Shown: piece after piece, positions 1 through 30,790 of the stretch
Position numbering within the stretch: the first letter of the stretch is position 1
Layout: each line of letters begins with the position of its first letter
Origin: an uncultured Candidatus Poseidoniales archaeon
GTDB taxonomy: Archaea > Thermoplasmatota > Poseidoniia > Poseidoniales > Thalassarchaeaceae
Direction: 5' to 3'
NCBI GenBank assembly: GCA_963996605.1
Contig: CAXEIX010000001.1
Location: forward strand, 1 to 30,790
Length of the DNA: 30,790 nt
Program-made: the position numbers and the translations under genes
Notes under the pieces: model-generated
The model's input: the letters and a program-made list of their open reading frames with translations, nothing else
What the model was told of the DNA's origin: nothing
The model's database searches: none

Positions 1-8511: not shown

Positions 8512-10830
8512 ATGTCCGGGGAAGCGAATACAGGTTTCGATATCCGTAGGCTCGCATCCAGGATAGAGTCCGGAGCGCCGAGCGCGGTCCTTTTCTCACT
8601 AGCCATTTCCGTGGTACTGGTAACTGCGGGGATAATCTACGTCCTTGTGGTCAGAGCTGCGCCTTTCTACTCTGCTTTCGGTTGCGGAGCCGATGTCTTC
8701 AGCCCCCCTGACGATTGGTCCGATTCAGTGAAAGAAGATCTATGGGATTCGGCAAACTATAGTGACGGCTCCATCATGGACCCCCTATGGCTAGACTCAA
8801 CATGCATCGTATCATACGATAACGAATCAATGATCGGGCTCGATGAGCCACTGATAGTTTTCGAAAGAGACAGAGACTCGCTGGGAAATCCACTGGAAGA
8901 TCCAGAAGGACACCTCGGTTACTCCGGTAACTGGACCGTTCATCCGAATAGGCAGTATATCTGGGCATACCTCGATGAAAATCCCGAGGACAACTACTCT
9001 GTTGCGGAAGGGGAGTCTCTGAAGGATGCCCAGATACCACTGGGGTTGATGATAGAAACAAATCCCCAGACCAATAGGGCTAACGAGGGTGCACTGATAC
9101 TCCACAAGTCGGATCCCGACCTCAAGAGAGACTGGTTCGTGATCACTTGGGCGATGAGTAACAGATCACAAGTAGACGTAGACGGGGATGGCAAACCCAA
9201 TATCGGGGTGGATGAGAGGGGTACGGACCTAGATACCGACATAGATAACGACGGATTTGACAATGATCGTGACGATGATATGGACAACGACGGGATACCA
9301 AACGCTTTCGATCCGGATGAGCGGATCCCTAATGTCGACTTTTTCGGCCTATTCCTTGGCTTATTGACCATAATTTTCGTGATTATGAATGTCTTCGCAC
9401 CTATGTGGTTGTCCAGGTTCGAGGATGAAGTCATCGACTCCACTATATCCCCATTGAACTCATTCTCAGTAGTAATTCTGACAATCTCCTCCATCGGGCT
9501 AATCTACCCGATGTCCCAATCCTTCATCTCGTACCTCCTACTAGCAACGATACTGTTGGCCATAATCCTCGCATGGTCCTCCAAGATAACACCACTCGGG
9601 TCGATTGCAGCAGCATTCGCACTACTGTGGCTTTCCATATTGCCAACCCACGCGATTCAAACAGGCCACCTGATGGCCCTAGGCCTCTCCCTTCTGCTAC
9701 TCCAAGTGACGATGTCTGATACGAGGAACCGAGTAAAACCAGACTCAACTCCCCTGGTAATTTCATTTCCGCTATGCAGAGACAGTTGGTCCCCAATTTC
9801 AGAAAGATCCTTCGGAGACAATGCATCACAGAGAGCTCGTAACATCGCCAGGTTGGGGATACTCCCATTGGCACCCTTGCTGGATTTTTCCCGCAGCCTC
9901 AGGAAATTCGCTACCCCTCGCTCGTCTTTTCTGGACAGGGACTTCAAATCTCTTCTTTGGGTAGTCGCCACAGTAGCCTTGGTTTTATCCTTCTTGGATC
10001 TCGTAGCAAGGATTGACGGGAGCATTGGGGAATTCCTGACCCAGACACTGTGGCGAACTGACATTAGGACGGTATCAATAGTCACCGTCTCAGAGAATTT
10101 GTCCATTGGCGTGAACGCACTATTGCGGACAACCCTACAAGTTGCACTTGGAGCCCTAGTGATCGCAATTCCCCTTGGCCTAGGGACTGCGATATACCTG
10201 TCCGAATATGCAGATCCAAGAACTTCAAACCTAGTTAAGCCAACCCTCGAGATCCTAGCAGGAATCCCCTCCGTCGTCTACGGCTTCTTCGCATTCGTGG
10301 TAATTTCCCCGATAGTGATGGATGTAGGCTCGCAACTTGTAGAATGGGGGTGGATGGCCGACGAGCCCCAACAGTTCAACCCTATCAACGGGGCCATAGT
10401 GGTCGGAATCATGATCACGCCTCTAATCGCCAGCCTATCGGAGGATGCACTCAGATCTGTTCCAAATAGCCTCAGAGAGGCATCATACGCTCTAGGGGCG
10501 ACTCCGGTCGAAACCACCTTCAGAGTGGTAATCCCATCAGGACTCTCGGGAATCCTTGCTTCGATTATATTGGCATTCTCCAGAGCTATCGGGGAAACAA
10601 TGGCCGTAACTATCTCCGTGGGGACAGCCGCATACTACACAAGAAACATGTTTCTGAGTTCTCAGACAATGACTGCGTACATTGCAAAGAAAATCCAGGG
10701 GGACCTTCCCGCGGGAACTTCTGCATACTACTCAATGTTCGCAGTCGGACTGTATCTGTTCATAATTACTCTAGGGTTGAATATGGTCGGCCAGAGAATA
10801 ATGCATCGCTTCAGGGAGGCATACGAATGA
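8512..10830 (+). CDS. pstC: Phosphate ABC transporter permease PstC with large N-terminal extracellular and membrane insertion
   Basis: The C-terminal ~240 aa carry PstC motifs (GTAIYLSEYA, KPTLEILAGIPSVVYGFFA, REASYALGAT, SRAIGETMAV). Total length 772 aa. Confidence 0.92.
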   Translation: MSGEANTGFDIRRLASRIESGAPSAVLFSLAISVVLVTAGIIYVLVVRAAPFYSAFGCGADVFSPPDDWSDSVKEDLWDSANYSDGSIMDPLWLDSTCIVSYDNESMIGLDEPLIVFERDRDSLGNPLEDPEGHLGYSGNWTVHPNRQYIWAYLDENPEDNYSVAEGESLKDAQIPLGLMIETNPQTNRANEGALILHKSDPDLKRDWFVITWAMSNRSQVDVDGDGKPNIGVDERGTDLDTDIDNDGFDNDRDDDMDNDGIPNAFDPDERIPNVDFFGLFLGLLTIIFVIMNVFAPMWLSRFEDEVIDSTISPLNSFSVVILTISSIGLIYPMSQSFISYLLLATILLAIILAWSSKITPLGSIAAAFALLWLSILPTHAIQTGHLMALGLSLLLLQVTMSDTRNRVKPDSTPLVISFPLCRDSWSPISERSFGDNASQRARNIARLGILPLAPLLDFSRSLRKFATPRSSFLDRDFKSLLWVVATVALVLSFLDLVARIDGSIGEFLTQTLWRTDIRTVSIVTVSENLSIGVNALLRTTLQVALGALVIAIPLGLGTAIYLSEYADPRTSNLVKPTLEILAGIPSVVYGFFAFVVISPIVMDVGSQLVEWGWMADEPQQFNPINGAIVVGIMITPLIASLSEDALRSVPNSLREASYALGATPVETTFRVVIPSGLSGILASIILAFSRAIGETMAVTISVGTAAYYTRNMFLSSQTMTAYIAKKIQGDLPAGTSAYYSMFAVGLYLFIITLGLNMVGQRIMHRFREAYE

Positions 10831-13800
10831 ATGGAGAAAACCACGGTTTCAGCCTTTTCGGGGTTAAATCGTTGCCTCAGAAGTCTCGAAAGAAAAGAGA
10901 TAGAATAGCGAATGCTGGAAAAGCAACGTTCATCCTGATTGCTCTGACCTGTGCAATCATACTATTCACAATGGTGTCTAGGATATACTCTGAAGCATAT
11001 GTCCCTTCGGAAGAAACCGAGGTTAGCGGAATAGGTGCCAATAAGCCCCTGTCCGAGACAGTAAAGTCTTGGAACGTAGAGACGTGGAACGAGGACTGGT
11101 CAGTCGACGATCCCCGAAGAGAAAGGACAAACGTCACCCTAAGGGCCGAGTGGACGGAGGTCAAGTACGAGGCTTACAACCAAAACGGGGTATTGGGAAT
11201 AACATTCGATCGATACGAAGACATCCAGAGATATCTTTGCGATGAAGGGATTATGGCGGACTCATTCGCCCCGTACGAGTCCTGGAAACCCAAGCACCTT
11301 CTCCCGGGACAAGACAGAGAACCCGCGTCGTACGATCCAATCTCTGACCAATTCTTCGACATTTTCCTTCGGGACACCCCCCCTACCGCTGGAATTGGAG
11401 ACTTCTGGATAGACTCCTCGGATGGAAACATTGCTCACATCTGGAAGGGGCTAAGGTGGGAAGAATTAGACCCACAGTCTTCGATGCTCTCCGAGATTTC
11501 CCAGAGACATCCTTACGATGAGGGGTCCCGGGATCCAATATGGTCCGATCAGAAAATCCGCGTTTACTACAGCCCAATAGAACCGCTGTTTAAGTCGTCG
11601 GGAGACATTTGGATTGTCACAGACGAGTCCGGGGACAGAATCGATTTCAGAACCTACAATTACACACTTTGGAAGGAAAACCGCTACACATCAGGTTGGG
11701 GCTGGGAAAATGGCAGCCTGGAAGAATTACCAAGCATCCTCCCCTTGCCGGAAGAACTGAATGAAGAAATCCACCCAGAATTCTGCTCAAGAGCAGAAGT
11801 GGCCGTCTTCATCCAAAGAAATGGACTCACCGGGTCTTACGAGATTTACCACATTTCCCATGATGACGGATACTCTTTCCGAGTGAAGCCGGGATCCACC
11901 AAGGCCATTCACAATGACCTGGAAATAGTCCTGTCCAATCACTGCGAAGGGTCTTTCCACAGCTCAGGGATCAGAGCAGACTTTTCTATACCTGAAGGAG
12001 ATTTCTGGTACAATATCTCTTCATTTCCTCCAAATTACGGGGGAGCGGGTCACGTAGGTGAAGGGGACTATTGGGTCGATTCCGATTCTTCCAGCAGCAA
12101 GGCATACCGTTTTGAAAACGGATCTTGGAAGGCCGACTATACGATTTCCCCGCTCATATACCCGTGCGATAGAATGACTCTAATGATTAGGGGTGACGGA
12201 GAGTTCTCGTATGGCAACATGACTCAATGGAACAAATATGGAGTCAGACAAGACTCCAGCTTCTTCTACGACCAGGAACCGAATGAAATCCAAACAATCA
12301 CCCTTCATCCTGCCCAGATAGGCCAATCAGGCTTGGGATCATTGTGGTTGGAGCACACAATGAATTACACCGTAACCTTCACTCAATTAGAAGGCCCTCC
12401 ATCCGATGCCAGGGACGGCTCATACAAGGAGGTCGACGACTTCATCCTCGGTCCGATGGGCGATTGGCTGAACTCTAGAATCTTCAATGACGGGGACCAG
12501 GATAACGACGGAATTTACGATGTCTGTGATGGTGACATAGACGGGGACAACAGCAAGAACCCAATAATGGGCGGAGACCAAGGCGACCCCGAGTCATTGG
12601 AAAGGGCCCTGAGCCAATGTCCCCAAGCCGTGCCTATGGTCCTAGAAGATGGCCAGATCAACGAAGAATGGATGATCGACACAAATTCTGATGGAGTCCA
12701 TGACGACACCGAGGACGATGACATAGACGGGGACGGGGTGAAGAACCTAGTCGATGGCCAAGGACACAATCTAGCATCACTAACAGATAGCGCAAGATGG
12801 GGGTGGCCCGAAGAGGGAATGACATCCTCGGAGGCGATTGAATTCTACCAATCACTCGACCCATCCTCTCCGGACAAAGGCCTAGAGTCCCTGATAGGGA
12901 TCTGGGAGGACGCCAGAGACTCCGAAGAAAGGATGTGCGATGAGTCATACAAGAACAAGTTCCCATCACTTGCAAAGGATGACTGTAGACGCTCTACAGA
13001 GTTCAACGCTAACCCCCCAATGGATGCAGACGAGTGGTGCGAAGGGGCAATGACGCTATTGCAACCAAGAGTCTGGTCTTCCTACTGCGGCATCTCGACA
13101 TCTTTAGAGACGGGTATCGATGAATATCAGGATCCCTTTCCGCTGGAAGAGATATTTGCATACGCGTTGCTCATTGCAGCCTTCTTGCTGATGCTTTTCC
13201 CCGGGGTGGTGGTCCTCCCTGCAAGCAACTTCCTGAGGAGGTTCGATGGCGATATTATAGAGACAAATCCCACGTGGTCCAGAATAGTCTACCTGTCAGA
13301 ACTCATAGGGCGCCTAGTCTCACTTGCTATGAGATCAATATTGCTGATCGTCGGTGCTTTCATTCTGTCACAAACACTGGCATCGCCGATAGCAATCATG
13401 ATCTTCGTATTCACCATCGGAATCTCACTAACATTGATGTCAGGGCTGGCCGTATTAACCTCAATATCATCAATCATCAAACTCAGGCCAGAAGATGGAG
13501 TTAGGCCGTCCGAAGGGGCGGTAGAGGGGACCTTCCTCCTTCTAACATTGATTACATGGTTAGTTGTAGCTGATTGGGTCATCGATCGCGGAATCCTGTC
13601 CGGGTCAATCTGCCTACTCCTAGCACTGTCTGCAACAAAAAGGATGGCTGCCGGTGCATCGCAACTGACTCGAAGCCAGAATATCAACTCCGACAGGGTC
13701 AAGAGGGTTGTGATGGGCAGAGACGGTTGGATAATCGTTGCCTCAGTCTTCCTCATCGTGGGCTTCTTTACTATCCCATTCGAGGTAGTCAACTCCTTCA

Positions 13801-14681
13801 TTTTCTCAAATTTCCCCTCACAGCAACCATACCGGGCGGGATTGAGGGCCGCTTTCTGGGGGAGCGTGTACGTTGTGGGTTACACAATGATATTCGCCAT
13901 CCCCGTTTCCATAGGGGGGGCAATCTGGCTGGAAGAGTACGCTCCAAGGGGGAAACTTCAGTCCGGGATACAGACCCTGATAACCAACCTAGCCGGAGTC
14001 CCTGCCGTAGTCTTCGGTTTGTTCGGCCTTGCACTATGCTCCTCAGATCGAGGATTCGGAATGGGCCTAGGGGGGACCATCCTCACCGCGGGAGTGACAA
14101 TGGCGACAATGGCAATGCCAACCATAGTTATTGCAAGCCAAGAGGCACTCCGAGCAGTCCCTCCATCATTGAGAGAGGGAGCATTCGGAATCGGTTGCAC
14201 GAAGTGGCAAGTGGTCAAGGACCACGTCCTCCCACACTCAATGCCGGGAATGATGACTGGCACCATACTTGCAATGTCCAGAATTATGGGCGAGGCAGCA
14301 CCTCTGATACTAGTAGGTGCGGTGACCTCAGTCTTCCAGGAACCAGACCCGCTCTACTACGTAGACTATACCTGGCTCCCCACCATCGATGGATTCTTCC
14401 AATGGGTGCCGGGCTTGGAGTCTAGGGTATCAGAGATGCCTATGTGGGCAGATAGGCCAATCATGACTGCAGACCCAACTTCTTTCACAACCTGGGGTTC
14501 GAACCCCGGTGGAAAATACACCGTCCTACCGGTCCAGGTATACACTTGGACCGATCAGCCAGAGGAGGGATTCAAGGTCGCGGCCGCAGGTGCATCACTG
14601 GTGCTTTTGGGAACGTTGGTCATGGTCAACTCCGTGGCAATCCTCGTCAGGGCGCACTTCAGGAGATTCTCACAGGCTTAA
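10827..14681 (+). CDS. pstA: Phosphate ABC transporter permease PstA with ~730 aa extracellular insertion
   Basis: ATGA overlap with pstC. The C-terminal part has PstA motifs (AIWLEEYA, NLAGVPAVVFGLFG, SLREGAFGIGCTKWQVV, SRIMGEAAPL, TVLPVQVYTW). Total length 1284 aa. Confidence 0.92.
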   Translation: MNGENHGFSLFGVKSLPQKSRKKRDRIANAGKATFILIALTCAIILFTMVSRIYSEAYVPSEETEVSGIGANKPLSETVKSWNVETWNEDWSVDDPRRERTNVTLRAEWTEVKYEAYNQNGVLGITFDRYEDIQRYLCDEGIMADSFAPYESWKPKHLLPGQDREPASYDPISDQFFDIFLRDTPPTAGIGDFWIDSSDGNIAHIWKGLRWEELDPQSSMLSEISQRHPYDEGSRDPIWSDQKIRVYYSPIEPLFKSSGDIWIVTDESGDRIDFRTYNYTLWKENRYTSGWGWENGSLEELPSILPLPEELNEEIHPEFCSRAEVAVFIQRNGLTGSYEIYHISHDDGYSFRVKPGSTKAIHNDLEIVLSNHCEGSFHSSGIRADFSIPEGDFWYNISSFPPNYGGAGHVGEGDYWVDSDSSSSKAYRFENGSWKADYTISPLIYPCDRMTLMIRGDGEFSYGNMTQWNKYGVRQDSSFFYDQEPNEIQTITLHPAQIGQSGLGSLWLEHTMNYTVTFTQLEGPPSDARDGSYKEVDDFILGPMGDWLNSRIFNDGDQDNDGIYDVCDGDIDGDNSKNPIMGGDQGDPESLERALSQCPQAVPMVLEDGQINEEWMIDTNSDGVHDDTEDDDIDGDGVKNLVDGQGHNLASLTDSARWGWPEEGMTSSEAIEFYQSLDPSSPDKGLESLIGIWEDARDSEERMCDESYKNKFPSLAKDDCRRSTEFNANPPMDADEWCEGAMTLLQPRVWSSYCGISTSLETGIDEYQDPFPLEEIFAYALLIAAFLLMLFPGVVVLPASNFLRRFDGDIIETNPTWSRIVYLSELIGRLVSLAMRSILLIVGAFILSQTLASPIAIMIFVFTIGISLTLMSGLAVLTSISSIIKLRPEDGVRPSEGAVEGTFLLLTLITWLVVADWVIDRGILSGSICLLLALSATKRMAAGASQLTRSQNINSDRVKRVVMGRDGWIIVASVFLIVGFFTIPFEVVNSFIFSNFPSQQPYRAGLRAAFWGSVYVVGYTMIFAIPVSIGGAIWLEEYAPRGKLQSGIQTLITNLAGVPAVVFGLFGLALCSSDRGFGMGLGGTILTAGVTMATMAMPTIVIASQEALRAVPPSLREGAFGIGCTKWQVVKDHVLPHSMPGMMTGTILAMSRIMGEAAPLILVGAVTSVFQEPDPLYYVDYTWLPTIDGFFQWVPGLESRVSEMPMWADRPIMTADPTSFTTWGSNPGGKYTVLPVQVYTWTDQPEEGFKVAAAGASLVLLGTLVMVNSVAILVRAHFRRFSQA

Positions 14682-14693
14682 GGGGGAAAAATA

Positions 14694-15803
14694 ATGAAAA
14701 AAGAAAACGCAAAGAAGGAGAAAATCAGGACATCCGTCCTGGAAAAACTGAGGGAGATTATGGAATCAGACGGCGAAGTCAGCGATGAGGAGCAAGTCAG
14801 ATTCGATAGTATGGAGAGGACACTGAACGACTTATCCAGAGAACCATCGAGGAGCGAAGTCAGACTGATGCTCACCTCGATGTCCAAGGTAGACGGAGTG
14901 GCAGATTTCGCAGAGTCAGCAATCATCAAGAAATTCATGGAGTCGCTCCCTGAGGAGCCGCCGAAGGACAATGAAGGTGAGAAAGGGGATCTTCCGGATA
15001 ACATCAATCCGGACACACTCCAATCAACCAGGGAACTCCACATAGATGGCGAGGCGCAAATAGAAGTCAAGGATCTTAACCTAAGATATGGCTCAGCACA
15101 AGCTCTATTCGACGTCTCAATCCCAATAGAGAAAAACTCCGTAACCTCTCTAATCGGACCATCAGGTTGTGGGAAGTCTACATTGCTCAGATGTCTGAAT
15201 AGAATGAATGACCTAATCCCCATCTGCAACTTTGACGGTAGCATCGTTTACGATGGCGATGACATCAACAAGTCAGGCACCGACCTTGTAAGGCTAAGGA
15301 GAAAGATAGGGATGGTGTTCCAGAAGCCCAACCCATTCCCCAAATCAGTATTCGACAACGTATCATACGGGGTTCAATTACACTACAACCCCTCAAGGAG
15401 GAAGATGAACGAGATAGTCGAGAAGTCGCTCACCAGTGCCGCTCTTTGGGGAGAGGTTTCGGACCGCCTGCATGAACTAGGGACCAGCCTTTCAGGAGGC
15501 CAGCAGCAGAGGCTCTGCATAGCCAGGACCATCGCGGTCGAGCCAGACGTAATTCTGATGGACGAGCCATGCTCCGCGCTAGACCCCATAGCCACGGCCA
15601 AGATAGAGGACTTGATTACGCAGCTGAAGGAGCACTTCACAGTGGTCATTGTCACTCACTCAATGTCCCAGGCAATGCGAGTCTCGGATTACACCGCATT
15701 CATGTTCCTTGGCAGATTGATAGAGTTCGACAAGACGGAGAAGATCTTCAACAACCCGGGCAATGAGCTGACAGACCGATACATCTCGGGAAGGTTTGGC
15801 TGA
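14694..15803 (+). CDS. pstB: Phosphate ABC transporter ATPase PstB with ~120 aa N-terminal extension
   Basis: Walker [10 protein letters not shown], PstB-typical [10 protein letters not shown] and [12 protein letters not shown], signature [13 protein letters not shown], Walker [14 protein letters not shown]-terminal YISGRFG. Confidence 0.96.
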
Positions 15804-15897
15804 ATCGTGATTCGAGCACTCGGAAAGAACTCCAAAACCCCGACAAATTAGTTATATAAAATATATAGTTTACATAATAACTATAACCTGTACTGCG

Positions 15898-16191
15898 ATG
15901 GCGCTAGCGATGGCTAGCAACTCGAGGGTCTGGGCCCTGATCGGAATCTCGATCATTTCCGTAGCTTCATTGACAGTCGTGGCAACAAACTCGATCGCCA
16001 TAGAAAGGGGGGAGGTTTCGGCCCTCGGTTCAAAGGAAATCCTCTGTATCGCCGACTCATGCATGACTTCTGAGATAGTTTACATAGAGGGGGACGAAAC
16101 AACATATCTCGTATACATGCCACCAGGATTAGATTCCAACAAGAAAGTAGGAACGCAATATTACGGGCTAAAGATGAGCCTGGGGAGGTGA
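15898..16191 (+). CDS. Small hypothetical protein with N-terminal hydrophobic helix
   Basis: 97 aa with VWALIGISIISVASLTVVA. Follows an AT-rich promoter-like region (15845-15890). Confidence 0.5.
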   Translation: MALAMASNSRVWALIGISIISVASLTVVATNSIAIERGEVSALGSKEILCIADSCMTSEIVYIEGDETTYLVYMPPGLDSNKKVGTQYYGLKMSLGR

Positions 16192-16195
16192 AGAA

Positions 16196-16396
16196 ATGAA
16201 TGAAGAAGTGATGGATGTGGATTTGGATAGCGTAGAGAACTTCGCACTGCTGAGACTCAGAGTTAACGACGAGTCCTTCGCCCACATTGAGGTCAGACCC
16301 TGTTCCGGGGAAGGTGTTGTCCTGCAAATCTTCCAGATAATGGGGGACAATTCCAGAAAGGCCGTAAAATGGATTCCAAACATTCCAATTAACTAG
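16196..16396 (+). CDS. Small hypothetical protein
   Basis: 66 aa, preceded by a perfect archaeal SD GGAGGTGA that contains the stop of the upstream ORF. Confidence 0.6.
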   Translation: MNEEVMDVDLDSVENFALLRLRVNDESFAHIEVRPCSGEGVVLQIFQIMGDNSRKAVKWIPNIPIN

Positions 16397-16522
16397 GTCG
16401 GGGCAGTGTTTCCACTGGCCATAGAATATGGTAATTTTGAAACCTCTTGATTACTATTGTTCAATCTTAGATTATTTGGAAACTGGATATTCAGTGCTAT
16501 CTACGCAGGGCTTTTGAGTACT

Positions 16523-18523
16523 ATGAAAAAAGCAGGTATGAACAAGGCTGGAGCAATGACGCTCCTAATGATGATTGCAGCTCTAGCGGGCTGCGTAGGC
16601 GGAGAAACGGATGTCGATTTCGACCAGGCTCTGGTGGATCTTCAACCCGCATCGAGCAACGATTGCGAGGACGGGGGGACATGGGTCCATATCGGACTGG
16701 ACGCAAATAAGAACGGTAATCTCGATACATCCGAGATAACCGAATCGGTCGCAGTATGCAACGGCCAAGACGGAGATCCCGGGTCCCAAGGGGCACAAGG
16801 GCCCCAGGGAATCAGGGGTACTTCCGGAGAGGATGGTACTGACGGGGCAAACGGCGACTCAGGACTGCCCGGACAAGATGGCGAACAGGGGGCCACTGGG
16901 AACACCGGAAGCATGGGTCCAGTAGGACCTACCGGGGAAACCGGACCTGTAGGGCCCGCTGGGATGGACTTCGTCCACTGCCTTGCAGGGGATGGAGCAG
17001 CGTCTGTCAATGCCATGGTGGAATACTGCCCAGATAGCACGACTATCCTCGCTCAAGGCTCTTCTTACGCATGGTCGCTTGTAGGGAGCTTCCAATCAGC
17101 GCCACTTGGTTGCGACATGGGGGAGGACGAGTGCGAGGGGTACGCGGAGGTACCAGCCTACGACGCAGCGTCACAAAGGGCCTTCGTTGTCAATGCAGAA
17201 GACAGCTCGGTCGACATCATCGACATGAGCACTCCTAGTGATCCAACTCTGCATTTCAGACTAGTAATATCCAATGGAGAACCAAACAGCGTTGCCGTCA
17301 GCCCTAACGGACTAGTCGGCGTGGCCGTTGCGGTCGACCCAAAGCAAGACAACGGTCTCGCAATGTTCTTCGATACCGATGGGGCCCTCGTAGGCTCGGT
17401 CACTGCTGGCGCACTGCCAGACATGATCACCTTCACGAACGACGGAACCAAGGCTCTGATCGCCAATGAGGGAGAGCCAGACGATGACTACGACATCGAT
17501 CCAGTCGGCTCGGTTACAGTGGTGGATGTTTCGGATACCACAAGCCTGACAGCCACACAGGTTGGATTCACGTCCTTCAATTCGCAGATGGCTACTCTAG
17601 AGGCTAGCGGAGTCAGGATATTCGGGCCCGGTGCCACAGTGGCTCAGGACCTGGAGCCCGAGTACATCGCAGTTGCGGGCGACGACTCGACCGCCACAAT
17701 CGTGATGCAGGAGAACAACGCTGTCGCCACTCTCGACCTATCGACCAACACCATAACAGGCATCCACGCTCTTGGGTTCAAGGATTACTCCACACTGTCG
17801 CTTGACCTAAGTGACAGGGACGGGGGGGTCAACTTCCAGAGCTGGGACAACGTCAAGGGAATGTACCAGCCCGATGCAATGACCTCATTCGTAGCTAGTG
17901 ACGGGGTCACCTACTATGTCTCTGCCAACGAGGGAGATGCAAGGGATTACGATGGATACTCCGAAGAGGAGAGAGCCGATGACCTAACTCTAGATGCGAC
18001 ATCCTTCCCTGAAGGCGTTTCAGATGCCGATCTCGGTCGATTGAAGACGACCACTGCCGATGACTGTGGGGACACAGATGGCGATGGAGACGTGGACTTC
18101 ATCTGCAGCTACGGCGCCAGGTCTTTCTCGATATGGAAGTATGACAGCTCCGGAGACTTCGTTCAAGTCTGGGACAGTGGCGATGAGGTCGAGCACCTCA
18201 TGTCGGTAAACGGGCAATGGATTAACGGGTACACCGGTTCCAGGAATGACGACAAGGGCTCCGAGCCAGAGGGTGTAATCACTGGAGATTTCTTGGGTAG
18301 AACCCTAGCATTCGTAGCCCTGGAGAGATCAGGCGGAGTGATGATTTACGACCTCACTGATCCAGCCTCGCCGTTCTTCGTCCAGTATGTGTACATGCAC
18401 GATCACGTCTCGCCAGAGGCAATGGCATTCGTATCAGGGGCAGATAGCCCCAACGGAGCACCAATGCTGATCGTGGCAAACGAGGTCAGCGGTACGGTTG
18501 CCGTATTGCAACCAATGGTCTGA
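16523..18523 (+). CDS. Secreted lipoprotein with collagen-like stalk and choice-of-anchor-I (alkaline-phosphatase-associated) beta-propeller domain
   Basis: Lipobox-like ALAGCVGG. Domain motifs ANEGEP, LEPEYIAV, MYQPDA, ANEGDARDY, GARSFSIW, RNDDKGSEPEG, LERSGGVMIYD, SPEA and ANEVSGT. Start taken at ATG 16523 (the ORF track starts at 16457). Confidence 0.8.
   Translation: MKKAGMNKAGAMTLLMMIAALAGCVGGETDVDFDQALVDLQPASSNDCEDGGTWVHIGLDANKNGNLDTSEITESVAVCNGQDGDPGSQGAQGPQGIRGTSGEDGTDGANGDSGLPGQDGEQGATGNTGSMGPVGPTGETGPVGPAGMDFVHCLAGDGAASVNAMVEYCPDSTTILAQGSSYAWSLVGSFQSAPLGCDMGEDECEGYAEVPAYDAASQRAFVVNAEDSSVDIIDMSTPSDPTLHFRLVISNGEPNSVAVSPNGLVGVAVAVDPKQDNGLAMFFDTDGALVGSVTAGALPDMITFTNDGTKALIANEGEPDDDYDIDPVGSVTVVDVSDTTSLTATQVGFTSFNSQMATLEASGVRIFGPGATVAQDLEPEYIAVAGDDSTATIVMQENNAVATLDLSTNTITGIHALGFKDYSTLSLDLSDRDGGVNFQSWDNVKGMYQPDAMTSFVASDGVTYYVSANEGDARDYDGYSEEERADDLTLDATSFPEGVSDADLGRLKTTTADDCGDTDGDGDVDFICSYGARSFSIWKYDSSGDFVQVWDSGDEVEHLMSVNGQWINGYTGSRNDDKGSEPEGVITGDFLGRTLAFVALERSGGVMIYDLTDPASPFFVQYVYMHDHVSPEAMAFVSGADSPNGAPMLIVANEVSGTVAVLQPMV
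16763..16969 (+). repeat. Collagen-like Gly-X-Y repeat, 23 uninterrupted triplets
   Basis: GQD GDP GSQ GAQ GPQ ... GPV GPA GMD, counted from the translation. Confidence 0.9.
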
Positions 18524-18535
18524 GACCAACGAAAA

Positions 18536-18564
18536 TGGGCAGGGGGGCAAGGCTCCCCTGCCCA
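18536..18564 (+). terminator. GC-rich stem-loop after the choice-of-anchor-I gene
   Basis: TGGGCAGGGG (18536-18545) pairs with CCCCTGCCCA (18555-18564) and extends inward. It starts 13 nt after the stop and has no immediate U-tract. Confidence 0.6.
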
Positions 18565-18620
18565 AACATTCTCATTTGTCAGCCGACAGATAGTTAGATT
18601 CGGCACCGCGGGGAAATGTA

Positions 18621-19349
18621 ATGGAAATCCTCCTATTGGCTTTCATAGGGACCTTTTTCGCAGCAGCGCTGACTGTTCCTGCTGGATTCGGCCTCTCAAC
18701 AATGCTGACTCCAATCGTACTTCTGATCATGGGCCCACATGAAGCAGTGGCAGTAGTTGCGGTCGTCCATGCGGCTCACAATGCTGGCAAATTCATCGCC
18801 CTGAGGGATAGCGTGGACTTCTCGGCATTCAGGCGCTATGGGATATGGCTGGTATTCGGCTCTATCGCTGGAGCGCTGCTGCAGAACCGCGTTCAACAGG
18901 AACCGCTATTGGCTCTAATCGGGGCCTTCCTGATAATCCTCCCAATATTGACCCTCAGCGAGTCATGGACTGGGTACAGGATTCCCGAGGCCAATGACAG
19001 GTTCGGCGGCCTCGGATCAGGATTCATGGGGGGTCTTTCAGGACACCAGGGTGCACTAAGGGCGATGTTTCTGACACGTCGTTTGCCAGACAAGATGTCC
19101 TATGCAGCCACTGCGAGCGTTCTAGCCCTCTGCGTCGATCTCTCAAGGGTCCCAGTTTACATCCTCTCTCGGCCCGAAGAAATCTACCAGCACCTACAGC
19201 TGACTGCGGTAATGGTGATTTCCGCGCTGATAGGGGTCAGGGCAGGAAAGAAGTGGCTAGAGTCACTGAAAAGCGCATGGGTCAATAAAATGGTAATGTC
19301 GGGAATAATTGCCAGCGGCGTATTCTATATCTACATGGCACTTTACTGA
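18621..19349 (+). CDS. TauE/SafE (TSUP) family anion permease
   Basis: 242 aa, hydrophobic, two-fold internal repeat with GFGLSTMLTP and GFMGGLSGHQGALRAMFL. Confidence 0.82.
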   Translation: MEILLLAFIGTFFAAALTVPAGFGLSTMLTPIVLLIMGPHEAVAVVAVVHAAHNAGKFIALRDSVDFSAFRRYGIWLVFGSIAGALLQNRVQQEPLLALIGAFLIILPILTLSESWTGYRIPEANDRFGGLGSGFMGGLSGHQGALRAMFLTRRLPDKMSYAATASVLALCVDLSRVPVYILSRPEEIYQHLQLTAVMVISALIGVRAGKKWLESLKSAWVNKMVMSGIIASGVFYIYMALY

Positions 19350-19437
19350 TTTTGAGAGTCCCCTGGATATACCACAGAGTAATACGCACAAGTCTGCTCC
19401 GCTGCTTGCTCGCTAGATTTCAATTGGAGGTTTTTTG

Positions 19438-20175
19438 ATGGTTCAGAATGGGATTTTGATTGCTGTCGAGGGCATGGACGGATCCGGGAAGAGCACGCAA
19501 GCAAAGCTGCTGTACCACTGGCTCAGGGCCAAGGGGCTCCCGGTCTTCCACACCGAGTGGAACTCGAGCAAGATAGTCAAGCAAGCGACCAAGATAGGGA
19601 AGAATACCCATAGGCTCCTGCCAATCACGTTCCACATGATACATGCCGCAGACTTCGCAGACAGGTGGGCACAGCAGATAGAACCGGTCTTGGAGATAGG
19701 CGGGATAGTGATTTGTGACCGCTACAAGTATACGGCCATGGCGAGGGACGGTTCAAGGGATGTCCCCCGAGAGGTCATCGAGGACACATACTCATTCGCG
19801 AGGGAGCCAGACCTGACCCTGTACTTCGACGTCCCAGTGGATGTCAGCTTCGATCGCATCGCCAAGGGCCGACCGAGGCTGAAGTTCTACGAAGCCGGGA
19901 TGGACATGGGGTGGACGACCGACCCGTTCGAGTCCTACAGGATCTTCCAAGGCAAGGTCTCGGAGATCTACTCGGGACTCGTGGACGAGGGAAGGATCGT
20001 ACGCCTCGATGCCGAGGGAACCGTGGCGGAGGTCCAGTCCAGGGTTAGGGAGGCCTTCGACAAGCACATCGACCTCTCTGAGGTACAGGTCATCGACCAA
20101 TCGGATAGGCTAGCACAGAATCTCAGCGAGTCCGACATCGACTGGCTAACGTACTCGGGGGGTGAGGGGGAATGA
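19438..20175 (+). CDS. Thymidylate-kinase-fold P-loop kinase, putative catalytic subunit of a heteromeric polyphosphate kinase
   Basis: Intact Walker A EGMDGSGKST and DRY. TEWNSS replaces the TREPG motif and there is no AYQG motif. SD GGAGG at 19426-19430. Confidence 0.75.
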   Translation: MVQNGILIAVEGMDGSGKSTQAKLLYHWLRAKGLPVFHTEWNSSKIVKQATKIGKNTHRLLPITFHMIHAADFADRWAQQIEPVLEIGGIVICDRYKYTAMARDGSRDVPREVIEDTYSFAREPDLTLYFDVPVDVSFDRIAKGRPRLKFYEAGMDMGWTTDPFESYRIFQGKVSEIYSGLVDEGRIVRLDAEGTVAEVQSRVREAFDKHIDLSEVQVIDQSDRLAQNLSESDIDWLTYSGGEGE

Positions 20176-20846
20176 GCCACGCGGGCAAGCTGATAGTAAT
20201 CGAGGGCCCGGACCACGTAGGAAGAACCCTACACGTGCGCCTCCTATCTGCCAGGTTGAAGGCGAACGGAATCGCAACCCACATCATAGGGCTGGCCCGT
20301 TCCGAACTGATGGGCGAGATTGTCAAGTCAAGAACCGCTGACATCCACCAGCTGAACTGGCGAACCAGGTCGCTCCTGTACGCCACCGACCTGCACGACC
20401 AGATCAAGCACGAGGCAGAACCGCTGCTGGATGCCGGATTCGTGGTCATCGCTGACCGGTACACACTCACTCCGAGGATCAGGGAGCAGGTGAGGGGCGG
20501 GGATGGTGATTGGATCGACTCGCTATACTCCAATACCCCCGATCCCGATGCCATGATCGTACTCCACGCAGGGCCTCGCCGACTGTTGAACCGAATCATG
20601 TTCGGAGAGAGCCTGGAGGCGCTGAACCACTTCGAAGCAGGCATGGACCTCGCACTCTCCTCGTCCATCACCTCTTCCTTCCTGCAGTACCAGAAGATCC
20701 TCAGGCAGGAGTTCCAGGATGCTGGGAAGACAGCAGGCGCCACCCTGATTCCGACTAGACACACCGTCCAAGACGTCCATGACAGGATATGGGACTCGGT
20801 ATACCCAGTCGTGGAGCACATGCTACAGCCGATAGATGGGAACTAG
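20172..20846 (+). CDS. Thymidylate-kinase-fold paralogue with degenerate P-loop, putative regulatory subunit
   Basis: EGPDHVGRT replaces GxxxxGKS/T. It shares DRY and F/YEAGMD with the upstream gene, and has an ATGA overlap with it. Confidence 0.72.
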   Translation: MSHAGKLIVIEGPDHVGRTLHVRLLSARLKANGIATHIIGLARSELMGEIVKSRTADIHQLNWRTRSLLYATDLHDQIKHEAEPLLDAGFVVIADRYTLTPRIREQVRGGDGDWIDSLYSNTPDPDAMIVLHAGPRRLLNRIMFGESLEALNHFEAGMDLALSSSITSSFLQYQKILRQEFQDAGKTAGATLIPTRHTVQDVHDRIWDSVYPVVEHMLQPIDGN

Positions 20847-22291
20847 CCCAGTATATCCGCCACAACATCCGGTTGGGTGAGGTAGGCGAAGAGGCCTATT
20901 CCAGCGAACATCATCATCCAAGAGCCCGTGGCCTTCACGATAGACGAGTGCCTCCTGAGGGAGTCGATCAGAGCCCCCCTGCCCATCCCGACCATGGCAG
21001 TCACCCCAATCATCAGTAGCGATACGGAAATCATCAGCCCGCCCATGCCCATCACAAGTGCGCCCTCGCCGACAACCGCCAGCCATGCCACGAACGGGAA
21101 GACCGCAGCCGCGGTGCAGTCCACCGAAGCAGCGCTGTAGCCGATCCCCCACAGGTACATGTTCCTCCTGGGGGTGAAGCGCTCGTCATCCTCCGTGGTC
21201 ATGTGCCTGTCAAGCAGGCCTTGGACCCGTGACAGCACGTGGGATGTCCACCCCATGAGCATCAGCGCGCCGAGCACCACCAGCAGGAGGGCGATCCCCA
21301 CTGCAATGTCATGAAGTATGCCAGAAAGGTTCAGCACACCATCCAGGCCGAAGATCACGACTCCCACGCAGCCGAAGAATGTCAGTTGCCCCAGAGCCGC
21401 GAAAGTCCCCACCTCAAGGGCACCAGGCGCTGCACCCTCCAGCTTCCCAGCCTCTCGGAGCTCGTCCTCCCTCACCCCGAGGCTGAGGCAGTAGCTGATG
21501 TAGGATGGCAGGACGGGGAACGCGCAGGGTGAGAAGTAGACAAGTACGCCAAGGAAGAGACCGATGAAGAAGACCCCGGAGAATGACCTGTCCGCCTTCT
21601 CGATGCCGAACCGAAGGCTCTCTGCGTCTCCCTCGAGCGCCCTATCTACGGCTCTGTCGAATGATGACCACCCGTCAAGTGGCGTCCCAGTCCCCTCCTT
21701 AGCCACCACGTAACCCTCGTGGTCTATCACGTACACGATTGGTAGGTTCTGAGCGGCATAGTGCTCAACCAGGTCCCCCCTTCCTCCGTCCTCGAGGATG
21801 ATCGAGTCAGTGGCGCCGTTCGCCACCGGCCAACGCATGTGCTTGTCGGCATCGGAGTCCCCGAACGTCTCGTTGATCCAGTCGAACGACTCGTAGCCGT
21901 ACCAAGATGCGATTGACAATGCCACGACGGGATACTCGGAACCGGACTCATGCCAAGAGTCCAGGCTGCCCTCTATGTGCCCCTGTACGTAGTGGCAGTT
22001 CGCGCAGTCGACGGCCATGAAGTCTAGGATGACCACGCTCCCCCTCAGGTCGGAGAGCTTCACCATCCCTGCATCGTCCGCAATCGAGTCGTCAATCCCC
22101 GTCCTGTTCATGGTCATCACCTCGAAGTCAGGAACAATCTCGGCGTCATCGGATACTCCGTAAAGCGAAGACGAGACTCCGAAAATCGCCAGCGATGCAT
22201 AGGCAATAATGCAGAAAAGGACGATGCCTATTCCGAAGGCCTTCCAGGTGTCCTGCTCGCGCAAAACCCCCATATCGATGCCCTCTGCCAT
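20843..22291 (-). CDS. Thioredoxin-like (CxxC) domain fused to a CcdA/DsbD-type membrane domain
   Basis: N-terminal TM helix, then VVILDFMAVDCANCH, then FSPCAFPVLPSY and DCTAAAVFP with several TM helices. Start moved to MAEGID at 22291 because the longer ORF runs into tRNA-Val. Confidence 0.8.
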   Translation of the reverse strand: MAEGIDMGVLREQDTWKAFGIGIVLFCIIAYASLAIFGVSSSLYGVSDDAEIVPDFEVMTMNRTGIDDSIADDAGMVKLSDLRGSVVILDFMAVDCANCHYVQGHIEGSLDSWHESGSEYPVVALSIASWYGYESFDWINETFGDSDADKHMRWPVANGATDSIILEDGGRGDLVEHYAAQNLPIVYVIDHEGYVVAKEGTGTPLDGWSSFDRAVDRALEGDAESLRFGIEKADRSFSGVFFIGLFLGVLVYFSPCAFPVLPSYISYCLSLGVREDELREAGKLEGAAPGALEVGTFAALGQLTFFGCVGVVIFGLDGVLNLSGILHDIAVGIALLLVVLGALMLMGWTSHVLSRVQGLLDRHMTTEDDERFTPRRNMYLWGIGYSAASVDCTAAAVFPFVAWLAVVGEGALVMGMGGLMISVSLLMIGVTAMVGMGRGALIDSLRRHSSIVKATGSWMMMFAGIGLFAYLTQPDVVADILG

Positions 22292-22386
22292 GGGTTTCCG
22301 AGCCCTCTGCCACTTTTGACTCCGGCGGGGACCTGATGCCGGCCTGTCACCAATCTTATGCGCAGGAGATTGCTGGCAAACAGGCC

Positions 22387-22462
22387 GGGCTCGTGGTCTA
22401 GGGGTTATGACGTCGCCTTCACATGGCGAAGATCGCAGGTTCAATTCCTGCCGAGCCCACCA
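22387..22462 (+). tRNA. tRNA-Val (anticodon CAC), CCA encoded
   Basis: Acceptor GGGCTCG/CGAGCCC, anticodon arm TCGCC-TTCACAT-GGCGA, T arm GCAGG-TTCAATT-CCTGC, 3' ACCA. Confidence 0.97.
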
Positions 22463-23172
22463 TCAACCAAATCCTGTATCAGGGAAGATGCCCCTATTCG
22501 CATGCGTCCCTTACCGGTGATGGAACCGTCCCTCCCCTCCACTATGGAGATCAGCCTCTCGGCATCCTCCCTCTTCGAGATCCCGCCCGATACCTTGACC
22601 CCCGGACTCCCTTCGAATGAGAGGCAGTGCCTGCTGACCTCCTCCGCCATTATGGCAGCGGCCTCGTCGCTGCATTCCCCCCTCTTGCCCGTGCAAGACT
22701 TGACGAAGTCTGCCCCGGCTGCCAGGGCCATCCTGGTAACCGCCCTCAAACGCCTCTCATCTAGCAACGGGGCCTCTAGTATGACCTTCAGGATCAGCCC
22801 CTGTGACGCCTCCCTCATGGCAATGAGCTTGGCTAGCTCGGATTGCCCCGGGAACGAGGGGTCGTCATTCGGCTCCAAAACGCAGTCTACCTCATCGGCA
22901 CCCTTCGATGCAGCCTCGCTGACCGCATCGAATATCTCGTCGGGGGAGTCGCTGCCTAGTGGGAACCCGCCTGCAACCAGGGCCAGCGAAACCACTGGGT
23001 CGATCCGCCGCTTGACGAACCCGGCGTGCTCGGGGAAAACGCAGACCGCTGCCGTCCGATGCCTGCTGGCGAGATCACAGAGCCCAGCAAGCTCCTCCTC
23101 GCTGGCGCCCGAGTCAAGCAGGGTCAGGTCCAGCAGGTCGAGGATCTTCCTCGCTCCCATCGAGCCACTCAT
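22441..23172 (-). CDS. deoC: Deoxyribose-phosphate aldolase
   Basis: LDLTLL, AAVCVFP, GFPLG, GADEVDCV, LKVILE, GADFVKSCTGK, GVKVSGGI, RIGASSL. The start overlaps the serC stop (ATGA). Confidence 0.9.
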   Translation of the reverse strand: MSGSMGARKILDLLDLTLLDSGASEEELAGLCDLASRHRTAAVCVFPEHAGFVKRRIDPVVSLALVAGGFPLGSDSPDEIFDAVSEAASKGADEVDCVLEPNDDPSFPGQSELAKLIAMREASQGLILKVILEAPLLDERRLRAVTRMALAAGADFVKSCTGKRGECSDEAAAIMAEEVSRHCLSFEGSPGVKVSGGISKREDAERLISIVEGRDGSITGKGRMRIGASSLIQDLVDGGLGRN

Positions 23173-24266
23173 CCGTGACGACTCTCGAATTCGGCCATGA
23201 AAGAGGCTAGAGCCTCCACGCTCTCCACCGGGCACCCGTTGTACAGGCTCGCCCTGATGCCGCCAACGCTCCTGTGGCCCTTCAGGCCTCCCATCCCGCT
23301 GTCCATCGCTTCAGAGAGGAACACATCCTCGAGGCCCTCGTCGGCTAGCCTCCATGTGACGTTCATCATCGATCTGGAACCGACTTCGGCATGCGGCCTC
23401 CAGAAGTCACTACCGTCCAGCATGTCGTAGATGAGTCCTGACTTCTTCTGGTTCCTCCGGATGGCTCCATCCAAGCCGCCGTTCCTCTCGACCCAGGATA
23501 GGACCTTGTCCAGTACGAAGATGCCGTATGTGTTGGGGGTGTTGAACATCGATCCCTTGGAGATGTGGGTCTGGTAGTCCAGCATGGTCGGAAGCCCCTC
23601 CTTGCCCCTGCTGGCAGCCCATGGCGAGAGGATGACGACCGTCACCCCGCTCGGCCCCAGGTTCTTCTGGGCGCCAGCGTAGATCAGGTCATGCTTGGAA
23701 ACGTCGAGGTGCGCACCGCATATGTCCGAGCTGGCATCGACCACCCTGGGCTTCCCGTTGCTATCGGGCAGGTGGTTGAACTGGGTCCCGAAGAGTGTGT
23801 TGTTGGAGGTGTAGTGGAGGTACTCGGCATCATCTCGCACAGAGTAGTCCCCGTCACCGGGGACCGACTTGAAGCCGTTGCTGGAGTCGTCCCAAGCAGC
23901 TGCGCCGTCCCCGATCCTATTCGCCTCTGCAAGTGCCTTCTTCGCCCAGATCCCCGTCACGAGGAAGTCAGCAGCGCCACCATTGCTCAGGAGGTTCAGC
24001 GCAGTCATGTAGAACTGGGTAGATGCCCCTCCCTGCAGGAACAGCACCTCGTAGTCATCGGGGACCGAGAGGAGCCTCCTCATCCTGCCCATGGCAGAGT
24101 CAATTACTTCCTGGAATGCAGGGCTTCGATGCGAGACCTCCATCAAACCAAAGCCACTGCCGTTCATATTGGGCAGGGATTCGGCAACCTCGGTCACCAC
24201 TTCGAGGGGGAGTACGGCGGGGCCAGCCCCGAAGTTGTGAATGCGACTCTCGCCCCCCACGTTCAC
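23169..24266 (-). CDS. serC: Phosphoserine aminotransferase
   Basis: HNFGAGPAVLP, EVSHRS, FLQGGASTQF, YAGAQKNLGPSG (PLP lysine), NTPNT, GHRSVGGIRASLYN. GTG start at 24266 or 24260. Confidence 0.95.
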   Translation of the reverse strand: MNVGGESRIHNFGAGPAVLPLEVVTEVAESLPNMNGSGFGLMEVSHRSPAFQEVIDSAMGRMRRLLSVPDDYEVLFLQGGASTQFYMTALNLLSNGGAADFLVTGIWAKKALAEANRIGDGAAAWDDSSNGFKSVPGDGDYSVRDDAEYLHYTSNNTLFGTQFNHLPDSNGKPRVVDASSDICGAHLDVSKHDLIYAGAQKNLGPSGVTVVILSPWAASRGKEGLPTMLDYQTHISKGSMFNTPNTYGIFVLDKVLSWVERNGGLDGAIRRNQKKSGLIYDMLDGSDFWRPHAEVGSRSMMNVTWRLADEGLEDVFLSEAMDSGMGGLKGHRSVGGIRASLYNGCPVESVEALASFMAEFESRHG

Positions 24267-24340
24267 ACGGGGCCACAGACGGTCTTTCAGCCCATCGGAG
24301 AAGCAACAGGGTTCATTTCTCGTTGTCAAGCCGGCGGTTT

Positions 24341-24949
24341 GTGCTACGCATAGGTCTGGTAATGCTCCAGGGGGCCCGACACTCCCACATTTCCGCTCTA
24401 GAGAGGGCATCAATGGAGACTGGCATCGACATCGAGGTCCACGAACTGAGGAAGGCCTCCGACCTAGAGTCATCCGAACCGAATGCAATCGTGATGCCGG
24501 GGGGCGAGTCTACAACGATGAGGCTAACTGGCAATGACGCGATTTCCCCCTTGCTCCCCGCTGTCTTCGAGTGGATAAGGGCGGATCAGACGCGACCGGT
24601 CCTGGGCACCTGTGCGGGAGCGATACTCCTCGCAGATCCGGGAGACGGGGGAGGCTCACTGGTCGACGCTTCAGTGGAGAGGAACGGCTTCGGCTCCCAG
24701 GCCGAATCATTCCAAGCCGAGATCGATGCCATAGCGCTCGATCGCGAGTTCCCCGGCGTCTTCATCCGAGCACCACGCTTCGTCGAGATGGGAGATGATG
24801 CCCAGATCGTCGCGAGACTCGGGGATGAGGTGGTAGGGGTCATGACTCAGAACCGCATGGCACTCACATTCCATCCGGAACTGTCACAGGACCCCGGATT
24901 CCATGAATGGCTTCTGGAGACTGCAGCCAAGCAAGGGGCGGGGGCATAG
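24341..24949 (+). CDS. pdxT: Pyridoxal 5'-phosphate synthase glutaminase subunit
   Basis: IGLVMLQGA, MPGGESTT, LGTCAGAILL, RNGFGSQAESF, GVFIRAP, TFHPEL. GTG start at 24341 inferred. Confidence 0.93.
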   Translation: MLRIGLVMLQGARHSHISALERASMETGIDIEVHELRKASDLESSEPNAIVMPGGESTTMRLTGNDAISPLLPAVFEWIRADQTRPVLGTCAGAILLADPGDGGGSLVDASVERNGFGSQAESFQAEIDAIALDREFPGVFIRAPRFVEMGDDAQIVARLGDEVVGVMTQNRMALTFHPELSQDPGFHEWLLETAAKQGAGA

Positions 24950-26104
24950 ATGCTCTCACTGCCCCAGTTCCCCGATCTGGCCGAAGCGCCAGACCTCTCC
25001 GACACGGAGGGCTGCATCCAGTGCCAGATGGGCAGCAAACTCGTCCTGTTCATCACTGGGAACTGCCATTGGCAGTGCGACTACTGCCCCCTCTCCGAGA
25101 CCCGTCGAGACATCGACTGGATGTTTGCAAACGAGAGGAGGTGCGAGACTTTCGACGAGGTGATCGAGGAGGCACGCGCAATGAGGGCCACGGGGGCTGG
25201 CATCACTGGAGGCGACCCACTGATGGCGAAGGAAAGAACCCTGGAGGGCATTTCCCGACTGAAGGAAGAGTTTGGATCAGAATTCCACCTCCACATGTAC
25301 ACCAGCATCCCCTTCAGGCCGGAAGTGGCCAGCGACTTCGCTGACGCTGGGCTGGACGAGATCAGATTCCATTTGCTCGACCTTGATGCAGAGAGGTACC
25401 GCTCGACGATCTCTGCGTGCGCAGAGGCGGGCATCCTCACAGGGGTGGAGATTCCCTGCGAGCCGGACAAGAGGGACGAACTCCTCTCACTACTAGATGA
25501 GCTGAGGGATTTCGACATCTCATTCCTGAACCTAAACGAGCTCGAAATCACGGTAGGCAACCACGACAACATGGAACTGAGGGGCTTCAACCTCTCAACC
25601 GAGATCACCGCGGGAGCCGCTGGCTCGAACGAGCTGGCACATGAAATGAAGTCCAGGGTGATGGCAGCAGATCAGGGCGTAGCCGATCCCACGGACGGAG
25701 CCACACGCGAACCATTCGGATTCCATCTGAAGTTCTGCACTGCCGTCTTCAAGGACTCCGGACAGATGAGGAGGCGCTTCCTGAGAAGGGGGGAGTCAAC
25801 CATCGCCCCCCACGAGGTACTGACCGAGGACGGGACGCTAATCTTCGGGGCCATTGATGCAGATGCCGAATCCAAGGAAGACTGGATGGATGAAATCGTC
25901 AATGAGACCGGGCTGCCTCGGAGATTCCTCCTCTGGGACGATAAGAATGGCCGCATCGAGATGCCCCTGGTAATAGCAGAGGACATAGCAGAGCAGATAG
26001 AAGAACCCGTCTTCATGGTCGAGGTCCTGCCTACTCACGAGAGGCTAGAGGTCACCATGGTCCTCCTAAACGGGACCGAGGACAATGAGGCTGATTCCGA
26101 ATGA
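24950..26104 (+). CDS. Radical SAM protein of a conserved archaeal uncharacterised family
   Basis: GCIQCQMGSKLVLFITGNCHWQCDYCP (CxxxCxxC plus an upstream CxxC), GITGGDP, GLDEIRFH, FLNLNELE. Confidence 0.88.
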   Translation: MLSLPQFPDLAEAPDLSDTEGCIQCQMGSKLVLFITGNCHWQCDYCPLSETRRDIDWMFANERRCETFDEVIEEARAMRATGAGITGGDPLMAKERTLEGISRLKEEFGSEFHLHMYTSIPFRPEVASDFADAGLDEIRFHLLDLDAERYRSTISACAEAGILTGVEIPCEPDKRDELLSLLDELRDFDISFLNLNELEITVGNHDNMELRGFNLSTEITAGAAGSNELAHEMKSRVMAADQGVADPTDGATREPFGFHLKFCTAVFKDSGQMRRRFLRRGESTIAPHEVLTEDGTLIFGAIDADAESKEDWMDEIVNETGLPRRFLLWDDKNGRIEMPLVIAEDIAEQIEEPVFMVEVLPTHERLEVTMVLLNGTEDNEADSE

Positions 26105-26676
26105 AGAACTCCGGTCACAGGCTGGGCACCTCTGGTACGCAAACCGAGAACACCATCGAGGGTCTCCAGAGCTCCTTGGGCAACCCATCGAGAAGTGACT
26201 TCAGGTACTGGGAGTTCGACATCCAGGAGTCCTCCGATGGCGAGGTATTCGTATTCCACGACGACGCAATAACAGTCGATGGTTCACCCTCCGAGACATC
26301 AGATATGCCATTCTCTAAAATCCATGAGGCAGGACTCCAGCAAGGCATCTCAATCCCCCTATTCTCAGAGGTCTGCGAGCATCTGCGAGACAGGGAAGAA
26401 CCAGTAATGGTGGAGATCAAGCACTTGGAGACCGATCGGGCACGCACAGAAGTACTGGAAACGATTTCGAAGATGAGAAAATGGAAGGTGATGGCCACTC
26501 CGATCAGGTTCTCCAGGAGCTTCCCCGAGGAAAGCCGTGACGAGTGGCGCTCCAGATTCGAATCGGAAGGAGTCGAGCTAGTCAGGGTAGGTCGCCACAG
26601 GTTGAACCTCTTCCGCTCCTGCAAGACGAGAGTGGGTTGGGTTTTCGCCCAACCAAGGTGGCTTTTCGGCCTCTGA
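26101..26676 (+). CDS. Glycerophosphodiester phosphodiesterase family protein (short)
   Basis: GHR, ENT, WEFDIQESSDG, VFHDD and VEIK match the GDPD catalytic motifs. ATGA overlap with the radical SAM gene. Confidence 0.75.
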   Translation: MKNSGHRLGTSGTQTENTIEGLQSSLGNPSRSDFRYWEFDIQESSDGEVFVFHDDAITVDGSPSETSDMPFSKIHEAGLQQGISIPLFSEVCEHLRDREEPVMVEIKHLETDRARTEVLETISKMRKWKVMATPIRFSRSFPEESRDEWRSRFESEGVELVRVGRHRLNLFRSCKTRVGWVFAQPRWLFGL

Positions 26677-26688
26677 ACACTCCTCAAG

Positions 26689-28554
26689 TTGATATGTCCC
26701 CGACTTCCAATTGGCAACGTGCCGGTTAGGAAGCCAGACGCAGAGAACTCCAAGGTCAATCCATACCGGAGGCTGTCAGCCTCGCAGGTCAACGCCTGGA
26801 GGAAGTGCCCGAGACTGTGGTACTATGGTTGGATGGCCCGCCTCAAGTCGCCGCTCCCCCCTCAGATACTGAGGGGCAATGCAGTGGAAGAGTGCGTGTG
26901 CAGGGTCCTCCGTGAATCCCCTGCACTGCTGGCCCCGGACTCCCGTTCCTCGATGACAACCCCACTTGCCGAGGACGGATCCCCGGACTGGGACAGCCAG
27001 GACTACTGGGTGGGGCCAGGGCTGAGCCCCCTCCCAACGGAATCAATCCCAGATGACAGGGAATCAATGCTAGAATGGGCCACTGCAAGAGCCGAAGCGC
27101 ACTTCGAACGATGCTGGGATTCGGCGATCAGCGATTGGGAGTCCAGCCCAAACCGAGTAGGACTAGCAGAAGACGTGGACAAAGAGGAAGGATGGCAGAT
27201 GGTCGAATCTGCGATATCACTGCACTTGGACCAGGTTCAGTCGTGCATCGACTCAAGCGGAGGACCAGACCTCGAAGAATGGAGGTCAGGCTCTAGGCCC
27301 TACTGGCCAGCCCCCGACGGATTCCCCCGGGTGTGGGACGGACCCCACCCAGCAGCAGGCAGCGGGGAGATAACATGGGCAGAGGCTTGGGAGGTCGCTA
27401 GGCCATGGTTCGTCGACCCCGATGCCAAGTCCTTCACACAGACAAGTGCACATCCCGAAGAATGGTTCCAAGGCGAGTACGACCTCGTTTACCGATGGTC
27501 GGGCAAGACCACCATAGTCGACCTCAAGGCTTCGATTGGCAAGGGGGACAGGTCCGGCGACTATCTCGATCAACTTCGGATGTATGGTTGGCTCTGGTGG
27601 GAGACTCACGATAGGGAAGAGGTGGTTGAGGGACTCGAGATTTGGTACCTTGGTACGGGTACAGTGAAGCAAGTCCAACTCCCATCTACGGATGAGATGG
27701 AGTCGTTGAACGACGAACTAAAGGGCCTCTACAGGAAGATACATGCCCAAGACCCGGACATTTCGACATGCCCTCCCGAGCCATCCCCGCTAAGGTTCTT
27801 CGACAAGGGGGGGATTCCATCCGAGACGCCGACGCATCCAGATGAGAGGGCACGATGCAATCGGTGCGACTACCGAGGGATATGCGAGGGCTCTGATTAC
27901 GAGTTGGACCTTCCCCTGGAGGAACGGATAGAGAGGTTCGGACACGCTTGGCCGGTGACACCAATTGGCGAGATCATCACTCGTGCCAGCATAGTAGGGG
28001 ATGTCGTTGGCCTTCAAGGTCCGGAAATCATGGATGACGGGACAATCAGTCTCCAATTCACTCTCCAAGATGGTTATGACAGGGCCCGGGTGAGGCCATC
28101 AAGGCAGGGAAATCCACGTAATGTAACCAGGGGTATCTCCGAGGGTTCGAGAGTCAGAGTGGACGAGGGAATGCCATCGGTTTGGAGGGGTCAAATGCAG
28201 TTCGACCTCGATGACAAATCCTCGATATCTATGGCAAGCGATGATGATGTCGCCCCCGTAGTTGAGGTGGAGACCAGGGTGAGTGTGGTCGGGAGGGTGT
28301 GGTCCATCGATGCCTTTCCGAACGGGGTGGGCGTAAATCGCTGGTCGATCACCCTGATGGACAAGACGGGTTCGGCCGCATCCGTGGCATTCAAGCAGTT
28401 CATACCGGTTTCAGCCCCGGCCATATCCAGGGGCGATGAGATCGCGATACTGAACGGAGAGGTTGGCGAGTGGGCCGGTAGGCCTCAGGTCCGCATCGGT
28501 CCCGGCGCGCGCATTGTCATACTCAAGCACGCAGAGGATACTACCGACTTCTGA
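26689..28554 (+). CDS. PD-(D/E)XK (AddB/Cas4-like) nuclease fused to two OB-fold-like domains
   Basis: RLSASQVNAWRKCPRLWYY, GEYDLV...IVDLKAS, QLRMY, RCNRCDYRGIC. C-terminal VGDVV...TLQDG and VGRVW...TLMDKTG...GDEIAILNGEVGEWAGRPQV segments. Start codon uncertain. Confidence 0.8.
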   Translation: MICPRLPIGNVPVRKPDAENSKVNPYRRLSASQVNAWRKCPRLWYYGWMARLKSPLPPQILRGNAVEECVCRVLRESPALLAPDSRSSMTTPLAEDGSPDWDSQDYWVGPGLSPLPTESIPDDRESMLEWATARAEAHFERCWDSAISDWESSPNRVGLAEDVDKEEGWQMVESAISLHLDQVQSCIDSSGGPDLEEWRSGSRPYWPAPDGFPRVWDGPHPAAGSGEITWAEAWEVARPWFVDPDAKSFTQTSAHPEEWFQGEYDLVYRWSGKTTIVDLKASIGKGDRSGDYLDQLRMYGWLWWETHDREEVVEGLEIWYLGTGTVKQVQLPSTDEMESLNDELKGLYRKIHAQDPDISTCPPEPSPLRFFDKGGIPSETPTHPDERARCNRCDYRGICEGSDYELDLPLEERIERFGHAWPVTPIGEIITRASIVGDVVGLQGPEIMDDGTISLQFTLQDGYDRARVRPSRQGNPRNVTRGISEGSRVRVDEGMPSVWRGQMQFDLDDKSSISMASDDDVAPVVEVETRVSVVGRVWSIDAFPNGVGVNRWSITLMDKTGSAASVAFKQFIPVSAPAISRGDEIAILNGEVGEWAGRPQVRIGPGARIVILKHAEDTTDF

Positions 28555-28556
28555 CG

Positions 28557-29261
28557 CTACTGGCTAGAGCTAGGCAGGAAGGGCATCAACTGTGTCGCAA
28601 GCGAACTCATGTTCCTTGTCTGAATCCAGACCTTCCCAGAACCTTGGAAGTCAAGGGTGAAACCCTCTCCCCCGAACATGAAAGAACCGAGCCCCTTGAC
28701 CCTGCTGATGTTGTACGACAGTCCCTCTGTAAAGGCAACAACGTGTCCGTTATCGATCTTAATCGGCTTGTCAGGAGTCACCTCGATTTCCTTAATGGCC
28801 CCATATGAGCAGTAGAAGACCTTGCCCGGGACGTCTGTCGCCTCGGCTCTGAGGAAGAAGGCCCCCTCTCTGGAGAAGAGGGACTTGGCCCCCTGGAACT
28901 TCGTCGACACCTCGACGTTTACTTCAGAGGCCATGAATGCCCCTCCTTGCATGTAGAAAGACTCACCAGGGGATAGGTCGAACGTCTTGATGTCGCCAGG
29001 AGCAGATGGGGCCATCGATATCCACCCGCCCGAAGGCCCTGCAGTATACGTATTGACGAAGAAAGACTCCCCTCCAAGAGCACTCTTTACCATGCTCTTC
29101 ATGAATCCTCCAAGGCCACCGCCACCACCCATCCCTGTCTTCATTTCCATTCCATTTGACTGGGCAACCATGGCTCCTGGCTCGACCTTGATTTGCTCTC
29201 CAGGTGAGAGACTAGCAGTCATCAGTGTAAAGGCGGGTCCGAATTCGTTTTCTATTTCCAT
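28557..29261 (-). CDS. TIGR00266/AIM24 family protein
   Basis: EPGAMVAQS, GGESFFVNTY, QGGAFMAS, GEGAF-like REGAFFL, IDNGHVVAF, GGEGF...FQGSGKVWIQTRN. Confidence 0.9.
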   Translation of the reverse strand: MEIENEFGPAFTLMTASLSPGEQIKVEPGAMVAQSNGMEMKTGMGGGGGLGGFMKSMVKSALGGESFFVNTYTAGPSGGWISMAPSAPGDIKTFDLSPGESFYMQGGAFMASEVNVEVSTKFQGAKSLFSREGAFFLRAEATDVPGKVFYCSYGAIKEIEVTPDKPIKIDNGHVVAFTEGLSYNISRVKGLGSFMFGGEGFTLDFQGSGKVWIQTRNMSSLATQLMPFLPSSSQ

Positions 29262-29340
29262 CTGATAATGCTACAACATGACAGGTATAGTGTTACTGGC
29301 TATCGAAAAGAACGAAAAGTTGGCGTTTGGCCCAACTCCC

Positions 29341-30045
29341 ATGGCAACCTTCTCTCTGACTTTCAAACCTGGCGATCCAAGGGGGATGGTGGTTGCAGTA
29401 GTTTGTCTGACTATCGTCCTAGCCGTCGACATTTTTACCGTTCCATTACATTACGAGCAGTGGCAAACCAAGAACTGGGACAGGACCCCAGGGACAGTCG
29501 ATGACATCTACATCTGGGAGGATTGCGGAGGGGATGATGGGTGTACCTACGGGCTGCAAGTCGAGTATAGTTACGAGGTTGATGGGGTCAGACACGAAAG
29601 CGATCAGATTTCATTGGTAGATTGGGAGGACTCGACCGACTCCAGCCTAGGATGGAAGGAGGACTTCGAGCGGGACCACCCTCGCTTCTCCGTCATCGAT
29701 GTGTATGTGGACCCAAAAAACTCAGAACGTAGTGTTCTAATTACTGGATTCTCTGTCGGCTCCGGTGCGATCACAAACATAGCAATACTATCTTGTTGCA
29801 ACTTCTTTCTTCTATTCCTCGGCCTCGGCAGCGCTGGAAATGCAAACCCAAGAATCAGGACCAAACTGGAGAGGATCGGTTTTGGATTCCCCCAGGCAGA
29901 TTGGCTGGAGCACTCGGAAGAACCAGAAGATGAATCAGAAGAATACATTGTAGGGCAATCTGAAGAGAGCTCTGAAACTAGCGATGAATCGTCCGAAGAA
30001 GTAGGCTGGTGGGAAGATGATGATGGCGCCGAGAGAGGGATTTGA
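29341..30045 (+). CDS. DUF3592-like membrane protein with acidic tail
   Basis: TM, then TPGTV...VEYSYEVDGVRHES...VYVDPKNSERSVL, then TM, then an E/D/S-rich tail. Start 29341 preferred over 29278, which leaves only 16 nt to the divergent gene. Confidence 0.65.
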   Translation: MATFSLTFKPGDPRGMVVAVVCLTIVLAVDIFTVPLHYEQWQTKNWDRTPGTVDDIYIWEDCGGDDGCTYGLQVEYSYEVDGVRHESDQISLVDWEDSTDSSLGWKEDFERDHPRFSVIDVYVDPKNSERSVLITGFSVGSGAITNIAILSCCNFFLLFLGLGSAGNANPRIRTKLERIGFGFPQADWLEHSEEPEDESEEYIVGQSEESSETSDESSEEVGWWEDDDGAERGI

Positions 30046-30109
30046 ACCCCCGCGTCCAATGGACAGTGGATTTCGAATCCACCGCAATACCGGGCTATGC
30101 GATCTCGGC
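30024..30109 (-). tRNA. tRNA-Ser (anticodon CGA), CCA encoded
   Basis: Reverse complement: acceptor GCCGAGA/TCTCGGC, anticodon arm GTGGA-TTCGAAA-TCCAC, long variable arm GTCC-ATT-GGAC, T loop TTCAAAT, 3' GCCA. Confidence 0.97.
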
Positions 30110-30163
30110 AGCGAATCGGCCACCTGCGAATCAGACATAAGGCTGACCCGACCCCAGGCAATC

Positions 30164-30364
30164 GTGATTATCCAGATTGAGCATCTCGGCGAGACAACTG
30201 AAGTCGAATCAAAAGACCCGATTTCGGTAAGCGAGGTCCTTGAGAAGATGAGTGTTCCCCCATCCACGGTTCTCGCTGTCCATGGGGATACAATCGTGCC
30301 CCATACTTCGATAATAAAGAACGACACGAAGCTCGAACTCGTGGTGGTTTCGTCTGGCGGTTGA
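30164..30364 (+). CDS. ThiS/MoaD/SAMP ubiquitin-like sulfur carrier
   Basis: 66 aa from GTG 30164, with SVSEVLEKMSV and a C-terminal LVVVSSGG diglycine. Confidence 0.8.
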   Translation: MIIQIEHLGETTEVESKDPISVSEVLEKMSVPPSTVLAVHGDTIVPHTSIIKNDTKLELVVVSSGG

Positions 30365-30390
30365 AAGGCCCACAGACAACTTGGCCAGAA

Positions 30391-30501
30391 TTATCGCTGC
30401 TTGGCTCTCTTCCTAGCTGCCTTCCGCCTTCGGAGTTTCTTCTTTCGCCACTTCCAGCGTTGCTTCCCTTGCTTTTTCCAAGCACGGGAACCTCTCTTCA
30501 C
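30391..30501 (-). CDS. rpl41e: Ribosomal protein eL41 (L41e), 36 aa, absent from the ORF track
   Basis: Hand translation: MKRGSRAWKKQGKQRWKWRKKKLRRRKAARKRAKQR (GTG start). The RWKWxKK...RR core matches eL41, and a GGAGG SD lies upstream. Confidence 0.85.
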   Translation of the reverse strand: MKRGSRAWKKQGKQRWKWRKKKLRRRKAARKRAKQR

Positions 30502-30581
30502 TGTGAATCATCCTCCAGTTTGCGAGTCCATCCGACCTGCCTCGCGTATATGAGAGATTCGTGATACCTGCCTAGAGTAGG

Positions 30582-30658
30582 TGGTGGGCAATACAGGATT
30601 CGAACCCGTGTCACCGGCTTAGAAGGCCAGCATGATATCCAGACTACACCAATCGCCC
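30582..30658 (-). tRNA. tRNA-Arg (anticodon TCT), CCA encoded, no intron
   Basis: Reverse complement: acceptor GGGCGAT/ATTGCCC, anticodon arm CTGGC-CTTCTAA-GCCGG, T arm ACGGG-TTCGAAT-CCTGT, 3' ACCA. Confidence 0.95.
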
Positions 30659-30693
30659 TTGACCCCCTGCGGGAGCCTCACTTAGATGAACCC

Positions 30694-30789
30694 TCACTTC
30701 GCCTCAAACCTGCTTGCACACTTAGGACACCTTGCTGGCCTGGTCACCCTCCTCCTTTGCCATGTGTGCCCGCACTTGCCGCAGATCCA
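30694..30789 (-). CDS. C-terminal Zn-ribbon fragment of a gene running off the window
   Basis: WICGKCGHTWQRRRVTRPARCPKCASRFEAK* has two CxxC pairs. Confidence 0.6.
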   Translation of the reverse strand, partial: WICGKCGHTWQRRRVTRPARCPKCASRFEAK

Positions 30790-30790
30790 T

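What the first reader, a model, noticed from the sequence alone, without database searches (positions are those of the whole stretch)
10827..13800. Giant PstA (1284 aa) with a ~730 aa ectodomain and two more Asp-rich Ca-binding-type tracts
Seen: one N-terminal TM, then a long acidic domain with DGDQDNDGIYDVCDGDIDGDN (12489-12551) and DTNSDGVHDDTEDDDIDGDGVKNLVD (12678-12755) and numerous Cys. About six extra TM helices precede the PstA core, and a further Trp/Pro-rich insertion sits in the last outer loop. The parallel architecture in PstC (TM, ectodomain, DxDxDG, extra TM bundle, core) implies coordinated expansion. Inference: a surface-capture or adhesion apparatus built into an ABC permease, for example for particle-bound or mineral phosphate. 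I know of no described Pst system with this layout.
Basis: partly seen in the sequence, partly recalled or inferred. Interest (0 to 1): 0.82.

Follow-up and report, generated by a model that had tools for sequence, protein, structure and literature searches.

The report
Giant phosphate permease with surface domain
A marine group II archaeon makes a phosphate-uptake permease four times the normal size, with a 723-residue outward-facing domain partly built from phage tail-fibre-type repeats; it belongs to a conserved, transcribed "giant" version of the Pst phosphate transporter that I found described in no paper.

Summary
Its C-terminal 320 aa are a PstA core above the curated cut-off. Before the core come a signal-anchor TM, a 723-aa acidic ectodomain (aa 53-775) and five more TM helices. 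A 45-aa insertion sits in the last outer loop.

This is not a one-off. Fifteen further Poseidoniales genomes from both families carry the same giant PstA. In every locus with enough DNA it sits beside a giant PstC (693-835 aa), a 3-4-fold tandem PstS and an N-terminally extended PstB. The ectodomain is under purifying selection (dN/dS 0.06-0.15). Marine metatranscriptome contigs cover it without frame-breaking indels.

New here: aa 172-290 are two units of a ~61-aa repeat shared with hundreds of phage tail and tail-fibre proteins. A species of the same genus carries a compact pst cassette at the same locus, so the giant system is a swappable cassette.

Function is inferred. Most likely the ectodomains form a Ca-stabilised extracellular scaffold around the PstS docking site. 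Adhesion or mineral-phosphate capture is untested. Another ABC permease in this genome also has a large, unrelated ectodomain. Verdict: a new variant of a known system.

The parts
10827..14681 (+). pstA, giant form, 1284 aa
   Evidence: Intact ORF. TIGR00974 above cut-off and PF00528. Fifteen orthologues of 1089-1284 aa (the 1089-aa one is cut by its contig's end).
10827..10982 (+). Basic cytoplasmic N-tail (KSRKKRDR) plus signal-anchor TM1 (aa 33-51)
   Evidence: Kyte-Doolittle scan. Positive-inside rule read from the sequence. The N-terminus is conserved in relatives.
10983..13151 (+). Ectodomain, aa 53-775: acidic, 8 invariant Cys, conserved N-x-T sequons (N102, N513)
   Evidence: dN/dS 0.06-0.15. 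Found only inside PstA frames.
11340..11696 (+). Two phage tail-fibre-type repeat units (aa 172-290; ...PT..G.GDFWID..D....W.GLRWE...)
   Evidence: phmmer: 280 hits at E<=0.001, mostly large multi-repeat proteins; those examined are phage tail or tail-fibre proteins. BLAST aligns in register, E 8e-13. AF2 model pLDDT 83. Foldseek matches phage J-fibre and tail-fibre models at probability about 1 but TM below 0.5.
11949..12266 (+). Lineage-specific insertion (aa about 375-480) with two more degenerate GDxW motifs
   Evidence: Present only in the window protein and its 97%-identical relative. Weak repeat match, E 6e-4.
12489..12551 (+). Asp-rich tract 1 (aa 555-575), two DxDxDG motifs plus an invariant Cys
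   Evidence: Pfam TSP_3 is sub-threshold.
12678..12755 (+). Asp-rich tract 2 (aa 618-643), one DxDxDG motif
12774..13151 (+). Membrane-proximal helical module with four invariant Cys (C704, C720, C738, C754)
   Evidence: AF2 predicts helices with pLDDT 60-84 in this segment. Invariant Cys. No specific fold match.
13152..13718 (+). Five additional TM helices plus a basic cytoplasmic linker (aa 776-964)
   Evidence: Conserved in all giant PstA. No relatives elsewhere.
13719..14678 (+). Canonical six-TM PstA core (aa 965-1284)
   Evidence: 69-88% identical among giant PstA.
14355..14501 (+). 45-aa Trp/Pro-rich insertion in the last outer loop
   Evidence: Gap against the 578-aa PstA of L020. Conserved among giants.
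8512..10830 (+). pstC, giant form, 772 aa, same building plan
   Evidence: TIGR02138 at 235.8 bits. TM scan. Orthologues of 693-835 aa.
4916..8407 (+). Triple tandem PstS with a lipobox-like N-terminus
   Evidence: Three PBP_like_2 / TIGR02136 stretches. 3-4 units wherever the whole gene is held.
14694..15803 (+). pstB with an N-terminal extension of about 120 aa
   Evidence: TIGR00972 at 388.7 bits, aa 123-369. Extended in all giant loci, to 288-471 aa.
3718..4764 (+). AbrB/MazE-PhoU regulator upstream
   Evidence: Pfam. Present beside most pst loci fetched.

Best explanation
Shown: this is the PstA membrane subunit of a distinct giant variant of the PstSCAB high-affinity phosphate ABC importer, so far found only in Poseidoniales (marine group II archaea). 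It has 12 predicted TM helices: a signal anchor, then a 723-aa extracellular domain, five extra helices, and a normal six-helix PstA core with a 45-aa insertion in its last outer loop. The ectodomain is modular. It has an N-terminal beta-rich part, two phage tail-fibre-type repeats, a variable beta-rich part, two invariant Asp-rich DxDxDG tracts, and a Cys-rich helical module next to the membrane. The gene always travels with a PstC built on the same plan, a membrane-anchored PstS of 3-4 tandem binding domains, and an extended PstB. The whole set is a swappable cassette at the pst locus. Inferred: the PstA and PstC ectodomains and the enlarged outer loop form a Ca2+- and disulfide-stabilised extracellular superstructure around the PstS docking site. 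It would hold or orient the tandem PstS domains, as the MalF P2 loop does for MalE and as tandem fused binding domains do in GlnPQ. In a cell with no periplasm this would raise the rate at which phosphate-loaded binding domains reach the translocation gate when phosphate is scarce.
For: Identity and topology. Conservation: 15 orthologues in both families; core 69-88% identical, ectodomain 25-55%. Purifying selection on every ectodomain segment: dN/dS 0.02-0.23 per segment, 0.06-0.15 overall, against 0.008-0.024 for the core. An outside location fits 8 invariant Cys, invariant N-x-T sequons, the acidic composition and the positive-inside pattern. Co-expansion of all four subunits, and mutual exclusivity with compact systems among the 38 genomes that have a true PstA. 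Every giant-specific addition to PstA that is not membrane-embedded faces outward: the ectodomain and the last-loop insertion. In E. coli PstSCAB, PstS docks on the periplasmic loops of six-TM PstA and PstC (PMC12976172). A higher local concentration of binding protein is reported to raise the encounter rate (PMC12379486 discussion). Expression: contigs from four marine metatranscriptomes, about 96% identical, span 7169-12351 and 12323-16021 with no indel inside pstA. Depth falls from pstS to pstC and 5' pstA to 3' pstA and pstB, as expected of an operon mRNA. The MalF-P2 and GlnPQ analogies come from my own knowledge of those systems.
Against: No structure of useful confidence was obtained for the whole ectodomain (pLDDT 49). 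No interface could be predicted between the PstA and PstC ectodomains; the job returned no verdict. A PstS-docking role is pure analogy. In phages the repeat units probably work as trimeric fibre shafts, which a single PstA chain cannot copy. An RNA library can contain DNA, and I could not lay a silent control stretch. No protein-level evidence exists. Another ABC permease in the same genome carries an unrelated large ectodomain, so the layout may answer a general envelope need rather than a phosphate-specific one.
Confidence: 0.5

Rival explanations
1. One reading: the ectodomains are an adhesion or capture device that ties the transporter to particles, minerals (Ca-phosphate) or polyphosphate, so that phosphate is taken up at its source.
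For: Invariant DxDxDG Asp tracts of the Ca-binding type in both PstA and PstC. Repeat units are shared with phage receptor-recognition fibres. MGII genomes are reported to carry thrombospondin-type adhesion genes (PMC6461757). A candidate surface protein with a choice-of-anchor I domain and collagen repeats lies just downstream.
Against: Pfam does not certify the tracts as TSP_3. The system keeps a classical soluble-phosphate binding protein, multiplied 3-4 times, which points to dissolved orthophosphate as the substrate. The tail-fibre-type units resemble fibre-shaft repeats rather than receptor-binding tips.
Confidence: 0.15
2. A general envelope scaffold: the ectodomain is a spacer or anchor that fits the transporter into the cell envelope of this single-membrane archaeon (S-layer or glycocalyx). 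It would have no direct part in phosphate capture, and would reflect a lineage habit of adding ectodomains to ABC permeases.
For: A 794-aa amino-acid-type ABC permease in the same genome has a TM, an ectodomain of about 350 aa (Ycf48/BNR-like), extra TMs and then the core. The mid-size Poseidoniales PstA already has a TM, a 190-aa ectodomain and one further TM. The ectodomain evolves 4-8 times faster than the core, as surface-exposed structural parts often do.
Against: Compact pst cassettes work in sister species with the same envelope, so the envelope does not demand the ectodomain. The expansion is tied to the multiplication of PstS, which suggests a link to substrate capture.
Confidence: 0.2
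3. Virus-related: the tail-fibre-type module was captured from a virus and now serves as a decoy or modified receptor surface in the virus-host arms race, or is neutral baggage.
For: The repeat is otherwise found in phage tail proteins: PHROG tail-fibre and J families, a T4-like contig, an Arthrobacter phage minor tail protein. The pst cassette sits in a low-GC, swappable island.
Against: The two units are conserved in all giant PstA of both families with dN/dS 0.02-0.23. That argues against both neutral baggage and diversifying selection. They make up only about 120 of 723 ectodomain residues.
Confidence: 0.05
4. Artefact: a mis-assembled or fused ORF, or a decaying gene whose N-terminal 960 aa are not part of the working protein.
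For: The genome is a fragmented MAG (301 contigs, 85% complete).
Against: The same architecture occurs in 15 other genomes, some on contigs of 200-350 kb, in a UniProt/AlphaFold DB entry of 1195 aa, and in independent metatranscriptome contigs without indels. Purifying selection acts throughout. The start is translationally coupled to pstC.
Confidence: 0.02

Closest known systems
Canonical PstSCAB (E. coli; cryo-EM, PMC12976172)
   Same: The same four subunits and gene order. The PstA and PstC cores match the equivalog models, with a six-TM core each. PstB is a standard ABC ATPase. PstS is of the PstS family.
   Different: E. coli PstA and PstC have six TMs and only short periplasmic loops. 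Here each permease has about six extra TMs and an ectodomain (723 aa and 223 aa). PstA has a 45-aa outer-loop insertion, PstS is a 3-fold tandem, and PstB has an N-terminal extension.
MalF of the maltose importer MalFGK2 (own knowledge: 8 TMs, about 180-aa periplasmic P2 loop that embraces MalE)
   Same: A type I ABC importer permease with extra N-terminal TMs and a large extracytoplasmic domain placed between them. This is the functional precedent for a permease-borne domain that docks the binding protein.
   Different: No sequence relation was found or tested beyond family scans. The ectodomain here is four times larger, lies between extra TM1 and TM2, and is composite. A docking role is only inferred.
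GlnPQ-type importers with tandem substrate-binding domains fused to the permease (own knowledge)
   Same: Several binding domains are kept at one transporter in an organism without a periplasm. An N-terminal extracellular extension sits on the permease.
   Different: Here the tandem binding domains are a separate, lipobox-anchored protein. The permease ectodomain is not a binding-protein fold by any scan.
Repeat units of phage tail-fibre, central-fibre (J) and minor-tail proteins (the proteins match phrog_33754 and phrog_25191; examples P0023, P0026, P0027)
   Same: Two consecutive units of about 61 aa align in register, with the signature P-T-x(3-4)-G-D-[LFI]-W-x-D...W-x-G-x-x-W. Foldseek gives probability about 1.0 to phage fibre models.
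   Different: Only two well-kept units (plus degenerate ones) against 5-21 in phage proteins. The PstA ectodomain itself hits no PHROG model at E<=0.01. It lies in a cellular membrane protein present as a single chain, not a trimeric fibre. TM-scores are low (0.25-0.48).
Mid-size Poseidoniales PstA (578 aa, L020) and fused PstCA (622 aa, L019 and L021)
   Same: Same order of organisms and same locus type. The 578-aa form already has an N-terminal TM, an ectodomain of about 190 aa and one extra TM, with faint N-terminal similarity to the giant form (E 0.003).
   Different: The core is only 33-48% identical to the giant core. These forms have a single PstS and a normal PstB, and lack the repeats, the Asp tracts and the last-loop insertion.

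Membership tests
PstA, phosphate ABC transporter permease (NCBIfam TIGR00974, equivalog) | Whole-protein score above the curated cut-off | tested here: met
   203.7 bits against a cut-off of 193.45, aa 975-1279. The same result from the genome search.
PstA, phosphate ABC transporter permease (NCBIfam TIGR00974, equivalog) | BPD_transp_1 domain with the EAA-type coupling loop and a six-TM core | tested here: met
   PF00528 at 67.7 bits. Six hydrophobic segments after aa 965. The loop QEALRAVPPSLREGAFGIG...VLP is read directly from the sequence and is invariant in relatives.
PstA, phosphate ABC transporter permease (NCBIfam TIGR00974, equivalog) | Encoded in a pstS-pstC-pstA-pstB operon | tested here: met
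   PstS (TIGR02136, 411 bits), PstC (TIGR02138, 235.8 bits) and PstB (TIGR00972, 388.7 bits) are adjacent on the same strand. The pstC and pstA ORFs overlap by 4 nt.
PstA, phosphate ABC transporter permease (NCBIfam TIGR00974, equivalog) | Transports orthophosphate | not testable with these tools
Thrombospondin type 3 repeat (Pfam PF02412) | Score above the gathering threshold (25 bits) | tested here: not met
   16.6 bits, E 0.0062, on aa 500-775. Only 1 of 23 orthologous ectodomains reaches E<0.01. The resemblance is at motif level only (DxDxDGxxDxCD).
Phage tail-fibre repeat proteins (matched by phrog_33754 and phrog_25191) | Significant match of the repeat unit | tested here: inconclusive
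   phmmer of the ectodomain finds about 270 repeat-bearing proteins; the best non-PstA hit is E 4e-52 over several stretches. BLAST gives E 8e-13 in register. But the ectodomain hits no PHROG HMM at E<=0.01, and structural TM-scores are below 0.5.
MalF-type permease with a binding-protein-docking ectodomain | The ectodomain contacts the substrate-binding protein | not tested
   This is an analogy only. The single complex job went to PstA ectodomain with PstC ectodomain and gave no verdict.

The most novel reading that the evidence does not exclude
The giant Pst system is a self-contained extracellular phosphate-harvesting machine. The PstA and PstC ectodomains, loaded with Ca2+ in seawater, and the tethered 3-4-fold PstS would form a private pseudo-periplasmic cage on a cell that has no periplasm. 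Tail-fibre-type and Asp-rich modules taken from the viral and adhesin repertoire would concentrate or channel phosphate, or hold the cell to phosphate-rich particles. This would be an architecture with no counterpart among described ABC importers.
Probability: 0.2. Interest if true: 0.85.

Novelty: new variant of a known kind. Interest (0 to 1): 0.62.

Why it matters
Marine group II archaea are among the most abundant planktonic archaea in surface oceans, are uncultivated, and live where phosphate is often limiting. Only about a quarter of sampled Poseidoniales genomes carry a true Pst system, in one of three forms: fused, mid-size or giant. The giant form swaps with a compact one at the same locus in sister species. 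That makes it a candidate niche-defining trait for phosphorus acquisition. For transporter biology, it is a type I ABC importer in which all four subunits are enlarged together, and the permeases carry about 950 extra extracellular residues. This gives a natural test case for how binding-protein delivery can be engineered at the cell surface without a periplasm. The presence of a phage tail-fibre repeat module in a cellular permease is also unusual. It raises testable questions about module exchange between marine viruses and host surface proteins.

Tried and rejected
1. AF2 on the whole ectodomain with a 23-row alignment gave mean pLDDT 49 and pTM 0.30. VIA-align against 48,161 PDB chains then gave only generic helical matches, Z<=6.2. 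Neither is usable.
2. phmmer of the ectodomain against PDB sequences: no hit at E<=1.
3. Pfam and PHROGs on ectodomain pieces: nothing except sub-threshold TSP_3.
4. ESM Atlas feature search: no usable hit.
5. Foldseek of the confident repeat model against PDB: nothing at E<=0.001.
6. Complex prediction, PstA ectodomain with PstC ectodomain: score 0.00, no verdict. This counts neither for nor against binding.
7. hhalign of the PstA and PstC ectodomains: only the Asp-rich tract aligns (28 columns, probability 31%). The extra-TM bundles show no detectable homology (probability 2%). The two expansions are therefore not simple duplicates of each other.
8. Word-based search with the extra-TM bundle: only a partial giant PstA was found. 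I could not test my recollection that some bacterial PstA and PstC proteins (Pseudomonas, Vibrio) are also elongated.
9. Literature searches for a description of giant Pst permeases or tandem PstS in MGII found none.
10. The artefact or pseudogene reading is rejected (see rivals).

Full report
OBSERVATION. The window comes from a Poseidoniales (marine group II archaeon) metagenome-assembled genome of 1.3 Mb in 301 contigs, 85% complete. One relative of the protein is named by NCBI as PstA of a Candidatus Poseidoniaceae archaeon.

window:10827-14681 (+) is a single open frame of 1284 codons. Its ATG overlaps the stop codon of the upstream gene by 4 nt (ATGA).

The C-terminal part is a PstA. NCBIfam TIGR00974 scores 203.7 bits (cut-off 193.45) over aa 975-1279, and Pfam BPD_transp_1 scores 67.7 bits.

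The neighbours complete a pstSCAB operon:
- a 1163-aa protein with three PstS domains
- a 772-aa PstC
- a 369-aa PstB whose ABC domain starts at residue 123
- an AbrB-PhoU regulator upstream

A hydropathy scan shows a basic N-terminal tail and a TM at aa 33-51. Then comes a 723-aa hydrophilic stretch (aa 53-775) with 140 acidic and 53 basic residues, 10 Cys and 25 Trp. Five further hydrophobic helices follow, then a basic linker and six core helices. The charge distribution places aa 53-775 outside the cell, and the even number of added helices keeps the core in its normal orientation.

A 45-aa insertion (about aa 1177-1225) sits in the last outer loop relative to a 578-aa Poseidoniales PstA. 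The one correction is that the six extra helices are split, one before and five after the ectodomain.

IT IS A CONSERVED SYSTEM, NOT A ONE-OFF. A word-indexed search found 11 full-length relatives of 1159-1284 aa. They align over the whole length.

I surveyed 151 Poseidoniales genomes with the PstA model. Only 38 have a PstA above the cut-off, and these fall into two size classes. One class has open frames of about 580-675 aa. The other has frames of 1090-1403 aa paired with PstC frames of 700-838 aa. The giant class is present in both families. Within one genus, different species carry one class or the other.

I fetched 15 giant loci and 3 compact ones. Every giant PstA (1158-1284 aa; one 1089-aa copy is cut by its contig's end) lies in a giant locus. 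Wherever the fetched DNA reaches, it sits beside:
- a giant PstC (693-835 aa; 14 of 15 loci)
- a PstS of three or four tandem units (1061-1397 aa in the ten loci that hold the whole gene)
- a PstB extended to 288-471 aa

The compact loci have one PstS of 330-369 aa, a PstB of 255-271 aa, and either a fused PstCA of 622 aa or a PstC of 460 aa with a PstA of 578 aa.

The giant cores are 69-88% identical to each other but only 33-48% identical to the compact cores. The ectodomain is 25-55% identical among giants.

Nei-Gojobori estimates on five close pairs give dN/dS of 0.06-0.15 for the ectodomain, 0.05-0.19 for the extra helices and 0.008-0.024 for the core. The added parts are under clear purifying selection, though less tightly than the core.

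Eight Cys and two N-x-T sequons (N102 and N513) are invariant. This fits a disulfide-bonded, glycosylated surface domain.

IS IT MADE? Sixteen marine metatranscriptome runs from eleven studies hold a tenth or more of the gene's sampled words. I laid the assembled contigs of four runs, from two studies, on the operon. At about 96% identity they give one contig across 7169-12351 (end of pstS, all of pstC, and the 5' 1.5 kb of pstA). Another covers 12323-16021 (the rest of pstA, and pstB). The only indel is a 1-nt difference at 8504, in the pstS-pstC spacer.

Depth falls stepwise from pstS to pstC and 5' pstA, then to 3' pstA and pstB. That is the pattern of an operon mRNA, not of contaminating DNA. 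I could not run the silent-stretch control, and there is no protein-level evidence.

WHAT THE ECTODOMAIN IS MADE OF. An exhaustive phmmer search of 1.84 billion representatives found whole-ectodomain relatives only in PstA-sized proteins. About 270 further hits all matched one segment, aa 172-287, usually several times per protein.

These hits are long repeat proteins with the unit ...ADGK-I-x-x-FYQ-x(3)-PT-x(3-4)-GDLW-x-DT-x-x-GN-x-LY-x-W-x-G-x-x-W.... Those I examined are phage proteins:
- They carry PHROG tail-fibre, tail or central-fibre-J families, or Pfam Phage-tail_3.
- One is the minor tail protein of Arthrobacter phages.
- One lies in a T4-like contig between neck and PAAR genes.

BLAST aligns two consecutive PstA units in register with two consecutive phage units (E 8e-13). 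Both units are conserved in all giant PstA.

With a 70-row alignment, AlphaFold2 folds aa 163-300 at pLDDT 83 and pTM 0.76. Each unit is a small beta-meander followed by a helix. Foldseek matches this model to phage J-central-fibre and tail-fibre models at probability about 1 but TM below 0.5. It also matches the AlphaFold DB model of a 1195-aa UniProt "PstA" at TM 0.75. No solved structure matches.

The window's protein has a lineage-specific insertion (aa about 375-480) with two further degenerate GDxW motifs.

The Asp tracts carry three DxDxDG motifs and an invariant Cys. They resemble thrombospondin type 3 repeats, but Pfam gives only 16.6 bits against a cut-off of 25. I call them Ca-binding-type motifs, not TSP3 repeats.

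The last 125 residues before the membrane are predicted helical and hold four invariant Cys. The rest could not be modelled (pLDDT 49 overall) and has no family, PDB or Atlas match.

The PstC ectodomain shares only the Asp-rich tract with PstA. The two extra-helix bundles are not detectably related.

DISTRIBUTION AND ORIGIN. The ectodomain has no paralogue in this genome. Among 301 genomes of the phylum it occurs only in the two Poseidoniales families, always inside a PstA frame.

The extra-helix bundle has no relatives outside giant PstA. A likely stepping stone exists: the 578-aa PstA already has an N-terminal TM, an ectodomain of about 190 aa and one more TM, with faint N-terminal similarity to the giant form.

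In a species of the same genus, the flanking genes are 79-95% identical to those in the window. Between them lies the compact fused cassette, with PstS 26%, PstCA 33-43% and PstB 56% identical. The window's pst region also has lower GC (0.44-0.57) than its flanks (0.59-0.64). The giant system is therefore one of several alternative cassettes at a conserved locus.

Tully et al. had noted that a phosphate-binding subunit occurs only in some MGII subclades. I found no paper that describes the giant architecture.

A CAUTION. Among the other ABC permeases in this genome, one amino-acid-type permease of 794 aa also has an N-terminal TM, then an ectodomain of about 350 aa (Ycf48/BNR-like), extra helices and the core. 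It does show that this lineage tends to put ectodomains on ABC permeases. That argues for a general surface logic rather than a purely phosphate-specific one.

MECHANISM. Shown: identity, topology, modular make-up, co-inheritance with tandem PstS, purifying selection and RNA presence.

Inferred: in E. coli, PstS docks on the short periplasmic loops of six-TM PstA and PstC (PMC12976172). Here, every giant-specific addition that is not membrane-embedded faces outward and surrounds that docking face. The binding protein is multiplied and membrane-anchored. By analogy with the MalF P2 loop and with the tandem binding domains of GlnPQ (my own knowledge), I think the ectodomains most likely form a Ca2+- and disulfide-stabilised scaffold. 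It would keep and orient the tandem PstS domains over the gate and raise capture efficiency at low phosphate (confidence about 0.5).

One complex prediction for the two ectodomains returned no verdict and counts neither way.

VERDICT. This is a real, conserved and transcribed giant variant of the Pst importer, restricted so far to marine group II archaea. It has an ectodomain that is largely unassignable, apart from a module shared with phage tail fibres. It is a new variant of a known kind, and its function beyond phosphate import is open.

Noticed in passing
L019 (G019:C26:28000-38000) against window 3718-20846: A species of the same genus has a compact cassette at the same locus: single PstS, fused PstCA of 622 aa, PstB of 255 aa. 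It lies between flanking genes 79-95% identical to the window's (TauE and the thymidylate-kinase-like pair). The AbrB-PhoU regulator is only 59.5% identical, so it appears to travel with the cassette.
   Followed up: partly
L020:3433-5169 (-), PstA of 578 aa: A mid-size PstA in the other family has a TM at aa 40-58, an ectodomain of about 190 aa and one extra TM before the core. Its partner PstC (460 aa) has four extra TMs and no ectodomain. This is a possible intermediate between the canonical and giant forms.
   Followed up: partly
L023:1485-3869 (-) = G000:C85: A 794-aa ABC permease in the same genome has a BPD_transp_1 core at aa 574-784, with an ABC ATPase gene next to it. It carries an N-terminal TM and an ectodomain of about 350 aa that matches PSII_BNR/Ycf48 (43 bits), followed by extra TMs.
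   Followed up: partly
window 14694-15056 and PstB of L004-L018: PstB carries an N-terminal extension in all giant loci, of variable length (total 288-471 aa) and only partly conserved. In the window it gives a weak, sub-threshold TerB match (18.9 bits against a cut-off of 24.4).
   Followed up: partly
window 16457-18523: The downstream gene encodes a 688-aa protein with DUF7151, collagen triple-helix repeats and a choice-of-anchor I domain (349 bits). A homologue also lies next to the giant pst locus in L018.
   Followed up: no
window 3001-20000: GC content is 0.44-0.57 across the pst region and 0.59-0.64 on both flanks. The lowest value (0.44) is at 4001-5000, around the pstS promoter region.
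   Followed up: no
PstC ectodomains of L004-L007, L014 and L015: In two genera of the other family, the PstC ectodomain carries a further Cys-containing insertion of about 110-125 aa just before the Asp-rich tracts. A conserved DPLWLD..C motif in all PstC ectodomains faintly recalls the GDxWxD motif of PstA.
   Followed up: no
window 8504: All four metatranscriptome assemblies lack one base here, in the pstS-pstC spacer. It is the only indel across 12.8 kb at about 96% identity.
   Followed up: no
L006:785-4978 (+): One giant locus has a PstS with four tandem binding units (1397 aa) rather than three.
   Followed up: no
L022:10001-18688: A 2895-aa protein made largely of the same repeat lies in a T4-like phage contig, directly after a PAAR gene and near the gp13, gp14 and gp15 neck genes.
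   Followed up: no

Follow-up and report, generated by a model that had tools for sequence, protein, structure and literature searches.

The window analysed here, a stretch of 30,790 nucleotides from an uncultured Candidatus Poseidoniales archaeon of the Thalassarchaeaceae (GenBank assembly GCA_963996605.1, contig CAXEIX010000001.1, positions 1 to 30,790 of the forward strand), carries a co-oriented phosphate operon of which pstB is the last gene (Table 1). Its product matches the PstB equivalog model TIGR00972 at 388.7 bits (cut-off 343.2), with residues 123-369 aligned to model positions 2-248 of 248, and the genes immediately upstream of it, in the same orientation, are pstS, pstC and pstA, recognised as one PBP_like_2 gene and two BPD_transp_1 genes. 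Since the model is covered over its whole length and the match begins only at residue 123, the open reading frame encodes a PstB with about 121 additional N-terminal residues. This extension is made up of an internally duplicated four-helix domain of 85 residues and an acidic tether of about 35 residues, behind which a normal PstB ATPase follows. The tether is rich in Pro, Glu, Asp and Asn, with 11 acidic and 3 basic residues among 36, and in homologues it varies from about 20 to 65 residues in length and is acidic in all of them. An initial annotation made from the letters alone had described an extension with two D-G-x5-E motifs 41 residues apart and a low-complexity linker behind them, and this description was recovered letter for letter, the motifs occupying residues 26-33 and 67-74.

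Table 1. Features of the pstB gene and of the phosphate operon that it closes, in coordinates of the window.
Feature	Coordinates	Strand	Basis	Remark
Operon remainder	3718..14681	+	Pfam: MazE/AbrB + PhoU, PBP_like_2, BPD_transp_1 twice	
AbrB-PhoU regulator	3718..4764	+	Pfam MazE/AbrB plus PhoU	precedes pstS
Giant PstS, 1163 aa	4916..8407	+	Pfam PBP_like_2	
PstC, 772 aa	8512..10830	+	Pfam BPD_transp_1	
PstA, 1284 aa	10827..14681	+	Pfam BPD_transp_1	stop codon 14679-14681
Shine-Dalgarno-like GGGGG	14682..14686	+	read from sequence	7 nt upstream of the pstB ATG, just past the pstA stop
pstB open reading frame, 369 aa	14694..15803	+	translation of the window	
Compact TerB-like four-helix domain, PstB residues 1-85	14694..14948	+	AlphaFold2, Pfam, hhalign, ESM Atlas, dN/dS	
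Motif 1, D26-G27-x5-E33	14769..14792	+	DGEVSDEE	helix 1/helix 2 loop
Motif 2, D67-G68-x5-E74	14892..14915	+	DGVADFAE	helix 3/helix 4 loop
Acidic low-complexity linker and conserved S-T-x-x-L-x-I-D-G prelude, residues 86-121	14949..15056	+	composition, pLDDT	
Canonical PstB ATP-binding cassette, residues 122-369, and stop codon	15057..15803	+	TIGR00972; Pfam ABC_tran	

The pstB ATG starts 12 nt past the pstA stop codon. Relatives carry a GGAGGT Shine-Dalgarno sequence at a comparable position, and in the MGIIa relatives the equivalent ATG overlaps the stop codon of pstA. Contigs assembled from RNA libraries (metatranscriptomes of three studies) span positions 14669-15802 including the pstA/pstB junction, which is consistent with transcription and does not prove it; they attest to presence in RNA libraries and carry no information on transcript ends or translation. 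A 97%-identical strain is free of indels, and six of its eight differences within 14694-14960 fall at third codon positions. In-frame ATG codons at residues 23, 40, 59, 63 and 82 and a GTG at residue 69 would provide for a mis-called start, with translation beginning downstream (e.g. at Met82) and the apparent domain being an untranslated leader; past residue 82 there is no further start codon ahead of the Walker A motif. This alternative is hardly credible, however, given that the Shine-Dalgarno sequence is found at the first ATG only, that the ATG of relatives overlaps the pstA stop, that an open frame under codon-level purifying selection is kept over 18-47% identity and that the fold is predicted with confidence. 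A translation start downstream of the motifs, named as a refuting outcome in the initial annotation, is contradicted by the ribosome-binding signal at the first ATG as well as by the purifying selection.

AlphaFold2 prediction of residues 1-95 from a 23-sequence alignment yielded a mean pLDDT of 84.6 and a pTM of 0.74, with modelled helices at residues 2-23, 31-46, 53-64 and 72-84 arranged as an up-down bundle. The two D-G loops join helices 1 and 2 and helices 3 and 4, respectively, and thus lie at the same end of the bundle. Closer comparison of the two halves by hhalign revealed an internal duplication, the second half being homologous to the first (84% probability, E 7e-6). In the full-length model the domain was again confident and residues 89-121 were disordered (linker pLDDT 26-31); the ATPase part of this model, built from a 23-row alignment, was poor (mean pLDDT 51), and the placement of the domain relative to the ATPase is not readable from it. 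A two-copy homodimer prediction of the N-terminal domain scored 0.01 against a mark of 0.42 and bears on dimerisation neither way. A prediction of disorder or of a coiled coil would have counted against the initial annotation; residues 1-85 are modelled as neither of these and instead as a folded helical domain, which precedes the TIGR00972 core at residues 123-369.

Conservation of both motifs in homologues, which had been suggested as a check, was readily apparent. In an alignment of 21 sequences with 18-47% identity to this protein, E33, D67, E74 and I78 were invariant and D26, G27, E55 and L60 were conserved in at least 90%. Of 104 family proteins, 98 have the strict DG-x5-E pattern at site 1 and 50 have it at site 2, the remainder having DS-x5-E at the latter; this reflects a replacement of G68 by serine in one subclade, and D26 and G27 vary in a few members. 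When residues 1-121 were shuffled 100,000 times, two or more DG-x5-E motifs occurred in 0.18% of the shuffles. Between diverged homologues, for which synonymous distances are saturated, dN/dS was 0.10-0.18 for the domain, about 0.5 for the linker and 0.01-0.025 for the ABC core. We regard it as almost certain that the N-terminal domain is real, translated and selected.

TerB (PF05099; tellurite-resistance protein TerB; TerB-like structures 2h5n and 2ou3) and the domain described here, as modelled, are both all-helical and built of two helix / [AV]-D-G-x5-E / helix units, and TerB provides the best Pfam, hhalign, feature and shape match. That a duplicated motif characterises TerB, as the initial annotation had assumed, was confirmed in the 15 archaeal proteins that score above the Pfam TerB cut-off: all 15 share exactly two invariant D-x6-E pairs, which in their alignment are separated by about 75 residues (D33...D108). 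PF05099 was the top Pfam match for this protein at 20.1 bits (E 8e-4), below the cut-off of 24.4 bits, and it was the best Pfam match in most family members (12.9-26.9 bits), three members having no TerB match. The highest of these scores, 26.9 bits, belongs to the homologue L003/P0010, which lies above the cut-off and is annotated as PF05099 in the precomputed annotation of the database; the other members with TerB as best match reach 12.9-22.5 bits. In hhalign the family aligned to the 15 archaeal TerB proteins with 70% probability (E 4e-5), the first half on its own reaching 79% and the second half 12%; D26, G27 and E33 fell on the D, G and E of the template (ADG-x5-E), and the motif letters were always in register. 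Features from a protein language model ranked TerB clusters first with a score of 0.81, which serves as a lead only. A shape search of the ESM Atlas returned TerB, DUF533/TerB and DjlA/TerB clusters at TM 0.60-0.63, and its best match, with a TM of 0.70 and an rmsd of 2.3 A across 81 residues, was a bacterial cluster of ABC_tran+TerB proteins.

Other searches returned little. With residues 1-115, phmmer against 1.84 billion representatives recovered no TerB protein, its sole match being a 35-aa fragment from within the family (E 1.1e-5), a word-indexed search with residues 1-125 returned only a 92%-identical cluster, and neither phmmer nor a profile gave a significant match to PDB sequences. 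The family profile encountered the first annotated TerB/DUF533 protein among 5.8 billion proteins only at E 0.31; that TerB/DUF533 protein and contig-end fragments of the fusion were all that was retrieved when stand-alone copies of near length were sought. Foldseek found no match in the PDB at E <= 0.001. Among 48,161 chains, VIA-align matched generic helical bundles with Z scores up to 7.5, and the TerB-like 2h5n (Z 6.8, rank 6) was within this background; the search of solved structures therefore does not discriminate.

The size of the domain differs from that of canonical TerB, which has 120-150 residues and about 75 residues between its motifs; here there are about 85 and 41, respectively, and the middle helices are missing. 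Canonical TerB also stands alone or in ter/defence operons, while this domain is fused to a transport ATPase. Both helix / D-G-x5-E / helix units are present in it, D and E being conserved, and because of its 85 residues and 41-residue spacing we file it as a compact TerB-like variant and not as canonical TerB. The TerB-like identity put forward initially thus stood with respect to Pfam ranking, hhalign, language-model features and the ESM Atlas, and has to be qualified with respect to a score below the Pfam cut-off, non-specific PDB searches and the shortened length. Taken together, the domain is probably a compact and divergent member of the TerB superfamily, with a kinship that is well supported but remote.

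Two helix-loop-helix units with the pattern D-G-x-[IV]-x3-E could also be read as an EF-hand-like calcium-binding pair instead of TerB. The pattern D-G-x-h-x3-E, read from the sequence, fits EF-hand loop positions 5-12, and EF-hand pairs have an inter-motif spacing close to 41 residues, as is seen here. One homologue gave a weak EF-hand_8 match (E 0.005, 17 bits, cut-off 28), and calmodulin and myosin light chains came up among PDB sequences with the family profile at E 1-2. An EF-hand loop has 12 residues, with acidic or polar ligands at positions 1, 3, 5 and 12; by this reading, however, positions 1 and 3 would be I22 and E24 and lack the acidic pair of an EF-hand, TerB ranked above EF-hand in every Pfam scan, and EF-hand proteins were absent from the best 50 VIA-align rows and from the ESM Atlas rows, in which TerB clusters were present. 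The AlphaFold2 model, an up-down bundle, is likewise unlike an EF-hand pair. Failing at loop positions 1 and 3 and in every ranking, the EF-hand reading is very improbable and was rejected.

A profile of the N-terminal domain retrieved 103 metagenomic protein clusters, all of them marine ABC ATPases of 369-401 aa, and those few that carry a functional name are designated phosphate transport ATP-binding protein. The locus search with the single protein found only two near-identical MGII genomes. In a survey of 401 Poseidoniales genomes, PstB was present in 80 and the fusion in 22, the latter distributed over 8 of 26 genera and both large families; every inspected copy of the domain was fused to PstB. 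The cores of 41 PstB proteins were compared in a maximum-likelihood tree with the plain 257-aa PstB type as root. Lineages that carry the domain (this one, G148 and a 17-row MGIIa group) were placed at or near the base of one PstB clade, with two domain-less groups nested among them. One of the latter is a 12-row clade with 100/100 support, and the other comprises the four nearest relatives of this core (86-87% identity), which have open frames of 288-293 aa. The domain-less forms retain a short low-complexity tail and the S-T-x-x-L-x-I-D-G prelude. The supported branches imply at least two changes of domain state, and the simplest reading of the tree would be a single gain followed by at least two losses, the domain being ancestral to one PstB clade.

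This distribution bears on whether the domain might be a tolerated appendage without specific function, either an acidic solubility tag or the remnant of a captured neighbouring TerB gene, that is now being lost. The domain has been lost at least twice within the PstB clade according to the tree and evolves about 10x faster than the ABC core, and in two genomes (G035 and G040) a possible source exists in stand-alone TerB genes located a few kb away from pstB. On the other hand, its dN/dS of 0.10-0.18, even with saturated synonymous distances, the invariance of E33, D67 and E74 and its retention in two families and eight genera point to sustained purifying selection, and the neighbouring linker, at a dN/dS of about 0.5, illustrates what relaxed constraint looks like here. 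A functionless appendage is therefore very improbable. As for the tandem TerB genes of G035 and G040, a functional link to pstB was considered and set aside: the distance to pstB is 2.5 kb, with unrelated sugar-nucleotide genes in between, and other genomes have the TerB genes far from pst.

Among the papers searched there was no publication linking TerB and PstB, none on PstB in Poseidoniales and no description of a comparable N-terminal domain for PstB. The architecture is nevertheless present in databases without comment, both in P0010 (PF05099 + PF00005) and in the bacterial ABC_tran+TerB cluster mentioned above. This ESM Atlas cluster (372 aa, 207 members, mostly Pseudomonadota; ABC_tran in 100% of members and PF05099 in 96%) agrees with the archaeal protein in the order of its parts and nearly so in length. 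The comparison is one of annotation and shape alone; its ATPase may be PstB or another ABC ATPase, and the two fusions may be homologous or convergent. In a feature search with the whole protein, the closest PstB-like clusters did not include it.

The position of phoU differed between genomes with and without the domain. In the main domain-less subclade, a stand-alone phoU follows pstB within about 70 nt or overlaps it in all 16 genomes, and the gene in this position encodes about 225 aa. In the second domain-less subclade phoU is located directly 3' of pstB in G089 and G279; in G132 and G227 there is no phoU after pstB, and a thymidylate-kinase-like pair is found in its place. Overall, phoU directly 3' of pstB was observed in 18 of 20 domain-less genomes compared with 0 of about 21 domain-bearing ones. 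In 11 domain-bearing MGIIa genomes a stand-alone phoU is found next to AbrB-PhoU, at the end of the operon remote from pstB. A search for stand-alone phoU down to E <= 1 in four domain-bearing MGIIb genomes (70-85% complete), including the present one, detected only AbrB-PhoU, and no stand-alone copy was found in the window or in this genome. The genomes of the phoU survey are 70-94% complete and the pattern corresponds to perhaps two or three evolutionary events, so that it counts as a hint and not as proof.

E. coli PhoU binds PstB and limits Pst transport (PMC4423584). The initial annotation had proposed a metal or oxyanion sensor that gates the ATPase or docks PhoU; judged by gene order, a domain that stands in for operon-coupled PhoU would fit at least as well as one that docks it. 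We consider the best explanation overall, with a probability of about 0.5, to be that the domain is a cis-acting regulatory module with putative cation-binding carboxylates that would in part substitute for co-translated PhoU. Tethered to each PstB subunit by a flexible linker of about 35 residues, the module would stay close to both ATPase subunits, at the inner membrane face. Its four conserved loop carboxylates would serve to bind a divalent cation, an activity proposed for TerB domains, and the module would take over part of what co-translated PhoU does in sister operons that lack the domain, where it restrains Pst activity or reports it. The components of this proposal differ in strength. 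Direct metal binding by the four conserved carboxylates is putative and, at somewhat below even odds, a tentative assignment, and a regulatory role linked to the rearrangement of phoU is possible though more doubtful still. The most specific version, in which the fused domain would be a built-in substitute for operon-coupled PhoU, acting in cis on the PstB dimer as a brake or reporter that depends on a cation, is unlikely.

The main rival to the regulatory module is a docking or tethering function without sensing, in which the domain would hold PstB at the inner membrane face, at cytoplasmic loops of the giant PstC and PstA or at the AbrB-PhoU protein, and would thereby aid assembly of or signalling by the oversized transporter. 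An association with the inner membrane has been described for TerB proteins and for the TerB-like domain of DjlA, a long flexible tether carries the present domain, the other subunits of this Pst system all carry large lineage-specific additions, and the regulator encoded in the operon contains a PhoU domain. However, a domain-less PstB of the sister subclade works with a similarly enlarged PstA (L007), which indicates that the domain is not needed for the giant architecture, and the invariant residues are loop carboxylates, which are better suited to ion binding than to a protein interface. We hold the docking function to be unlikely.

Several known systems resemble the proposed regulatory module in part. 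PhoU, like this domain, is a small helical-bundle protein with conserved acidic motifs, and it acts on PstB and limits transport (PMC4423584); it differs in being a separate polypeptide of about 225 aa, and the functional analogy is one that we infer. The Pfam PhoU model gave no match to residues 1-121, and there is no sequence or family relationship between the two. PhoU itself consists of two three-helix bundles. The membrane co-chaperone DjlA has a TerB-like domain, its function also unknown, between its membrane helix and its J-domain, and thus places a TerB-type module on an effector domain at the inner membrane face as seen here (DjlA_TM/TerB cluster, TM 0.63). Its effector is a J-domain and not an ABC ATPase, however, and DjlA itself is membrane-anchored. 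Ligand- or partner-binding domains on the ATPase of ABC importers that tune transport are represented by the C-terminal domains of MalK, MetN and ModC and the CBS domains of OpuA. These are C-terminal, adopt TOBE/OB, ACT-like or CBS folds and are rigidly packed, whereas the domain described here is N-terminal, TerB-like and carried on a disordered tether; common to all is an extra domain on the ATPase subunit.

The value of the fusion lies mainly in the assayable context that it provides for an uncharacterised TerB domain and in the accompanying phoU pattern. TerB domains are widespread (tellurite-resistance clusters, DjlA, several anti-phage systems) but have no established biochemical function; the literature on the domain calls its function unknown and mentions only membrane association and speculation about sensing. 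PstB, on the other hand, is among the best-understood ATPases and is amenable to simple assays, and a natural fusion together with close domain-less relatives offers a handle on TerB-type modules. If the domain does substitute for PhoU, a TerB-type domain would for the first time have a concrete biochemical role, the modulation of a membrane transport ATPase, and the substitution would represent PhoU-independent control of Pst in archaea whose sole PhoU domain is part of a DNA-binding AbrB fusion. The mutually exclusive occurrence of the domain and a pstB-coupled phoU yields a testable hypothesis on how Pst may be restrained without co-translated PhoU. Marine group II archaea are abundant heterotrophs of the surface ocean that have to cope with phosphate scarcity, and with the fusion their unusual, giant Pst system would gain an element of control in the cytoplasm.

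A separate phoU gene, encoding about 225 aa, was located directly 3' of pstB in all genomes (16/16) of the main subclade whose PstB lacks the TerB-like domain, and likewise in genomes G089 and G279. Among the approximately 21 genomes with a TerB-like domain on PstB, phoU directly after pstB was found in none; in the four genomes of the marine group II subgroup MGIIb that carry the TerB-PstB fusion, the AbrB-PhoU regulator gene was the sole phoU-type gene found. Every PstB of this clade exhibited the prelude [IV]-P-D-S-T-x-x-L-x-I-D-G ahead of the first beta-strand, whether or not the TerB-like domain was present. The plain 257-aa type of PstB that also occurs in this order lacks the prelude.

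Features identified in and around the pst loci (L, locus; G, genome of the Poseidoniales sample)
Feature	Location	Strand	Remarks
Stand-alone phoU	L007 822-1505		after domain-less pstB
Stand-alone phoU	L096 956-1666		after pstB
Stand-alone phoU	L098 533-1243		after pstB
PstB prelude	window 15009-15056		sequence here [14 protein letters not shown]
97-aa ORF	window 15898-16191	+	conserved in G317 (L100 1672-2049)
Thymidylate-kinase-like gene pair	window 19435-20846		downstream of pstB
Tandem stand-alone TerB genes	L073 15501-15977 and 15984-16433		G035
Tandem stand-alone TerB genes	G040 contig 2, 51954-52703		
216-aa ORF	L038 (G264 contig 20, about 53.9-54.1 kb)	-	predicted membrane protein

The thymidylate-kinase-like gene pair seen downstream in this window was encountered immediately 3' of pstB in G132, G227 and G148 (loci L095, L097 and L099), which makes it a neighbour that recurs with this type of pst operon. 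The 97-aa ORF that separates pstB from the choice-of-anchor-I gene starts with a hydrophobic N-terminal segment. Since its sequence is nearly identical in G317, this ORF may encode a genuine small protein, either membrane-bound or secreted.

Comparison of pstB from L004 (G028) with L024 and L025 (G267 and G086) revealed a synonymous divergence of about 0.25 in the first 131 codons, compared with about 2 when the ATPase cores of these genes were aligned. This disparity is suggestive of recombination with a breakpoint within pstB, or of a 5' part that was exchanged recently.

In the ESM Atlas, the modelled TerB-like domain of PstB was matched best in shape by a bacterial cluster (row 5; 372 aa, 207 members, mostly Pseudomonadota) with ABC_tran in 100% and TerB in 96% of its members. 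Within the Poseidoniales, the 216-aa ORF of L038 has two A-D-G-x-[IV]-T-x-E-E units at its C-terminal end and was matched by the profile of the N-terminal TerB-like domain family of PstB (E 3.6e-4); it is a further short TerB-like arrangement in this order. Two genomes of subgroup MGIIa, G035 and G040, harbor tandem stand-alone TerB genes (149-158 aa, scoring above the Pfam cut-off) at a distance of about 2.5 kb on the 3' side of TerB-PstB, with sugar-nucleotide genes in between, while the TerB gene pair is distant from pst in other genomes. These tandem genes are a possible source of the domain fused to PstB.

Follow-up and report, generated by a model that had tools for sequence, protein, structure and literature searches.

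A tandem pair of thymidylate-kinase-fold genes near the phosphate-uptake genes of a marine group II archaeon probably encodes a two-subunit family-3 polyphosphate kinase

Among described proteins, the closest counterpart of the gene pair reported here is the heteromeric family-3 polyphosphate kinase (PPK3) of Sulfolobus acidocaldarius, which consists of Saci_2019 (cPPK3, the catalytic subunit) and Saci_2020 (rPPK3, the regulatory subunit) (J Biol Chem 2026, PMC12995831). Saci_2019 forms polyphosphate (polyP) from ATP and, more readily, ATP from polyP and ADP. Saci_2020 alone is inactive, giving only trace ADP, and it stimulates Saci_2019 in an α2β2 complex; its inactivity was attributed to loss of the arginine of the DRX motif. 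A proposed basic polyP cleft is conserved in cPPK3 and not in rPPK3, the residues that bind dTMP are not conserved, and dTMP is phosphorylated only by a third paralogue, Saci_0893, Saci_2019 having formed no dTDP in 31P-NMR experiments. The protein ST1543 (STK_15430, PDB 2plr and 5h70) was named as a homologue of cPPK3. The neighbourhoods of PPK3 genes include PPX, SixA, CHAD and PstS/PstC, and the Nitrososphaerales were placed within the family. Its distribution was called narrow, and neither version of the paper mentions Poseidoniales, Thermoplasmatota or Verrucomicrobiota. The same authors drew an analogy with class II PPK2, in which an active unit is joined by an inactive paralogous unit that aids oligomerisation (PMC12995831). 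The two-domain class II PPK2 (e.g. PA3455) shares this arrangement with the pair described below, but it belongs to family PF03976, is fused instead of being encoded by two genes, and phosphorylates AMP.

The abundant marine group II (MGII) archaea have no cultured members, and what is known of their phosphorus economy comes from genomes alone; a literature search combining marine group II with polyphosphate returned nothing relevant on MGII polyP enzymes. The window, i.e. the whole stretch of 30,790 nucleotides that was analysed, belongs to a metagenome-assembled genome of 1.32 Mb (301 contigs, 85% complete) from a Poseidoniales archaeon of the Thalassarchaeaceae. It carries two adjacent genes, ORF A and ORF B (Table 1), which quite likely encode the two subunits of a PPK3, the activity being the one expected from orthology. 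On this reading, part of the MGII lineage would possess a candidate polyphosphate kinase next to the genes for phosphate uptake. The PPK3 family itself is already published; new are the marine lineage, the PhoU-Pst setting that lacks ppx, and the residue that marks the partner subunit. A preliminary description of the locus had referred to the Saci_2019/Saci_2020 pair as a catalytic-plus-regulatory family-3 polyphosphate kinase, in agreement with the published account (PMC12995831), and had proposed a heteromeric polyphosphate kinase for the present pair, a proposal now supported by tree, fold, gene order and signature residues. In the databases, close homologues of the pair carry the names Candidatus Thalassarchaeaceae, Poseidoniaceae or Poseidonia, and a locus of "Marine Group II euryarchaeote MED-G35" comes nearest, with 93% identity.

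Table 1. Positions in the window of the gene pair and of the neighbouring features discussed in the text
Feature	Position	Strand	Basis
AbrB/MazE-PhoU phosphate-regulator gene	3718..4764	+	Pfam PF01895 and PF04014
pstS-pstC-pstA-pstB phosphate ABC transporter genes (pstS, pstC and pstA giant)	4916..15803	+	Pfam PBP_like_2, BPD_transp_1 (twice), ABC_tran
Secreted choice-of-anchor-I/collagen-repeat protein	16457..18523	+	Pfam PF22494, PF01391
TauE/SafE-type anion permease	18621..19349	+	Pfam PF01925
Shine-Dalgarno-like GGAGG, 7 nt 5' of the ORF A ATG (19438)	19426..19430	+	Sequence
ORF A, cPPK3-type catalytic subunit, 245 aa	19438..20175	+	Pfam PF02223, tree, fold, residues
ATGA overlap of ORF B start and ORF A stop (translational coupling)	20172..20175	+	Sequence
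ORF B, rPPK3-type partner subunit, 224 aa	20172..20846	+	Pfam PF02223, tree, AU test, fold

The two genes are translationally coupled paralogues, as the preliminary description stated: they overlap by an ATGA, and the proteins share 26% identity (E 6e-19). Like the S. acidocaldarius genes, they are adjacent, co-directed paralogues of the Tmk fold in the order c-r, with tmk located elsewhere. ORF A matches the Pfam family PF02223 (Thymidylate_kin) with an E-value of 1.3e-25. It has an intact Walker A motif (GMDGSGKS), a DRY motif, the lid residues R140, R145 and K149, and the sequence EAGMD. The sites where canonical Tmk has its dTMP-binding motifs are occupied by TEWNSS and YTAMARD; thus the earlier observation of an intact P-loop in a protein without dTMP-kinase motifs holds. 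Against the PDB, ORF A matches ST1543 (2plr/5h70) with an E-value of 9e-48, compared with 1e-13 for the best true dTMP kinase. As the Sulfolobaceae reference for identities and for the tree we used the proteins of a Sulfolobaceae-type locus (L006), which was reached via a cluster member; its gene order is SixA-PPX-c-r and its c protein matches ST1543 with an E-value of 5e-91. The c protein of this locus is 40% identical to ORF A (E 9e-47), and overall ORF A and Sulfolobaceae cPPK3 share about 40-42% identity and a common fold. The AlphaFold2 model of ORF A (pLDDT 90.4) has the ST1543 structure 5h70 as its top Foldseek match (TM 0.91), and all true dTMP kinases rank lower. Only the last ca. 33 residues are poorly modelled, with low confidence; they form an acidic C-terminal tail that is extra in comparison with Sulfolobaceae cPPK3. 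Relative to its nearest relative ORF A has a dN/dS of 0.046, indicating purifying selection.

ORF B is a weaker match to PF02223 (1.8e-14) and has GPDHVGRT as its Walker A sequence, with Arg at the position of the Lys. It keeps DRY, and it contains EAGMD, so that this sequence can be read in both proteins, as was noted before. Like ORF A, it is closer to ST1543 (7.5e-19) than to the best true dTMP kinase (2e-5), and its AlphaFold2 model (pLDDT 91.4) has ST1543 (5h70/2plr) as best Foldseek match, with a TM of 0.85-0.89, above all true dTMP kinases. The r protein of the Sulfolobaceae-type locus is 30% identical to ORF B (E 7e-22). The dN/dS of ORF B relative to its nearest relative is 0.094, again indicating purifying selection. 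The preliminary description had read GPDHVGRT as a degenerate P-loop. The sequence is confirmed, but the degeneration is not: Arg at this position is the only form among the readable members of the 107-member family of ORF B and occurs in 97% of partner subunits across phyla, and therefore the replacement is not decay but a conserved signature of the partner.

In public records both genes are labelled 'dTMP kinase', an assignment that the preliminary description had expected to be wrong. The label is understandable since ORF A, with 88.6 bits, scores just over the cut-off of 83.25 bits of the NCBIfam dTMP-kinase equivalog TIGR00041; both ORFs pass PF02223, and ST1543 itself was deposited as a dTMP kinase. 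Canonical Tmk (TIGR00041; e.g. Saci_0893 and E. coli Tmk) indeed resembles the pair in its P-loop kinase fold, lid, DRX motif and Pfam family. Unlike canonical Tmk, however, the pair has the dTMP-site motifs replaced in both proteins, has a longer lid with EAGMD, and falls in separate clades (see below). Moreover, a third gene of the Tmk fold, cut by the contig end, was found on another contig (C145) of this genome, and its best PDB matches are true dTMP kinases; the pair is thus not the only tmk homologue of the genome, and a separate canonical tmk, for which the preliminary description had proposed a search, is present. Five of five other pair-carrying genomes tested likewise have the pair and one canonical tmk each. 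Together with the lack of dTDP formation by the orthologue Saci_2019 (PMC12995831), these data make it very improbable that the two genes encode ordinary nucleotide monophosphate kinases, whether a second dTMP kinase or another (d)NMP kinase. Reading the pair as PPK3 would correct a systematic mis-annotation of such pairs as dTMP kinases in the databases.

Pairwise comparison does not assign ORF B to a subunit type: BLAST gave an E-value of 7e-22 against both c and r, and a tree and an AU test were therefore needed. A phylogeny of the kind suggested in the preliminary description, with canonical Tmk and the Sulfolobaceae-type pair included, was calculated with IQ-TREE (LG+C20 PMSF) from 74 domain sequences and rooted on canonical Tmk. 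Of these, 34 are from first genes and 33 from second genes, one is the second half of a fused Alicyclobacillaceae protein, and six are canonical Tmk sequences, namely those of this genome and of the five pair-carrying genomes. ORF A groups with the Sulfolobaceae-type cPPK3 in a c clade (support 100/95) and ORF B with the Sulfolobaceae-type rPPK3 in an r clade (96/94), both separated from the canonical Tmk clade at 100/99. The MGII c and MGII r sequences are each monophyletic (100/100) on long stems of 1.23 and 1.96, respectively. The outgroup consists of only six sequences, its branches and those of the Sulfolobaceae are long, and support for the deeper position of the MGII clades is weak. A duplication of the pair within MGII itself was rejected, as forcing a clade of MGII c and r sequences costs 44.6 log-likelihood units (p-AU 0.0096).

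A scan of species-representative genomes with a seven-sequence alignment as query yielded at least 575 matching stretches, from which 80 loci were compared. These loci are from Poseidoniales, Nitrososphaerales, soil Thermoplasmata, Verrucomicrobiota, Acidobacteriota, Chloroflexota, Bacillota and others, so that the PPK3 family extends far beyond the "Sulfolobaceae, Nitrososphaeraceae and a few bacteria" of the literature. In 78 of the 80 a gene that has DR[YF] and the Lys of Walker A is directly followed by a paralogue that has DR[YF] and Arg in place of this Lys; the exceptions are a locus with a frameshifted c gene (L041) and one where the contig ends after the c gene (L076). A GK[ST] gene followed by a GR[ST] gene was found in all of the 80 loci that read that far. 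The pairs of Nitrososphaerales, soil Thermoplasmata, Verrucomicrobiota and Acidobacteriota (L017-L088) have the same K-type and R-type proteins, both with DRY, and their c genes are 48-54% identical to ORF A. The MGII pairs differ in forming clades of their own.

The arginine of the DRX motif, whose replacement is the published feature of rPPK3, is retained in ORF B, which has DRY. DR[YF] is likewise kept in 79 of the 79 partner genes of the 80 loci, those of Nitrososphaerales included, and DGY is restricted to the Sulfolobaceae-type locus, the r protein of which likewise carries Arg for the Lys of Walker A (G-A-G-R-T). Loss of the arginine in the partner is therefore specific to a lineage and does not define the family; so far as the aligned residues indicate, the published cause of rPPK3 inactivity holds only for the Sulfolobaceae-type locus. 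The family-wide mark of the PPK3 partner is the Lys-to-Arg replacement in Walker A. ORF B carries it, in common with the Sulfolobaceae partner of the same clade, as R18 (97% of the clade), along with the further partner-clade residues G40, R43 and Q77.

The catalytic subunits are marked by a larger set of residues. Invariant in the 34 c sequences and ORF A are K18, W41-N42-S43-S44, K55, R76, R95 (of DRY), R103, R107, R140, R145, K149 and R204, and E40 of the E-W-N-S-S motif is present in 91% of the 34. Six of the basic residues and, with that reservation for E40, E-W-N-S-S are invariant in c and lost in r; five of these basic residues, K55, R76, R145, K149 and R204, are replaced in most r sequences and, by Thr, Gln, Glu, Asn and Trp, respectively, in ORF B. 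Judged from the alignment, this contrast matches the description of a proposed basic polyP cleft that is conserved only in cPPK3 (PMC12995831).

The retained residues of ORF B raise the question whether it is more than an inert scaffold. ORF B and 97% of the partners keep the DRY arginine, the glycines and Ser/Thr of Walker A, and a basic Arg at the Lys position, and the only partner that has been assayed as inactive is the Sulfolobaceae protein, the one in which the DRX arginine is lost. Accordingly, the partner could itself be an active kinase, or serve as a sensor that binds ATP/ADP, giving a heteromer with two working nucleotide sites. A Lys-to-Arg change in the Walker A motif of P-loop NTPases usually abolishes phosphoryl transfer, though, and outside the P-loop ORF B lacks the five basic residues specific to c. 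Since the Saci_2020 protein gave only trace ADP as well (PMC12995831), we regard a second working site in ORF B as rather unlikely, and retain the reading of ORF B as the putatively non-catalytic partner of a PPK3.

The genomic setting of the pair differs from that of the S. acidocaldarius genes, in that ppx, sixA and CHAD genes are not present in the operon and the neighbours encode PhoU-Pst proteins, the TauE-type permease and the surface protein. The end of pstB lies 3.6 kb upstream of the pair, with two genes in between, and the pair belongs to the same co-oriented cluster as pstSCAB and the PhoU-type regulator. Among Thalassarchaeaceae-type loci, a PhoU homologue is located upstream of the pair within ca. 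0.8 kb in L009-L012 and L041; it is directly adjacent in L010-L012 and L041, and an inverted TauE gene intervenes in L009. No copy of the 10-mer AAAATATATA, a candidate Pho-box marking the pst cluster, occurs between position 15871 and ORF A. Scans for sigma-70 promoters and terminators around the pair gave hits at chance level only, with models that do not apply to archaea. In many of the loci outside MGII, and in most of L017-L088, ppx immediately adjoins the pair, frequently together with sixA or pst, in agreement with the published neighbourhoods of PPK3 genes (PMC12995831).

Elsewhere in the genome a class I PPK2 was found (TIGR03707, 369.6 bits), so that the use of polyP does not rest on the pair alone and a PPK3 is not needed to explain it. 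PPK1, Ppx-GppA, CHAD and CYTH/TTM proteins were not detected in this 85%-complete genome, and Ppx-GppA was found in none of the 151 sampled Poseidoniales genomes; the setting of the pair therefore offers less of a polyP context than Sulfolobus does. The one PPK3 that has been characterised, with about 40% identity, originates from a thermoacidophile. In contrast to S. acidocaldarius, the MGII host is a mesophilic marine planktonic euryarchaeon in which a class I PPK2 co-occurs.

This context leaves some room for a pair that has drifted away from polyP, to become a nucleotide sensor of the Pho regulon acting with the PhoU-type regulator, or a kinase for another phosphoryl acceptor. Such a change of function would agree with the finding of no ppx, CHAD or TTM genes, with the PhoU-type regulator directly upstream of the pair in several Thalassarchaeaceae genomes, with the long stems of the MGII clades, and with a PPK2 that could cover polyP use. 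It is nevertheless improbable, as ORF A keeps every residue that is invariant among the catalytic subunits of the various phyla, the architecture and coupling of the pair are unchanged, and both genes are under strongly purifying selection. In addition, neither PPK1 nor PPK2 was seen in 13 of the 29 pair-carrying Poseidoniales genomes, which makes the pair the only candidate polyP kinase in these 13. We thus continue with the pair as a PPK3.

In the proposed mechanism, ORF A would be the catalytic subunit, binding ATP or ADP by its intact P-loop and the DRY clamp, with K55, R76, R145, K149 and R204 probably lining the polyP site. ORF B would be a non-catalytic partner that has kept the fold and, by analogy with Saci_2020, may activate ORF A by formation of a hetero-oligomer, the stoichiometry of which could resemble that of the S. 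acidocaldarius complex. A reversible reaction is expected (polyP(n) + ADP <-> polyP(n-1) + ATP), which would yield ATP when the energy charge is low, and polyP only when the ATP/ADP ratio is high. Phosphate imported by Pst could then be stored as polyP when ATP/ADP is high and be returned as ATP under a shortage of energy or phosphate; without an exopolyphosphatase, release from polyP would proceed via nucleotides and not by hydrolysis. Given its position beside PhoU-Pst and the finding of no ppx in the order, the pair probably connects the uptake of phosphate with a store of polyP from which withdrawal is via nucleotides. A further extension, which we consider doubtful, is that in most PPK3 enzymes, the present one included, the partner subunit, with its Arg in Walker A and intact DRY clamp, binds nucleotides as a sensor and so determines by ATP/ADP in which direction the reaction runs, and that the MGII PPK3 and class I PPK2, under PhoU/Pst control, together operate a polyP store without exopolyphosphatase. 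If this is true, the abundant planktonic MGII archaea would be unrecognised players in the polyphosphate cycling of the ocean.

Within the Poseidoniales the c gene occurs in 29 of the 151 sampled genomes and in 10 of 22 genera, and seven of eight other genomes of the genus to which the window belongs have it. PPK2 was found in 26 of the 151 genomes and PPK1 in one. The pair and PPK2 occur together in 16 genomes, the pair only in 13 and PPK2 only in 10; of the 16 genomes with a high-scoring type of PPK2, 15 also carry the pair. Because the genomes are related to one another, this co-occurrence describes a pattern and does not amount to a statistical test. In Poseidonia, pst genes are located 2.5 kb downstream of the pair, and in one other Poseidoniales locus a SixA-like gene is found directly upstream of it.

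Synonymous divergence is distributed unevenly over the PPK3 pair. Compared with the locus of the nearest relative, MED-G35 (L009), ORF A, encoding the catalytic-type subunit, has a synonymous divergence of 0.89, whereas the value for the adjacent partner gene, ORF B, is just 0.13 in the same pairwise comparison. In blastn alignments, window positions 19445-25172 and a second stretch at 2672-3497 are collinear with L009, and the 12-kb pst block of the window is missing from L009. The TauE permease gene, located in the window between pstB and the pair, is inverted in the relative. Taken together, the divergence gap between ORF A and ORF B, the lack of the pst block in L009 and the inverted TauE gene suggest that the PPK3 pair marks a boundary of recombination or rearrangement, and that a variable 'phosphate island' separates the PAP2 gene from the pair.

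The 10-mer AAAATATATA occurs 7 times in the window with at most one mismatch, against 0.35 expected. Every copy is intergenic and lies within the pst cluster; directly upstream of the PPK3 pair the same search (≤1 mismatch) detected no copy.

Features discussed in this part and their positions
Feature	Position	Remark
10-mer AAAATATATA sites	window 15858-15871, 3685-3694, 4858-4878, 8467-8476	
PPK3 pair and nearest relative	window 19438-20846; L009:5001-6409	compared for synonymous divergence and collinearity
Acidic C-terminal tail of ORF A	window 20074-20172	residues 213-245
PPK2 of the window's genome	L005:1465-2280	
Canonical tmk, two MGII genomes	L092:1465-2850; L093:691-2076	
Canonical tmk of the window's genome	L001:2-490 (-)	

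Among 151 Poseidoniales genomes, PPK1 was found in one and Ppx-GppA in none. A high-scoring class I PPK2 type is present in 16, 15 of which also harbor the PPK3 pair.

Canonical Tmk is contained in a 462-aa open frame in two marine group II (MGII) relatives. The C-terminal ca. 270 residues of this frame match no Pfam family, so the frame may be a fusion. The window genome's own copy is truncated by the contig end, upstream of this C-terminal part.

ORF A possesses an acidic C-terminal tail that is absent from the sequences of Sulfolobaceae-type cPPK3 and ST1543 used for comparison. It was modelled with low confidence, with one possible helix predicted at residues 224-238, and other MGII copies have tails of comparable length.

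P0228, a 460-aa Alicyclobacillaceae protein in which catalytic and partner parts are fused in that order, branches as the closest sister to the catalytic clade of MGII (support 89/87). Its second half clusters with the partner subunits and carries His-Tyr at the position of the Walker A Lys/Arg-Ser. In the MGII MAG isolate SP208 (L041:4851-5742) the catalytic gene is broken across two frames, by either a frameshift or an assembly error, and the partner gene is intact.
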